Positions 1 through 64,000 of a DNA stretch of 64,000 nucleotides are shown piece by piece. A model generated the notes under the pieces. The model ran no database searches and had not been told where the DNA came from. It was given only the letters and a program-made list of their open reading frames with translations. The translations under genes were made by a program, and so were the position numbers. How positions within the stretch are numbered: the stretch's first letter is position 1; the number at the start of each line of letters is the position of its first letter. Source of the DNA: an uncultured Pelagibacteraceae bacterium (GTDB lineage: Bacteria > Pseudomonadota > Alphaproteobacteria > Pelagibacterales > Pelagibacteraceae); assembly GCA_902570715.1 (NCBI GenBank), contig CACFZB010000001.1, positions 5,615 to 69,614 on the forward strand, in the 5' to 3' direction.

Positions 1-519
1 ACTTAAAAAAGCAATTTCATCTTTTCTTATTTTGTATTTTTTTACTGGCATGTCATAAACTTTTGAGTTTGGTTTATAAACTCCTACTTCCTCAATAGAA
101 AAGATATCGTCGAATAAATTTTCTAGATTATTACTTTTAACTAATTCATTAAGCAAGGATGGAGTTCCATTTGAAAGAATGGCTAATTTAAGTTTTTTTT
201 TCTTTAATGTTTTCAAAGTTTCTTGAACTTCTTTAAAAGGTGAGAGAACTTTATAGAGATCTAGCAATTCATCTCTCATACTGAACTCTATTTTAAAAGC
301 TTTCATAGATTTGTCTAAGCTATCTTCGGTAATTTGCCAAAAATCCTTATGTCTTCCCATCAAACTTCGAAGCCAAGTGTATTCTAACTGGGTGGTTCTC
401 CAAAAATTTGCAAAAGGTTCCCATTTATCTCCAATTTTATTTTTACATTTTTCAGCAGCAGAATTGACATCAAACAACGTTCCGTAAGCATCAAAAATTA
501 TTGCTTTAACATTTTTCAT
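1..519 (-). CDS. Haloacid dehalogenase type II (HAD family), 3' end outside window
   Basis: Read manually: ATG at 519, MKNVKAIIFDAYGTLFDVNSAAEKC... (HAD motif I FDAYGTLFD), later LSNG and YKP motifs; not in ORF track because it runs off the edge. Confidence 0.85.
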   Translation of the reverse strand, partial: MKNVKAIIFDAYGTLFDVNSAAEKCKNKIGDKWEPFANFWRTTQLEYTWLRSLMGRHKDFWQITEDSLDKSMKAFKIEFSMRDELLDLYKVLSPFKEVQETLKTLKKKKLKLAILSNGTPSLLNELVKSNNLENLFDDIFSIEEVGVYKPNSKVYDMPVKKYKIRKDEIAFLS

Positions 520-536
520 AAACTAACTTAACACAA

Positions 537-1238
537 ATGAACAATATTAGATTATTTTTTTCGAACCCATTATCTGCAGATATGACCAATAAATTAGATA
601 AGTCTCAATCACATTATCTGACTAAAGTTATGCGAATTAAAGAGAGTGAAGTCTTTTCAATATTTAATCAAAATGGAGAATGGGAAGCAAAAATTTTAAA
701 AATATCAAAAGGTATTGTTGAATTTAAAATAGTCAAACAATTAAGAAAAAAAGAAAGTTCACAAGAATTGTGGCTAGCATTCTCTCCAATTAAATCAAAC
801 TATCAAAATTTTATGATTCAAAAAGCCACTGAACTAGGAGTGACTAAATTTTTACCAATTATTTTTGACAGAACAGTTGTGAGAAAAATTAATAATGAGC
901 GTTTGGAAAAAATAGTTATTGAAGCAAGTGAACAATCAAATCGACTAAATGTACCTGAAATTGAGAAAGCTCAAAATTTGAAAAATTTTTTAAACTTAAA
1001 TTCAATGGACTTAATTTTTACTGATTTAAATTCAAATAATAAAAAAATTGATAGATCAAAGTTAACAGATAAACCAATTTGTATTATAATAGGTCCTGAA
1101 GGTGATTTTTCAGAGACTGAAAGAAAGGAGATTCTCTCTTTTAAAGGTGTTCAGCCTCTTAAAATTAATGAGAATATTTTAAGATCAGAAACAGCAGTGA
1201 TATCAGCTATTTCAATCATAAATTATGTGATTAATTGA
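537..1238 (+). CDS. rsmE: 16S rRNA m3U1498 methyltransferase
   Basis: QKATELGV, EASEQS, IGPEGDFS, ILRSETA SPOUT motifs. Confidence 0.95.
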   Translation: MNNIRLFFSNPLSADMTNKLDKSQSHYLTKVMRIKESEVFSIFNQNGEWEAKILKISKGIVEFKIVKQLRKKESSQELWLAFSPIKSNYQNFMIQKATELGVTKFLPIIFDRTVVRKINNERLEKIVIEASEQSNRLNVPEIEKAQNLKNFLNLNSMDLIFTDLNSNNKKIDRSKLTDKPICIIIGPEGDFSETERKEILSFKGVQPLKINENILRSETAVISAISIINYVIN

Positions 1239-1298
1239 TAAATTGTCGCGAAAACTAAAGTGTAATTTTTGTAAAAGAGCTTTATATAGCTATTAAAA

Positions 1299-3748
<2,450 letters not shown>

Positions 3749-3768
3749 AATAAAAGCTAAGAAAATTG

Positions 3769-4680
3769 ATGGATAATTCAAAGTTAAAAAAAAGAAGTTT
3801 ATCACAAGAAGATTTATTTAATTTATCTGAGTTATTTAAATTGATGAAGCCAAGAGTTATGTCTTTAGTGATTTTTACATGTGCAGTTGGTTTATTGACT
3901 GCCCCAAATGTTGTTTCAACAAAAGATGCTATAATTGGAATTTTATTAGTCTCATTAGGTGCTGGAGCCGCTGGAGCATTGAATATGTGGTATGAATCTG
4001 ATCTTGATGCTTTGATGACTAGAACTTGTTTAAGACCTATTCCTACAGGAAAAGTTAACAGAAATCAGGCTCTTATTTTTGGGGTTACCCTATCAATTGT
4101 TTCAGTGATAGCATTAGATTATTTTACAAATAGAATTTCAGCCGCAATATTACTTTTAACCATTTTGTTTTATGTTTTTGTTTATACAATTTGGCTGAAA
4201 AGAAGAACACCACAAAATATTGTTATTGGTGGAGCTGCTGGAGCATTCCCTCCTGTGATTGGGTGGACAATTGCAACTGGTTCACTTTCAATTGAACCAT
4301 TAGCTTTCTTTTTGATTATATTTTTTTGGACTCCTTCGCATTTTTGGGCTTTGAGTTTATATAAATCTGATGATTATAAAAAAGCTAATATACCAATGCT
4401 TCCTTTAACAAATGGAGTTGAGACTACAAAAATAAACATATTTGTTTATTCTTTGTTAATGCTTCCAGTTATAATATTTCCATATATAATAAATTTTGTT
4501 GGATTTACTTTTTTAGTACCATCATTATTGTTAACATTCTATTACAATTTTTTATGTTACGAACTATACAATTATAAGAGAAATAAGTTTAATCCAAAAA
4601 AAGCTAAAGCAATATTTGGATATTCAATACTTTATTTATTTTTAATTTTTGTCCTTTTTCTGATAGATAAAATATTATGA
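3769..4680 (+). CDS. ctaB: Protoheme IX farnesyltransferase (heme O synthase)
   Basis: LMKPRV, DALMTRTCLRPIPTG, LKRRTPQNIVIGG, WTPSHFWAL; ATG 3769 preferred over TTG 3766. Confidence 0.95.
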   Translation: MDNSKLKKRSLSQEDLFNLSELFKLMKPRVMSLVIFTCAVGLLTAPNVVSTKDAIIGILLVSLGAGAAGALNMWYESDLDALMTRTCLRPIPTGKVNRNQALIFGVTLSIVSVIALDYFTNRISAAILLLTILFYVFVYTIWLKRRTPQNIVIGGAAGAFPPVIGWTIATGSLSIEPLAFFLIIFFWTPSHFWALSLYKSDDYKKANIPMLPLTNGVETTKINIFVYSLLMLPVIIFPYIINFVGFTFLVPSLLLTFYYNFLCYELYNYKRNKFNPKKAKAIFGYSILYLFLIFVLFLIDKIL

Positions 4681-4802
4681 TAACACCAGATAAAAAAACT
4701 AAAAAAAAAAATATTATTACGGCACTCGCAATTATTGCTTTTATGATTTTTCTCTTCTTTTTTACTTTATATAATACTGGAGTATTTGATAGGACCATAT
4801 GA
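4677..4802 (+). CDS. Small single-pass membrane protein in cox operon (CoxF-like position), 41 aa
   Basis: MITPDKKTKKKNIITALAIIAFMIFLFFFTLYNTGVFDRTI*; ATGA overlaps with both the ctaB stop and the ctaG start. Confidence 0.75.
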   Translation: MITPDKKTKKKNIITALAIIAFMIFLFFFTLYNTGVFDRTI

Positions 4803-5332
4803 TTGAAAGAAAGAAATTAACCCCGATAGTCTTAGCTGGTATTTTTGTTTTAATGCTAGGTTTGTCATACGCAGCAGTGCCTTTATATGATCTTTTTTGT
4901 AGAGTTACTGGTTTTGGAGGAACTACTCAAGTTTCGAACAATGTACCAAAGGTAGTTTTAGATAAAGTTGTAAGTGTCAGATTTGATACTAATGTAAATA
5001 ACTTACCATGGGATTTTAAAGCTAAATCAAATGTTATTGATGTAAAAGTTGGTCAAGTTAATAAAATAGAGTTTGAAGTATCAAATTACAGTGATGAGCC
5101 AACAGCCGGAGTGGCAAGTTTCAATGTTTCACCTGCCAGCTTTGGTAAATATTATAGTAAATTGGGATGTTTTTGTTTTGAAAAACAGGAATTAAAAGCT
5201 GGTGAAACAGCAACTTACGTAATGACTTTTTATTTAGACCCCGAAATGGTCAATGACCCTACCGTAAAAAACTTAGAAGATGTTACTATGTCGTATACTT
5301 TTTTCTCGACAGATTACTATAAACAATCATAA
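4799..5332 (+). CDS. ctaG: Cytochrome c oxidase assembly Cu chaperone Cox11/CtaG
   Basis: YAAVPLYDLFCRVTGFGG and CFCF copper motif. Confidence 0.95.
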   Translation: MIERKKLTPIVLAGIFVLMLGLSYAAVPLYDLFCRVTGFGGTTQVSNNVPKVVLDKVVSVRFDTNVNNLPWDFKAKSNVIDVKVGQVNKIEFEVSNYSDEPTAGVASFNVSPASFGKYYSKLGCFCFEKQELKAGETATYVMTFYLDPEMVNDPTVKNLEDVTMSYTFFSTDYYKQS

Positions 5333-5341
5333 TTCAAAAAA

Positions 5342-6130
5342 ATGTCAGCTGAAAAAAAACATGATTATCACCTTGTAGACCCAAGTCCTTGGCCAATCTA
5401 CACTTCTTTCTCATGCTTAGTTTTAGCTTTAGGTGCAGTTTATTATATGCATGCAGATGTATCATGGGGAATGTATTTAGGTTTAGCTCTATTAATTTAC
5501 GGAGCCTATATGTGGTTTAGAGATGTTGTGATTGAAGCTGAACATCAAGGACATCATACTCCAGTTGTTCAAATTCATCATCGTTATGGAATGACATTAT
5601 TCATTGCTTCAGAAGTAATGTTTTTCGTTGCATGGTTTTGGGCATATTTTGATGTGAGTCTTTTTCCAAACGAGTTTGTGGGAAATGTTTGGCCACCTAA
5701 AGATATTAAAACTTTTGATCCTTGGGATATTCCTTTAATCAATACACTTGTATTGCTGTTGTCAGGTACAACTGTAACTTGGTCTCATCATGCTCTTCTA
5801 GAAGATGATAGAAAAGGTTTCATTAATGGATTAATCTTGACTGTAATTCTTGGAGTTTGTTTCACAGCTCTCCAAGCTTACGAATACCATCACGCAACAT
5901 TTACATTTTCAAATCATATTTATGGCTCAGTATTTTATATGGCAACAGGATTTCATGGTTTTCACGTAATAGTAGGAACTATATTTTTAGCGGTTTGTTT
6001 ATGGCGTGGAAAATTAGGTCACTTTAATAAAGATCATCACTTTGGTTTTGAAGCTGCAGCTTGGTATTGGCATTTTGTTGATGTGGTTTGGTTGTTTTTA
6101 TTTGCTGCAATTTATATTTGGGGAAGTTAA
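5342..6130 (+). CDS. coxC: Cytochrome c oxidase subunit III
   Basis: HDYHLVDPSPWP, SEVMFF, ATGFHGFHV, WYWHFVDVVW. Confidence 0.97.
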   Translation: MSAEKKHDYHLVDPSPWPIYTSFSCLVLALGAVYYMHADVSWGMYLGLALLIYGAYMWFRDVVIEAEHQGHHTPVVQIHHRYGMTLFIASEVMFFVAWFWAYFDVSLFPNEFVGNVWPPKDIKTFDPWDIPLINTLVLLLSGTTVTWSHHALLEDDRKGFINGLILTVILGVCFTALQAYEYHHATFTFSNHIYGSVFYMATGFHGFHVIVGTIFLAVCLWRGKLGHFNKDHHFGFEAAAWYWHFVDVVWLFLFAAIYIWGS

Positions 6131-6138
6131 TTTGATCC

Positions 6139-6792
6139 TTGAAAAATAAGTTTTTATTTACAGTTTTTACATTTTTTTTTATCTCAGTTTTTATTGCATT
6201 GGGTTCATGGCAAATAATTCGTTTAAATTGGAAAAATAATCTTATTTTAGAAATTGAGGAGTCTCTTAAAAAACCACCTGTAGAGTTATCCAAATCTACT
6301 GTAGAAAATTACTTAAAGATCAAAACTTCAGGATCTATAGATTTTGAAAAACAAATTTACTTATATAATTTAAATGATAATGGTGTTCCTGGGTTTGAAG
6401 TTGTGAACCCTTTTTTTGTAGATGATAAAAATTACTTAATTAATAGAGGATGGATACCCTTTGAAAAAAAAGATACAGATAAAATTATTAAATTTGATGG
6501 TAAAAATATTGTTGGAACTTTAAAAAAACAGGGGAGAAAAAATATTTTCAAACCTGATAATGACCTAAAAAAGAACTATTGGTTCAGCTTAGATAGAAAA
6601 GATGTTTTAAGTTATACTGGCAAAGAGTTCTCTGAATATATAATTTATTTAAATGGCAATTATACTCTTCCAAAACCAAAAAAAATTACTGCTAATATTT
6701 CTAATAATCATAAAAAATATGCTATTACTTGGTTTTCATTAGCGATTTCAATTCTTTTGTTATATTTATATTTTAGAAAAAAGAATTATTAA
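6139..6792 (+). CDS. surf1: SURF1/Shy1 family oxidase assembly protein
   Basis: LGSWQIIRLNWK, INRGWIP, NNHKKYAITWF. Confidence 0.92.
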   Translation: MKNKFLFTVFTFFFISVFIALGSWQIIRLNWKNNLILEIEESLKKPPVELSKSTVENYLKIKTSGSIDFEKQIYLYNLNDNGVPGFEVVNPFFVDDKNYLINRGWIPFEKKDTDKIIKFDGKNIVGTLKKQGRKNIFKPDNDLKKNYWFSLDRKDVLSYTGKEFSEYIIYLNGNYTLPKPKKITANISNNHKKYAITWFSLAISILLLYLYFRKKNY

Positions 6793-8172
6793 ATGGAATA
6801 CGTAAGCACTAGAAATAGCTCAAACAATTTTAAATTTAAAGATGTATTCATTAAGGGTTTGGCAGACGATGGAGGATTATATATTCCAAAATCTCTTCAT
6901 AAATATAATCAAAAGGATTTAGATAGTTTTAAAGACTTAGAATATTCAGATCTAGCTAAAAAAATTATCTATCCATTTATTGGTGATTTTATAAGTGAAA
7001 ATGATTTGGGCAAATTAGTCGATAAATCTTATTCAGTTTTTAGAGAAAAAAATGTTGTCAATTTAATTAAGATTGGTGATCGGTCTGTCTTAGAATTGTT
7101 TCATGGACCAACTTTGGCTTTTAAAGACATCGCAATGCAACTTTTAGGAAATTTTTACGAGTATTATCTTGATAGAACCAATGAAAAAATAAATATAGTT
7201 GTTGCTACCTCGGGAGATACTGGGGCAGCTGCAATTGATGCGATTAAAGGAAAAAAAAATTTAAATATTTTTGTTCTACATCCAAACAATCGAATTTCGC
7301 CTGTTCAGAGAAAATTAATGACAACAGGTAGTGAAAAAAATGTTTTTAATATTGCTGTAAATGGAAATTTTGATGATTGTCAAAATTTAGTAAAAGCGAT
7401 GTTTGCTGATAAATCTTTTTCAAATTCAATAAAGATGTCTGGAGTTAATTCTATAAACTGGGCAAGAATAATTGCACAAAGTATCTATTATTTTTATAGT
7501 TATTTTTCGATTGAGGATAAAACTCAACCAATTAATTTTTCTGTGCCAACAGGTAATTTTGGTGATGTATATGCTGGTTATTTAGCAAAAAAAATGGGTT
7601 TACCTATAGGAAAGCTTTTAGTTGCAACAAATCAAAATGATATATTACATAGAGCTATATCAAAAGGTGAATATAATATTGAGAAAGTTTTTGAAACTAT
7701 TTCACCTAGTATGGATATTCAACTAGCAAGTAATTTTGAGAGACTTTTATACGACATTAATAATCATAGTGACATAGAAACAATTTCTGCAATGAAAAAT
7801 ATAAAAGAAAAAGGAAGATATAAAATTGATAAAGATAAATTAGATAAGATAAATCTAGATTTTCTATCATCGAGAATGAGTGAGGATGAGATTTTGAAAG
7901 TGATTAAAAATGTTTATGAAGAATTTGAAATAATTTTAGATCCACATACAGCTATTGGATATGGGGCTTTTGATAAAGTGAATATTAAAGGGAATAATAT
8001 TGTTTTGGGGACAGCTCATCCTTGCAAGTTTCCTGATGCAATAAAAAAATCTATAAATCTTAATGCAAATTTGCCAAAAGAATTAATGTTTATTTTGGAT
8101 GAGAACGAAAATTATGATATAATAGATAATAACCTAGATAAAATCAAAAAATATATCAAAGAAAGAATTTAA
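6793..8172 (+). CDS. thrC: Threonine synthase
   Basis: YVSTR, ELFHGPTLAFKD PLP lysine, ATSGDTG, SINWARI, TAHPCKF. Confidence 0.96.
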   Translation: MEYVSTRNSSNNFKFKDVFIKGLADDGGLYIPKSLHKYNQKDLDSFKDLEYSDLAKKIIYPFIGDFISENDLGKLVDKSYSVFREKNVVNLIKIGDRSVLELFHGPTLAFKDIAMQLLGNFYEYYLDRTNEKINIVVATSGDTGAAAIDAIKGKKNLNIFVLHPNNRISPVQRKLMTTGSEKNVFNIAVNGNFDDCQNLVKAMFADKSFSNSIKMSGVNSINWARIIAQSIYYFYSYFSIEDKTQPINFSVPTGNFGDVYAGYLAKKMGLPIGKLLVATNQNDILHRAISKGEYNIEKVFETISPSMDIQLASNFERLLYDINNHSDIETISAMKNIKEKGRYKIDKDKLDKINLDFLSSRMSEDEILKVIKNVYEEFEIILDPHTAIGYGAFDKVNIKGNNIVLGTAHPCKFPDAIKKSINLNANLPKELMFILDENENYDIIDNNLDKIKKYIKERI

Positions 8173-8657
8173 TGAAAATAAAAGAGAATGAATTAATTCC
8201 AAATTCAGAAGTATTTATTCTTGAAGATGGTGAACCAGTAAAAAAAAATATTGAGAAATTTTTGAAAAACAAAAAAACAGTAATATTTGGTTTGCCAGGG
8301 GCCTACACTTCTGTTTGTTCTGCAAAGCATTTACCAGGATATGTAAAAAATAGTGAAAAATATAAAGAGAAAGGTGTTGACCAAATTATTTGCATTTCTG
8401 TTAATGATCCATTCGTAATGAATGCCTGGGGTAAAGAAAATAACGTAGGTGATAAAATTATAATGATGGGGGATCCTTTTTTGAATTTTACAAAAGCAAT
8501 AGGTGCTGAGGTTGATAAAGGTGGTAGGGGATTAGGAATTAGATCTAATAGATACACGATGCTAGTTGACAATCTTAAAATTATAAAGATACAAGAGGAA
8601 AAAGACACTGGTTCGTGTGAAATATCTGCTGCAGAAAATTTTTTAGAACTAGTCTAG
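8172..8657 (+). CDS. Peroxiredoxin (Prx5 type)
   Basis: LPGAYTSVCSAKHLPGY, SVNDPFVMNAW, RSNRY. Confidence 0.92.
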   Translation: MKIKENELIPNSEVFILEDGEPVKKNIEKFLKNKKTVIFGLPGAYTSVCSAKHLPGYVKNSEKYKEKGVDQIICISVNDPFVMNAWGKENNVGDKIIMMGDPFLNFTKAIGAEVDKGGRGLGIRSNRYTMLVDNLKIIKIQEEKDTGSCEISAAENFLELV

Positions 8658-9074
8658 TCCAGCTGCTTTTTTAGCCAATAAATCAACTTCTTCATTTAAT
8701 GGATTACCCGCGTGAGCTTTAATCCAAATCCATTTAACTTTTAATACTTTATTTAAATTATAAAGTTCAGTCCAAAGATCTTTATTTTTTACCTCTTCTT
8801 TTTTGGAAGTTTTCCAATTGTTTTTGACCCAAGTGTTTATCCATTCAGTTATTCCAAGTTTTACATACTTGGAATCTGTGTAAATTTTAATTTCTTCATC
8901 AGAATCAATACTCTTTAAAGCATTGATAGGAGCCATCAATTCCATTCTGTTATTTGTAGTATTTTTTTCACTGCCACTTATTTTTTTTATTTTCCCATTA
9001 ATGTTTATGATTGCTGCCCAACCGCCATTTCCTGGATTTTCTAAACATGAGCCATCAGTGTGAATTTCAATCAT
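8649..9074 (-). CDS. rnhA: Ribonuclease HI
   Basis: TDGSCLENPGNGG, TTNNRMEL, YTDS, KAHAG..NEEVD. Confidence 0.96.
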   Translation of the reverse strand: MIEIHTDGSCLENPGNGGWAAIININGKIKKISGSEKNTTNNRMELMAPINALKSIDSDEEIKIYTDSKYVKLGITEWINTWVKNNWKTSKKEEVKNKDLWTELYNLNKVLKVKWIWIKAHAGNPLNEEVDLLAKKAAGLD

Positions 9075-10039
9075 TAATTTAAATAATGTTTGTAATTTTT
9101 TAAATTATTATGCGCCACTAGCTTTTGATAATATTCCCCAGGATCCTTAATCTTAATTAAAGCTGTTTTTGGAGTATTTGTATAATCATAAAGTCTTGTT
9201 AAAAAGTATCTCATTGCTGCACCACGACACAAAATATTTAATGAACTTTTTTCTTTGTTAGAAATTTTTTTAATACTTTCATATCCTTTAATAATATTTT
9301 TAACTTTTTTTTTGTTTAAGATAAATTTATTTTTGTATTTATCAAAACATAATGCATTTACACAAATTGCAATTTCATACATAAAATAATCATTTGCTGC
9401 GAAATAAAAATCTATAATTCCAGATAGTTTGTTATTCTTAAAAAAAATATTGTCAATAAATAAATCTCCGTGAATTATTCCACTTGGTAATTTTTTTGGC
9501 CATCTTTTTTTAATATCTATAAAATTAGTTTTTAAGAACTTTTCAATGTTTATAAATTTTTTTGATTTAAATTTAATGCTGTTTAACAATGGATTTAAAT
9601 TTTTTATTCCCATTGAGTTTTTTCTATAAAGTTTAATTTTTTTTGTAGAAGAATGCATTTGAGCAATCATTTTTCCAACATCATAGCAATTTTTGACACT
9701 TAATGATTTTTTATCTTTTCCATTAAGAAAGGAGACAATGCACGCAGTTTTATTTCTTAATTTAAATAAATAATTTCCCTTATTATTTTTTAATGGTTTT
9801 GGACAAGTAACTTTTGAATTATTCAATTGATCCATCAATTTTATAAAAAAAGGTATTTCTTTTTTTGAAACTCTTTTCTCAAAAATAGTCAAAATAAACT
9901 TTTCATTTTTTGATTTTAGTAAATAATTTGTATTTTCTATACCTTGCTTAATACCTTTGAAGTTAATAAATTTTTTATCAAAAAATTTTTTATTTATAAT
10001 TAAAAGATCTTTTTTGTTAATTTTTGTATATACAGCCAT
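9074..10039 (-). CDS. thrB: Homoserine kinase type II
   Basis: MAVYT, GIENTNY, IHGDLFIDN, IIDFYFA, LTRLYD. Confidence 0.93.
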   Translation of the reverse strand: MAVYTKINKKDLLIINKKFFDKKFINFKGIKQGIENTNYLLKSKNEKFILTIFEKRVSKKEIPFFIKLMDQLNNSKVTCPKPLKNNKGNYLFKLRNKTACIVSFLNGKDKKSLSVKNCYDVGKMIAQMHSSTKKIKLYRKNSMGIKNLNPLLNSIKFKSKKFINIEKFLKTNFIDIKKRWPKKLPSGIIHGDLFIDNIFFKNNKLSGIIDFYFAANDYFMYEIAICVNALCFDKYKNKFILNKKKVKNIIKGYESIKKISNKEKSSLNILCRGAAMRYFLTRLYDYTNTPKTALIKIKDPGEYYQKLVAHNNLKNYKHYLN

Positions 10040-10984
10040 TCAATTTAATTTCTTAGGAATTTTGAAAACAACATTTTCTTTTATTGCTTCTACTTCATCT
10101 ATGTTGACTGTAAATCTTTTTTTTAAGCTGTTTATAAAATTACTAACTAAAATTTCTGGAGCTGAAGCTCCAGATGAAATTCCGATGATATTAGATTTTT
10201 CAATCAACCCATATGGAATTTCACTTTGTGAATGGATTAATTGAGAATTAGGACAACCTGATTTTTTAGCTACTTCAACAAGTCTAACAGAATTAGATGA
10301 ATTTCTACTTCCTATAACAAAAAATAAATCACATTTTTTTGCAATATTTTTAACTGCCATTTGCCGATTTGTTGTTGCATAACAAATATCCTCTTTCATT
10401 GGTTCTCTTATTTTTGGAAATCTCTTTTTCAAAATTTTTATTATATCTTCTGTATCATCAACTGATAGTGTTGTTTGAGTAACATAAGATATTTTATCTT
10501 TATTATTTGTTTCATATTTTTTTGCTTCATCTTCGTTTTGGATTAGATCTATTGATCCATTTGGCAATTGACCCATTGTGCCAATAACTTCAGGATGGTT
10601 TTGATGACCTATTAAGATTAAATGATAGCCAGCTTTATGAAGATTTTCAGCTTCTCTATGAACTTTTGAGACTAGTGGGCAAGTAGCATCAACATAAGTC
10701 ATATTATAATTTTTTGCGTCCTCTGGTATTTTTTTAGGAACACCATGAGCAGAAAAAATTACTGGTCTTGATTTATCCTCTATTTCTTCAAGTTCTTCAA
10801 CAAAGATTGCTCCTTTATTTTTTAAATCGTCAACCACATACTTATTATGAACTATTTCATGTCTAACATAGACAGGAGCTCCATATTTTTGAATTGATTT
10901 TTCAACTATTTCAATAGCTCTTTCAACACCGGCACAAAAACCTCTCGGCGCAGATAATAGTATTTTAATCTCTTTATTTTTCAT
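10040..10984 (-). CDS. ispH: HMBPP reductase (MEP pathway)
   Basis: PRGFCAGVERA, DATCPLV, DICYATTNRQ, SSNS, GASAPE. Confidence 0.97.
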   Translation of the reverse strand: MKNKEIKILLSAPRGFCAGVERAIEIVEKSIQKYGAPVYVRHEIVHNKYVVDDLKNKGAIFVEELEEIEDKSRPVIFSAHGVPKKIPEDAKNYNMTYVDATCPLVSKVHREAENLHKAGYHLILIGHQNHPEVIGTMGQLPNGSIDLIQNEDEAKKYETNNKDKISYVTQTTLSVDDTEDIIKILKKRFPKIREPMKEDICYATTNRQMAVKNIAKKCDLFFVIGSRNSSNSVRLVEVAKKSGCPNSQLIHSQSEIPYGLIEKSNIIGISSGASAPEILVSNFINSLKKRFTVNIDEVEAIKENVVFKIPKKLN

Positions 10985-11942
10985 TCTTCTCTAAAAGATA
11001 TTCCAGCAATATATGTGGAAAGGTTAAAGACGCCAAACCTATAAATATTACTTTAAATATAGCCTCATTTAATTGATTTAGATCTAGTAAAAAATACAAA
11101 GCGATGATGAAAATAATAGCTGTAATTATAGAGAGCGGTAAAGCTTTATTTAAAAACATATTTAAACCTTTTTTTATATTTTCCTTATCAAGTTCCGAAC
11201 TAAGAGAAATAATATGTCTTATAGAATGTAAGAAACAAAAATAAATAGTAAAAGCAAAAAATGGATTAAAAAAATAATTCATTGCTAAAATTGATGGCAC
11301 TTCAAAGTAAAAAGAAGCAGATTCTTTTCCAGAAATTAAATAAGAAGATAAAATCACTAAACCAAGCATTAATTCAAAAAAATAATATTTTTCTAAATTA
11401 AAAAGATAATCTGCAAAAGTAGCACTGGATATTATTCTAAAAATTTCAATTGTTTCATTAGAATGGAATAATAAAGGTGCGAAAATAATAATAGAACCTC
11501 TTGAAAAATAATAAAGTAATTTAAAATTTGATTTTCTTACTTTCTCAAGACTGTCTTCTTTACCAAAATGGTAAGCTGCAATAATTAAAAAAATAAACAA
11601 AGTTGTTGTTGGTAAAACTTTCCATAGAAGTATTATGAAAAGAGCAATCAATATATAACTTAAGTAAAAAATAATTGAATTTTCCAAAGAGTAAAATTTT
11701 AAAAGTTTTCTACCTTTATGATTATCTAAAGATCCATGAGAAACACCAATCGTTGCGATTAAAAAAAAACATATCAGATTTGTTGTACTATTATTTATAA
11801 TAGGATTTTCTTTAATTATTTTCCAATCGAGACTCTCAAATTCTTGATTAGGAAATATAAAAACTCCAAGCAAAATAATGACTAACACAGTAAACCAAAT
11901 ACTGTGGTAAAATTCTAATTCATCTAATTCCATTTTGTTCAT
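10974..11942 (-). CDS. blh: Beta-carotene 15,15'-dioxygenase (Brp/Blh family, retinal forming)
   Basis: Multi-TM; GVSHGSLD, AYHFGKED, FCFLHSIRH, LTFPHILL histidine motifs; adjacent to crtY. Confidence 0.93.
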   Translation of the reverse strand: MNKMELDELEFYHSIWFTVLVIILLGVFIFPNQEFESLDWKIIKENPIINNSTTNLICFFLIATIGVSHGSLDNHKGRKLLKFYSLENSIIFYLSYILIALFIILLWKVLPTTTLFIFLIIAAYHFGKEDSLEKVRKSNFKLLYYFSRGSIIIFAPLLFHSNETIEIFRIISSATFADYLFNLEKYYFFELMLGLVILSSYLISGKESASFYFEVPSILAMNYFFNPFFAFTIYFCFLHSIRHIISLSSELDKENIKKGLNMFLNKALPLSIITAIIFIIALYFLLDLNQLNEAIFKVIFIGLASLTFPHILLEYLLEKNEK

Positions 11943-13009
11943 TAATAAAATAAAGCCTTAATAAAAGTCCATTTTGGCATTTTTAAAATTATTTTTAAAT
12001 CTTCAAAAAAATTACTTTTATTTGATAAAAATTTTATAACAGTCTTTGGCGATGTCCTAAACATGTTAAAGAATATATTAGACATTTTTTTAGGATGTTT
12101 ATTTAAGACTCTAAGAAAAATATCATCTAAAAATTGATATTTTTTACTTATTTCAAATCTTTTTGAATTAGAAATATTTTCAATGTTTTCTCTTATGTAT
12201 TTACTATGCTCTTGAATATTTAAAAAGGTATAACCAGTACTTAATCTTGTCATACCTCCTGCAGTCCCAATATTTATTTTATTTTTTTCTTTTTTATAAA
12301 GTGGATAGAAGAGAGGGATTGCACCTTCTTCTTTATATATAATTTCATAATCTTTTATTTTAAGATGATTTTTAATATAATCTTTAATTTGTTGGTCATA
12401 GTCTTTTTGAGAATTATCATTCATTTTAGATAACCAAGTTGTTTCAACCAAAGCTTTATTTTTTGAGAAAGGAAGTGTATAAAAAAAATGAACACTATCT
12501 CTTTGCTCGCAATCAAAATCCATAAGATTAAAAATTTGCTCATCAAAACAATTATTTTTTGTCTCAATTTCTACACCGCAAAAATGTTGCCAAAGGTTTA
12601 GATGATTTTTTTTAATAATTGGAACACTGCTAAAAATAAATGAGTTTTTTGTATTAATTTCCTCAATGTTTTTAAAAAAAGAAATATTTCTATTTTCTTT
12701 CAATTTATTATTTATTTTCTCATAAAATAAACCACTATCTATACTTTGATATGGATAATCTTTACATTCTATATGATTAGTTTTGTTAGGTATATTTATT
12801 GAAAAGTTTTCCCAACTTTTTTTTACGCAATCATCAAAATTATGTGGTGCTACTTTCCAGAAAGACCACGTTTTATCTCTTTTATAATCTGGCCTAGTTT
12901 CAATAATAGCTAAAGTTTTATTTTTTAATTTTTCATGTGTCTCCAGTTCATATGCAAGTGATAAACCCGCACATCCACCACCAATAATTACATAATCAAA
13001 TTCTTTCAT
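11942..13009 (-). CDS. crtY: Lycopene beta-cyclase
   Basis: IIGGGCAGLSLA, DKTWSFW, LMDF, FFYTLPFS, IGTAGG...STGYTF. Confidence 0.92.
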   Translation of the reverse strand: MKEFDYVIIGGGCAGLSLAYELETHEKLKNKTLAIIETRPDYKRDKTWSFWKVAPHNFDDCVKKSWENFSINIPNKTNHIECKDYPYQSIDSGLFYEKINNKLKENRNISFFKNIEEINTKNSFIFSSVPIIKKNHLNLWQHFCGVEIETKNNCFDEQIFNLMDFDCEQRDSVHFFYTLPFSKNKALVETTWLSKMNDNSQKDYDQQIKDYIKNHLKIKDYEIIYKEEGAIPLFYPLYKKEKNKINIGTAGGMTRLSTGYTFLNIQEHSKYIRENIENISNSKRFEISKKYQFLDDIFLRVLNKHPKKMSNIFFNMFRTSPKTVIKFLSNKSNFFEDLKIILKMPKWTFIKALFY

Positions 13010-13880
13010 CTAGATCTACTTCCTGACTAATAATAGCATGTTCTTTTGCTCTTTGATGAGCCTCTATTTCTTTAAAATAAACTAATATCAAATCAAATAT
13101 AGAAATAATTGTGTGATAAATTTTTTCAAAATTATTGACGTAAACCTTTCCTGATCTTTCATAATTCTCCATGTTACCTTTTTGTAAAATTTTTCTTCCA
13201 ATTTGTCTGTAAATTCTTCTAGCAACAATTATTGAAAATTTACATATAAATGGGATTTTCTGTATAGAACTAAATGAGCTCTCATAAAACATTTCTGCAA
13301 GTTTTAGGGTAGCTTTAATATTTTCAAAGTCTGGCTTGATATACTCTCTATTCATTTTTTTGTCCTCAACCACATCTCTAGCGATGTTGGTTAATTGCAT
13401 TGCTATACCCAAATCAATTGCTCCTTTTAAAGCTCTTCTATCCTTCACCATTAGAATTTTGGACATCATTAAACCGACTGTCCCAGCGACTCTATAAGAG
13501 TAAACTAATAAGTCTTTAACTGATCTAATATGAATTTTTTTTCTTAAATCTGAGGCAACACCATCGACTAAGTCCTCTAAAATTATTTTTTTTATATTGT
13601 TATTTTTTGCAAGAGTGATTACATCATAAATAATTTTTTCATTTTCGTTAGATGAATATATTTCTTTGTTATCTGTATCATAAGATTTTTTTAGAAAATT
13701 TCTCATTTCATCAAATCTTTTAATTTTACTGTCCAAATCAGTTTTTTCGTCTGCTATATCATCTAGGACTCTGCAAAATGCATAAAGTTTAGCAGAATCC
13801 TCATAAATTTTTTTTGGTAAAAAAAAACCTGCCCAATTAAATGATTTAGCAAAAATAGCTAGATAGTTTTTTTTATTCAT
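12996..13880 (-). CDS. crtB: Phytoene synthase
   Basis: AKSF, YAFCRVLDDIAD, YRVAGTVG, LGIAMQLTNIARDVVED. Confidence 0.94.
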   Translation of the reverse strand: MNKKNYLAIFAKSFNWAGFFLPKKIYEDSAKLYAFCRVLDDIADEKTDLDSKIKRFDEMRNFLKKSYDTDNKEIYSSNENEKIIYDVITLAKNNNIKKIILEDLVDGVASDLRKKIHIRSVKDLLVYSYRVAGTVGLMMSKILMVKDRRALKGAIDLGIAMQLTNIARDVVEDKKMNREYIKPDFENIKATLKLAEMFYESSFSSIQKIPFICKFSIIVARRIYRQIGRKILQKGNMENYERSGKVYVNNFEKIYHTIISIFDLILVYFKEIEAHQRAKEHAIISQEVDLDERI

Positions 13881-15340
13881 TAAATTATCTTATCTAATAC
13901 TTTAGCTGAGGACAAAACACCTGGTACGCCAGCACCAGGATGTGTTCCTGCTCCAACAAAATATAAACCATCATAAACTTCTGATTTATTGTGAAATCTA
14001 AAATAAGCAGATTGTGAAAATTTTGGTTGGATAGAAAAACCTGAACCATGTTTAGTATTTAAATCTTTTTCAAAATAATCTGGAGTTAAATAAAAATCCT
14101 CGACAATATTTTCTTTTAGATTGGGCATCAAATCTTTTTGCATTTTATCAATTACTAAATTTTTCATTTTTTCTCCCTCTACCGACCAATCAATATTCGA
14201 TTGATTATTTGGTACTGGTACAAGAACGTAAAAACAATCGTTTCCTTTAGGAGCCATAGATTCATCTGTTGAAGATGGTCTGTGAAGATAATAGCTAATA
14301 TCATCATTTAACTTTTTGTTATTGAATATGTCATCTAGATGTTCTTTATATTTATTACCAAATTTAATCGTATGATGTTCTACATTTTTGTATTTTTTTT
14401 TAGTACCAAAATAATAAACAAATAATCCCATTGAATATTCCATTCGATTTTTTTTCCATTTAAATAGAAATGAATTAATTTTATTTCCATTTAACATTTT
14501 TTCATAAACTGCAGGTGGATCTGCATTACAAATGACATTATTAGAGTTTAGGATAGTTTGGTCATTTAGTTGAACACCAGTAATTTTTTTTTTATCTGAA
14601 ATAATTTTTATAACTTCATAACCTTTGATTACTTTTATTCCTTCTTCATTCATAAGTTTTTCAAATCCTTTTATTATGTTTCCGGTTCCCCCCATTGAAT
14701 AATGAATACCCCATTTTTTTTCTAAGTATAAAATAAGTCCATAAATCGAAGTTGTAGTGAAAGGATTTCCACCAACGAGCAATGGGTGCATACTGAACAT
14801 TCTTCTTAATTTTTCATTTTTTACATATGATGAAACTAACGAATAAACTGATTTGTAACTTTTAAGCTTTAAGAGAGCTGGCAATTGTTGCATCATTACA
14901 AATGGTTTATCAAATGGAACGTCAGCCAGTTCAGTAAAACCTTTATCAAATATTTTTTTTGTAAAATTTACTAATTTTTCGTAGCCTTTTACATCATCTT
15001 TACTTATTTTCTCAATTTGTCTTTTCATTTCGCTCTCATCCCCTGAGTAATTAAATTTGGTTTTATCTTCAAATATAAATTGATACCAAATCTTAAGTGG
15101 AGAAAGTTCTATATAATCTTTTGGATTTTTTTTAAATAATTCGAATAACTCATTAATTAAGTAGGGGGCAGTAATTACAGTTGGCCCACCATCATAAATA
15201 AAACCATTTTTTTTAAATACCCTGGCTCTTCCTCCAAGATCTGGGTGTTTTTCAATTAAAGTCACATCATGACCTTTTGCTTTCAAGCGTAGTGCAGCAG
15301 CTATTCCTCCAAAACCAGAGCCAATTACAACAGAATTCAT
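13880..15340 (-). CDS. crtI: Phytoene desaturase
   Basis: VIGSGFGG, LGGRA, DGGPTVIT, QSAYFRFHN, GAGTHPGAGVPGV. Confidence 0.96.
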   Translation of the reverse strand: MNSVVIGSGFGGIAAALRLKAKGHDVTLIEKHPDLGGRARVFKKNGFIYDGGPTVITAPYLINELFELFKKNPKDYIELSPLKIWYQFIFEDKTKFNYSGDESEMKRQIEKISKDDVKGYEKLVNFTKKIFDKGFTELADVPFDKPFVMMQQLPALLKLKSYKSVYSLVSSYVKNEKLRRMFSMHPLLVGGNPFTTTSIYGLILYLEKKWGIHYSMGGTGNIIKGFEKLMNEEGIKVIKGYEVIKIISDKKKITGVQLNDQTILNSNNVICNADPPAVYEKMLNGNKINSFLFKWKKNRMEYSMGLFVYYFGTKKKYKNVEHHTIKFGNKYKEHLDDIFNNKKLNDDISYYLHRPSSTDESMAPKGNDCFYVLVPVPNNQSNIDWSVEGEKMKNLVIDKMQKDLMPNLKENIVEDFYLTPDYFEKDLNTKHGSGFSIQPKFSQSAYFRFHNKSEVYDGLYFVGAGTHPGAGVPGVLSSAKVLDKII

Positions 15341-15379
15341 TGTGATAATTTATAGTTTTTTTTTGAAATTGTAAGAGGA

Positions 15380-15877
15380 TTATGAGTTAATTTTTTTTAA
15401 CTCTTCTTTAGTTTCATCCAAATTTTTTTGAAACAAGGTGTCTAGTTTAGATTTATCTACCGAAGTAGTGATAATTTTTTTGACAGAGTCCACAGCAATC
15501 TTAACTGATGCATTTTTTATCTCCTTAATCGCTGTATCTTTCATTTGCGCAATTTTATTTTCTGCAGAATTTTTTTTGATTTCAGAGGATTTGTGAAATT
15601 TGTCATTTAATTCTATAATTAATCTATCACTATCTTTTTTTGCTTGTTCCAAAATTTCATTACTGACAGATTGCGCGGTGTCGAGTTTTTTTTGAGCTTT
15701 GTCTAGCAGCATCTTTGCCTCAGACCGCAATTTTTCACTTTCATTAATTTCATTCTTAATATCTAAAATAAGCTTATTAAGGATTTCATTTATTTTTTGA
15801 GGAACTTTTAAATAAATTAAGCCTCCAAAAAATATAAAAAATGAAACTGCCACCCAGAAAGTTGAATCAATTGTCAT
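15380..15877 (-). CDS. atpF: ATP synthase F0 subunit b
   Basis: MTIDSTFWVAVSFFIF N-terminal TM then coiled coil; ATG 15877 preferred; position in atp cluster. Confidence 0.88.
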   Translation of the reverse strand: MTIDSTFWVAVSFFIFFGGLIYLKVPQKINEILNKLILDIKNEINESEKLRSEAKMLLDKAQKKLDTAQSVSNEILEQAKKDSDRLIIELNDKFHKSSEIKKNSAENKIAQMKDTAIKEIKNASVKIAVDSVKKIITTSVDKSKLDTLFQKNLDETKEELKKINS

Positions 15878-16457
15878 AGTATTTACCTTCATTTTTTTTT
15901 GAGAGATCGTTAACAATTGCTGATATGCTGCTATTATTGATTTCAGTACCTATTAAGGTTTTTAATATCTCAGAAGAAGTTTCAATTGCAATTTTATTAA
16001 TTTTTTCTGGAGCTTTTTTTTTAAGATCATTTATCTCTCTTTCAGCCTTTTTTATTTCTTCATCTATTTGCTTTTCTAAAATTTCTCTTTTAGAGCTAAT
16101 ATCTTTAAGAGTTTTTTCCCTTGCCTCTTTAAAAATATTTTTTGCTTTGGATTTACTGTTTAAAATTATTTCTTCATATTCTCTTAGTTTAGTCTCACTA
16201 TCTTCTCTTTGTTTCTCTGCAGCCTCAATATTTTCTTGTATTTGTGATTTTCTTAATTCCAAATTATTACTTATTTTTGGAAGAATTAGTTTTGATAAAA
16301 CTATATACAAAATACCAAAAGTAAGTGTAAGCCAAAATATTTGAGAAACCCAAAATTCAGGATTTAATTGAGGCATACCTTCGCTTTCAGCTCCAAAAAC
16401 TTCTCCTATAAAAAAGAAATTAAAAAATATTAACTGAAAAAATATTTTTTTAATCAT
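15867..16457 (-). CDS. atpF2: ATP synthase F0 subunit b'
   Basis: GMPQLNPEFWVSQIFWL typical of alphaproteobacterial b'. Confidence 0.88.
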   Translation of the reverse strand: MIKKIFFQLIFFNFFFIGEVFGAESEGMPQLNPEFWVSQIFWLTLTFGILYIVLSKLILPKISNNLELRKSQIQENIEAAEKQREDSETKLREYEEIILNSKSKAKNIFKEAREKTLKDISSKREILEKQIDEEIKKAEREINDLKKKAPEKINKIAIETSSEILKTLIGTEINNSSISAIVNDLSKKNEGKYYDN

Positions 16458-16462
16458 CAAAT

Positions 16463-16690
16463 CTAAAATGCAAAAAGAATGATTAACGCAACTACTAACC
16501 CGAATAATCCAGTTGCTTCTGCAAGTGCAAAACCCAAAAGCAAATTAGGAAATTGTTTTTGTGCAGCTGATGGATTTCTCATTGCACCTGATAGATAGTT
16601 ACCAAAAATTATTCCGATACCAACTCCGGCACCAGCAAGAGCTATTGCCGCAAGACCTGCTCCGATCATTTTTGCTGCTTCTAATTCCAT
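16463..16690 (-). CDS. atpE: ATP synthase F0 subunit c
   Basis: GxGxGxG helix, RNP loop, FALAEATG proton-binding Glu. Confidence 0.97.
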   Translation of the reverse strand: MELEAAKMIGAGLAAIALAGAGVGIGIIFGNYLSGAMRNPSAAQKQFPNLLLGFALAEATGLFGLVVALIILFAF

Positions 16691-16695
16691 TATAT

Positions 16696-16701
16696 CCTCC
16701 T
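16696..16701 (-). promoter_or_regulatory. Strong Shine-Dalgarno (AGGAGG) of atpE
   Basis: AGGAGG-atata-ATG; one of very few clear SD sites in the window, fitting high c-ring stoichiometry. Confidence 0.8.
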
Positions 16702-16708
16702 ATGTTAT

Positions 16709-17443
16709 TTAATGGTGTAAGTTTAATGCATCATTCAAATAGATGCAGGTTAAAATTGCAAAAACATATGCTTGAAGAAAAGCAACTAAGATCTCCAAAC
16801 CAGTTAAAGCAACCGAAAAACTCAGTGGAAGCCATCCACCGACTATTCCAAGGCTTATCACAAAGCCTCCGAAAACTTTCATCATAGTATGACCTGCCAT
16901 CATATTAGCAAAAAGTCTAACAGATAAACTTATAGGTCTACTTAAATACGAAATTATTTCAATTACCACTATCAATGGCAACAAAATTACTGGAACTCCA
17001 CTTGGTACAAATAGTTTTAAATAACCAAAACCATGTTTAATAAATCCTATTATTGTGACTCCAATAAATATAAATGCAGCAAGAACAAAAGTTACAATGA
17101 TATGACTTGTAACAGTAAAAGTATAAGGTATCATTCCAAACATGTTACAGAAAAGCACAAACATAAATAGTGAAAATATGAATGAGAAATAAGGTTTTGC
17201 TTTTGATCCAGCTGTATCACTGATCATTTTTGATACGAAAGTATAACTAAGTTCTGCCAAAAGTTGTATTTTATTTGGCAACATCGAATTTTTTTTAGAA
17301 CCTGAATTAAAAATAAGTAAAATAGCTATAGTGCTAATTACCATAAACAAACTCGCATTTGTAAATGATATATCAAAAGAACCTACTTTTATTTCTGGCC
17401 CAATTCTATAAACTTCAAATTGAGTCATTGGATTTGCTGCCAT
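16709..17443 (-). CDS. atpB: ATP synthase F0 subunit a
   Basis: SFTNAS, SRPISLSVRLFANMMAGH, LQAYVFAILT. Confidence 0.97.
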   Translation of the reverse strand: MAANPMTQFEVYRIGPEIKVGSFDISFTNASLFMVISTIAILLIFNSGSKKNSMLPNKIQLLAELSYTFVSKMISDTAGSKAKPYFSFIFSLFMFVLFCNMFGMIPYTFTVTSHIIVTFVLAAFIFIGVTIIGFIKHGFGYLKLFVPSGVPVILLPLIVVIEIISYLSRPISLSVRLFANMMAGHTMMKVFGGFVISLGIVGGWLPLSFSVALTGLEILVAFLQAYVFAILTCIYLNDALNLHH

Positions 17444-17454
17444 AACTTTTTTAT

Positions 17455-17730
17455 CTATTTTTGCATATTTTTTGCAGATTTAATTACGTTTGTGATGCCA
17501 GCAATTACTCCTACAAAAAAAAATATTAAAATTAACCAAGGTTTAGTACCAAAGGTCTTGTCTAAAATAAACCCAATAATTGTCCCGACTGCTACAGCTG
17601 AAACTAGCTCTGTGCTTAGCTTAAAAGCCGTGCCAATTGGTGATGGATTATGTTTTTTGTCATTTAAATTTCGTTTAGAAGCCTTCTTTTTTGCAATCTC
17701 TAAGCGAGTTTTGAACTGATCTTTTGACAT
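17455..17730 (-). CDS. atpI: ATP synthase protein I (AtpZ/AtpI family)
   Basis: STELVSAVAVG..IGFILDKTFGTKPW; first gene of F0 cluster. Confidence 0.88.
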   Translation of the reverse strand: MSKDQFKTRLEIAKKKASKRNLNDKKHNPSPIGTAFKLSTELVSAVAVGTIIGFILDKTFGTKPWLILIFFFVGVIAGITNVIKSAKNMQK

Positions 17731-17744
17731 TATTATATTATTGT

Positions 17745-20141
17745 TTAAGCAACCATACTTTCTGCTTTTTGTAAATCTACGGCAACTAACTGACTAATTC
17801 CTTTTTCAGGCATCGTTACCCCATAAAGTCTATTCATTTTTGACATCGTTAAAGCATGATGAGTAACAATGATAAATTTAGTATTGGTGATTTTAGTGAG
17901 TTCATCTAATAGACTACAAAATCTAGTTACATTTGCGTCATCTAGTGGAGCATCTACTTCGTCCAAAACGCATATAGGCGATGGATTAGTTAAAAAAACT
18001 GCAAAAACAAGTGATAGAGCCGTTAATGCCTGTTCGCCTCCTGATAACAAAGTAATAGATTGCAATCTTTTTCCTGGTGGACTTACTAACATTTCTAAAC
18101 CAGCTTCAAGAGGATCATCTGAGTCTACTAATTCAAGTTTAGCATTACCTCCATTAAACAGTTTTGTATAAACTTCATTAAATTTTCTATTAACTTTCTC
18201 AAATGCCTCTATTAATCTTTCTCTTCCTTTTTGATTTAATTCATTAATACTATCTTTTAATTTTATTATTGCTGTTACTAAATCAGCACGGTCTTGTTCC
18301 ATTTTTTTTATTTCAGACTCGTATTTATTTGTTTCCTCATCTGCTTTAAGATTTACTGATCCTAACTTTTCTCTTTCCTGTTTTTTCTTATCTAATAAAT
18401 CTTCTTGATTTACTGCATCTGGGAGCTCATCAACTCCAAAAAGATTTGAGTTTTCTAAAATATTTTCTTCTTTTAAATTTAATTCAGAACTAATTCTATC
18501 TATCAAATCGTTTTTTCTTTTTTTAAGACCCTCAACTGTTGCCCCCGAGCTAGCTTTTCTCTCTCTAATTTGTATAAACTGTTCCTGTATCTCATTTAAC
18601 TGAGTTCTTAATTTTTCAATTTTATCATCTGTTTCACCAATGATTTTTTCATTAATATTTTTTTCCTCTTCAGAAATTCTCAAATTTTCTGAAATTTGTC
18701 CTTTTTTTTCTGCTTGAATTTTTGGTTGATTATCTAATTTCTCTAATTGTTTATTGAATCTATTTTTTCTTTCAGATAACTCATCTACCATTTTTTCAGA
18801 GTTTGAGAGTAAATTTTTCCAACTTCCAATTTCTTGATCAATAATATTAATTCTTTCATTTCTTTTGACAGATTCTTTTTTTATATTTTGGTTTTGACTA
18901 TAACTATCTGCATATCTTTCAATACTTTCCTCAAAATCACTAAGTGCATTTATTGCTTCATTATTTTTTTGTAAAGAAATTAATTCTTTTATATTTTTAA
19001 TTTCAGTTTTTAATTTATTCTTTGATTGATTTAAATCTTCACTAGATTGTTTTTCAGTTTCATAATACTTCGAATCAATTTCTATTAATTCATTTTTTTC
19101 CTCCTTAAGCCTTTTTTCATTTGAATTTGCATCAATTATAATTCCCTTTTCTCTTGAAATATCTTCATCCAATGTTTGAAGAGATTTTTTTATATTTTCT
19201 ATCTCATCTTGTGTTCGCATATTTTCTTCATCTAGACTTTGAAGCTCAAGATTAAGCCTCTGAATTTTTGATAAATTTTCAATATTTTTTTCTCTTAGTG
19301 GTGTAACTTTTTCAGTTTCAATTTTAATAGAGGTATCTAATTCAGAAATTTTGTTATTAAATCCACTTACCTCTTCCTCTGCTTCAGTATTTATTTCATT
19401 CTCAATTCTAATTTCTTTATCTATTTCCAGTAATTTCAAATAATACAGTCCAGCTTCAACTTTTTTAATTTCATCAGAAATATTTTTGTATTTTGTTGCT
19501 TCCTCAGCTTGCTTTTGAAGATTAGCTAATTGTCTCTCTTGTTGTTTTCTTAATTCATCTGCTCTTTTTAAGTTGTTTTCTGCGGCTCCTAATCTCAATT
19601 CAGCCTCATGTCTTCGAACATGAAGACCTGAAATTCCAGCAGCTTCCTCTAAAATTGCCCTCCTATCAGTTGGTTTTGCTGTGACAAGAGCACCTATTCG
19701 CCCTTGACTTATCATTGAAGGTGAATGGGCACCTGTCGATAGATCAGCAAAAAACATTTGTGCATCCCTGGCTCGCACTTCTTTATCATTTATATAAAAT
19801 TTTGAGCCTTTATCTTTTTCAATTTTTCTTCTTATATTTATTTCACCAAGTTCTTGATAAATACTAGTTCCCTCGTTATTAACATTTTCAATTGTTACAG
19901 AAACCTCAGCTATATTTTTTGAAGCTTTGTTGGACGTTCCTGAAAAAATTACATCTTCCATTCCTGACCCACGCATACTTTTAGCTGATGTTTCTCCCAT
20001 GACCCATCTTAAAGATTCCACTATATTTGATTTTCCACATCCATTGGGTCCGACAATCCCTGTTAAACCATCTTCAATTAAGAAGTTGGTTTTATCAGCA
20101 AAAGATTTAAACCCATTTAATTGGATTTTTTTAAACTCCAT
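17745..20141 (-). CDS. smc: Chromosome segregation protein SMC, shortened (798 aa, no recognisable hinge)
   Basis: GFKSFA, GPNGCGKSN Walker A, QGRI, EEAAG, LGSVNLKADEE, PPGK, LSGGE, LDEVDAPLD, VTH. Confidence 0.92.
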   Translation of the reverse strand: MEFKKIQLNGFKSFADKTNFLIEDGLTGIVGPNGCGKSNIVESLRWVMGETSAKSMRGSGMEDVIFSGTSNKASKNIAEVSVTIENVNNEGTSIYQELGEINIRRKIEKDKGSKFYINDKEVRARDAQMFFADLSTGAHSPSMISQGRIGALVTAKPTDRRAILEEAAGISGLHVRRHEAELRLGAAENNLKRADELRKQQERQLANLQKQAEEATKYKNISDEIKKVEAGLYYLKLLEIDKEIRIENEINTEAEEEVSGFNNKISELDTSIKIETEKVTPLREKNIENLSKIQRLNLELQSLDEENMRTQDEIENIKKSLQTLDEDISREKGIIIDANSNEKRLKEEKNELIEIDSKYYETEKQSSEDLNQSKNKLKTEIKNIKELISLQKNNEAINALSDFEESIERYADSYSQNQNIKKESVKRNERINIIDQEIGSWKNLLSNSEKMVDELSERKNRFNKQLEKLDNQPKIQAEKKGQISENLRISEEEKNINEKIIGETDDKIEKLRTQLNEIQEQFIQIRERKASSGATVEGLKKRKNDLIDRISSELNLKEENILENSNLFGVDELPDAVNQEDLLDKKKQEREKLGSVNLKADEETNKYESEIKKMEQDRADLVTAIIKLKDSINELNQKGRERLIEAFEKVNRKFNEVYTKLFNGGNAKLELVDSDDPLEAGLEMLVSPPGKRLQSITLLSGGEQALTALSLVFAVFLTNPSPICVLDEVDAPLDDANVTRFCSLLDELTKITNTKFIIVTHHALTMSKMNRLYGVTMPEKGISQLVAVDLQKAESMVA

Positions 20142-20149
20142 AAATAAAG

Positions 20150-20725
20150 TTATATCAGTTTTTCTAATGATTTTTTTAAATTTTTGTAATTTATGGATTT
20201 TTCAAACTTTTTATTATTGATTATTATCGTAGGGGTAGCATTTACATTGAAATTTTTTGTGCCTTCGATTCGATCATTTAAAACATAGTCCTCAATTTCT
20301 TTATTATTGATACAATTTTCAAAATTTATCTTAAATCCAGATTTTTCTAAAAATTTTTTTAAATTATCATTTACATCATCAACAGTATTTCCTTTGACCC
20401 ACTCATTTTGCTTTAAGTATAGTTTTTCCAAAATTTTTAGACCTTGATCAATATTGCATTGAGCTATTTTTGCTGCATTAAAAGCTGCAACATCTAAAGG
20501 AAAATGTCTAAATTCTATTTTTGCTAAACCTGTATCTAAATAATCTTTTTTAAGCTTAGGATAAACATCTCTATGAAAGTTTGCACAATGACTACAAGTT
20601 AAAGATTCGTAAACGATTATTAAAATTTTTGCATCTAATTTTCCTGATATAATACGATCAGTTTCAGCATTAGCATTTATAATTGAACTAAAAAAAATAA
20701 ATACAAGTAAATAAATTTTTTTCAT
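20150..20725 (-). CDS. DsbA family thiol-disulfide oxidoreductase
   Basis: Signal peptide, ESLTCSHCANFH, RHFPLD, ATPT cis-Pro. Confidence 0.9.
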   Translation of the reverse strand: MKKIYLLVFIFFSSIINANAETDRIISGKLDAKILIIVYESLTCSHCANFHRDVYPKLKKDYLDTGLAKIEFRHFPLDVAAFNAAKIAQCNIDQGLKILEKLYLKQNEWVKGNTVDDVNDNLKKFLEKSGFKINFENCINNKEIEDYVLNDRIEGTKNFNVNATPTIIINNKKFEKSINYKNLKKSLEKLI

Positions 20726-21210
20726 TTCTCTTTAAAAACTTTTGTTAACTCTAATAAAGATTTTTTAATATTTTCATTATTAACATCACTAATCTTTTTT
20801 TGATATCTATTTTTTGTCACATTATTTTTAATAGATTTCGTATTAGAACTAATTTTTTGCTCCTCTTCAAAACTTAAAAATTTAATTTTTTCAACAATTG
20901 TCCTACCAAAGAAAATATTCATTTTATCTATGATTTCTTTTTTTGAGTATTCCAAATCTACTTCATGACCTCTTTTGACCATAATTATTAAAGTACCAAC
21001 TCCAAATTTATTTGAATTCTTAAATGATTTTGGATAACAAACTTTAAAAAGATTATCACCAACTATTAATTTCCAATTATTCAATGTTTCTGAATAAACC
21101 TGACCTCTATTATTAATTACTTTTTTAATATTTTTCGGCAAAGTGTCCTTGAAGGATCTTAAACCTTGAATGGTACCCAATCTCTGCTTAGTATTATTTT
21201 TGTATTGCAT
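20722..21210 (-). CDS. dciA: DUF721 / DciA family helicase-loading protein
   Basis: NNWKLIVG...IIDKMNIFFG..IVEKIKF pattern; mutY-DUF721-dsbA-smc context typical of Alphaproteobacteria. Confidence 0.75.
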   Translation of the reverse strand: MQYKNNTKQRLGTIQGLRSFKDTLPKNIKKVINNRGQVYSETLNNWKLIVGDNLFKVCYPKSFKNSNKFGVGTLIIMVKRGHEVDLEYSKKEIIDKMNIFFGRTIVEKIKFLSFEEEQKISSNTKSIKNNVTKNRYQKKISDVNNENIKKSLLELTKVFKEK

Positions 21211-22194
21211 ATGAAAGAAAAGATAATAACAAAAAAAATTCTTAAATGGTATGATTTAAATAAAAGATCTTTACCTTGGAGAAAAAAAGTTTCTTTTCGA
21301 AAAAAACAATATTACACATTAATAAGTGAGTTTATGCTACAACAAACTCAAGTTGCTACTGTTATTCCATTTTTTAATAGATTTATACAAAGTGCACCTA
21401 ACTTAGAAATACTCTCAAAAATTAATGAAAAAAAATTGATAAAACTTTGGGAAGGTCTTGGTTATTATTCTAGAGCAAGAAATTTAAAAAAAACAGCTCA
21501 GATGATTATTAAAAATTTTCAAGGAAATATACCTGACAATTTTGAAAACTTAACATTATTACCTGGAATTGGAAATTATACTGCAACTGCTATTTTGGCT
21601 ATTGCATTTAATAAACCTTTTATACCTTTAGATGGAAATGTTGAAAGAGTTTTAAAAAGATATCTTTATTTGAGAAAAGATTTAGAGACTCAAAAAGACA
21701 ACCTTGTGCAAAAAAAAACTATATTTGGTATCTCATCAAGATCTAGTGATTATGCTCAAGCGCTAATGGAATTGGGAGCATTAATTTGTAAACCCAATAA
21801 TCCTTTGTGCAACCAATGTCCCATCTCAAAAAACTGTAAATCTTATAAAAAGAAAGATTTTAATTTAGTGAAAAAAATAAAGATAAATAAAAATAAATAT
21901 TTTATTTTAAAGGTTTATAAAAAAAATCAAAGATATTTACTTATCAAAAATACAAAATTTAATTTTTTAAAAAATTTAACAATATTTCCTATGATTGAAT
22001 TATCTAATCCTAAAAATTTTAATGAAAATTTAAATTTTAAGATGTCTAATATGAATATGAATATTAAAATTGAATATTCAAAAGATACTCAAAAATTTCC
22101 ATTATCATACTGGTTTGATAGAAAAAAATTGAAGAATTACATGTTGCCATCATTTACAAAAAAAGTTGTTCAATATTTAGAGAAAAATAAATGA
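21211..22194 (+). CDS. mutY: A/G-specific adenine glycosylase
   Basis: RSLPWR, SEFMLQQTQV, WEGLGYYSRARN, LPGIGNYTA HhH, DGNVERV, Cx6Cx2Cx5C; ATG 21211 preferred over TTG 21166. Confidence 0.95.
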   Translation: MKEKIITKKILKWYDLNKRSLPWRKKVSFRKKQYYTLISEFMLQQTQVATVIPFFNRFIQSAPNLEILSKINEKKLIKLWEGLGYYSRARNLKKTAQMIIKNFQGNIPDNFENLTLLPGIGNYTATAILAIAFNKPFIPLDGNVERVLKRYLYLRKDLETQKDNLVQKKTIFGISSRSSDYAQALMELGALICKPNNPLCNQCPISKNCKSYKKKDFNLVKKIKINKNKYFILKVYKKNQRYLLIKNTKFNFLKNLTIFPMIELSNPKNFNENLNFKMSNMNMNIKIEYSKDTQKFPLSYWFDRKKLKNYMLPSFTKKVVQYLEKNK

Positions 22195-23336
22195 AAAAAA
22201 TTGCTATTATTGGTGCTGGTATTTCAGGACTATTTATTGCTAATTTATTTAAAAGAAATTCAAATTATAGAATTACAGTTTATGAAAAAAATTCCATGAT
22301 TAATTTAGAGGAGGGTTATGGAATTCAATTATCAGTAAACAGTGTAAAGCTTTTAAACAAAATTGGATTTGATAAATTTCAAAATGATAAAAAGTTTAAT
22401 CCAGATAAAATAAAATTTTACTCAATAAAAAGCTTAAACAAGATTTGTGATTTGAATATTTCTGATTTTAATTTAGAAGATAGTAAGTATACTACATTAA
22501 AAAGGTCTGATTTAGTTAAATTTTTAAAAACAGATTTAGAGAAGTTAATTAAAACAAATCACAGTATTTCAAATATATCTCAAGAAAATCAAAAAATTCA
22601 ACTTACTTTTGAAAATAATGAAAATTTTGAATGCGATTATTTAATTATATCAGATGGAGTTTTTTCAAAAAGTAAAAATCTTATCTCGAATAATCAAAAT
22701 CAGCCAAAATATAATAACACATTGGCAATTAGAGGAATGATTCCCATTACTACTAATAATATTGATAAAAAAAGTATTTCATTATTTTTAGGTTCTAATT
22801 TTCATAACGTAATTTATCCAGTAACTCAAAATGAAGATCTAAATTTTATAGCAATAATGAAATATAACCTTTCTTTTAGCGAACAAAAAAACTATTCATT
22901 ATTTAATGACGATAATTTTATCAAAAAAATTTTAGATAGTATTCCTCAAGAAAGTAAAAAATTTTTTGATCAAATTAAGGGATTAAAGATATTTCCTGTA
23001 TTTGTCAGTGATAGTTTTTTTAAAATTAAGAATAACAATATTCATTTAATTGGTGATGCTTTTTTTGCTTTTCCACCATCATTTGCCCAAGGGGCATCTC
23101 AATCAATAGAAGGAGCTTATGAACTTTTTGATAACATAAAAAATAATACAGAAAATAAATTTTTTAAAAATAGAGTTAGAAAAACAAAGATGGTTAATAG
23201 AAGATCAAAAATTAACCAATTTACTTTTCATCTATCTAATCCTTTATTGAAATTTATCAGGGATATCTCTTTGAAAAGACTATTAAAAAATAAACAGTTT
23301 CTAGAGAGCTATATTGGTAAAATTTATAAAAGTTAA
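22191..23336 (+). CDS. FAD-dependent monooxygenase (class A flavoprotein hydroxylase), substrate unknown
   Basis: GAGISG, SDGVFS (DG motif), IGDA...PPSFAQGASQSIE (GD motif). Confidence 0.85.
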   Translation: MKKIAIIGAGISGLFIANLFKRNSNYRITVYEKNSMINLEEGYGIQLSVNSVKLLNKIGFDKFQNDKKFNPDKIKFYSIKSLNKICDLNISDFNLEDSKYTTLKRSDLVKFLKTDLEKLIKTNHSISNISQENQKIQLTFENNENFECDYLIISDGVFSKSKNLISNNQNQPKYNNTLAIRGMIPITTNNIDKKSISLFLGSNFHNVIYPVTQNEDLNFIAIMKYNLSFSEQKNYSLFNDDNFIKKILDSIPQESKKFFDQIKGLKIFPVFVSDSFFKIKNNNIHLIGDAFFAFPPSFAQGASQSIEGAYELFDNIKNNTENKFFKNRVRKTKMVNRRSKINQFTFHLSNPLLKFIRDISLKRLLKNKQFLESYIGKIYKS

Positions 23337-24403
23337 TTATTAGAAATTAATCTTTGTCTTAAATTATCGATAGGAACCACTGTTCCATTTAAATTGTAGT
23401 GCCAAAAAGTCCAACCATTGCAGCTTTCAGCGCCTAAGATGGTTGCTGCCACTTTATGAATTGAGCCCTCAGTTTGATCGTGTTTAATGCTTCCATCAGC
23501 CATTATTTTTGCACTAATTTTTTTCTTATTATCAAAAATGGTAGCACCTGGTTTTATTATTCCTAATTCAACCAATGTACCAAAAGGTATTCTTGGTTTA
23601 GATCTACCATTCTGTAAAGTATCTAAATAATCATCTTCAATGGGTTTCGTTTTTTTTAATCTTTCTCCAGCAGCTTTAAAATAGTTTTTTTCCTTTTCAA
23701 TTCCATAATAATTTCTACCTAATTTTTTAGCAACAGTTGCAGTAGTTCCGGTCCCTAAAAAAGGATCTAAAATTAAATCATTTTTATTTGATGATGCTAA
23801 TAAAATTCTGTGAAGTAAAGCCTCAGGTTTTTGAGTGGAATGGACTTTTTTCCCATTCTTTTTTAGTCTCTCTGAACCATTGCAAATCGGCAATTCCCAG
23901 TTAGACCTCATTTGGAGGTCGTCATTCAAACACTTTAAAGATTGATAGTTAAAAGTGTATTTTGATTTTTGAGATTTTGAAGCCCAAATTAGAGTTTCAT
24001 GAGCGTTTGTAAAACGAGTTCCTCTAAAATTAGGCATGGGATTTTTTTTGTTCCAAATAACATCATTTAAAATCCAAAAACCTAAATTTTGAACTGCTGT
24101 TCCTACTCTAAAAATATTGTGATAACTACCAATTACCCAAATAGCTCCGTTTTTTTTTAAAATTCTTTTGCATTCGCTTAACCATGAGTAAGTAAAGTCA
24201 TCATACTTTTTAAAATTTTCAAATTGATCCCACTTATCGTCTACTGCACTAACTTTTGATCTATCTGGTCTAGTAAGCTCACTTTTAAGTTGTAGGTTGT
24301 AAGGAGGGTCTGCAAAAATTAAATCAAAAGTCTCATCAGGAATTTTTTTAAGTTCTTCTAAACTATCTCCGTTAACTATTTTATTTTTTAGGTTAAAATT
24401 CAT
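23333..24403 (-). CDS. ccrM: Cell-cycle regulated GANTC adenine methyltransferase CcrM
   Basis: FADPPYNLQL, PMPNFRGTRFTNAHET, HSTQKPE, DPFLGTGT, C-terminal SIHKVA..CNGWTFW domain; no cognate endonuclease nearby. Confidence 0.95.
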   Translation of the reverse strand: MNFNLKNKIVNGDSLEELKKIPDETFDLIFADPPYNLQLKSELTRPDRSKVSAVDDKWDQFENFKKYDDFTYSWLSECKRILKKNGAIWVIGSYHNIFRVGTAVQNLGFWILNDVIWNKKNPMPNFRGTRFTNAHETLIWASKSQKSKYTFNYQSLKCLNDDLQMRSNWELPICNGSERLKKNGKKVHSTQKPEALLHRILLASSNKNDLILDPFLGTGTTATVAKKLGRNYYGIEKEKNYFKAAGERLKKTKPIEDDYLDTLQNGRSKPRIPFGTLVELGIIKPGATIFDNKKKISAKIMADGSIKHDQTEGSIHKVAATILGAESCNGWTFWHYNLNGTVVPIDNLRQRLISNN

Positions 24404-24416
24404 TTTATAAAAACAA

Positions 24417-24445
24417 ATTAGACTCTAAAAAGATTCTTGGGTCAA
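24417..24445 (-). promoter_or_regulatory. Putative sigma70 promoter of ccrM containing two GANTC sites
   Basis: Minus strand TTGACC-N17-TCTAAT; GANTC at 24421-24425 and 24432-24436. Confidence 0.7.
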
Positions 24446-24493
24446 CTTGTGATTGAATTATTTAAATTCAATTTGTGTATTAGTTACTTTTGG

Positions 24494-24509
24494 TAACAAT
24501 ATATTGTGT
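24494..24509. promoter_or_regulatory. Palindrome resembling an NrdR box
   Basis: taACAATATATTGTgt, perfect 12-bp palindrome; close to consensus acaCwAtATaTwGtgt. Confidence 0.35.
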
Positions 24510-24522
24510 TTATACGTGAAAC

Positions 24523-25083
24523 TTATTTAATTTTATTTATTGGTGAAAATGTTTTTCTATGATGAACAGTAATTCCTAACTTTTTAATAGCATTTAAGTG
24601 CTGTTTAGTTCCATATCCAAAGTTTTGACACCAAAAATAACCTTTATATTTCCTCCCTAAATTTGAAATCAAGTTATCACGAGTAACTTTAGCTAAAATT
24701 GATGCTGCTGAAATTGATGGTATCTTTTCATCGCCCTTCACAACAGAATATAGCTTATAATTTTTTAAATCTGGAAGTTTATTGCCATCTATTAAAACTT
24801 TAGTTGGTTTTTTTTTTAATTTTTTAATTGCTCTTTTCATCGCCAATAAACTTGCTTTTAAAATATTTTTTTTTTCAATTTCCACTATTGAAGCTTTACC
24901 TATAGCCCATGTAGAATTTTTTTTAATATATTTTGCTAAAATTTCTCTTTTTGATTTTGATAATTTTTTTGAGTCCTTTAAAACTTTTTTATTAATAGAC
25001 TCATTTAATATTACTGCTGCAGCATAAACTGGACCTATTAAACTCCCTCTACCCACCTCATCAACACCAGCAATAATTTCCAT
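24523..25083 (-). CDS. rnhB: Ribonuclease HII
   Basis: GVDEVGRG, KDSKKL, IDGN, KGDEK..SISAASILAKVTRD, GYGT, HRKTF. Confidence 0.96.
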   Translation of the reverse strand: MEIIAGVDEVGRGSLIGPVYAAAVILNESINKKVLKDSKKLSKSKREILAKYIKKNSTWAIGKASIVEIEKKNILKASLLAMKRAIKKLKKKPTKVLIDGNKLPDLKNYKLYSVVKGDEKIPSISAASILAKVTRDNLISNLGRKYKGYFWCQNFGYGTKQHLNAIKKLGITVHHRKTFSPINKIK

Positions 25084-25802
25084 TACATTTTTATATTAAG
25101 ATCTATAATTTTTCGTTTTATGTTTTTCAAATCTTCCCAAGAATATTTTTTGTATTCTGGAAATCTTATTAAATATGATGGGCTATATGTTATGATAAAA
25201 GGGTAGGTTTTATTCTTTAAGATTATCTCTTTCCATTTTCCTCGTTCATTTGAAATTTTATTATTCTCTCCCGTAATAGCCTCCATAGCGGTTGATCCTA
25301 ATAATACTAAAATTTTTGGGTTAATTATTGAAATATGATGTTTCAAAAATGTTGAGTAGCGTCTTATTTCTTGTGATGTTGGTTTTCTGTCTTGAGGCGT
25401 TCTAAAATTTATAGAATAGGATGTGTATATATTTTCTATTTTAATATTAATTGCAATTAACATCTTTTTTAGAAGTGATCCAACTTCACCTTGATAAGGG
25501 ATACCTGAACGATCTTCATCTTCGCCTGGAGCTTCTCCAATTAACATGATGGGACTATTTGCGTTACCATCGCCCAAAATTAGATTTTTTGAGTTAGTTT
25601 TTAAATTACAATTCTCAATTGAATTAATTTGTTTTTTTAATTCTGATAATTTTTCTGCTTTTTTTAATATATTATTTGTCTTATTTCCTTCAATTGTATT
25701 AAATCTGTTAACTGGTTTATCAGTGTATATAAAATTTTTTTCAATCGTATTTATAAATTTTTGATAATATTTGGTATTTTGATTTAAAACCTTTTTAATC
25801 AT
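25083..25802 (-). CDS. Uracil-DNA glycosylase superfamily protein (family-4-like, degenerate motifs)
   Basis: IGEAPGEDED motif A, LLGSTA, RGKW, SPSYLIR in place of HPAYLLR. Confidence 0.85.
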   Translation of the reverse strand: MIKKVLNQNTKYYQKFINTIEKNFIYTDKPVNRFNTIEGNKTNNILKKAEKLSELKKQINSIENCNLKTNSKNLILGDGNANSPIMLIGEAPGEDEDRSGIPYQGEVGSLLKKMLIAINIKIENIYTSYSINFRTPQDRKPTSQEIRRYSTFLKHHISIINPKILVLLGSTAMEAITGENNKISNERGKWKEIILKNKTYPFIITYSPSYLIRFPEYKKYSWEDLKNIKRKIIDLNIKM

Positions 25803-25813
25803 AAAATATAATT

Positions 25814-27505
25814 ATGTACAAAAAAATCTATAAAATTATTTTTGTTTTAACATTACTTTATCAGACGCCATTATATTCTAAAAGTAATAGTTCAAATTAT
25901 TTTGATGTAAAAGATTTCTCAAACTATTTTTCAGGTATAGTTGCATTTGGAAATAAAGATAATTCAGAGGCACTCAAATATTTTAATTTTTCCAAAGATC
26001 TACTTGATCAGCATAATTCGTATTTAAAACGTTATATTACAACTTTGGTACTAGAGAAAAAAGTTCCTCAAGCAATTAATATTATTAAAGATATTAAAAA
26101 TAAAGAAAATGTTAATTTTTTTGATGCTTATTTATTGCTTATCCTAGATAGCCTTAAAAATAACGAAATAGAAAAAGCATATGAACATCTTCAAATCACT
26201 TTTAGTTTTGATCAAAAAGATAAATTTAAAATAGCAATTTTAGAAACTTTAAAAGAATTTATCCTTGTTTTTGATAAAAAGAAATTATTGGAAGAAAAAA
26301 AAAATTTTGGAAATTTTTCATTCATAGCTGAAACATTTCAGAGATGTTATTTAGATGATTTAAAAACAGCGAATTATTTTGTAAATTTAATTAATAAAAA
26401 TGAGGCTGATTATTCAAGATACACATATTTTTATTTGACTTATTTAGTAGATAAAAAAAAATTTGATGAGATAGAAAAACTTACATTTGATATAAACTAT
26501 ATAAATTCTACTTTACTTTTATCACAAGCAAAAGACTGGATTGTAAACAAAAATTTTGAAAAATTTAAAAGTGTTTTTTCATGTAAAAATCACACTCATG
26601 TTATCAGTGAATTTTTATTCTTAATCTCAAACCTTTATTCTTCGCAGGATAATTTTGAGAGATCTAATTTTTATTTGTACTTATCAAACTTTTTAAATCC
26701 AAAATTTGTTTATAATACATCCTTGATGGCTGAAAATTATTATCAAAACGGAGATTATAAAAAATCAAAAAAAGTTTTAAATAATTTTAAAGAGGAAGAT
26801 AATTTTTATTTTTGGTATCGAATAAGAAAAGAGGCTCAAATCATTTTAAAGCAAAAAGATAGAAAGGCATCTTTAAAATATATTTCATCTGAATTTAAAA
26901 AAATTGATAGACCAAATAATAAAATGATTTTTGATTTAGCAAATTATAATAAAAACTCTGGAGATTATGAAACTGCGATAAAATATTATTCACTTGTTAT
27001 TGAAAATTTGAGTGAAAATACAAATATCAAATCAGATCTTTTATATAGACGAGGTGGAACTTATGAAAGAAAAGGAGACTATGTAAATGCAGATAAAGAC
27101 TTATTACATTCTTTAGTTATTAATCCAGATGATACCTATGTTTTAAATTATTTAGCGTATTCATGGTTAGAAAGAAATTACAAAATTAAAGAAGCTATAA
27201 AAATGTTAGAGACTGCTTATGCTAATAATAGTGATGACCCATATATAATTGACTCGATAGGGTGGGCTTATTATTTAGTTAATGATTATTTAAAAGCAGA
27301 AAAATTTTTAAGAAGAGCGGTCGAATTGATGCCGAATGATCCAATAGTCAATGATCATTATGGAGATATTTTGTGGAAATTAGATCAAAAGATCCAGGCT
27401 AGGTATTTCTGGAAAAATGTTCTTAAAATGAAAGATGTTGAAGAAAATATTATTGAAAGTATAAAAGAAAAATTAATCTACGGCACTAAAGTTCATAAAT
27501 CATGA
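25814..27505 (+). CDS. Exported tetratricopeptide repeat protein
   Basis: Signal peptide; VLNYLAYSW, YIIDSIGWAYY, VNDHYGDILW; conserved TPR-ispE context. Confidence 0.88.
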   Translation: MYKKIYKIIFVLTLLYQTPLYSKSNSSNYFDVKDFSNYFSGIVAFGNKDNSEALKYFNFSKDLLDQHNSYLKRYITTLVLEKKVPQAINIIKDIKNKENVNFFDAYLLLILDSLKNNEIEKAYEHLQITFSFDQKDKFKIAILETLKEFILVFDKKKLLEEKKNFGNFSFIAETFQRCYLDDLKTANYFVNLINKNEADYSRYTYFYLTYLVDKKKFDEIEKLTFDINYINSTLLLSQAKDWIVNKNFEKFKSVFSCKNHTHVISEFLFLISNLYSSQDNFERSNFYLYLSNFLNPKFVYNTSLMAENYYQNGDYKKSKKVLNNFKEEDNFYFWYRIRKEAQIILKQKDRKASLKYISSEFKKIDRPNNKMIFDLANYNKNSGDYETAIKYYSLVIENLSENTNIKSDLLYRRGGTYERKGDYVNADKDLLHSLVINPDDTYVLNYLAYSWLERNYKIKEAIKMLETAYANNSDDPYIIDSIGWAYYLVNDYLKAEKFLRRAVELMPNDPIVNDHYGDILWKLDQKIQARYFWKNVLKMKDVEENIIESIKEKLIYGTKVHKS

Positions 27506-28344
27506 ATTTTAATAAAATTAAATCATATGCAAAAATTAACTTGTCTTTAAGTGTAGTAGGTAAATCAAAAAAATTACATAAAATTGAAAGCTTAGTAGCA
27601 TTCATAGATCTTTATGATTTAATATCGATAAAAAAAATTCAATCAAAGAATCATCGAATTGTTTTTACGGGAAAATTTAAAAAAAAGATAAATTCTAATA
27701 ATACTGTATCTAAATTATTAAATATCTTAGAAAAAAAAAAAATAATTAATCAAAAATTTTATATAAAGATAGTAAAGAATATTCCGCAAGAATCAGGCTT
27801 AGGTGGCGGCTCAATGAATGCTGCAAATATTTTAAGATCATTTATAAAAAAAAAGATAATTAAAATTGACAAAAAAAAAGCTTATGAGATATCAAATGAT
27901 ATTGGTTCAGACGTTATTTTAGGACTCGAGCCAACAAACTCCATTATTACTTCAAAAAATAAGATAGTAAGATTTAAAAAATGTAAAAGATTATTTACCT
28001 TAATTGTAAAACCTAACTTTGGCTGTTCTACAAAAAAAATTTATGCTAAGGTCAATAAGTTTGATAAGGTCAAAAATTATAAATATTCAAAAAAAATGTT
28101 CAATTTTGAATACTTAAAAAAAATGCAAAACTCTTTAGAGGAAATTGCTTTAAGTAGATATCCGGTTTTAAAAGAGATTAAATCTTACTTATTAAAATTA
28201 GAAAATCCAATTTTTGTTAGAATGACAGGCTCAGGTTCTGCTCTGGTTTCTTACTATTATTCAAAAAAACATTGTGATAGAGCCAAAAAACTCTTCAATA
28301 AAGAATATAAAAAATATTGGTGCGTCAGTTCAAAAACTATATAA
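27502..28344 (+). CDS. ispE: CDP-ME kinase
   Basis: AKINLSL, KNIPQESGLGGGSMNAA, IGSDV, MTGSGS. Confidence 0.93.
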   Translation: MNFNKIKSYAKINLSLSVVGKSKKLHKIESLVAFIDLYDLISIKKIQSKNHRIVFTGKFKKKINSNNTVSKLLNILEKKKIINQKFYIKIVKNIPQESGLGGGSMNAANILRSFIKKKIIKIDKKKAYEISNDIGSDVILGLEPTNSIITSKNKIVRFKKCKRLFTLIVKPNFGCSTKKIYAKVNKFDKVKNYKYSKKMFNFEYLKKMQNSLEEIALSRYPVLKEIKSYLLKLENPIFVRMTGSGSALVSYYYSKKHCDRAKKLFNKEYKKYWCVSSKTI

Positions 28345-28377
28345 ATTTTGTTTTTTTGTGTTATACGATTTAATTAT

Positions 28378-28451
28378 TGGGGCGTAGCCAAGCGGTAAGG
28401 CACGGGTTTTTGGTACCTGCATCCTAGGTTCGAATCCTAGCGCCCCAGCCA
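28378..28451 (+). tRNA. tRNA-Gln (TTG)
   Basis: TGGGGCG/CGCCCCA acceptor (U1-A72), anticodon loop TTTTGGT, T-loop TTCGAAT, encoded CCA. Confidence 0.95.
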
Positions 28452-28454
28452 AAT

Positions 28455-29732
28455 ATGATAGATATATTAAATAAATTATTTTCGAGAACTAATAATTTAG
28501 ACAATATAAGTTTTGAATTAAAAAATTTATCAACAAGAACTCCAGCATCTAAAATTTTTCAGGCAATAAATTCTTTTTCATCTTCATCAGAAGTTAGATA
28601 TGTCGGTGGGTGTGTAAGAAAAATAATTAATTCAGAAAAAGTCGACGATATAGATCTTGCAACAAATTTAAATCCACGGGAAACCTGTGAAGCATTAAAA
28701 AAAAATGAAATAGATTATTATGAAACTGGAATAGAACATGGGACTATAACAGCTTTAATCGAAGACTATAAATTCGAAATTACAAGTTTAAGAGAAGATG
28801 TTTCAACAGATGGAAGATTTGCACAAGTAAAATTTTCTAAAGATTGGAAAAAAGATGCTTCGAGAAGAGATTTTACTATAAATGCAATTTATTCTGATAA
28901 AGAAGGTAATTTATTTGATCCATATAATGGTAGAGAGGATTTAATAAAGGGAGAAATTAAGTTTATTGGTGATCCAGAAAAAAGAATACAAGAAGACTAT
29001 TTGAGAATATTAAGATATTTAAGGTTTTTTTTAATTTATTCTAAAAAAGATCACAATATTGAAATTATTAAATCTTTAAAAAGGAATTTAATTGGTATTT
29101 CAAAAATATCGAAAGAGAGATTAATCGATGAATTAAAAAAAATTCTTAAACCAAAAATTTTGACTAAATTATCAAAAGATAAAAAAACTTTAGAAATTTT
29201 AGAGGCAATATTTCCAGAGTTAAAATATTTTAAAGTTTTTTCAAATCTAAATTCTCATACAAAAAATATAATTCATGAACTTGATTTTATTTTTATTATA
29301 TCTTTACTTATTATTGATGAAACGGATAACTCTGATTATTTTTTATATAAATTTAATATTTCCAAAAATGATGCAAAGAGATTAAGAAATATTTCTGAAT
29401 TTTATAAAGAAAAGATAACAACTAATACATTTAGTGAAAAAAATATGAATAAAATTCTATATTATAAAGGTAAAGCAACACTTATTGACATTTTAATTTT
29501 TAGAATGTTTAAATTAAAAAAGAGAGTTGATGATCATATAATTGAATTAATTAAAAAGTATGAAAAAAAGCTTATTCCTATAATGCCGATTAAAGCTGAA
29601 TTTTTGATGTCAAAGTTTAATATTCCTGAGGGTAAGATTCTAGGTGATAAGCTAAGATTAATTGAGAATGAGTGGGTGAGTAATAATTTTCAAATTTCAG
29701 ATCAAGAAGTTGAAAATATAATTCATAATTAA
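28455..29732 (+). CDS. cca: CCA tRNA nucleotidyltransferase (class II)
   Basis: [36 protein letters not shown] templating motif. Confidence 0.9.
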
Positions 29733-30205
29733 ATATATTTAACATCTTTAATTTCAAAATTTTTAATTCCAGCAGGTGTATTAATTTCCACCAGATCATT
29801 TTTATTTTTTCCAATTAAACCTTTACCGATTGGTGATTGAAAATAAATTAATTTATTTTTTAGATCTGCCTCGTCTTTTCCAACAATTTTATAGCTAATT
29901 TTTTCACTTGTATCTAAATTTTCTAAAAAAACTGTTGACCCAAAAATTACTTTACCTTCATTATTAATTTTTGTGACATCAATAATGTTAGCTCTTGCTA
30001 TAATGTCATTTATCTCAGTGATTCTTCCCTCATTATGTGATTGTTCTTCTTTTGCTGCATGATATTCTGCGTTTTCTTTTAGATCTCCATGTGATCTAGC
30101 TTCTGCAATGGCCGAAACAATTTGTGGTCTTTTTTTTTCTTTTAAAAAAATTAACTCTTCTTTAAGTTTATTTAATCCGTTTAGAGTAATTGGTTCTTTT
30201 TCCAT
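29729..30205 (-). CDS. greA: Transcription elongation factor GreA
   Basis: [30 protein letters not shown]. Confidence 0.96.
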
Positions 30206-30206
30206 A

Positions 30207-31034
30207 TTATTTCCATTTTGCCAAAGGCGGAAGAGACATTAAAATTCCATCAACGTTACCACCAGTTTGTAATCCAAATTTTGTTCCTCTATCATACAAT
30301 AAATTAAATTCAACATATCTACCTCTCTTATTATACTGCATTTCTTTATCTTTCTTATTCCATCTTTTTTTTATTTTTTTTTTGATAAATTTTTCAAAAA
30401 TTGTTTGGAAAGTCACCCCAACATCTCTAACAAACTTAAAGTCCTTCTCAAAATTATTCCTTTTATAATCAAAAAAAATACCTCCAATTCCTCTAGACTC
30501 TTTCCTGTGGGGTAAGTAAAAATATTCATCACACCATTTTTTATATCTTGAATAGTAATTTTTGTTATGTCGGTTACAAAGTTTTTTCAAAATTTCATGA
30601 AATTCTTTTTTTTCATTTTCATCTTTTTTTGAAGGAGTTACATCAATTCCTCCACCAAACCAATCATAGGTAGTACAAATATACCTTGTATTAAAATGCA
30701 TAGCTGGAATATTTGGATTTTTCATATGCATTACTACAGAAATTCCTGACGCCCAAAAGTTTGGATTATTTTTTGCTCCAAGTATTTTTTTTTGGAAATT
30801 CTTGGGAAACTTTCCATATACTTTAGAAAAATTAACTCCAACTTTATCAAAAACTTTTCCATTTTCTAGAATTTTAAATTCACCACCACCTTCATCCTTT
30901 TTATTATTTCTTTTCCATATTTTTGATTTAAATTTAACTTTATTTTTTTCTAAATTACAAATTGCATGACAGATAGATTGTTGAAGCATTTTAAACCAAT
31001 TACTTGTTAAATCTTTTTTTATTTCTAAGTCCAT
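30207..31034 (-). CDS. hemF: Oxygen-dependent coproporphyrinogen III oxidase
   Basis: [48 protein letters not shown]. Confidence 0.96.
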
Positions 31035-31035
31035 T

Positions 31036-31509
31036 TTAAATTAATTTAGTTTGTTTAAGGCTTTCAGCTAATATTATTGCAACAGATGAGGCAATGTTAA
31101 GTGAACGCATATTATTTTTCATAGGTATTTTAAGTTTATTTTTTATTATATTATGCACTTCTTCTGGAACCCCAGCACTCTCCCTTCCGAATAATATAGT
31201 ATCATTTATATTAAATTTGAATTTTGTATAAGATAATTTTGCCTTAGTGGTCATTAGTATGATTCTCTCATTTTTTTTATACTGAAAGAAATCATCTGAG
31301 CTTTGATAAAATTTAACATTTTTTGTACTCATGTAATCCATAACCACTCTTTTAAACCTTTTATCGTCTAGCAAAAAGCCACAGGGCTCTATAATCTCTA
31401 ATTTAGCCCCAAGACAAGCACATGTCCTTATTATTGCAGCAGTATTTTGTGGAATATCTGGTTCAAATAATGCAATTTTAGGCCCATCATTCATTAGATT
31501 ATGTGTCAT
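31036..31509 (-). CDS. trmL: tRNA (cytidine34-2'-O) methyltransferase
   Basis: PDIPQNT, IEPCGF, FGRESAGVP, IPM...RSLN. Confidence 0.92.
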   Translation of the reverse strand: MTHNLMNDGPKIALFEPDIPQNTAAIIRTCACLGAKLEIIEPCGFLLDDKRFKRVVMDYMSTKNVKFYQSSDDFFQYKKNERIILMTTKAKLSYTKFKFNINDTILFGRESAGVPEEVHNIIKNKLKIPMKNNMRSLNIASSVAIILAESLKQTKLI

Positions 31510-31597
31510 TCTTTCAGTAGAAAAATAATACTTTTTTATTATATGTAATCATATATTAACTAGCTAAATCAATATATAGAATTATACAAACATAGAA

Positions 31598-32107
31598 ATG
31601 GCGGAAAAGAAAACCAATAGAAGAGATTTTTTATTTACAGCTACTTATGCTGTTGGAGCTGTGGGAGCAGGTGCAGTAGTTTGGCCTATGATAGATCAAA
31701 TGAATCCAGATGCTTCAGTAAAAGCTTTAGCTAGCACAGAAGTTGATGTTAGCTCTGTGGGTCCCGGAAAAACAATTACAGTGCTTTGGAGGGGAAAACC
31801 AGTGTTTATAAGAAGAAGAACAGATAAAGAAATTGAAGAGGCAAGATCAGTTAAATTAGAGGACTTGAAACATCCAGAAAAAGATGAAGATCGTGCTCAA
31901 AATCCAGAGTGGCTTGTTATGCTTGGTGTTTGTACTCATTTAGGCTGTGTGCCTCTAGATCAAAAGGGGGATTACAATGGTTGGTTTTGTCCTTGCCATG
32001 GATCACATTATGATACATCTGGTAGAATTAGAAAAGGACCAGCGCCAACAAATATGGAAATTCCAAAATATGAATTTGTTAATGCGAATACAATTAAGAT
32101 TGGGTAG
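31598..32107 (+). CDS. petA: Ubiquinol-cytochrome c reductase Rieske subunit
   Basis: RRDFL Tat signal, CTHLGC, CPCHGS. Confidence 0.97.
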
Positions 32108-32118
32108 GAAAATTAATA

Positions 32119-33381
32119 ATGAGTGATCACGAATACAATCCTAAATCAAAATTTGGAAAATGGTTTAACGACCGCTTACCACTTCTAACACTTGCTAATC
32201 ATCTTACAGATTATCCAACACCAAAAAATTTAAATTATTGGTGGACATTTGGTGGAATTTTAACTTTTTGTTTAATTACACAAATTGTTACAGGCTTGGT
32301 TTTAGCTATGCATTATATTGCTCATGCAGATATGGCATTTGATAGTGTTGAACATATTATGAGGGATGTAAATTATGGGTGGCTAATTAGATATATTCAT
32401 GCAAATGGTGCATCAATGTTTTTTTTAGCAGTTTATATTCATATATTTAGATCTTTGTTTTATGGTTCATATAAAGCTCCAAGAGAAATTATATGGATTA
32501 TAGGTATTATTATTTATCTTTTAATGATGGCAGCGGCATTTATGGGCTATGTTCTTCCGTGGGGTCAAATGAGCTTTTGGGGAGCGACAGTAATTACAAA
32601 TTTATTTAGCGCAATCCCTTTAGTTGGAGAAGGTATAGTTACTTGGTTGTGGGGTGGTTACTCAGTCGATAATCCAACACTGACAAGATTTTTCACACTT
32701 CATTATTTGATACCATTTTTAATATTAGGTTTAGTTGTTCTTCATATTTGGGCATTACATGTACCTGGTAATAATAACCCTGTTGGTATAGATATAAAAA
32801 AACCATCAAAAGACACTGTCCCTTTCCACCCGTATATAGTAATAAAAGATGGCTTTGCTTTGTTGATGTTTATGATAGTTTTTGCTTTCTTTGTTTTCTA
32901 TACACCAAATATTTTAGGCCATGCAGATAACTATATTGAAGCTGATCCATTAGTAACTCCAGCTCATATTGTACCAGAATGGTACTTATTACCTTTTTAT
33001 GCTATTTTAAGATCAGTACCAGATAAGTTATTAGGTGTTATTGCGATGCTTTCAGCTATTTTTATTTTGGCAGCTCTTCCATGGTTGGATACATCTAAAA
33101 TCAGATCGGCAGTATTTAGACCTTTATACAGACAGTTTTACTGGATCTTAGTCGCTGATGTTTTAATTCTAGGTTACGTGGGTGCAATGCCAGCAGAAGG
33201 ATTATATTTATTGATAGCTAGAGTAGCTACTGCATACTATTTTTTACATTTCTTAGTGATATTACCTGTACTTGGGTTTAAAGAAAAAACTTTACCATTA
33301 CCTATAAGTATTACCGAGCCTGTTCTAGGTGGTTCTCCAAATTTAGCTGCAGCGAAAAATAGAGAAGGTTTAAAGGAATAA
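32119..33381 (+). CDS. petB: Cytochrome b
   Basis: [30 protein letters not shown]. Confidence 0.98.
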
Positions 33382-34161
33382 GTGAAAAAATTTTCTAGAA
33401 TAATTTTTTTAATAATTTTAATTACGTGTTTTCAATATAATTCTAATGCTGCTGAAAAAGTAGAGTATTTAAAAACTGACTGGAGTTTTAAAGGTCTTTT
33501 TGGAAAGTTTGATCGTGCATCACTTCAAAGAGGCTATCAAGTCTATACAGAGGTGTGCTCATCGTGTCATTCTATGAAGTATTTAAGTTACAGGAATTTA
33601 ACGGAAAAAGGTGGCCCAGAATTTACAGAGGCAGAAGCAAAAGCAATTGCCGCATCTTTTGAGGTTAAAGATGGACCAAATTCGGATGGTGATATGTTCA
33701 CAAGACCTGGAAAGTTATCTGATAAATTTGTAATGCCATATGATAATGTTAAAGCTGCACAATCTGCAAATGGTGGAGCTTATCCTCCAGATATGTCAGT
33801 ACTAGTTAAAGCGAGAGGAGGTGGTGTGGATTATATTTATTCTCTTCTTCAAGGATATGAAGATCCACCTATTGGAATTACTTTAGATGATGGAGTTTAT
33901 TACAACAAATTTATGTACGGTAATAAAATTAAAATGGCTAACCAATTATCAGATGGTTTAGTAGAGTATTCGGATGGAACAAACGCAACTGTTGAGCAAA
34001 TGTCCAAAGATGTGACAACATTTTTAATGTGGGCAGCAGAGCCTCATTTAGAGGCAAGGCATAAAATGGGTTTTAAAGCTATTGTTTATCTAATTATTCT
34101 TACAACGTTAGTTTATTTCAGCATGAAAAGAATTTGGTCACGTGTTAAAACGGAAGTTTAA
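33382..34161 (+). CDS. petC: Cytochrome c1
   Basis: QRGYQVY, CSSCH, PPDMS, WAAEP, C-terminal TM; GTG start. Confidence 0.96.
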   Translation: MKKFSRIIFLIILITCFQYNSNAAEKVEYLKTDWSFKGLFGKFDRASLQRGYQVYTEVCSSCHSMKYLSYRNLTEKGGPEFTEAEAKAIAASFEVKDGPNSDGDMFTRPGKLSDKFVMPYDNVKAAQSANGGAYPPDMSVLVKARGGGVDYIYSLLQGYEDPPIGITLDDGVYYNKFMYGNKIKMANQLSDGLVEYSDGTNATVEQMSKDVTTFLMWAAEPHLEARHKMGFKAIVYLIILTTLVYFSMKRIWSRVKTEV

Positions 34162-35211
34162 TACATCCCCATCTTTTATGATATAGTCTTTGCCTTCTAA
34201 TCTCATTTTTCCGTTTGTCTTAGAGTTTAACCATCCTTCATTAGCAATAAAATCATCATAAGAAACTGTTTCGGCTCTTATAAAACCTTTTTCAAAATCA
34301 GTATGAATTTCACCAGCAGCTTTCGGAGCTTTACAATTTTTTTGAATAGTCCATGCTCTTGTCTCTTCAGGACCTGATGTAAAGAAAGTATCTAATTCAA
34401 GAATTTTATATCCTTTTTGTATTAAAAGATCTAATCCTGTTTCTTTTAAACCTATCATATCCATATAGTTTTTCTTTTCATCTTTTTCTAATTGATTAAT
34501 TTGATTTTCTATATCAGCAGAAATAATTAGAGTATTTTCTTCTCCATATTTGTCTATAAAATTTTTTGTGTATATATTTCCTTTTTGAACACTTTGCTCA
34601 TCCACATTACAAACAAATATTTTTGGTTTTAATGAGAGTAGACCGCTTTGGTTAAGAATTTTTTTATCATACTGAGATCTTAAAATCTCTATATTTTTCT
34701 CATTATTGATACAGTCCAAGGCTATCTCTAGTATATTAATTTGATCATCATCTATATTTTTTTTATTATTTTTTTCTAATCTTTTTTGAATAGACTCTAG
34801 GTCTGCCAGCATCATTTCTGTTTCAATAATCTCAAGATCTCTTACTGGGTTAACATCTGGATTTACATTCTGAATATCATCCGAGTCAAAACATCTGATT
34901 AAGTGAATGATTGCATCAACTTCTCTTATATGAGACAGAAATTTATTACCTAGTCCTTCACCTTTTGAAGCACCTTTAACCAAGCCTGCAATATCGACAA
35001 ATGAAATAGTTGTGTTTATTATTTTTTTTGAGCTAGATATTTTTGCAAGATTGTCAATTCTGTAATCAGGGACTGCAACAATTCCAACATTCGGATCAAT
35101 AGTGCAAAAAGGAAAGTTTGCAGCTTGAGCTTTACTAGAGTTTGTCACCGCATTGAATAATGTAGATTTACCAACATTTGGTAAACCAACAATTCCACAC
35201 TTAAAACTCAT
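34138..35211 (-). CDS. ychF: Obg-family ATPase YchF
   Basis: GLPNVGKS, ANFPFCTIDPN, DIAGLV, GFIRAE. Confidence 0.97.
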   Translation of the reverse strand: MSFKCGIVGLPNVGKSTLFNAVTNSSKAQAANFPFCTIDPNVGIVAVPDYRIDNLAKISSSKKIINTTISFVDIAGLVKGASKGEGLGNKFLSHIREVDAIIHLIRCFDSDDIQNVNPDVNPVRDLEIIETEMMLADLESIQKRLEKNNKKNIDDDQINILEIALDCINNEKNIEILRSQYDKKILNQSGLLSLKPKIFVCNVDEQSVQKGNIYTKNFIDKYGEENTLIISADIENQINQLEKDEKKNYMDMIGLKETGLDLLIQKGYKILELDTFFTSGPEETRAWTIQKNCKAPKAAGEIHTDFEKGFIRAETVSYDDFIANEGWLNSKTNGKMRLEGKDYIIKDGDVLNFRFNT

Positions 35212-35771
35212 TATTTATTATTTACAGTACTTGAAAAAAGATCTAGTTTTTTTTCAACAAGAATTGACATCGACTCTATAATATTTTTTGAAATTTTTTC
35301 AATACCTTGTACTTCATCTTCATCAAAGTTTTGTAAGACATAATCAGCAATTTCTATATTGTTTTTAGGTTTACCTATGCCAACCCTTACCCTTGAATAG
35401 TCCTTACCAATAAATTTATCAATTGAAGCAATACCATTATGACCAGCGTTTGATCCTCCAAATTTAGCTTTAATTTTTCCAAATTCTAAGTCAAGATCAT
35501 CATGAAAAACAACTACATCGTTAGCATCAATTTTAAAGTATTCTATTAATTCTCTAATACAAATCCCCGAATTATTCATAAAGGTTAAAGGCTTAATCGC
35601 GTAAACTTTTGTATTTCCAATATTACCAGTTGTAAGCAAACCTTTAAATTTTGGTTTTTGTTTTGACAAGCTGAATTCTTTATTAATCTTATCTATAATT
35701 TTAAATCCAACATTGTGTCTGTTATTTTCGCTATCAGGTGTTGGATTGCCGAGACCTACAAATAAAAGCAT
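35211..35771 (-). CDS. pth: Peptidyl-tRNA hydrolase
   Basis: GLGNP, RHNVGF, KPLTFMNNSG, HDDLD, GHNG. Confidence 0.96.
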   Translation of the reverse strand: MLLFVGLGNPTPDSENNRHNVGFKIIDKINKEFSLSKQKPKFKGLLTTGNIGNTKVYAIKPLTFMNNSGICIRELIEYFKIDANDVVVFHDDLDLEFGKIKAKFGGSNAGHNGIASIDKFIGKDYSRVRVGIGKPKNNIEIADYVLQNFDEDEVQGIEKISKNIIESMSILVEKKLDLFSSTVNNK

Positions 35772-35803
35772 AAGTAATTTAGGATAAATTCAATTCTTTT
35801 TGA

Positions 35804-36535
35804 TTATTTTTTTTCTTCAGAGGGCTTTTTATCAGTAGATTTTTTATCATCACCATCTTTTTTTTCACCCTCAGTAGCCGGTTTATCTCCATCAGCTGCA
35901 GCTGCCGCCTCTGTACCTTCAGCACCTTCTTCACCCTCAGTGGCTTCTGCTTCTGCAGGTTTTTCTGGTTCTTTCATGACTGTTGGCGCTGCCAAAGTTG
36001 CAATTACAAAGTCTCTTCCTTGAATTGTAGGAACTACATCTGCATCTAATTTGATTGATGAAATTTTAAAGCTTTCACCAATATCTACACCATCAAGATT
36101 AATAGTTAAATTTTCGGGGATTTTCTCACTTGGACATTTTAATTCAACTTTTCTTCTAACTATATTTAAAACACCACCTCGTTTAAGTCCTGGAGACTTT
36201 TCATGATTAATAAAATTAACAGGCACTTCTATTTTAATCTTTACTCCAGGTAAAACCCTTAAAAAATCAACGTGAGTAGGTTCATCACTAATTATATGAT
36301 ATTTTACTTCCCTCGGTAAAACATTCTGATCTTTTCCATCAACTTTTAATGTAATTATGTTTGATAAAAAGTTTTCTTTATCAATTAAAAATTTAAGTAA
36401 TTTTTTAGAAATTGTTATCTTTTGATTTTCTTCTTTTCCACCATAAATTATTGCAGGAACATCCCCACTTTCTCTAATTTTAGTTAATTGACCTTTTGTG
36501 GTGTTATTACGTGTGCTTGCTTCTAAAGAATTCAT
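35804..36535 (-). CDS. rplY: 50S ribosomal protein L25/Ctc with charged low-complexity tail
   Basis: VPAIIYGG, HVDF, PGLKRGGVLN. Confidence 0.95.
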   Translation of the reverse strand: MNSLEASTRNNTTKGQLTKIRESGDVPAIIYGGKEENQKITISKKLLKFLIDKENFLSNIITLKVDGKDQNVLPREVKYHIISDEPTHVDFLRVLPGVKIKIEVPVNFINHEKSPGLKRGGVLNIVRRKVELKCPSEKIPENLTINLDGVDIGESFKISSIKLDADVVPTIQGRDFVIATLAAPTVMKEPEKPAEAEATEGEEGAEGTEAAAAADGDKPATEGEKKDGDDKKSTDKKPSEEKK

Positions 36536-36578
36536 AAGTCACAGGGTTTTAACCCATGTTGATAAATAATCAAGGTAA

Positions 36579-37511
36579 TTATTTGAATAAATCAGACACC
36601 GAAGTCGAGTTTGAGATTCTTTTAATCGCTTCTCCCATAAGACCAGAAATTGGCAAAACTTCTATATTTTTTACATTTTTTGTTCTATTCAAATTATCAA
36701 TAGTGTCTGTAATTACTAAATTTTTTATAACAGAGCTCTTAATTTTTTTAACTGCCTCACCACTTAAAACGCCATGAGTAATATAAACATAAACCTCTTT
36801 AGCTCCTCTTTCTTTTAATGCCTTTGCAGCATTTACTATTGTTCCACCAGAATCAATTATATCATCAACTACAATACATGTTTTACCCTTTACATCTCCA
36901 ACTACATTCATAACTTGTGATTGTCCTGGTTTTGGTCTTCTTTTATCAACAATTGCAAGACCAACATTCAAAATTTTTCCAAGAGCTCTTGCTCTTTCAG
37001 TTCCCCCAACATCTGGAGCTACACAAATCATATTTTTACTTTTAATCTTTTTTTTAATATGTCTTGCGAAGATGGGAGTTGCGAAAAGATTGTCAACTGG
37101 AATATCAAAAAAACCTTGAATTTGTCCTGCGTGTAAGTCTACAGTTACTACTCTGTCTGCACCCGCTTTAGTAATAAGATTAGAAACGAGTTTTGCTGAA
37201 ATTGAAGTTCTTGGAACAACTTTTCTGTCTTGTCTAGCATACCCAAAATAAGGAATAACAGCAGTGATATTTTTTGCCGAAGATCTCTTAAGAGCATCAA
37301 TACAAAGTAATAATTCCATAAGATTGTCATTTGCAGGTGATGAAATAGATTGAATAATAAATATGCTATTACCTCTAATATTTTCATTTATCTCTATGTA
37401 AATTTCACCATCAGAAAATTTTCTGATGCTTGAATTAACAATTTTGGTTTTTAAATATTTAGCAATATTTTTGCTTAAAGCTTTATTGCTATTTCCTGTT
37501 AATAATTTCAT
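36579..37511 (-). CDS. prs: Ribose-phosphate pyrophosphokinase
   Basis: [36 protein letters not shown]. Confidence 0.97.
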
Positions 37512-37519
37512 TGAAAAGT

Positions 37520-38281
37520 TTAATTAATCATAATTATTGAAATATTTCTACCATAATCATCATGTTTTAGTCTTAAAGATCGTCTAGCACTAAAAAAATT
37601 ATTCTTATAATCAAAAGTATCTATATTTATGTGGTCTATATTTGAGATTTTGTTAAATTTAAGTTGAGATTTCACGTATTCGGGTAAATTAAAATAAATC
37701 TCATTATTTTTTTTTTTAAAGAATATGCTGTTATTTTTACTCTTTTTTATAAATTTTTTAACAAAATCCTCTTTTACATTATAACTTTTTTGAGAGATGC
37801 AAGGACCAATTGCAGCATGAAGATTTTTTACTTTACTGCCTTTAAGTAACATAAATTTTATTACTTTATTGATAATACCTTTGTAAGCACCTTTCCAACC
37901 TGCATGAATTGCTGCAATGATTTTTGAGACACTATCATAAATCAATATTGGTACACAATCAGCCGTCAAAACACCAATGGGTAGTTTTTTTTGATTAGTA
38001 ATGATAGCATCAGCTTTAATTCTTCCTTTTTTTATTTTGCTATCTTTATTAATATAAATAAATTTATTACTATGAACTTGATAAACTAAAAAGATATTTT
38101 TTGAATTATTACTCAATTTATTTTTAACAATTTTTAAATTTTTTTTTATATCATTTTTCTTGTCTTTTGATCCTTGTCCACAATTTAAGCTTTTATAAAT
38201 TCCTTTTGATTTGCCACCATTTCTATTAAAAAAACCATGTTTAATGTTTTTGAATTTTTTTAATTTTTTTGACTCAATCAT
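37520..38281 (-). CDS. pgeF: Peptidoglycan editing factor PgeF / YfiH family
   Basis: HGFF, SLNCG, QVHS, LTADCVP, HAGWKG, IGPCI, FFSARR. Confidence 0.92.
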
Positions 38282-39326
38282 TTTCAAATCCCAAGTTAAA
38301 TTTATTATCCTTATTTTTAATCAGCATTACTTTAAATAGATTTCCCATTTGATTTTTATCTATAAGTCTTTTTAGTCTGAAAAAAATGTCAGCTTTTTTT
38401 AAAAATGAAAGGTTTTTTGAAATAATCTCAGCTCTTTGCTCAATGCCAATTTTGATTAAAAAATTTCTCTGAGTAGTAGTTATACCTTTGAGGTAATTTT
38501 TTTTTTCTATAATTCTTTTAAATAAATTAAAATTTATATTATGAGTTATATCAGAATTTCCAATATCACTTAAAATATTAGAATATTTCTGATTAGATAT
38601 AGCTTGAAGTGTATTGTTCATTTTTTTCTTTAAGGTGCCATAGTCAATTATTAACAAGCCTCCTCGATTTTTTTTTATAATTTTTGATATAATATCTATA
38701 TAATTAAACCCTAACTTGGAATATTCGATAAAATTTTGATTATTACTAATTTTAAATTTTATTTTTTTTTCAAAACTTTTCATATTAAATTTCTTATCAA
38801 AAAAAAAGGACTCTTCATTATTAATACTTACAAATCTTTCAAACCATACATTATCTATTTTAATAAATTGTTTTATTGCAATTGAGTCAAAAAATTCATT
38901 TGCTATAAAAAGTGTTGGTTTTTTTTTAATAGTGTTAAAATTAGAAAGCCAAATTATCTTATCTTTTTTGAGTTTTTCTTTTTGAATTTTTTTAAGCTTA
39001 GGACTTTTTTCAAATATAAAAATTTTACTTGAATTTAAAAAATTTGGAAAATTTTTAAAACTTTCAAGCATTACCTTCATCATTTCACCATTACCAGCAC
39101 CAAGTTCAATAAGATTAAAATTTTTTGGTGACCCTAAATTTTGCCAAAAACTTAAAATCCATATCGCTATCATTTCTGAGAATAATCTTGAAATATTTGG
39201 CGCTGTAGTAAAGTCTCCCTTTTTTCCAAAAGGGTTTTTTTTCATATAATAACCTTTTTTTTTATCGTATAGAGATAAATTAATAAATCTGTCTAATGGA
39301 ATATTAATTCTATGTTTTGATTTCAT
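38274..39326 (-). CDS. SAM-dependent methyltransferase, MidA/NDUFAF7 family
   Basis: GYY...GDFTTAP, ELGAGNG, ANEFFD, IIDYG, DITH, MGNLFKV. Confidence 0.9.
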   Translation of the reverse strand: MKSKHRINIPLDRFINLSLYDKKKGYYMKKNPFGKKGDFTTAPNISRLFSEMIAIWILSFWQNLGSPKNFNLIELGAGNGEMMKVMLESFKNFPNFLNSSKIFIFEKSPKLKKIQKEKLKKDKIIWLSNFNTIKKKPTLFIANEFFDSIAIKQFIKIDNVWFERFVSINNEESFFFDKKFNMKSFEKKIKFKISNNQNFIEYSKLGFNYIDIISKIIKKNRGGLLIIDYGTLKKKMNNTLQAISNQKYSNILSDIGNSDITHNINFNLFKRIIEKKNYLKGITTTQRNFLIKIGIEQRAEIISKNLSFLKKADIFFRLKRLIDKNQMGNLFKVMLIKNKDNKFNLGFEND

Positions 39327-40086
39327 ATTTTGTGGTTATTAAGTAAATACCAAAAATAAAAAAGATTAAACTTATAATTTGCCCCATTGTTAGACTCAAA
39401 AATAAATAACCCAATTGTTCGTCAGGAATTCTAAAAAATTCAATTACAAATCTGAACAAAGAATAAAAGATTAAAAATATACCTGATATAATCCCTGGAA
39501 ACTTTAAAAAACCCTTATTTTTAAATTGAATTAAAATTATGAATAATACTAAACCCTCAAAGGTGGCCTCGTATAACTGAGATGGATGTCTATATAAATT
39601 ATCAACTTTTAAAAATTTGACAGCCCATGGTAAATTACTTTCAGTTCCATATAATTCAGAATTTATAAAATTAGCTATCCTTCCAAAAAATATACCTATT
39701 GGTGCTACTATTGAGACAATATCTAAATAAGAATATGGATTGTGGTTATTTTTTTTTGAAAATAAAATTGTCGAAAATATAACTCCTAAAAGTCCTCCAT
39801 GAAACGACATCCCACCTTGCCAGATTTTAAAAATATCAATTATATTATTTAAATAATAGTCAATATTATAAAATAATACATAACCTAGTCTTCCACCAAT
39901 AATTATACCTAAAATCAAATATGTTAAATAATCATCAAATTTTTCTTTAATTTCTTGGTTTGTAATAAAAAATTTTTTAGCCATGTACCAACCAATTAAT
40001 ATTCCTGCAATATATGCCAAGGAATACCATCTGATCTCTAAAGTGAAAATCTGTATTGCAACTGGGTCAAAATTATTAGTGAACAT
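39310..40086 (-). CDS. lgt: Prolipoprotein diacylglyceryl transferase
   Basis: IRWYSLAY, GGRLGYVLFY, GGMSFHGG, GRIANFINSELYG, RHPSQLYEA. Confidence 0.97.
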   Translation of the reverse strand: MFTNNFDPVAIQIFTLEIRWYSLAYIAGILIGWYMAKKFFITNQEIKEKFDDYLTYLILGIIIGGRLGYVLFYNIDYYLNNIIDIFKIWQGGMSFHGGLLGVIFSTILFSKKNNHNPYSYLDIVSIVAPIGIFFGRIANFINSELYGTESNLPWAVKFLKVDNLYRHPSQLYEATFEGLVLFIILIQFKNKGFLKFPGIISGIFLIFYSLFRFVIEFFRIPDEQLGYLFLSLTMGQIISLIFFIFGIYLITTKYEIKT

Positions 40087-40135
40087 TTTTAATAATAATT
40101 ATAAGCTTAAATTATAAAAAGTAATTAAATAAAAT

Positions 40136-40384
40136 ATGAAAAACTCAAAATTTGTTATTGATAAACTTGCAAGACTATTAGAGCAAGGTATTATTTCCTC
40201 AAAAGATCTCACAAGTGAATTATTAACCATATTAAGATCGAAAAGGGATGAATTTGTATTTAAATTAAAATTAACTAGTAAAGATGAATTTGATATATTA
40301 TCTAAAAGAGTTGAAAATTTAGAAAAAAAAATTGAAATATTAAAATCAAAAAAAAAAAAGTCTAAACAGGCAAGAAAATCCTAA
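40136..40384 (+). CDS. UbiK/BMFP family accessory protein
   Basis: LKLTSKDEFDIL...VENLEKKI coiled coil; divergent from lgt as in other Alphaproteobacteria. Confidence 0.7.
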   Translation: MKNSKFVIDKLARLLEQGIISSKDLTSELLTILRSKRDEFVFKLKLTSKDEFDILSKRVENLEKKIEILKSKKKKSKQARKS

Positions 40385-41681
40385 CCCCGAGTCCATTCAT
40401 TTTTGATTTTTCTAATTTTATATTACCACCATGTGATCTAATAATGTCAGACGCAATCGATAAACCCAATCCAACACTAGATTTTGCATCTGCGCGTCCT
40501 TTATTTATTTTATAGAATGGTTTAAATACGTTTTCATACTCATTTTCTGGTATTCCAGGACCATCATCTTCAATTTTTATAAACAAATTATTGTTACTTT
40601 TAGTAAGCTCTATATTTACTTTTTTTCCATATTTTATTGCATTATTTATTAGATTATTTACGCACCTCTTAATCAAATTTTTTCTTCCATTGAAGTAAAC
40701 TCTAGGCATTAGTTTCGAAGATAGATTGTTATTATTATATTTTTCGCATATTTCATCAATTAATAGGGTTAAATTAAACATTTCATCTTTTTCTTGAAAA
40801 GATGATTTTGTGAACTGTAGATACTCATTCAACATTTTTTCCATTTCATCTATATCCTCAGATAGAGTTTTTGATAAATTACTATCCTTAATAAATGCCA
40901 GTTGTAATTTCATTCTTGTTAATGGAGTTCGTAAATCATGACTAATTCCAGATAACATTTCAGATCTTTGATTAAGATGTCTAATTATTCTTTTTCTCAT
41001 TCTATCAAACTCAAAACCTGCTTGACGTATCTCTGATGCACCAGATGGTTTGTATTCATCAATCTCTTCACCTCTACCAAATTTTTCTGCCGCTTTAGCT
41101 AGATTCGTTATTGGACGAGTTTGATTTTTAAGAAATATTAAAGAAATCATTATCATGATAATAGCTGGCACAGTTATCCATAAAGCAAATATTCGAGCTG
41201 ATGAACTTGTGACTCTATCTCTAGGAACAATAAATTTAAAATATCCCTTTTGATACCTGACTCTTAAATCAATTAACTCTTTATAATTTGTAGTGTTTAT
41301 CCAAAAATTTTCAGTTTTAAATCTTGATTTTAATTCTCTTCTTAATGTTCTGTCAATTGGGCTATACCATCTTTCCTTGTAAGTATAGTCAAAGTTATCA
41401 TCTTTTATAAATTCTATATTTAAATCCTGATATATAGAGAAAAGATTTGTTATTTCTTTTTTGTCATAGTTTTCATTATTGTATACCTCTATAAAGGTGC
41501 TTATTTCATTAACAAGTGCTTTGGTCATTCCTTTATTTGTTTTTATCCAAAGGCTATCAAAGAAAACAATTGTAATTATAAGCTGTAAGAATATAACGGG
41601 GACAGCTACAATTAATAAAGCTCTATAAAATAAAGTTTTAGGAAGAATATTTTTAATAATTTTACTCAATCCATAAAACAT
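40362..41681 (-). CDS. Sensor histidine kinase, EnvZ-like
   Basis: Two TMs, HAMP, SHDLRTPLTR, NAIKY, DDGPG, GLGL; ATG 41681 with GGAG upstream preferred. Confidence 0.92.
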   Translation of the reverse strand: MFYGLSKIIKNILPKTLFYRALLIVAVPVIFLQLIITIVFFDSLWIKTNKGMTKALVNEISTFIEVYNNENYDKKEITNLFSIYQDLNIEFIKDDNFDYTYKERWYSPIDRTLRRELKSRFKTENFWINTTNYKELIDLRVRYQKGYFKFIVPRDRVTSSSARIFALWITVPAIIMIMISLIFLKNQTRPITNLAKAAEKFGRGEEIDEYKPSGASEIRQAGFEFDRMRKRIIRHLNQRSEMLSGISHDLRTPLTRMKLQLAFIKDSNLSKTLSEDIDEMEKMLNEYLQFTKSSFQEKDEMFNLTLLIDEICEKYNNNNLSSKLMPRVYFNGRKNLIKRCVNNLINNAIKYGKKVNIELTKSNNNLFIKIEDDGPGIPENEYENVFKPFYKINKGRADAKSSVGLGLSIASDIIRSHGGNIKLEKSKMNGLGVRIFLPV

Positions 41682-42339
41682 ATCCAGCTCCTCTGATTGT
41701 TTGTAAAAATTTAGGATTTTTTGGATTCTCCTCAATTTTTTTTCTTAATCTTGTAATAATTACATCGATTGATCGTTCTTTGTCTAAATCTATTAGATTG
41801 CCAATGTATTCTCTCGAAAAAGTTTTTCCTGGATTATTAATCATTTTTTCCAAAATTATTTTTTCAGTATTATTAATTTTATTCTCTAGATCATTCTTGA
41901 TTATTAAAAGTTTATTGAGATCTATTTTGATGTTTTTGAATTCAATTACTCTTTTTTGATTAATTTTTTTTGTTTTATTAAGAATATTTTTTATTCTAAG
42001 AATTAATTCTTTTGGCTCGAATGGTTTAGGCAAATAATCGTCTGCACCTAATTCTAAACCTTCTATTCTTTCATTGGCCTCACCTTTGGCAGTTAAAAGT
42101 ATTATAGGTGTTTCAATTTTAGTCTTATTTTCTTGAATGAATTCTAGCCCATTTTTTCCTGGCATCATTATATCTAATATAATTAGATCAAATTTTATAA
42201 GTTTTATTTTTTCAAAAGCATCTTCTGCATTTTCCGCAGTACTTACAAGAAAGTCATTTTCAATTAAATATTTTTTTACTAAAGATCTAATACCATCATC
42301 ATCATCAACAACTAATATATGTGCTATCAACTTATCCAT
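41662..42339 (-). CDS. OmpR-family response regulator (PetR-like)
   Basis: VVDDD, LDIMMPG, LTAKG, DDYLPKPF, RSIDV..RLRKKIE, RGAGY. Confidence 0.93.
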   Translation of the reverse strand: MDKLIAHILVVDDDDGIRSLVKKYLIENDFLVSTAENAEDAFEKIKLIKFDLIILDIMMPGKNGLEFIQENKTKIETPIILLTAKGEANERIEGLELGADDYLPKPFEPKELILRIKNILNKTKKINQKRVIEFKNIKIDLNKLLIIKNDLENKINNTEKIILEKMINNPGKTFSREYIGNLIDLDKERSIDVIITRLRKKIEENPKNPKFLQTIRGAGYVLWIE

Positions 42340-42769
42340 TAATAATTTTATTTAATACATTGTCAAAATTAATTACCTCTTCAGAACTAGAATTAAGGAG
42401 AGCGTTATAAATTCTTTTTTTTTGAGTATCAAAAATTTCATTTGAAATTTTTTTACCTTTGTCATTAAGATAAACATGCTTTACTCTTGTGTCTTGATCA
42501 TCTTTTTCAAAAATAATTATTTCTATTTTAATAAGATCTTTAAGAACTCTATTTAAACTTTGTTTTGTAATTTTTAGTTTTTTAAGTAATTCAGAGATTG
42601 TTATACCCTCATACATAGATAAAAAATGTATAACTTTCTGATGAGCCACTCCAATAGCATATTTATCTAGGATCTTCTTAGAATCTGAAAATGTTTCTCT
42701 GTAACCTATAAATAATTTTTCAATTAAATCTTTTAATTGATCATCTTTTAGATATAAAAGTTCTTTCAT
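42332..42769 (-). CDS. MarR-family regulator (PetP-like)
   Basis: LKITKQSLNRVLKDL wHTH; marR-ompR-envZ divergent from ilvE. Confidence 0.88.
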   Translation of the reverse strand: MKELLYLKDDQLKDLIEKLFIGYRETFSDSKKILDKYAIGVAHQKVIHFLSMYEGITISELLKKLKITKQSLNRVLKDLIKIEIIIFEKDDQDTRVKHVYLNDKGKKISNEIFDTQKKRIYNALLNSSSEEVINFDNVLNKIING

Positions 42770-42784
42770 TATTGGTAAGTTATA

Positions 42785-42813
42785 TTGACATATTATAGAT
42801 ACAAAGATATTTT
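42785..42813 (+). promoter_or_regulatory. Putative sigma70 promoter of ilvE
   Basis: TTGACA-N17-TATTTT ending 24 nt before the ATG. Confidence 0.55.
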
Positions 42814-42837
42814 TCAGTAATAATTTTAATTTTCATT

Positions 42838-43719
42838 ATGATACCCTACGATAAAAGATCTGGTAAAATATGGTACAATGGTCAATTAGTTGATTGGTCG
42901 GATGCTAAAGTACATGTTTTGAGCCATGGATTACATTATGCAAGCTGCGTTTTTGAGGGCGAAAGAGTTTATGATGGGTCAATATTCAAATTAGAGGAAC
43001 ATACTTCAAGATTATTTCATTCAGCTAGGAGAATGGGATTTGAAATACCTTATAGTGAGGATGAAATAAATAATGCAAGTAAAAAAATAATATCGACTCA
43101 AAAAGTTGAAAATGGATATGTTAGACCAATTGCATGGAGAGGTAGTGAGATGATGGCTATTTCTGCCCAGCATACAAAAATTCATGTAGCAATAGCTACA
43201 TGGGAATGGGGTTCATATTTTGATCCTAAACTTAAAATAGAGGGTATAAAATTAAATATTTCTAATTGGAGAAGACCAGCTCCAGATACAATTCCTTGGG
43301 ATACTAAGGCATCTGGTCTTTATATGATCTGCACTCTTTCAAAACATGAAGCTGAGAAACAAGGATATACAGACTCCCTTATGCTTGACCATGAAGGCAA
43401 TGTTGCTGAAGCAACTGGAGCAAATATATTTTTTAAGGATGAAAAAGGAGAATTGCACACACCTATACCTGACTCATTTTTAGATGGAATTACCCGGAGA
43501 ACAGTAATTGAAATAGCAAAATCAAAAAATATCAAAGTTAATGAAAGAAAAATCAAACCTGAAGAACTTCAAAATTTTGTTGGTTGTTTTCTTACTGGAA
43601 CAGCTGCGGAAGTTACTCCAGTATCCTGTATTGCAAACAATCAATTCAATGTTTGTGAAATGATTATTGATTTAAATGAGAGTTATCAAGCTCTCGTTAA
43701 AAAGAAAAAAGCAGCTTAA
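42838..43719 (+). CDS. ilvE: Branched-chain amino acid aminotransferase
   Basis: HGLHYASCVFEGER, KASGLY, EATGANIF, LDGITR, GTAAEVTPV. Confidence 0.95.
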   Translation: MIPYDKRSGKIWYNGQLVDWSDAKVHVLSHGLHYASCVFEGERVYDGSIFKLEEHTSRLFHSARRMGFEIPYSEDEINNASKKIISTQKVENGYVRPIAWRGSEMMAISAQHTKIHVAIATWEWGSYFDPKLKIEGIKLNISNWRRPAPDTIPWDTKASGLYMICTLSKHEAEKQGYTDSLMLDHEGNVAEATGANIFFKDEKGELHTPIPDSFLDGITRRTVIEIAKSKNIKVNERKIKPEELQNFVGCFLTGTAAEVTPVSCIANNQFNVCEMIIDLNESYQALVKKKKAA

Positions 43720-44300
43720 TCTTTATTATCTTCTGATATCGCGTGGTCAATTCCTTTTCGCATATATTCATATCCAGTAAAAAGTGTTAGAGCAGCTGAA
43801 AGCCATAACAGAATTATACCTATAGTCTGCGCATTATAATCCTGAAAATTAATAATTTTATTTCCAGTCTCTCCAGAAAGTAAAAGAGCAATCGAAACCA
43901 TTTGCAAAACTGTTTTTAATTTAGCCAAATTTGAAACTGGTAATTTAATTTTTCCTTTTGCTAAAAACTCTCTTAATCCTGAAATCAAAATCTCTCTTGT
44001 TAAAATAATTATTGCTGCAATTACTTCATAGTTTCTAATAGTTCCATCCATAACCAAGAGTATAAGTGCTGTAGCTACAATAATCTTATCTGCTATAGGA
44101 TCCAACAATTCTCCAAGTTTAGACTCTTCACCTAAAAACCTTGCCAACATACCGTCAAGAAAATCTGTAAATGATGCAACAATAAATAAAATTAAAGCGG
44201 TCAAATCTCCGTAGAAGCCCGGCAAGTAAAAGGCTAATACAAAAAATGGTACTATTAAGATCCGACCAATAGTTAATATATTTGGAATTTTTTTAAGCAT
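43716..44300 (-). CDS. pgsA: CDP-diacylglycerol--glycerol-3-phosphate phosphatidyltransferase
   Basis: PNILT..R, TDFLDGMLAR..GELLDPIADK, REILISGLRE. Confidence 0.95.
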   Translation of the reverse strand: MLKKIPNILTIGRILIVPFFVLAFYLPGFYGDLTALILFIVASFTDFLDGMLARFLGEESKLGELLDPIADKIIVATALILLVMDGTIRNYEVIAAIIILTREILISGLREFLAKGKIKLPVSNLAKLKTVLQMVSIALLLSGETGNKIINFQDYNAQTIGIILLWLSAALTLFTGYEYMRKGIDHAISEDNKD

Positions 44301-44305
44301 ATCAT

Positions 44306-46141
44306 TTACTCGTGAAAGAAATTATATATTTTTTTTGCAACTTTTTCTTCTACACCCTCAACCGTTTTTATCTCATCAAGACTTGCAGACTCGACTGCTC
44401 TTGCAGAGCCAAAATGATTTAATAGAGCTCTTTTTCTAATTGAACCTATTCCATCGATTTGATCAAGCAATGACTTGCTAATTCCTTTTTTTCTTTTGGC
44501 CCTATGAGCACTAATAGCAAATCTATGAGACTCGTCTCTTATTCTTTGAAGAAAGAATAGAGTAGGGTCATTTTTTAGAAATTTAAATTCCTTACCATTA
44601 TGAAAAAAAGTTTCATTACCACTATTTCTTAGTTTCCCTTTAGCTATCGCTACTATTGGTAAATCATGAAGTCCTAGCTCATTCAGCGCCTCTCTTGCAA
44701 CAGAATATTGACCTTTTCCACCATCGATTAGGATCAAATCAGGAAAAGTAAGATAATTGTCTTTTTCTTGGATGGCTCTTTTAAACCTCCTATTAAGCAC
44801 TTCTTTCATCATACCATAGTCATCTTGTTCATTTTTTTTCATTTTGATATTAAATTTTCTATATCTTTTCTTTATAAATCCTTCATCACCATACGCAATT
44901 AATGCTCCAACACTATTAGTTCCTTGAATATGGCTGTTATCGTAAACTTCTATTAAATTAATATTTGTTTCTAGATTAAATTTTACTGCAACCGCATCGA
45001 ACAATTCTCTATTATTCTGACTTTCATAAAGCTTTCTATTTAAACTATCTTTTGCATTTTTAATCGCTTGATTAATTACTTTCAGTTTTAACCCTTTTTT
45101 AGCTACAGAAATATCAATTTGTTTTTCCTCTTTTTGAGAAAGAGTTTTTTCAATTAAAATTTTTTCTTTTATATCTTCAGATATAATTATTGAAGATGGG
45201 ACACTTTTATTTTCGTAAAATTGAGAAACAAAAGAATTTAGTATATCGCTTAATTTTTCATCAGGATCATGTTTTGGAAAAAAAGCTTGGTTACCCCAAT
45301 TTTGCTTTGAACGATAAAAGAAAACTTGGATACAGGTTTTACCAGACTCTTTGTAGCCAGCTATTACATCGGCCTCAATTAAATTTGCTTCATTAATTCT
45401 TTGGGATGATTGAATAATGTTTAAAGATTTTATTCTATCTCTCAAAATTACTGCTTTTTCAAAATCTAAATCATCACTAGCTTTTTCCATTTGTTCTGAG
45501 AGACTCTTTTGTATTTTCCGTGATTTTCCAGAGACAAATTCAATGGAGTCTTCGACTGTTTTTTTATAATCATTTTCATTTATGTAGCCAACACATGGTC
45601 CTGAGCATCTTTTAATTTGATATAAAATACAAGGACGTTGTCTATTCTTAAATACGGTATCATCACAAACTCTTAAGTGAAAAATTTTTTGTATCATTTT
45701 AATTGTCCAATTAGCTGAGCCTGCCGAAGCAAAAGGTCCAAAATAAAAACCCTCTTTTGTTTTTTTTCCTCTATGTCTTTTAATCTGTGGCCATTTATCC
45801 TTATTACCAATGAAAATGAATGGGAAAGATTTATCATCTCTTAAAAGAATATTAAATTTAGGTTTATGTTTTTTAATTAAATTAGCTTCAAGCAGTAAAG
45901 CTTCACTTTCATTTGAAGTTGTGGTTATTTCTAACTTTCTTGTTTGAGACAACATTCTTTCTGTTCTAATAATATGATTTTTTTCAGCAGTGTAGTTTTT
46001 AAGTCTGTTGGGTAAATTTTTTGCTTTACCAACGTAAAGGATATCACCTTTCTCATTTAACATTCTATAAACACCAGGTAGTTTGGGTATTAGAGGCAAT
46101 TCCTTTTTTATTACTTCTTTTCCAATTTCAGAACTTATCAT
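44306..46141 (-). CDS. uvrC: Excinuclease ABC subunit C
   Basis: [41 protein letters not shown], HhH; ATG 46141 preferred. Confidence 0.97.
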
Positions 46142-46553
46142 GACTTCTTTTTTTGGTAATTTGAATACCAACCGATGAACATTGTTTTAGAATTTCTAAT
46201 TTTTCAATTTTAAGCATTATCTTGCCAATTCTTTTATCTTTAAATAATTCATCAAAAACGGCTTCTGCTAAAGTTTCTAAAAAATTATAATGCTTCTTTT
46301 TTACAAGCTTTGTTATAAGTTTAACAATTGTTCCATAGTTCACGATAGATTTAATATCTTTATCATCACTCGGCTTTTTATCTTGATAGTCTATTTCAAG
46401 ACTAAATTTTACTTTTTGAGGTTTTTCTTTTTCAAAATCGTAATAACCAAGTTTTAAGTCTAAAATTAACTCATTTATAAGAATCTTTTTTTCGTAATTA
46501 AATAAGCTTTTTGATTTATCAATTTTAACAATTTTAAGATTATTTTTTTTCAT
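46128..46553 (-). CDS. folB: Dihydroneopterin aldolase
   Basis: [31 protein letters not shown]; ATG 46553 overlaps the upstream stop (ATGA). Confidence 0.82.
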
Positions 46554-47286
46554 TCCTTCCCTTTTGTTATATCTGGTGTCTGCCAATTTAAGCTTTGACC
46601 ACTATCTATTGCTAAAACTTGACCAGTAATAGAACTGTTTTTTATAAAAAAGTCAACTGCATTGCAAATCTCGTTCACATCAACTTGCTGTTTGAGCGGT
46701 GTAGCTAAATATTGACTTTTAAAATGTTTTTCTGACTGTCTTTTATTTTTGACTGTAGGACCGGGAGCTATCCCATTTACTCGAATTTTTGGCGATAAAC
46801 TCATCGCACTAGTTTTGGTTAAAGTATATAGACCTGTTTTACTTAAAGTATATGAAAAAAAATATGGAGTAAGTTTAAATACTCTCTGGTCAATTATATT
46901 TATAATATTATTATTTTTCCCTTTGATATTTTTTGAGAACTCTCTAGATAGAATAGCTGGAGCCCTAAGGTTTGTGGAAATATGATTTTCCCAACTTTTA
47001 GAACTAAAATTTTCTAATTTATCATTTTCAAATAATGATGCGTTATTGATTAAACAATCAAAATACTTCAATTTTGATTTAGAAAATTTAATAATTTTAT
47101 TTATATCTTTTTCTTTACTTAAATCTCCCCTCACTAAATAAATTATTGTTCCTTCATCTTGAAGTTTTTTTTTCAGATTTTCTGCTTTAGACTTAGACTT
47201 ATAATACTGAATTACAATTTGCTTATTTGGGCCTGATAATTTTTGAGCTATTGCAGCACCAATCCTTGTTGCTCCTCCTGTAATGA

Positions 47287-47305
<19 letters not shown>
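46550..47305 (-). CDS. SDR oxidoreductase, pteridine reductase (FolM/PTR1-like)
   Basis: TGGATRIG (pteridine-reductase type TGxxxRIG), [24 protein letters not shown]. Confidence 0.82.
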
Positions 47306-51626
<4,321 letters not shown>

Positions 51627-51647
51627 ATGAAAGCTATATAGTGATTA

Positions 51648-52598
51648 ATGACTAAATTAAAAGGTTTATTATTGACAGAAGGAATGCACGGAATGATCAG
51701 CCAAGTCGAGGGACTTGCTAAAGCGCTAGATCTAGATTTTATACACGAGAAAATTGAACTTAATAATTTTTGGAAACTAATTCCACCAAGATTGACTCCA
51801 GTACAAAACTTTGTATTTAAGAACAAAATCGATAAAAAATTCGATATAGTTATTTCTTGTGGAAGAAAAAGCGTCATTCCATCAATTTATTTAAAAAATA
51901 AATTTAAAAATAAAATTATGAATATTCATATTCAAGACCCAAAAGTTTCATTAAATAACTTTGATTTTATAGTTTCACCAGAGCATGATGATCTCAAGGG
52001 CAATAATGTAATACAAAGCAAAGGTGCAATTCATTATTTGAGAGAGGATGAACTCAATAAAGATATCGATTATCTAAAACCCCAAATTAATAAACAAAAA
52101 GTAGTCTCATTGATAATCGGTGGTCCAAACAGATATTATGATTTTAATGAAAAAGAAATTAATAGTATTTTTCAGAAAGTTAAAAAAAATTTTATTAATG
52201 AGGGATTTCAATTAATTTTGATACCATCAATGAGAACTCCCCAAAATATAATTGAATTATCAAAAAATTTTTTCGATAGTAGTCAGATAATTATTTCAGA
52301 GGTTGATAAAAAGGCTTATCTTTCATCACTTAAATTAGCAGATTATATAATTGTGACATGTGATTCTACTTCAATGATATCAGAGGCCGCTATTACTGGA
52401 AAACCAATTTATGTAGCACAAATGACTCCAATTAAAAAAAACAAGAGATTTACAAAATTTTTTGAACTCTTTAAATCTTTAAATATCATTAAAGATTTGA
52501 GCAATTCAATTGAAAATTGGAATTACAAGAAACTTAATGAAACAGATAGAATATCAATATATATAAAAGATAAAATAAAAAATTATGAGTTTTCTTAA
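51648..52598 (+). CDS. ELM1/GtrOC1 family protein (putative glycosyltransferase-like)
   Basis: GMISQVEGLA, ISCGR, IQDPK, PEHD, IIGG, VTCDSTSMISEA. Confidence 0.8.
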   Translation: MTKLKGLLLTEGMHGMISQVEGLAKALDLDFIHEKIELNNFWKLIPPRLTPVQNFVFKNKIDKKFDIVISCGRKSVIPSIYLKNKFKNKIMNIHIQDPKVSLNNFDFIVSPEHDDLKGNNVIQSKGAIHYLREDELNKDIDYLKPQINKQKVVSLIIGGPNRYYDFNEKEINSIFQKVKKNFINEGFQLILIPSMRTPQNIIELSKNFFDSSQIIISEVDKKAYLSSLKLADYIIVTCDSTSMISEAAITGKPIYVAQMTPIKKNKRFTKFFELFKSLNIIKDLSNSIENWNYKKLNETDRISIYIKDKIKNYEFS

Positions 52599-53247
52599 TT
52601 CTATTTTAAATCAATCAAAAAAACATGAATTTCCATTTGATCATTGGGAGTATAGTAATGCTTTATCTGATGAGCAAATTGAAGAAATAATTAATACTGA
52701 TATTCCAGATGTGAGTAAACATAATTTATCATATGACGGGACAAGAGCTATTGATGGAGGAGCGGCTGAGTTTAGAGAGGGAATTGCGTCAGGAGGTAAA
52801 GCATTAAAGTTTAGGTGTTTTATTACTAGAGACAATGCTTCTCAATTTCCTAATTTAGTAAATTTTGTAAAAGAACTTCAATCAAAAGAAACTTATGAAA
52901 CTATTTCTAAAATGATTAATAAAGATTTATCAAATTCATATGTTAGAGTTGAAGTAATTTGTGACAGAGAAGGTTTTTGGTTGAAGCCTCATTGTGATAT
53001 TAAAGAAAAATTAGTTTCAGGTTTGATTTTTGTAAATAAAACAAATGAGTCTGAAGATTTAGGAACTGACTTTTATAACAAAAAATTAGAAAAAGTTAAA
53101 ACAGTTCCATACAAACATAATTATGGATATATATTTACAAGCGGTCCAGACACATGGCATGGAATGGAAAAAAAGAAAATTGTAAAAGAAAGACGTTGTA
53201 TTCAAGTTAATTATGTTACATTCCCGACAGACTGGAAAGTTGATTAA
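52585..53247 (+). CDS. 2-oxoglutarate/Fe(II)-dependent oxygenase
   Basis: PHCD (HxD), TWHG, RRCIQVNY. Confidence 0.8.
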   Translation: MSFLNSILNQSKKHEFPFDHWEYSNALSDEQIEEIINTDIPDVSKHNLSYDGTRAIDGGAAEFREGIASGGKALKFRCFITRDNASQFPNLVNFVKELQSKETYETISKMINKDLSNSYVRVEVICDREGFWLKPHCDIKEKLVSGLIFVNKTNESEDLGTDFYNKKLEKVKTVPYKHNYGYIFTSGPDTWHGMEKKKIVKERRCIQVNYVTFPTDWKVD

Positions 53248-53263
53248 CTGATAAAATTTGAAT

Positions 53264-53518
53264 TTAAACTGAAGTTATATTTGTTAATAAGCCTAGTATA
53301 AATAGCACACCAATCATAAAGCAAATACCAGTGATTGCTTTAAGCTGATCTTTGTTTGAGTCATCATTAATTTTCCAATAATTTTTTGAGTTTGACTCAA
53401 GTTTTTTTGAGATATCTATTTTTTTATCTATTGGTGGAAAATCTAAAACTTCTGCATTAAACAAATTCTTCTTTTTTTCTATAGCTGTTTCAATATATTT
53501 GTGAAGTTCAGAACTCAT
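53264..53518 (-). CDS. Hypothetical 84-aa protein with C-terminal TM helix
   Basis: Only ORF filling the gap; hydrophobic ITGICFMIGVLFILGLL tail. Confidence 0.6.
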   Translation of the reverse strand: MSSELHKYIETAIEKKKNLFNAEVLDFPPIDKKIDISKKLESNSKNYWKINDDSNKDQLKAITGICFMIGVLFILGLLTNITSV

Positions 53519-53599
53519 AATTTATTTTTATATTTAATAAAAAATAAAGAAACTTAACAATAAAAAAACTAATCATTTTGGGTTCAACCTTGAAGTGAA

Positions 53600-56500
53600 T
53601 TATTTTATATCTTGTAAAGAGGATATTTCTAATTTTTTAGTTTTAAGTGATTTAATTGCCTCTAGGCATGCATAAGCCGTTGACATATTTGTGCAGTAAG
53701 GAACTTTATTTTTTAAAGTAGCTCTTCTCAAAGCGATTGCATCACTTATTCTAAAGGCTTTATTACCACCACCAGTATTTATAACTAAAGCAATTTTTTT
53801 AGCATCCAAAACATCGACAATATGTGGTGAACCACTACTGACTTTGTTAATTATTTTACATTTCATTCCAAATTTTTTTATATAATCAGCTGTTCCTTTT
53901 GTTGCACAAAGTTTAAATTTCAGTCTTATAAGCTCTCTTGCTAAAGCAATTCCTTCATCTTTATGAGCATTTTTTAAGGATATAAAAGCTAGCCCCTCTT
54001 TTGGCAGTGAATTGGCAGCTGCAATCTGACTTTTAGCAAAAGCCATACCAAAATTTTTGTCAAATCCCATTACTTCTCCAGTAGATTTCATTTCTGGACC
54101 TAAAAGTAAATCACTGTTAGGAAATTTGTTAAAAGGAAATACAGCCTCTTTGACTGCAAACATTCCTTTAGATTTATCTCTTAAATCAAATTTTGATAAA
54201 TTTTCTCCAGCCATTATTCTAGATGCCATTTTTGCAAGAGGTAAACCTTTTGCTTTTGAGACAAAAGGAACTGTTCTGCTTGCTCTTGGATTGACCTCAA
54301 TTACATAGATTTTATCTTTTTTTATCGCAAATTGAATATTCATAAAACCCTTTACCTTCAAAGCTAATGCCAATTTTTTAGTTTGATTTTCAATTTCTTT
54401 AATAAGATATGGTTTGATTGATATTGGTGGCAAGCTGCACGCAGAATCTCCAGAATGTATACCTGCTTCCTCAATGTGTTGCATTATACCAGCAACGAAC
54501 ACTTCTTTTCCATCAGATAAGGCATCAACATCAACTTCCATAGCTTGATTAATAAATTTATCTATTAAAATTGGATTTTTTTCAGCAGCTTTAAAAGCTT
54601 CATCTACAAACATTTTTAACTTACTTTTTTCGTAAACAATTTCCATTGCTCTTCCACCTAAAACGTAAGAAGGCCTGACAATTAACGGCAAACCAATTTT
54701 TTCGGCTATTTGAATTGCTTGTTTATAATTTTTTGCAATTCCACTCTCTGCTTGTTTTAATTTAAGTTTATTTAAAAGTTTTCTAAATCGGTCTCTATCT
54801 TCGGCCAAATCAATAGAAGTATATTGTGTTCCTAAGATTGGAAGCTTGTTCTTATGGAGAAATTTTGCAAGTTTAATTGGCGTTTGACCACCAAATTGCG
54901 TTATTATGCCAACAAGATTTCCTGCCTCTTGTTCTTTTTTAATTATATTAAAAACATATTCTTCTTTTAGAGGTTCAAAATATAATCGATCGCTTGTATC
55001 ATAATCTGTTGATACTGTTTCAGGATTACAATTTACCATTATAGTCTCAAAACCCACATCTTTTAATGCAAAGCTTGCCTGACAACAGCAATAATCAAAT
55101 TCAATACCTTGCCCAATTCTATTAGGACCACCACCAAGAATAATTATTTTTTTTGTATTAGAAGGCTTTGCTTCACACTCTGAGCTTATTGAAAAATTTC
55201 TTTGATATGTTGAATACATGTAAGGGGTGAAAGATTTGAATTCTGCAGCACACGTATCTACTTTTTTGTATACAGGTAACACTTTAAGTGCAGATCTTTT
55301 TCTTCTAACAATTTCTTCAGATAAATTTGATAATTCTGATAATTTTTTATCAGAAAAACCTATTGATTTTATTCTATTAAATTCATTGAAATTCTTGGGC
55401 AAACCATTCCTTTTAATTTTAATTTCATTGTTTACTATTTCTTCAATTTGCTCTAAAAACCACGGATCAATTTTGGATAAGTTAAATATTCTTTTTAAAT
55501 TAATTTTTTTTCTAATCGCTTCTGCAACAAGTAATAGTTTATTCGGAATATTTTCTTTCAGCTTTTTCTCAATTTGCTTTTTATCTAAATCAAATATTCT
55601 ATCTAATCCTGAAAAACCAGTTTCAAGAGACACTAATGCTTTCTGAAGAGACTCTTTGAAATTTCTTCCTATAGCCATTGCTTCACCAACTGATTTCATA
55701 GATGTTCCTAGAGTTGCTGAAGATGTTGAAAATTTTTCAAAAGTAAATCGTGGAATTTTTGTTACTACATAATCAATACTTGGTTCAAATGAGGCAGGTG
55801 TCACTTTGGTGATTTCATTCTTTAATTCATCCAAAGTGTAACCAACTGCAAGTTTTGCAGCAACCTTTGCAATCGGAAATCCAGTAGCTTTTGATGCAAG
55901 TGCCGATGATCTTGATACTCTTGGGTTCATTTCAATTACAACCATTCGGCCATTTTTAGGATTTATAGCAAATTGAACATTTGATCCACCTGTCTCTACT
56001 CCAATTTTTCTTAAACACGCAATAGAAGCATTTCTCATTACTTGGTATTCTTTATCAGTTAATGTAAGTGCTGGAGCAACAGTTACAGAGTCACCAGTAT
56101 GTATTCCCATTGGATCAACATTTTCAATTGAGCAGATTATGATGCAGTTGTCTTTTTTATCTCTTACAACCTCCATTTCAAACTCTTTCCACCCTTCTAA
56201 ACATTCTTCAACCAAGACCTGGCTAACTGGAGACTCGTGAAGCCCATTTTTAATTATTTTAAGATAGTCTTTTTTATTTTTAGCTATACCACCACCAAGA
56301 CCTCCAAGTGTAAATGCTGGTCTTATAATTGCAGGAAGACCGATTTTTTTTAAAACTTTAGATGCTTGGTTGATATTGTTTACAATCTCAGATTTAGGTA
56401 AATCTAAACCAATATCAATCATATTTTTTCTGAACTTTTTTCTATCCTCTGCATTAGCAATTGCCTTAGAGTTTGCCCCTATGAGTTCAATTTTATATTT

Positions 56501-56827
56501 TTTTAAAATCCCCTTTTTCTCAGCTTCCATTGCAAGATTAAGTGCAGTCTGACCACCCATAGTTGGTAGAATTGCATCTGGTTTTTCCTTTCTAAGAATT
56601 TTTTCTAAAACTTCTAATGTTATAGGTTCTATATAAGTTTTATCTGCAACATCAGGATCAGTCATAATAGTTGCAGGATTTGAGTTAATTAAAATTACTT
56701 TGTAACCCTCATCTTTTAATGCCTTACAAGCTTGTGTGCCTGAATAATCAAACTCACATGCTTGACCAATGATAATGGGTCCAGCACCTACAACCAATAT
56801 TCTTTTAATATCTTTTCTTTTTGGCAT
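53600..56827 (-). CDS. carB: Carbamoyl-phosphate synthase large subunit
   Basis: [27 protein letters not shown], duplicated ATP-grasp, MGS domain. Confidence 0.98.
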
Positions 56828-57998
56828 TTTTTTTTATGTTATTAATAAATTCTTGAAATAAGTAGACACTATCCTGTGGCCCAGGGTTTGACTCAGGATG
56901 ATATTGTACTGAAAATATTGGTCTATTTTTAAGTCTTATCCCTTCAATAGTATTATCAAAAAGAGATTTATGAGTTACTTCAACTTTTTTTGGTAAAGTT
57001 TCTTCAACAACTACAAAACCATGATTTTGACTGGTGATTTCAACTTTATCATGAATTAAATTTTTTACTGGATGATTTGCACCTCTATGTCCTAACTTCA
57101 TTTTTTTAGTTTTTCCACCTAAGGCCAATGCTAAAATTTGATGACCTAAACAAATCCCAAATATAGGTAAATTTTTTTTAATTAATTTATTAAGAATTCC
57201 TATTGCATATTTTCCTGTTGCCGCAGGATCACCAGGACCATTGGATAAAAATATTCCATCTGGTTTAAGTTTTATTATTTTTTCTGCAGAAGTTTTACAA
57301 GATACGACTGTTACTTTACATTTAAAGTCTGAAAAATATCTTAAAATATTTTTCTTTATTCCATAATCAATTGCAACCACATGAAAGAAATTTTTTGTAT
57401 TTTTTTTATATCCAATTTCTTTCTTCCAAGTTTTAAGGCCTTTCCAAATATAGTTTTTTGAAGTAGTTACAGTTTCTGCGAGATCAAAATTTTTTAATCC
57501 ACTCCATTTAATGGTTGAGTTTGTTAACTTGCTAATATTAAATTTTCCACTTTTTGAATAAGAAATTGTTCCCTTGGGCGCTCCTTTATCTCTAATAAAG
57601 TTTGTTAAACTTCTAGTGTCTAGTCCTGTGATTCCAACAATTTTGTTTTTTTTAAGCCAGGTATCTAAATCCAAAAATGCTCTATAATTAGATGGAGACG
57701 TTATTTCAGAATTTAAGATTACGCCTCTAGTCCATATTTTATCAGACTCAATATCCTCTTTGTTAGTTCCAACATTTCCAATATGTGGAAATGTAAAGTT
57801 AATAATCTGACCCGCATAGGAAGGATCAGAAATAATTTCTTGGTAACCAGTTAAAGAAGTATTAAAGCAAACTTCTCCTGTAGCCTCTCCTTGATAACCA
57901 ATTCCAATTCCCTTAAAAATCCTCTTATTTTCAAGAACTAAAATGCCTGTGTTAATTTGTGAATTTTTTGAGTTAATTTTTTTTACTTTTTTGATCAA
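56805..57998 (-). CDS. carA: Carbamoyl-phosphate synthase small subunit
   Basis: GEVCFNT..GYQE, SNGPGDP, GICLGHQ, QYHPE; exact start uncertain. Confidence 0.97.
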
Positions 57999-58124
57999 TT
58001 ACAACTCATAAGTTAAAGGTTAATACAATAATTGGTTTATTATCGCAACAGAGATGTATTATAAAATTGTAAAAAAACAATTTTTCTTTTGAACATTTTT
58101 TTCTTTGAAGTAGATTAAAAAATT

Positions 58125-58586
58125 ATGGCACTTAAAGAAACAATCGAAACTGAATATAAAAATGCTTTAAAATCAAAAGATAAAAGCAAAATATCAACTT
58201 ATAGGTTAATTTTATCCTCAATTAAGGATTTGGATATATCAAATAGATCTGGCCCAAATAAAAAGGAAACAGACGATGATGATATTAAAAAACTTCTAAA
58301 AAAAATGGTAAAACAAAGAGCCGAATCAATTGATATTTACAAAAAAAATAACAGAACAGATCTTCTGGAAATTGAACAGAATGAATATGATATTTTAACT
58401 GGTTTTTTACCAAAACAGCTTGGTGAGGAAGAAACTAAAAAAATTTGTGCAGAACTGATTTCAAAACTTGGTGCAAATTCAGTTAAAGACATGGGAAAAG
58501 TAATGGGTGAATTAAAAAAACTGCATTCAGATGAAATTGATTTTGCAAAAGCAGGTTCTTTAATAAAAGAATTATTAAACAAGTGA
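58125..58586 (+). CDS. GatB/YqeY domain protein
   Basis: KMVKQRAESI, FLPKQL, KDMGKVMG; carA-yqeY-dnaG context. Confidence 0.92.
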   Translation: MALKETIETEYKNALKSKDKSKISTYRLILSSIKDLDISNRSGPNKKETDDDDIKKLLKKMVKQRAESIDIYKKNNRTDLLEIEQNEYDILTGFLPKQLGEEETKKICAELISKLGANSVKDMGKVMGELKKLHSDEIDFAKAGSLIKELLNK

Positions 58587-60361
58587 TGAAGTATCCTAAA
58601 GAATATCTTGATGAAATTAAAACAAGATTAAAAGTTTCAACAGTTGTATCAAAATCTGTTGCTCTAAAGAAAAGGGGAAAAGAATTTGTTGGTTTATCAC
58701 CATTTAAAAATGAGAAGACCCCATCTTTTACAGTTAATGATGAAAAAGAATTTTATCATTGTTTTGCAACATCAGAGCATGGAAACATTTTTGATTTTGT
58801 AATGAAAATTCAAAATCTTAAATTTGGTGAGGCAGTAAAACATTTAGCCCAATTAGCTGGGATGCAACCTTATATGTTCTCAAAACAAGATGAGGAAAGA
58901 GAAAAAAAGTGGAAAGAATACCAATCAATCTTTAGTCAATATGTAGATTTTTATCATAACGAATTGTTAAAAAATGAGAGTTGTTCTGTTGCTAGAGATT
59001 ATTTAAAAAATAGATCTATAACTAAAGAAGAGGTTAAAAAATTTAAAATTGGATATATACAAAAAAATCCAAATTTCTATGAAAAATTAAAAGATAATTA
59101 TAGTGAGCAAACTTTAACTGAAACTGGTTTGTTTTATTTGGATGAAAAAAAGAAAATATATGTTGAAAGATTTAGAGGGAGATTAATTTTTCCAATCAAT
59201 AACATTTCAGGTCAACCTATAGCACTAGGTGGAAGAATAATTGAAAATCTAGACTATTTAGCTAAATATATAAACTCACCTGAAACGAATTTTTTTAAAA
59301 AAGGATCCAATTTATATAATTTAGATGTAGCTAGAAAACTTTCTAACAAAATAGATCACATTTATTTAGTCGAGGGTTATATGGATGTAGTTGGTTTAAG
59401 TAAAAATGGTCTCGAAAATGCAGTTGCAAATCTTGGAACTTCTTTAACAGATAAACAAATTTTAACTCTTAACCAATTTTTTGATGATATCATTATTTGC
59501 TTTGATGGTGATGAAAGTGGTTATAAAGCAGCATTAAGAGCAGCAGAGAATTCTATTAAAGAATTAAAACCCGAAAAACAAATTTCTTTTTTATTTTTAC
59601 CAAACAAGGAAGATCCTGATAGCTATGTGAATAAAAATGGTAAAGCTAATTTTATTGAATTTACTAAACAAAGCAAGTTATCTATTCATAAATTTATTTT
59701 TAATCATTATAAAAAACAAACAGAAAACAATCCTTCCTCGTTAGCAATTTTTGAAAAAAAATTGAGAAGTATTGCAAACACAATTAAAGACAATTTTATA
59801 AAAAAATATGTATTAGAATATTTCTTAGAAAAAATCGCAGAATTAACACCTCATTCTAATCAAAATAAGAAAAAGTTTTTTGTTAAAAGAGCAAAATCAC
59901 TAGATACTACCAAGAAGCATTTTAATGATAGTCAATCACTGACTGGTGTAGAGCTTAAAGAATTCTCTTTATTATATTTAGCAATGAATAATTTAAATTT
60001 ATTACAAGCAAATATACATTTAATTGAAAATATTAAATTATTTACTGAAGTTAATAAAAAGATATTTGAACTAATAATTGAGAAGCTGAAAACTGGAGAG
60101 CAAATTACAATTGAAGATTTAAAGTTAGATAGTCAATTGTTAGAAAAAATAAACAAATTTGCACCCATCAAACATATTCTTAAAAATCAAGCTGATGATG
60201 ATCAAAAAACTATTGAGTTATTAGACGATATCTCAAGAGATCTGATGAATTATGATCTTGAGTTCAGAATCCAAGAATTAGAATCGAGGTTTTCAGTTGA
60301 CATGAGCGAGACCACATTTAATGAGCTAAAAGAGCTTAAAAAAAAGCAAAATATCAATTAA
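58586..60361 (+). CDS. dnaG: DNA primase
   Basis: EKTPSF, RFRGRLIFPI, KYINSPET, VEGYMDV, FDGDESG, DPD. Confidence 0.97.
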   Translation: MKYPKEYLDEIKTRLKVSTVVSKSVALKKRGKEFVGLSPFKNEKTPSFTVNDEKEFYHCFATSEHGNIFDFVMKIQNLKFGEAVKHLAQLAGMQPYMFSKQDEEREKKWKEYQSIFSQYVDFYHNELLKNESCSVARDYLKNRSITKEEVKKFKIGYIQKNPNFYEKLKDNYSEQTLTETGLFYLDEKKKIYVERFRGRLIFPINNISGQPIALGGRIIENLDYLAKYINSPETNFFKKGSNLYNLDVARKLSNKIDHIYLVEGYMDVVGLSKNGLENAVANLGTSLTDKQILTLNQFFDDIIICFDGDESGYKAALRAAENSIKELKPEKQISFLFLPNKEDPDSYVNKNGKANFIEFTKQSKLSIHKFIFNHYKKQTENNPSSLAIFEKKLRSIANTIKDNFIKKYVLEYFLEKIAELTPHSNQNKKKFFVKRAKSLDTTKKHFNDSQSLTGVELKEFSLLYLAMNNLNLLQANIHLIENIKLFTEVNKKIFELIIEKLKTGEQITIEDLKLDSQLLEKINKFAPIKHILKNQADDDQKTIELLDDISRDLMNYDLEFRIQELESRFSVDMSETTFNELKELKKKQNIN

Positions 60362-60427
60362 ACGTTGCAAATAATTAATGGATTTTTAAAAATTTGATAT
60401 TATATAAGTCTTTTAATTCAAATTACT

Positions 60428-62254
60428 GTGGAAAGAATAATTACAAAATCGTTTGCTAGACTTATGGGTCGTGGAACCCATAGAGGTTTTATCACACACG
60501 AAGAATTGAGTAAATCTCTAGGAAAGAGAAATTTATCTGATGAGAATTTAGCACAGGCTTTTATTCATATCTTGGACGAAAATATAAGTTTAGTTGAAAA
60601 AAAATCTGATTTTAAAGTTTTGAGAAAAAAAGAAAACTCTTCAAAAGAGGAGGGAAAAACAATTGAGAAAAGCGATGATCCTATAAGAATGTATTTACGA
60701 GAAATGGGAGGTGTTGAATTACTTTCTAGAGAAGGAGAAATAGCAATTGCAAAAAGGATAGAGGCAGGAAAAGATGTAATGTTAATTGCGTTGTCGCAAA
60801 GTCCAATTACAGCTCAACAATTTTTTGAGTGGAATGATAAACTTCAAAAAGATGAAATTTTAGTTAGAGAGATTATAGATATAGATACAAATTATATGGA
60901 AGATGAAACTACGGGCCCAAGTGCAAAACAAAAAAACTCTGCAGATTTAGAAAAGGATGAAGAAAATTCAGGTGATGAGGATGATGATTTTAATCCTACA
61001 TTAGCTGCAATGGAATCTGAAATAAAACCAAAAGTTTTAAAAACTGTAAATCACTTAACAAAAGAATATAATAAGCTTATAAAATATCAAAAAGATAAAT
61101 TAAACTGTATTTTAAATTCACAAATTTTTTCCCCAGCAAAGGAAAAAACTTATGAAAAACTCGTTAATGATATATTGGAAAATATAAAATCTCTACAGTT
61201 ATCTCCATCAGTTTTAGAGGAGTTGGTGCAAAAGCATTATGTAGAAAATAAAAAAGTAATTTCATTAGAAGGTAATCTTTTAAGGCTAGCGATAGACCAC
61301 AAAATTCCAAGAAATGAGTTTATTAAATTTTATGTTGGTAATGAGATTAATCCTAATCTAAAAAAATTTTTGGACACCAACACTTTATGGAAGCAATTTT
61401 TTGCAAAAAATAAAGAGCAATTTAAAAATATCAAAGAAAGATTAATTGAGATTAGTCATAAACTTGGAATTTCAGTAACTGATTATAAAAAAATTGTAAG
61501 TAGAATTCAAAAAGGTGAAAAAGAGTCAAGAATTGCAAAAAAAGAGATGGTTGAAGCTAACTTAAGGTTAGTAATATCAATTGCAAAAAAATATACTAAT
61601 AGAGGTCTTCAGTTTCTTGATTTGATTCAAGAGGGTAATATTGGTTTAATGAAAGCAGTAGATAAATTTGAGTATAGAAGAGGCTACAAATTTTCAACTT
61701 ATGCAACATGGTGGATTAGACAAGCAATAACTAGATCTATCGCTGATCAAGCAAGAACAATTAGAATCCCTGTACACATGATTGAGACAATAAATAAAAT
61801 AGTAAGAACTCAAAGGTTAATACTTAGTGAATTTGGAAGGGAGGCAACACCTGAGGAACTGGCAAAGAAATTAAGAATGCCTTTAGATAAAGTAAGAAAA
61901 GTTTTAAAAATTTCTAAAGAGCCTGTTTCTTTAGAGAAACCAGTTGGGGATGAAGAAGATAGTAGTTTAGGAGATTTTATAGAAGATACTAAAGCTTTGG
62001 CTCCTTTAGAGCAAGCGATAAAATCTAATTTAGGAGAGGCAACCACAAAAATTCTATCGACCTTAACTCCTAGAGAGGAGAGAGTGTTGAGAATGAGATT
62101 TGGGGTTGGGATGAATACTGACCATACCCTAGAAGAAGTTGGATTACAATTTTCGGTTACAAGAGAAAGAATAAGACAAATTGAAGCTAAAGCTTTAAGA
62201 AAATTAAAACACCCTAGCAGATCAAAACAATTAAAAAGTTTCTTAGAAAGTTAA
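60428..62254 (+). CDS. rpoD: RNA polymerase primary sigma factor
   Basis: [53 protein letters not shown]; GTG start. Confidence 0.98.
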
Positions 62255-62269
62255 TAGAAAATCTTATTA

Positions 62270-62344
62270 GGGCCGTTAGCTCAATAGTAGAGTACTGCAT
62301 TGACATTGCAGGGGTAGTTGGAGCGTAACCAACACGGCCCACCA
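62270..62344 (+). tRNA. tRNA-Val (GAC), atypical D- and T-loops
   Basis: GGGCCGT/ACGGCCC acceptor, CTGCA-TTGACAT-TGCAG anticodon arm, GTTGG-AGCGTAA-CCAAC T arm, A73, encoded CCA. Confidence 0.85.
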
Positions 62345-62368
62345 ACTATTGAACTAATTTATAATCCA

Positions 62369-62397
62369 TTGAATTATTATTTATTAAAAGCTATAAA
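62369..62397 (+). promoter_or_regulatory. Putative sigma70 promoter of the methyltransferase-glycosyltransferase genes
   Basis: TTGAAT-N17-TATAAA ending 8 nt before ATG 62406; weak evidence in AT-rich DNA. Confidence 0.4.
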
Positions 62398-62405
62398 TAT
62401 TTGAG

Positions 62406-63050
62406 ATGTCTTTGCAAAGCTTTTTTGAAAAAAAATTTAAAAAAAATAGAGATTTAGTGAAAAAGATTAAAACCTTTACAATGAAATTTGGTTTTAATCT
62501 TGAATATTGGCATAGACACGTATCTTATAAAAATATTAAAGAGGATATTGGTTTCTTGGATTTTAAAAATCTAGACGTTCTAGAAATTTCCGCAGGTGAG
62601 TATTGGAAAAATAATTTTAAATTTAAAACTTACAATACGATGAATTTTCCCGAATATGATATTTGTAAAGAAATTAATATTGAAAAAAAATATGATTTAA
62701 TAATTGCTGATAATGTATGGGAACATTTAAAATATCCCTATCGAGCAACAAAAAATGTAATTAAAATGTTAAAAGATAACGGTTATTTTTTAATTATTAC
62801 CCCTTTTCTCGTGCGTGTGCATAATGTTCCTATAGACTGTAGTAGATGGACAGAGGATGGTCTTAAATATCTTTTAAACGAATGCGGATTTTCTTTAGAA
62901 AATATAAAAACAAATTCTTGGGGTAATAAAAAATGTGTAACTGCTGATTTAAGATTAGACGGCTCTTATACTAGATATGGTTTTTTCAGAGATAACAAAA
63001 ATAACAAATTATTTCCAATGCAAGTTTGGGCTATTGCTAAACTAAATTAG
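62406..63050 (+). CDS. Class I SAM-dependent methyltransferase (type-11-like, polysaccharide-cluster type)
   Basis: DVLEISAG, YDLIIADNVWEHL, LKDNGYFLIITPF..VH..PIDCSRW. Confidence 0.8.
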   Translation: MSLQSFFEKKFKKNRDLVKKIKTFTMKFGFNLEYWHRHVSYKNIKEDIGFLDFKNLDVLEISAGEYWKNNFKFKTYNTMNFPEYDICKEINIEKKYDLIIADNVWEHLKYPYRATKNVIKMLKDNGYFLIITPFLVRVHNVPIDCSRWTEDGLKYLLNECGFSLENIKTNSWGNKKCVTADLRLDGSYTRYGFFRDNKNNKLFPMQVWAIAKLN

Positions 63051-63060
63051 ATATATATTT

Positions 63061-64000
63061 TTGATAAGACAAATTAAAAAAAAATCAGAATTAATAATAT
63101 TTTCTCCAAACATTGATCAAGGAGGAGTTGAAAAAAATCTATTTTTATTGACAAATTATTTTTCATCACATTTGAAAAATGTTAGCGTTGTGACTGCAAA
63201 TTTAGAAGACAAAAAATACTTCAATAAGAAAGTAAAAATTTATGCCTCTAGGAATATTTTTTTTAAAAGTAGATTAATTAAAAATTTAATTTGCATTTTT
63301 ATTTTGATAAAATTGATTTTAAGAAAAAAAAATTTACTAATTATTTCGTTTAACTCAAATCTATTTGCAACATTTGTATCAAAAATTTTCAATGTAAAAA
63401 TTATAGTAAGGATTAATGCTTCATCATATGGATGGGCTGGAAATATTTTTAAACAATCAATATTTAAATATTTATTAAAATATCCTAGAGAAATAATTGT
63501 GAATAGTTTAGAACTTAAAAAAGAAATTGACAAAAAATTTGACGTTAAAACACATTGTATTTATGCACCTTTTAATAAAAGATCAATTTCAGGAAGTATT
63601 AAAACAAGTAAAAGATATTTTAACTCTGCTAAAAAAATTTTAAAAATTGTTTTTATAGGTAGATTGGTGGACCAAAAAAATCCCTTTATGTTTTTAGATT
63701 CTTTAGATTTAATTAAGGATAAATTTAAATTTCAAGCATATATTATTGGAAGTGGATACATGAAACCAAATATAAAAAATTATATATACGAAAAATCTTT
63801 AGAAAATAGAGTTTCTTTGATCGAGTATACTAAAAAAGCTATGCAGTATCTTAATCAAAGTGATTTATTGGTATTAACTTCAAAATTTGAAGGTTTACCA
63901 AACGTCTTGATTGAAGCTCAATATTTAAAAAAATACATTATTTCTACAAATTGCCCAACTGGTCCTAAAGAAATCCTTTTAGGAGGAAAAGCGGGTGATT
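63061..64000 (+). CDS. Glycosyltransferase family 4 (GT-B), runs off window end
   Basis: Read manually from TTG 63061: ...FSPNIDQGGVEKN...FIGRLVDQKN...TSKFEGLPNVLIEA...STNCPTGPKEIL (EX7E motif); start uncertain. Confidence 0.88.
   Translation, partial: MIRQIKKKSELIIFSPNIDQGGVEKNLFLLTNYFSSHLKNVSVVTANLEDKKYFNKKVKIYASRNIFFKSRLIKNLICIFILIKLILRKKNLLIISFNSNLFATFVSKIFNVKIIVRINASSYGWAGNIFKQSIFKYLLKYPREIIVNSLELKKEIDKKFDVKTHCIYAPFNKRSISGSIKTSKRYFNSAKKILKIVFIGRLVDQKNPFMFLDSLDLIKDKFKFQAYIIGSGYMKPNIKNYIYEKSLENRVSLIEYTKKAMQYLNQSDLLVLTSKFEGLPNVLIEAQYLKKYIISTNCPTGPKEILLGGKAGD

Follow-up and report, generated by a model that had tools for sequence, protein, structure and literature searches.

A hinge-less, short-armed Smc orthologue in the SAR11 order

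Textbooks define SMC proteins partly by the hinge, and its role is debated: it has been viewed as a dimerization anchor, as a DNA gate, and as a gate for bypassing obstacles. Canonical Smc also carries a hinge-proximal DNA site. RecN, which dimerizes through a coiled-coil apex, and Rad50/SbcC, which uses a CxxC zinc hook, are both hinge-less. In Bacillus subtilis Smc, the hinge has been swapped, and the Rad50 zinc hook can functionally substitute for it (2017; PMC5344682). An engineered "core-only" Wadjet (2025) lost its activity when the cross-link closing it was reduced, so ring closure was needed (PMC12647877). The hinge fold is swappable or removable in such laboratory constructs, provided that the ring is closed artificially. 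Within the library searched, we found nothing relevant in the literature linking SAR11 or Pelagibacter with SMC, the hinge or condensin.

Here, we describe an Smc that has naturally lost its hinge and a third of its arms, in one of the ocean's most abundant bacterial lineages. We put at about 80% the probability that this protein is the functional Smc subunit of a SAR11 Smc-ScpAB condensin and that the whole hinge and the distal thirds of the arms were lost in the ancestor of the order.

The smc gene and its neighborhood

The window is a 64,000-nucleotide stretch of a contig from an uncultured Pelagibacteraceae bacterium, and all features below lie on its minus strand. The smc gene (positions 17745 to 20141), recognized as an open reading frame and by TIGR02168 and SMC_N, is a single unbroken frame of 798 amino acids (aa) plus a stop codon, encoding a hinge-less, short-armed protein. 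Its N-terminal ATPase head half (aa 1 to 170; 19632 to 20141) was delimited by motifs, by its match to the solved structures 3zgx and 5xg3, and by an alpha/beta head in the AlphaFold2 (AF2) model. It contains the Walker A motif GPNGCGKS (aa 31 to 38; 20028 to 20051) and the Q-loop SQGRIG (aa 145 to 150; 19692 to 19709). The C-terminal arm (aa 393 to 612; 18306 to 18965), drawn from AF2 and motifs, includes the joint loop at aa 554 to 575 and the LGSVNLKADEE motif (aa 593 to 603; 18333 to 18365). The C-terminal head half (aa 613 to 798; 17748 to 18305), supported by motifs, structure match and AF2, holds the signature LSGGE (aa 699 to 703; 18033 to 18047), the Walker B/D-loop CVLDEVDAPLD (aa 724 to 734; 17940 to 17972) and the H-loop VTHH (aa 759 to 762; 17856 to 17867). 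Every ATPase head motif was thus located in one intact frame together with LGSVNLKADEE, as the first-pass annotation had reported without giving the strand. Its statement that cysteines are confined to the heads was also borne out: the only ones are C35, C724 and C742, so there is no CxxC.

The 798-aa protein scored 671.7 bits against TIGR02168 (SMC_prok_B), above the cut-off of 567.35. The match came in two stretches that skip approximately profile positions 485 to 762. Pfam SMC_N covered aa 4 to 783 (E = 1.2e-44), and the head matched the B. subtilis Smc heads 3zgx and 5xg3 at E values of about 5e-91. A search of 1.84 billion cluster representatives gave, as its closest relatives, full-length alphaproteobacterial Smc proteins (~1150 aa) at 36 to 45% identity. 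The protein is a true Smc orthologue in which in-frame loss has taken away the hinge and, from each arm, the distal third.

Other SMC-like identities were considered and rejected. Rad50/SbcC would require a CxxC, and the NCBIfam Rad50 models reached only 20 to 42 bits against cut-offs of 700 to 1087. Structures of RecN, a protein of ~550 aa, matched at 9e-4 to 5e-3, compared with 5e-91 for Smc. For MukB, MksB or JetC, no MukB-type family matched in Pfam at E<=10 or stood among the best 25 of 34 NCBIfam matches at E<=1, and the partners are ScpA and ScpB.

Two co-directional genes lie upstream of smc, one for a DsbA-like thioredoxin (20150 to 20725; Pfam Thioredoxin_4, 4.5e-34) and dciA (20722 to 21210; Pfam DciA, 1e-11). 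The dciA-dsbA pair also precedes a full-length Smc (L037) and a short Smc that retains its hinge (L053); dciA-dsbA-smc is a conserved alphaproteobacterial smc neighborhood. Downstream, co-directional F0 ATP-synthase genes identified with Pfam (atpI-like, a, c, b' and b; 15380 to 17730) begin 14 nucleotides past the smc stop codon; they are context and fall outside the Smc system.

ScpA and ScpB, the partners of Smc, each exceeded their family cut-offs in 33 of 41 relatives, with scpA and scpB adjacent, and ParB (ParB_N) is present in the source genome and in complete relatives. The genome check for scpA and scpB suggested earlier therefore succeeded for the relatives; neither gene was found in the source genome's own assembly, which is 55% complete.

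Absence of the hinge across the order

The first-pass annotation had proposed that this Smc has no hinge. Pfam SMC_hinge (PF06470) did not match the 798-aa protein even at E<=10. This blank alone proves little because the family is weak on alphaproteobacterial hinges: a Caulobacter control gave only a score beneath the cut-off, and the family failed to detect the L053 hinge. We therefore dropped it as sole proof of absence and adopted a purpose-built alphaproteobacterial hinge profile (A2) with positive controls. A2 detected the hinge in all five held-out Alphaproteobacteria (1e-36 to 1e-47). It matched none of the 151 genomes of the order in a six-frame search, and 143 of these genomes are at least 90% complete. 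A local hmmsearch with A2, which does match hinge-bearing controls, returned nothing at E<=10 in SAR11 forms of 798, 811 to 817, 857, 863 and 880 aa. No SAR11 residues fell in the hinge columns of a MAFFT alignment with full-length Smc, no PDB chain matched residues 300 to 520 at E<=10, and aa 173 to 593 contain just 10 glycines and 3 prolines. Relative to canonical Smc, a hinge of ~125 to 130 aa and ~110 to 120 aa of each arm are absent.

The insensitivity of the Pfam family would leave room for a highly divergent mini-hinge concealed within the central part of Smc, or for a separate gene that supplies the hinge. We regard this as very improbable, given the blank A2 search in six frames alongside controls at 1e-36 or better. 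Moreover, only ~30 residues separate the conserved arm blocks in the 798-aa form, and AF2 predicts helix throughout in this form and in a second family of the order. The findings that could have overturned the proposal, namely, a hinge match, a globular apex, a second full-length smc or a separate hinge reading frame, were all sought and not found.

The loss extends over the whole order. Smc is retained in 147 of 151 genomes, with lengths of 798 to 891 aa versus ~1150 aa in other Alphaproteobacteria, and a hinge is present in none of the 151. The earlier suggestion of a lineage-wide SAR11 trait is thus well founded. Within the order, lengths are graded by the tip (798, ~810, 857 to 864 and ~880 aa), and complete single-contig genomes carry forms of 799 to 883 aa, each complete genome having a single long SMC. 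A second full-length smc was rejected on this basis.

The source assembly is fragmented as well as incomplete, which could in principle mean that assembly or binning removed the hinge. The chance of this is practically nil: four sources (ENA, JGI, NCBI and Tara) contributed more than 100 distinct clusters of 798-aa proteins, and short forms occur in complete genomes. In addition, contigs from three runs in two studies span positions 18741 to 19140, tip included, with zero differences. An assembly deletion, raised earlier as a possible refutation, is excluded because these identical contigs from other metagenomes cross the tip.

Predicted hairpin and selection along the protein

AF2 modeled the 798-aa protein (pLDDT of 82) with helices at aa 171 to 247, 251 to 389, 393 to 470 and 472 to 553, and no strand was predicted anywhere in aa 146 to 665. 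The N-terminal arm helix (aa 171 to 389, ~219 aa; 18975 to 19631), also supported by a heptad scan, has a short break at 248 to 250. The predicted turn comprises three residues (390 to 392; 18966 to 18974) and has no globular apex. It falls within the region around residues 380 to 410 previously proposed as the fold-back point. The near-continuous helix described for residues ~170 to 660 was seen in these long helices, but it is interrupted by the loop at 554 to 575 and a break at 592 to 599, the usual head-proximal joint. The second family of the order (family 2; 863-aa member) was likewise predicted as a helical hairpin without a globular apex, turning at 424 to 430, where the sequence (EGYDDP) carries Gly, Pro and Asp. 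All AF2 models are of monomers only and were built on alignments of ~30 rows.

Length variation agrees with this fold. Two indels, of ~29 and ~30 aa, one on either side of the tip, distinguish the 798-aa from the 857-aa form. Pairwise alignments placed the residues missing from the shorter form on both sides in 19 of 20 cases, and in 11 they numbered exactly 29 and 30. Such symmetry is what an antiparallel hairpin requires, so the two-sided indels support the hairpin predicted by AF2. Its arms are ~220 aa long in the 798-aa form and ~250 aa in the 857- to 864-aa forms, versus ~330 to 345 aa per strand in canonical Smc. Each chain has a normal ABC-ATPase head and a predicted antiparallel coiled-coil hairpin of ~220 residues (~32 nm). 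The hairpin is predicted to end, without a globular domain, in a turn of three residues (Q391-K392-N393), the last of which caps the return helix.

The same two-sided indels would fit equally well if two chains that are not folded back paired antiparallel in an intermolecular coiled coil. This arrangement would give a ~65-nm rod, both ends of which bear a composite head, and would need no hinge; the almost unbroken helix in mid-protein and the very short predicted turn are in keeping with it. We nevertheless consider it very unlikely. N393 (118 of 119 sequences of 798 aa) looks like a helix cap and A396 (119 of 119) like a residue of a tight turn, family 2 has its Gly, Pro and Asp at the turn, and in the AF2 models both proteins fold back. 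One ScpA could not bridge heads at opposite ends, yet ScpA and ScpB are retained.

Conservation differs sharply along the hairpin. The tip (aa 379 to 408; 18918 to 19007), defined by the AF2 turn, entropy, a residue table and spanning contigs, has a mean entropy of 0.96 among the 119 sequences, compared with 0.07 to 0.40 elsewhere. It is the least conserved part of Smc in both sequence and length, with E380, L387, N393, A396, L400 and I407 as its invariant core or cap residues. On either side lie two highly conserved distal-arm blocks, supported by entropy, conservation and dN. The first, which is family specific (aa 333 to 366; 19044 to 19145; GIIIDANSNEKRLKEEK...), has near-zero entropy among the 119 sequences, a local conservation peak over seven genera, and dN values of 0.02 to 0.05 against saturated synonymous sites. 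The second is in the return helix (aa 414 to 450; 18792 to 18902; YSQNQNIKKESVKRNERI...W441). Both are conserved at nearly every position, surface positions included. The stretch between them varies from ~30 to ~112 aa between genera. Judging from the position of the turn, the two blocks probably pair within the hairpin.

Over the gene as a whole, dN is ~0.08 and synonymous sites are saturated (pS of 0.65 to 0.75); dN/dS (at most 0.04 to 0.09) is therefore usable only as an upper bound, together with relative dN per region. By these comparisons, smc is under strong purifying selection over its whole length, arms included. A gene without a condensin role, drifting toward loss or kept for a head-only function, is highly unlikely on this evidence. 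Smc is wholly absent from many small alphaproteobacterial genomes, and in three complete genomes of the genus the copy is frameshifted, as a decaying gene might be. However, these shifts fall within runs of A, where sequencing errors may explain them, all other extracted frames in the order are intact, and the gene persists in nearly all genomes of the order alongside ScpA, ScpB and ParB. One metatranscriptome run contained short contigs of a related allele covering part of smc (9 differences in 175 nucleotides), which do not demonstrate transcription.

Dimerization and comparison with known systems

The first-pass annotation had suggested dimerization through a helical apex or at the heads alone. 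In the condensin that we favor, the two chains would be held by their heads engaging in an ATP-dependent manner and by ScpA, the kleisin, spanning both heads; ScpB would also be attached. The arms, lying side by side, most likely add a further contact. The best candidate for this contact would be the conserved blocks at aa 333 to 366 and 414 to 450 rather than the fast-evolving tip: conservation that includes surface positions suggests an interaction surface, and the variable sequence and length of the tip argue against a specific interface there. A complex prediction for two copies of residues 300 to 485 (alignment A4) scored 0.52, against 0.39 for an unrelated control, and speaks neither for nor against binding. 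ParB would load the complex, and the small chromosome of slow-growing SAR11 would be organized as by a natural core-only SMC, without the hinge-based gate proposed for the bypass of large obstacles.

Two further features of the distal arm were considered. A cysteine bridge at the tip (disulfide or metal) was rejected: of 119 sequences, 94 have Phe and 21 have Cys at position 403, and 98 have arms free of Cys. A tip-near DNA-binding patch akin to the canonical hinge-proximal site was dropped: paired 14-aa windows revealed no clustering of positive charge, and the net charge of the arms is acidic (-20).

It is possible, albeit not probable, that the arms are never joined at or near the tip and that heads and ScpA alone hold the complex, which would then act as an open-topped clamp or through the kleisin compartment only, not as a closed SMC ring. 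Such an arrangement would suit a tip that is the most variable region, keeps only hairpin-core and cap residues invariant and changes length freely between genera, as well as net-acidic arms with no distal basic patch and, in 98 of 119 sequences, no cysteine or metal site. Against it stand the two distal-arm blocks, with their conserved surface positions, and the Wadjet core that became inactive once its cross-link was reduced. Since that core required ring closure (PMC12647877), a hairpin without a dimerizing apex might not extrude loops. That SAR11 Smc-ScpAB organizes the chromosome with its arms unjoined at the apex is a slightly less probable proposition. If true, condensin could function in vivo without the SMC ring being topologically closed at its hinge end. 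The hinge and distal arm would then be an optional accessory for obstacle bypass, one that a 1.3-Mb genome with slow growth and light transcription could do without.

The first-pass annotation held that this Smc would call the supposed indispensability of the hinge into question. This was overstated, as engineering got there first (PMC5344682 and the core-only Wadjet); the SAR11 case extends the published work to nature and overturns no dogma. It presents a hinge-less Smc kept under strong selection alongside ScpA, ScpB and ParB, and links genome streamlining to the loss of the SMC "periphery." SAR11 thereby offers a natural test of hinge function, a means of asking directly whether the apex must be closed, and a minimal Smc for biochemistry and structure. 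The graded series of SAR11 tips and a neighboring lineage with short arms and a hinge make a useful comparison.

Compared with canonical Smc-ScpAB of the B. subtilis and Caulobacter type, the SAR11 system shares orthologous heads with all ATPase motifs, the head-proximal arm and joint, the dciA-dsbA-smc synteny, and the partners ScpA, ScpB and ParB. It differs in that the canonical protein has a hinge and arms of ~330 to 345 aa (a hairpin of ~49 nm versus ~32 nm), whereas the SAR11 apex is a bare helical turn. RecN and Rad50/SbcC resemble it in having head halves split by an antiparallel coiled coil without a globular hinge, but Rad50/SbcC has a CxxC hook and Mre11/SbcD partners, in contrast to ScpA/ScpB in SAR11.

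The engineered hinge-replaced SMCs come close in architecture, with heads and proximal arms kept and the hinge and distal arm removed or replaced. By our own arithmetic, the SAR11 protein corresponds approximately to B. subtilis Smc residues 1 to 389 plus 781 to 1186, a span near that of the shortest zinc-hook Smc listed (1 to 398/773 to 1186). These constructs are artificial and always include a substitute dimerizer (zinc hook or disulfide), whereas SAR11 Smc has neither and is kept by selection across the order. Two short Smc proteins that retain the hinge provide another comparison: L053 (G197; 865 aa), from a 1.41-Mb alphaproteobacterium of another order, and L112 (866 aa), from "uncultured Alphaproteobacteria bacterium AG-893-E21." Both resemble SAR11 Smc in total length, synteny and their streamlined marine genomes, but keep a full alpha-type hinge (...GQAIVDKEGNLWRWDG...; A2, 1.8e-44 and 2.1e-34). 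They have shortened only the arms and so arrived at a small Smc in another way.

Identity of the gene and absence of a hinge

The region at 17745-20141 on the minus strand is a single open reading frame of 798 aa with a complete set of SMC head motifs: Walker A (aa 31-38), the Q-loop (aa 145-150), the signature LSGGE (aa 699-703), Walker B/D-loop (aa 724-734), and the H-loop (aa 759-762). Pfam SMC_N matched aa 4-783 (1.2e-44), and the protein scored 671.7 bits against the NCBIfam equivalog for bacterial Smc, TIGR02168 (cut-off, 567.35), in two stretches that skipped profile positions ~485-762. Its heads match B. subtilis-type Smc heads of solved structure (~5e-91), and no PDB chain matched aa 300-520 at an E value of ≤10. 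Cysteines occur only at positions 35, 724, and 742, and there is therefore no zinc hook. The SAR11 protein is Smc by descent and putative function, departing from the architecture of the family in one respect, the hinge. RecN, Rad50, and MukB were ruled out as its identity by Pfam, NCBIfam, and solved-structure comparisons.

Pfam SMC_hinge (PF06470) gave no match in the protein at an E value of ≤10. In a six-frame search, this model found the Caulobacter control only below its cut-off, and it missed entirely the hinge of a short hinge-bearing relative (L053). Given this weakness on Alphaproteobacteria, we did not rely on it for hinge absence. In alphaproteobacterial hinges, the PF06470 match is confined to roughly the first 30 residues, and domain-architecture surveys using this model will report too many "hinge-less" Smc proteins for the class. 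We built our own profile, A2, from ten hinges of full-length alphaproteobacterial Smc; it detected the hinge in all five held-out Alphaproteobacteria (1e-36 to 1e-47). A six-frame search of 151 Pelagibacterales genomes (143 at least 90% complete) gave no A2 match, and PF06470 was likewise absent (0/151). In local hmmsearch (E ≤ 10), A2 matched every hinge-bearing control and no SAR11 protein at any tested length (798, 811-817, 857, 863, and 880 aa). When SAR11 Smc was aligned with full-length alphaproteobacterial Smc, the ~130-aa hinge (pattern L..LLG...GYE.AL.AALGD...HW...GQRLVS..GDLWRWDG) had no counterpart in any SAR11 sequence. Because the alignment and A2 are both blank in SAR11, the gene has no hinge, as the first-pass annotation had proposed, and the genomes searched contain no hinge as an ORF of its own.

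Distribution of short Smc proteins

Across the order, smc was present in 147 of the 151 genomes as open frames of 798 to 891 aa and none longer, with length classes that track genera (798-805 and 857-871; ~810-819; 858-868; 880-891 aa). The typical length over the class is 1145-1190 aa. Among the best 150 of 1.84 billion cluster representatives, three proteins (858, 864, and 874 aa) were shorter than 900 aa, and the two top-ranked hits were among these three; the same 150 held four proteins of 988-1099 aa and one 326-aa fragment. More than 100 distinct 798-aa proteins (89-92% identity) were found in ENA, JGI, NCBI, and Tara data, and contigs with zero differences covered the apex of the predicted arm hairpin (the tip, aa 379-408) in three runs from two studies. 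The relatives that carry names are single-cell genomes of Pelagibacteraceae and chromosomes of "Candidatus Pelagibacter sp." A further hinge-less form of 817 aa (L110; MAG Pelagibacteraceae bacterium SP38, nt 1001-3454) shares only 39% identity with the protein of the window, so hinge-less Smc diversity in this group exceeds the two families sampled in the genome search.

Nonsynonymous divergence of smc is low (dN, ~0.08) and synonymous sites are saturated, which places dN/dS at 0.04-0.09 at most over the whole gene, arms included. In three complete single-contig genomes of the window's genus (L100, L101, and L102, from G075, G123, and G166), smc lies in two overlapping frames (734+127, 657+222, and 656+221 aa, respectively), broken in two of the three at a Lys/A-run before EREKLGSVNL. 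The splits could be either sequencing errors at homopolymers or genuine pseudogenes.

Short Smc proteins of 865-866 aa are encoded at L053 (G197:C1:708300-711800), in a 1.41-Mb alphaproteobacterium of another order, and in uncultured Alphaproteobacteria bacterium AG-893-E21 (L112). Both keep a full alpha-type hinge (A2, 1.8e-44 and 2.1e-34, respectively) on arms of only ~190-200 aa, in a dsbA-smc context like that of the window. This neighbouring streamlined lineage has cut its arms and retained the hinge, whereas SAR11 has lost the hinge too; hinge loss is therefore not the sole route to a small Smc. SAR86 is another streamlined marine lineage, and uncultured SAR86 cluster bacterium AG-349-N21 (L117, nt 549-2735) encodes a 728-aa Smc homologue with 32% identity over the whole query. 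A2 did not match this homologue, which does not show hinge loss, as the profile is not tuned to Gammaproteobacteria.

Predicted fold of the arms and tip

For the 798-aa protein, AlphaFold2 (31-row alignment; pLDDT, 82) predicted helices at 171-247, 251-389, 393-470, and 472-553, with residues 390-392 forming a three-residue turn; no strand was predicted in the segment that separates the halves of the head. An 863-aa member of the order's second Smc family was also all-helical in prediction, with its turn at 424-430 (EGYDDP). The 798-aa and 857-aa forms of one genus differ by two deletions, one of ~29 aa ahead of a homologous tip motif and one of ~30 aa following it; of 20 pairwise global alignments, 19 divided the missing residues between the two flanks of the tip (exactly 29 + 30 in 11). 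Since an antiparallel hairpin in register requires such symmetry, the paired deletions support, independently of the model, arms that fold back in this way. Compared with a 1151-aa relative, SAR11 Smc lacks a hinge of ~125-130 aa and ~110-120 aa per arm.

When 119 sequences of the 798-aa form were profiled for conservation, the tip was by far the most variable part (mean entropy of 0.96 versus 0.07-0.40 elsewhere). Only hairpin-core or cap positions are invariant within it (E380, L387, N393, A396, L400, and I407); N393 starts the return helix in the model. The stretch between the conserved flanking blocks varies from ~30 to ~112 aa across genera. Blocks 333-366 and 414-450, which face each other in the predicted hairpin, are conserved at nearly all positions and would be a better candidate than the tip for any arm-arm contact. 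The arms contained no basic patch and, across the 119 sequences, no conserved cysteine.

Partners and relation to known SMC proteins

At 15380-21210 on the minus strand, dciA, a dsbA-like thioredoxin gene, smc, and the F0 ATP-synthase genes (atpI-like, a, c, b', and b) lie head to tail. Their tight packing around smc (a 4-nt overlap and gaps of 8 and 14 nt) suggests one transcription unit combining chromosome organisation and ATP synthase. The dciA-dsbA-smc order is conserved, and the same arrangement is found beside a full-length Smc. Scores for ScpA and for ScpB each exceeded the cut-off of their family in 33 of the 41 relatives; the 55%-complete assembly that holds the window yielded neither. 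ParB is present both in the genome of the window and in complete relatives, and each complete genome has only this one long SMC. The window's protein is well supported as an Smc orthologue that is under selection, lacks the hinge, has short arms, and keeps its normal partners.

Dimerisation may rely on engagement of the heads, bridging by ScpA, and lateral contact between the arms, in which case SAR11 Smc would be a natural equivalent of engineered "core" SMCs. Our literature search found no paper on a hinge-less SAR11 Smc, and the protein deserves the attention of the SMC field. The earlier suggestion that it challenges the indispensability of the hinge goes too far, as no still-standing dogma is overturned: in B. 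subtilis Smc, it does not matter which fold the dimerisation domain takes, a chimera carrying a zinc hook is functional, and some arm-shortened versions work too (PMC5344682). The canonical, full-length bacterial Smc has a hinge and arms of ~330-340 aa, whereas the 798-aa SAR11 Smc has no hinge and arms of ~220 aa (roughly 32 nm).

Follow-up and report, generated by a model that had tools for sequence, protein, structure and literature searches.

The valine tRNAs of Escherichia coli that carry a GAC anticodon are canonical bacterial elongators, and the identity elements of valyl-tRNA synthetase (ValRS) in that species are A35 and C36 of the anticodon together with the discriminator A73. Functional tRNAs with unusual elbows are also known: the non-proteinogenic tRNA-Gly species of staphylococci, which have neither the usual G18 G19 nor T-Psi-C, are redundant, special-purpose copies, and the degenerate-elbow tRNAs of metazoan mitochondria work with a co-evolved, reduced partner machinery. 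In the standard elbow, G18 is bonded to Psi55 and stacked between residues 57 and 58, and the G19:C56 pair forms an exposed platform used by the ribosome, RNase P and processing enzymes (PMC4810234). Psi55 has been called universally conserved (PMC4810234), and G18, U54 and A58 are treated as tRNA hallmarks (PMC7912444); beyond the canonical set, these two reviews, which deal with the elbow and the T-loop, cover only the eukaryotic initiator. Outside tRNAs, the norm for T-loops is YGNRA, with an intercalating adenosine hydrogen bonded to the sugar edge of the second-position G; closure by a C-A pair and an rRNA T-loop of sequence GGAAG have been described as well (bioRxiv 10.1101/2022.12.26.521914).

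The window, a 64,000 nt stretch from the genome assembly of an uncultured Pelagibacteraceae bacterium (643 kb in 47 contigs, 28.6% G+C, 55% complete), contains a tRNA-Val(GAC) gene immediately downstream of rpoD (Table 1). Its four stems are perfect, with 21 of 21 pairs formed, and the cloverleaf is the minimum free energy fold, at -28.6 kcal/mol and z = -3.29, and makes up 69% of the ensemble. Every base that the sequence-only reading had listed, in the D-loop and T-loop, the A18-G19 step, the A:A combination at 15:48, the CCA and the stems, was confirmed. Scored against Rfam RF00005, the gene reaches 53.6 bits, well above the gathering score of 29. The window also contains a bablM sRNA, which helps to identify the source as a Pelagibacter, a SAR11 bacterium.

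Table 1. Features of the tRNA-Val(GAC) locus in the window, and the spacer between tRNA-Val and tRNA-Met in the source genome and its relatives.
Feature	Position in the window, or length	Strand	Evidence and remarks
dnaG	58583-60361		precedes rpoD
rpoD (sigma-70)	60428-62254	+	Pfam Sigma70 regions 1.1-4; ends 15 nt before tRNA-Val
tRNA-Val(GAC) gene	62270-62344	+	75 nt, CCA encoded; ARAGORN and Rfam RF00005
Acceptor stem	62270-62276 with 62334-62340	+	sequence
D-stem GCUC/GAGU	flanks D-loop 62283-62289	+	sequence
D-loop AAUAGUA (A14 A15 U16 A18 G19 U20 A21)	62283-62289	+	sequence; 7 nt
Anticodon GAC	62302-62304	+	loop UUGACAU, U33, A37; sequence and ARAGORN; invariant among genus variants
Variable loop GGGUA	62312-62316	+	A48 opposite A15; sequence; invariant among genus variants
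T-arm, stem GUUGG/CCAAC	62317-62333	+	sequence; same stem in canonical Val(GAC) of sister family f2
T-loop AGCGUAA (A54 G55 C56 G57 U58 A59 A60)	62322-62328	+	sequence; invariant among genus variants
Methyltransferase gene	62406-63050	+	Pfam; first gene after tRNA-Val
GT1 glycosyltransferase gene	63061 to window end (63999)	+	Pfam
Val-Met spacer, G025	62 bp		no genes
Val-Met spacer, G013	0.9 kb		one ORF without Pfam match
Val-Met spacer, G029	2.1 kb		AT3-SGNH acyltransferase
Val-Met spacer, G017	3.5 kb		four dTDP-sugar (rml-type) genes: RmlD-like reductase, dTDP-4-dehydrorhamnose 3,5-epimerase, nucleotidyl transferase, sugar 4,6-dehydratase
Val-Met spacer, G002	3.5 kb		NDP-hexose 2,3-dehydratase, C-methyltransferase, oxidoreductase
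Val-Met spacer, source genome	reaches window end		methyltransferase and GT1 glycosyltransferase

The general features of a tRNA are all present: the anticodon loop is 7 nt long, with U33 and a purine at position 37, and the 3' end consists of the discriminator A73 and the encoded CCA. The outer tertiary pair of the canonical elbow, G19:C56, is also found. The remaining elbow positions depart from the class I norm, as is evident from a comparison with the canonical Val(GAC) genes of the sister family f2 (loci L059-L069), which have the same cloverleaf, UUGACAU anticodon loop, A73, CCA, T-stem and a 5-nt variable loop beginning GGGU, and presumably perform the same decoding task. Relative to the canonical type, the near-universal G18 is replaced by A next to an unchanged G19, U54 by A, U or Psi at 55 by G, A58 by U and the pyrimidine at 60 by A; the 15:48 combination is A:A, the D-loop is 7 nt long, and modification at U54 and U55 is impossible. 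The other tRNAs found by ARAGORN in the source genome have UUC at positions 54-56 and GG in the D-loop.

None of the described unusual elbows is an exact match. The UGNRA and YGNRA T-loops of FMN and cobalamin riboswitches and of rRNA combine a G in second place and a purine in fourth with an adenosine contributed by a partner loop, roles for which G55, G57 and A18 are the predicted equivalents here. The A18/G55 combination would thus be the riboswitch and rRNA solution set within a tRNA, as it matches the published anatomy of YGNRA T-loops. However, these non-tRNA loops close with U-A or C-A between positions 1 and 5, whereas the valine tRNA closes with A54-U58, and, unlike in riboswitches and rRNA, position 3 of its T-loop still forms the tRNA-specific G19:C56 pair. 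The T-loop of the eukaryotic initiator tRNA-Met (A54, A58, A60; PMC7912444) is an accepted functional alternative that has A54 and A60 in common with this gene, but the initiator keeps U55 or Psi55, a methylated A58, G18 and a CAU anticodon, where the valine tRNA has G55, U58, A18 and GAC. Metazoan mitochondrial tRNAs with degenerate elbows also lack the G18 G19 and T-Psi-C signature (PMC4810234). In contrast to both the mitochondrial and the staphylococcal cases, this tRNA is a sole isoacceptor, retains G19:C56 and occurs alongside around 29 canonical tRNAs in a free-living cell. No precedent was found for the A54-U58 geometry, published T-loops having U-A, C-A, A-A or G-G at these positions, nor was a description of the alternative elbow found in the literature searched, a library that is incomplete and lacks most subscription journals.

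The gene is strongly conserved within the genus. An identical 75-mer was found in 23 of 36 sampled species, and the combined D-loop and T-loop pattern in 116 of 151 genomes, against two matches for a reversed control pattern; amongst genus genomes at least 90% complete, the pattern was present in 24 of 27. A covariance model built here from the gene, R1, scored at least 95 bits in approximately 97 of the 101 genus genomes that are at least 94% complete, a tally that takes in the unpublished genome G229. Six distinct variants exist in the genus, all of them with 100% of stem positions paired. Double, compensatory changes affect 10 of the 21 stem pairs, a level reached by none of 500 shuffles; in the T-stem, two pairs have changed in this manner around a constant T-loop. 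No variation is seen in the anticodon, variable and T loops, and the D-loop AAUAGUA is kept by five of the six variants, the lone D-loop difference in the other (G024) being an A at position 20. The conservation across SAR11 by which the sequence-only reading had proposed to judge the gene was therefore found in the genus, with loops that are constant rather than random, and its interpretation of the elbow as coordinated change, not decay, is strongly supported by the fixed loops, the covarying stems and the covariation of A18 with G55 across hundreds of tRNAs described below.

A pseudogene, or an error of assembly or sequencing, might have been suspected from the Rfam score, which lies below that of most other tRNAs in the source genome (57.6-71.9 bits). 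However, neither the broken stems nor the free variation typical of a tRNA pseudogene were observed, and the identical sequence recurs in dozens of independent assemblies, closed genomes included. These copies, along with the compensatory stem changes and the constancy and prevalence of the gene, refute such an explanation, to which we assign a negligible probability.

The decoding requirements of the cell point the same way. A closed relative, G013, has 32 tRNAs, amongst which valine is served only by Val(GAC), in one copy, and Val(UAC). In the long open reading frames of the source genome, GUU accounts for 51.7% and GUC for 6.6% of valine codons, together 58%; these two codons make up 3% of all codons. 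The ValRS identity elements A35, C36 and A73 are present in the tRNA, as is G45. Judged from the sequences of its relatives, the gene is under purifying selection and is needed by the codon and tRNA set, although Val(UAC) might be able to decode the whole GUN box, should its U34 be suitably modified or unmodified, and the indispensability of Val(GAC) is to that extent unproven. Expression, charging and the exact three-dimensional contacts are features that we infer: the tRNA would be charged by ValRS and then decode GUC and GUU on the ribosome. Given its prevalence, the compensatory changes, its position as the sole GAC isoacceptor and the codon share, by far the best reading is of a working elongator tRNA-Val(GAC), serving more than half of the valine codons, with a discrete alternative elbow rather than a damaged one; we place the probability of this at roughly 85%.

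The sequence-only reading had also raised the prospect of a non-standard role, and the unusual elbow, reminiscent of the staphylococcal tRNAs, and the adjacent surface-glycan genes could be taken to suggest a specialised non-ribosomal tRNA, acting in cell-wall or aminoacyl-transfer chemistry or in regulation, as with the non-proteinogenic glycine tRNAs. Such tRNAs are spare copies, but there is no second Val(GAC) in the closed genome, and hence no redundant canonical copy: the gene provides the only GAC isoacceptor of 32 tRNAs. This, with GUY at 58% of valine codons, makes a non-standard role very improbable; furthermore, the T-stem is identical to that of a canonical valine tRNA, and the neighbouring genes change from species to species.

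Whether the elbow follows rules of its own can be judged from other tRNAs in which it varies. In G013, 29 of the 32 tRNAs have UUC at 54-56 and GG in the D-loop. G55 is found in exactly three, Val(GAC), Thr(GGU) and Phe(GAA), and the same three have AG in place of GG in the D-loop; the T-loops of the latter two are UGCAAGU and UGCGAAU respectively, such that they have A18/G55 alone in common with the valine tRNA. A far larger sample came from phages. Using our own cloverleaf finder, 483 distinct class I tRNAs were extracted from 80 listed IMG/VR loci (L218-L297), each of which had been chosen for holding at least one tRNA with the loop pattern; 432 were counted, the pattern-selected tRNAs themselves being left out. 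Amongst these, G55 C56 occurs with a D-loop AG in 112 cases and with GG in six, whilst U55 C56 occurs with GG in 273 and with AG in one (Fisher's test, approximately 1e-89, ignoring kinship among tRNAs). Where positions 55 and 56 are both U, the D-loop has GA in 9 of 11 cases. As the D-loop AG, GG and GA track GC, UC and UU at 55-56, the register of A18 and G19 is confirmed, which supports the proposal of the sequence-only reading that G18:U55 had become A18:G55 with G19:C56 kept.

The closing pair of the T-loop also varies amongst the 432 phage tRNAs, with 54:58 being U:A in 324, A:U in 52, G:G in 30, C:A in 11 and A:A in seven. The suggested reversal of U54:A58 to A54:U58 has numerous phage counterparts in this sample. 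Position 60 is A in 43 of the 52 A:U loops and 29 of the 30 G:G loops, and is mostly U in the U:A loops; the 19:56 pair covaries as G:C or A:U. Hence each of three contacts, 18:55, 19:56 and 54:58 with position 60, covaries in the phage tRNAs when kinship is ignored.

From these patterns, a structure for the valine tRNA elbow can be proposed. A18 would replace G18 as the base stacking into the T-loop and would touch G55 in place of Psi55, the arrangement found in UGNRA-type T-loops of riboswitches and rRNA. The outer G19:C56 pair would be retained as the stacking platform for the ribosome, RNase P and processing enzymes. The closing pair of the T-loop would be reversed from U54-A58 to A54-U58, with A60 accompanying the reversal, and A15 opposite A48 would complete the elbow of this particular tRNA.

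The same elbow recurs in tRNAs of other identities. The tRNA-His(GUG) of the source genome (contig C12, 5322-5395; Rfam 50.2 bits) has the D-loop AAUAGUA and the T-arm GG-AGCGUAA-CC; it sits directly upstream of a hisS-like ORF. Thr(GGU) genes of the sister family f2 and of another alphaproteobacterial family also have the 14 nt loop pair. Unrelated bacteria amongst the matches listed include an unclassified metagenome-assembled genome (MAG), with Ile(GAU), and a Verrucomicrobiia MAG, with Asp(GUC); Gly(UCC) on a 682 bp scaffold of an actinobacterial assembly is a further listed match. A survey of the Alphaproteobacteria, with one or two genomes per family and 200 in all, gave just three real cases outside SAR11. 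By contrast with the valine gene, with its 5-nt variable loop and A48, the other tRNAs with identical D- and T-loops (SAR11 His(GUG), f2 Thr and those of phages) have their own identities and stems, and mostly a 4-nt variable loop and A15:C48. The type of elbow varies between species: His is alternative in the source genome and canonical in G013, whilst Phe(GAA) is canonical in the source genome and has G55 at the syntenic site in G013. ARAGORN was rejected as a census tool, since it finds the valine gene but misses both the His(GUG) of the source genome and the f2 Thr(GGU); the census was instead made with Rfam, the R1 covariance model, sequence patterns and the cloverleaf scanner.

A scan of viral contigs for the loop pattern matched at least 120 stretches. 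The loop pair is present in at least 65 distinct phage tRNAs at the 80 listed loci, nearly all of which form 19-21 of the 21 stem pairs, and the isotypes amongst the matches listed are Lys, Gln, Asp, Gly, Met, Ile, His, Val, Thr, Asn, Trp, Glu and Pro, in addition to one CUA suppressor. Thus among cells the alternative elbow is concentrated in SAR11, and it is common in phages.

The position of the valine gene is itself characteristic of the genus. In g5, g6, g8, g9 and f2, tRNA-Met(CAU) comes straight after rpoD, and the presence of tRNA-Val between the two is therefore specific to the genus. In other genera of the family, Val(GAC) is canonical, has a different backbone and lies elsewhere in the genome; nor does the canonical gene of f2, with the D-loop AGUGGUA, the T-loop UUCGAUC and an identical T-stem, adjoin rpoD. 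An origin in place from the f2 canonical gene was considered, and is weakened both by the distance of that gene from rpoD and by the direct rpoD-Met arrangement of the outgroups. The alternative gene, or one closely resembling it with the loops AAAAGUA and AGCGUUA, is present in single genomes of g5, g7 and g8.

G154 and G238, two species within the genus, have a tRNA-Val at the same rpoD-Val-Met locus whose acceptor, D and anticodon stems are unchanged but whose elbow is canonical. Their D-loops are ACUGGUUA and ACCGGUUA, and their T-loops UUCGAUU and UUCAAUU; the variable loop is GGGUA, or GGGCA in G238. The canonical G154 allele too has A48, which is accordingly not specific to the alternative elbow. 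A 717 nt rpoD tree, drawn with no support values shown, places G154 and G238 at two separate nested positions, which fits either reversion or recombination as the source of their canonical elbows.

These comparisons bear on the idea that the gene, or its two loops alone, was imported from a phage tRNA and displaced the native Val(GAC). Many phage tRNAs have the identical loop pair, the position between rpoD and tRNA-Met is peculiar to the genus, the backbone is unlike the Val(GAC) of the family's other genera, and outside the genus the gene is patchily distributed (G176, G268, G255 and G293). However, the T-stem, the D-stem and the start of the variable loop are common to the canonical f2 gene, the whole backbone recurs in G154 and G238 with a canonical elbow, and the two phage Val(GAC) genes that were found have other stems and 4-nt variable loops. 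A blastn search of 50,697 GenBank phage records with the valine gene gave no match, as did the same search with a phage Lys tRNA that has the same elbow. Import from a phage is accordingly a highly doubtful origin for the gene.

A working elongator with this elbow could have been shaped by the loss of T-loop modification. The pseudouridine synthase family TruB (PF01509) was detected in none of 81 genus genomes at least 90% complete and none of 19 genomes of g8-g12, but in all 20 genomes of g5-g7 (the g6 tally taking in the unpublished genome G296), 21 of 24 of f2 and 14 of 14 controls. The f2 TruB protein had no significant match in five high-quality genus genomes, the best being E = 0.004 (16.9 bits) in one genome, and neither the TrmA family (PF05958) nor TrmFO (TIGR00137) was found above the cut-off in G013, G000 and G037. 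As genes for TruB, the TrmA family and TrmFO were not found, tRNAs of the genus are unlikely to carry Psi55 or m5U54. The suggestion that the altered elbow would escape modification at positions 54 and 55 is trivially true, there being no U at either, but it is moot in a genus where the modification genes were not found. A more substantial version is that the elbow compensates for lost modification: with TruB, TrmA and TrmFO absent, an unmodified U55-G18 contact would be weaker, and A18-G55 elbows, able to fold well unmodified, would be selected. The distribution of TruB across these lineages is in keeping with this, as is the occurrence of Phe(GAA) with A18/G55 only in the TruB-less genera g1, g8 and g9. 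However, the loss of TruB was a single evolutionary event, which reduces the correlation to a sample of one, and the full module is present in f2 Thr(GGU) and in the valine tRNAs of G176, G268 and G293, all lineages with TruB; on these grounds a strict link to the loss of TruB was rejected. Most tRNAs of the genus retain U55 and G18, two TruB-less species keep a canonical Val(GAC), and phages of many hosts have the same module. The link between the alternative elbow and missing T-loop modification is thus at most loose, and compensation seems to us unlikely. As a proposal about why the elbow changed, it does not conflict with the main explanation. Our leading guess is that the elbow would be a near-neutral or mildly favoured structural alternative, independent of T-loop modification, in a genus with no detected TruB, TrmA or TrmFO genes.

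The surroundings of the gene are informative with respect to both its expression and its possible interactions with mobile DNA. A scan from rpoD to the next gene (62100-62500) detected no promoter or terminator, and rpoD lies upstream of tRNA-Val in 22 relatives; the tRNA is probably co-transcribed with the dnaG-rpoD operon. Downstream, the methyltransferase and GT1 glycosyltransferase pair is present only in the source genome among 30 related loci, and the spacer between tRNA-Val and tRNA-Met varies from 62 bp to 3.5 kb in relatives, with differing sugar-modification genes (Table 1). The sequence-only reading was right to place the tRNA at an island border, the spacer being a hypervariable slot of sugar and surface genes. 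No integrase gene was found at the locus, and no att-like repeats of the tRNA were detected at k = 12-14 on contig C1 or within 2-20 kb downstream in five relatives. The simplest reading of the turnover in the spacer would be homologous recombination between its conserved flanks.

The same reading had proposed that the altered elbow might evade recognition by phages or integrases, and this can be widened to an adaptive escape from any agent that recognises the canonical T-loop or the 3' half of tRNAs, be it a toxin that cleaves the T-loop, a tRNA nuclease of phage or host, or an integrase with attachment sites in tRNA genes. Altered anticodon loops are known to let phage tRNAs evade host nucleases, and contact-dependent inhibition (CDI) toxins that cleave the T-loop exist; phage tRNAs very commonly have the module, with its 120 or more viral stretches, and the valine gene adjoins a hypervariable slot. 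However, that slot has remained hypervariable despite the altered elbow, which therefore does not block insertion or exchange, and the locus has no nuclease, integrase or att-like repeat. Only 2-4 of approximately 32 tRNAs per genome are altered, and this would give little protection from a general T-loop nuclease; nor does the valine gene match the genomes of cultured phages. Evasion of integrases is not borne out by these data, and escape in the wider sense is distinctly unlikely.

SAR11 bacteria are among the most abundant in the sea. The only GAC valine tRNA of an abundant, free-living marine bacterium thus lacks G18, U54, U55 or Psi55, and A58, and yet is under clear selection. The replacement obeys simple covariation rules, which hold also in hundreds of phage tRNAs. 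There is an annotation blind spot, in that ARAGORN misses the His and Thr members, and the failure to find TruB in an entire clade within SAR11 bears on the limits of tRNA-modification loss in streamlined cells. It is possible, and we suggest it tentatively, that these genes represent a second, rule-governed tRNA elbow, with G55 and an intercalating A18, a 54-58 combination of A-U, G-G or C-A with A60, and a retained G19:C56, which would serve essential SAR11 elongators and a large proportion of the tRNAs of uncultivated phages, be favoured for working without Psi55 and m5U54 or for resisting factors that act on the canonical T-loop, and be partly missed by standard tRNA finders. The matched natural alleles, in which canonical and alternative elbows occur on one backbone at one locus, are well suited to biochemistry. 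Together these tRNAs offer a natural test of what the elbow needs, which would appear to be a G19:C56 platform and a stacked 18-55 contact, rather than particular bases.

The alternative elbow recurs in this genome: the tRNA-His(GUG) gene of contig C12, which lies outside the window, has a D-loop (AAUAGUA) and a T-loop (AGCGUAA) identical to those of tRNA-Val(GAC). It has G1-U72 and A73, lacks G-1, and precedes a hisS-like ORF by about 5 nt; the gene was missed by ARAGORN and scored by Rfam (see table). Among the 151 genomes examined from the genus, about 25 carry this tRNA-His(GUG) gene; the syntenic gene in G013, a closed-genome relative in the same genus, has a canonical elbow. The Thr(GGU) and Phe(GAA) genes are canonical in this genome and have A18/G55 in G013, where they are richer in G+C, have the T-loops UGCAAGU and UGCGAAU and, in the case of Phe, occupy the syntenic site after infA. 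Hence orthologous tRNA genes differ in elbow type within one genus.

Features located in the window, elsewhere in the genome and in the relative G013
Feature	Sequence	Position	Strand	Remarks
tRNA-Val(GAC) to tRNA-Met(CAU) spacer	window	62345-63999		hypervariable slot; loci L340-L344
tRNA-His(GUG)	C12 (locus L089)	5322-5395	+	outside window; Rfam 50.2 bits
tRNA-Thr(GGU)	C12	497-570	-	canonical elbow; AT-rich
tRNA-Phe(GAA)	C12	4671-4746	+	canonical elbow; AT-rich
tRNA-Thr	G013 C1	1127218-1127289		A18/G55
tRNA-Phe	G013 C1	1131481-1131553		A18/G55
tRNA-Met(CAU), full copy	C15	1156-1232	-	
tRNA-Met(CAU), diverged copy	C15	6626-6698	-	Rfam 35.5 bits
bablM sRNA	window	24400-24469	-	76.8 bits
tRNA-Gln(UUG)	window	28378-28451	+	canonical

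A gene for TruB, the Psi55 synthase, was found in none of the 81 high-quality genomes of the genus, nor in five neighbouring genera (g8-g12); it is present in every genome sampled from three further genera of this family (g5-g7), and also in the sister family f2. Neither TrmA-family nor TrmFO genes were found in the three genomes searched. A literature search found no published report of this pattern.

Additional elbow classes occur among the listed loci of tRNA arrays from uncultivated phages (IMG/VR, L218-L297). At 54:58 these include G:G, with T-loops GGCAG and GGCGG, C:A, with CGCAA, and A54-U58 in tRNAs that have U55 and whose D-loop has the normal GG, with AUCGU; in a further class, A19:U56 replaces G19:C56 (T-loop UUUGA, D-loop GA). 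The phage tRNAs also include an amber (CUA) suppressor that carries the alternative elbow (L266). Among the matches listed, the loop pair of tRNA-Val(GAC) itself recurs unchanged at loci L099, L154 and L134, in tRNAs for Ile(GAU) in an unclassified MAG, for Asp(GUC) in a Verrucomicrobiia MAG and for Gly(UCC) on a scaffold of 682 bp from a Herbiconiux daphne assembly; the Gly case may represent contamination or phage DNA.

The second tRNA-Met(CAU) copy on contig C15 lies 5.4 kb from the first, with an identical 5' part and a divergent T-arm and 3' end; it may be a scar left when an element inserted at a tRNA gene.

The slot between tRNA-Val and tRNA-Met is small, ranging from 62 bp to 3.5 kb across species, and its sugar or surface-glycan genes vary with the species: rmlABCD; an NDP-hexose dehydratase with a C-methyltransferase; an AT3-SGNH acyltransferase; or a methyltransferase with a GT1. 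Neither an integrase nor an att repeat was found in the slot, at 62345-63999 of the window or at L340-L344. In all five outgroups (g5, g6, g8, g9 and f2; loci L399-L403), tRNA-Met(CAU) directly follows rpoD; compared with these, a tRNA-Val gene between rpoD and tRNA-Met is a trait of the Pelagibacter genus only.
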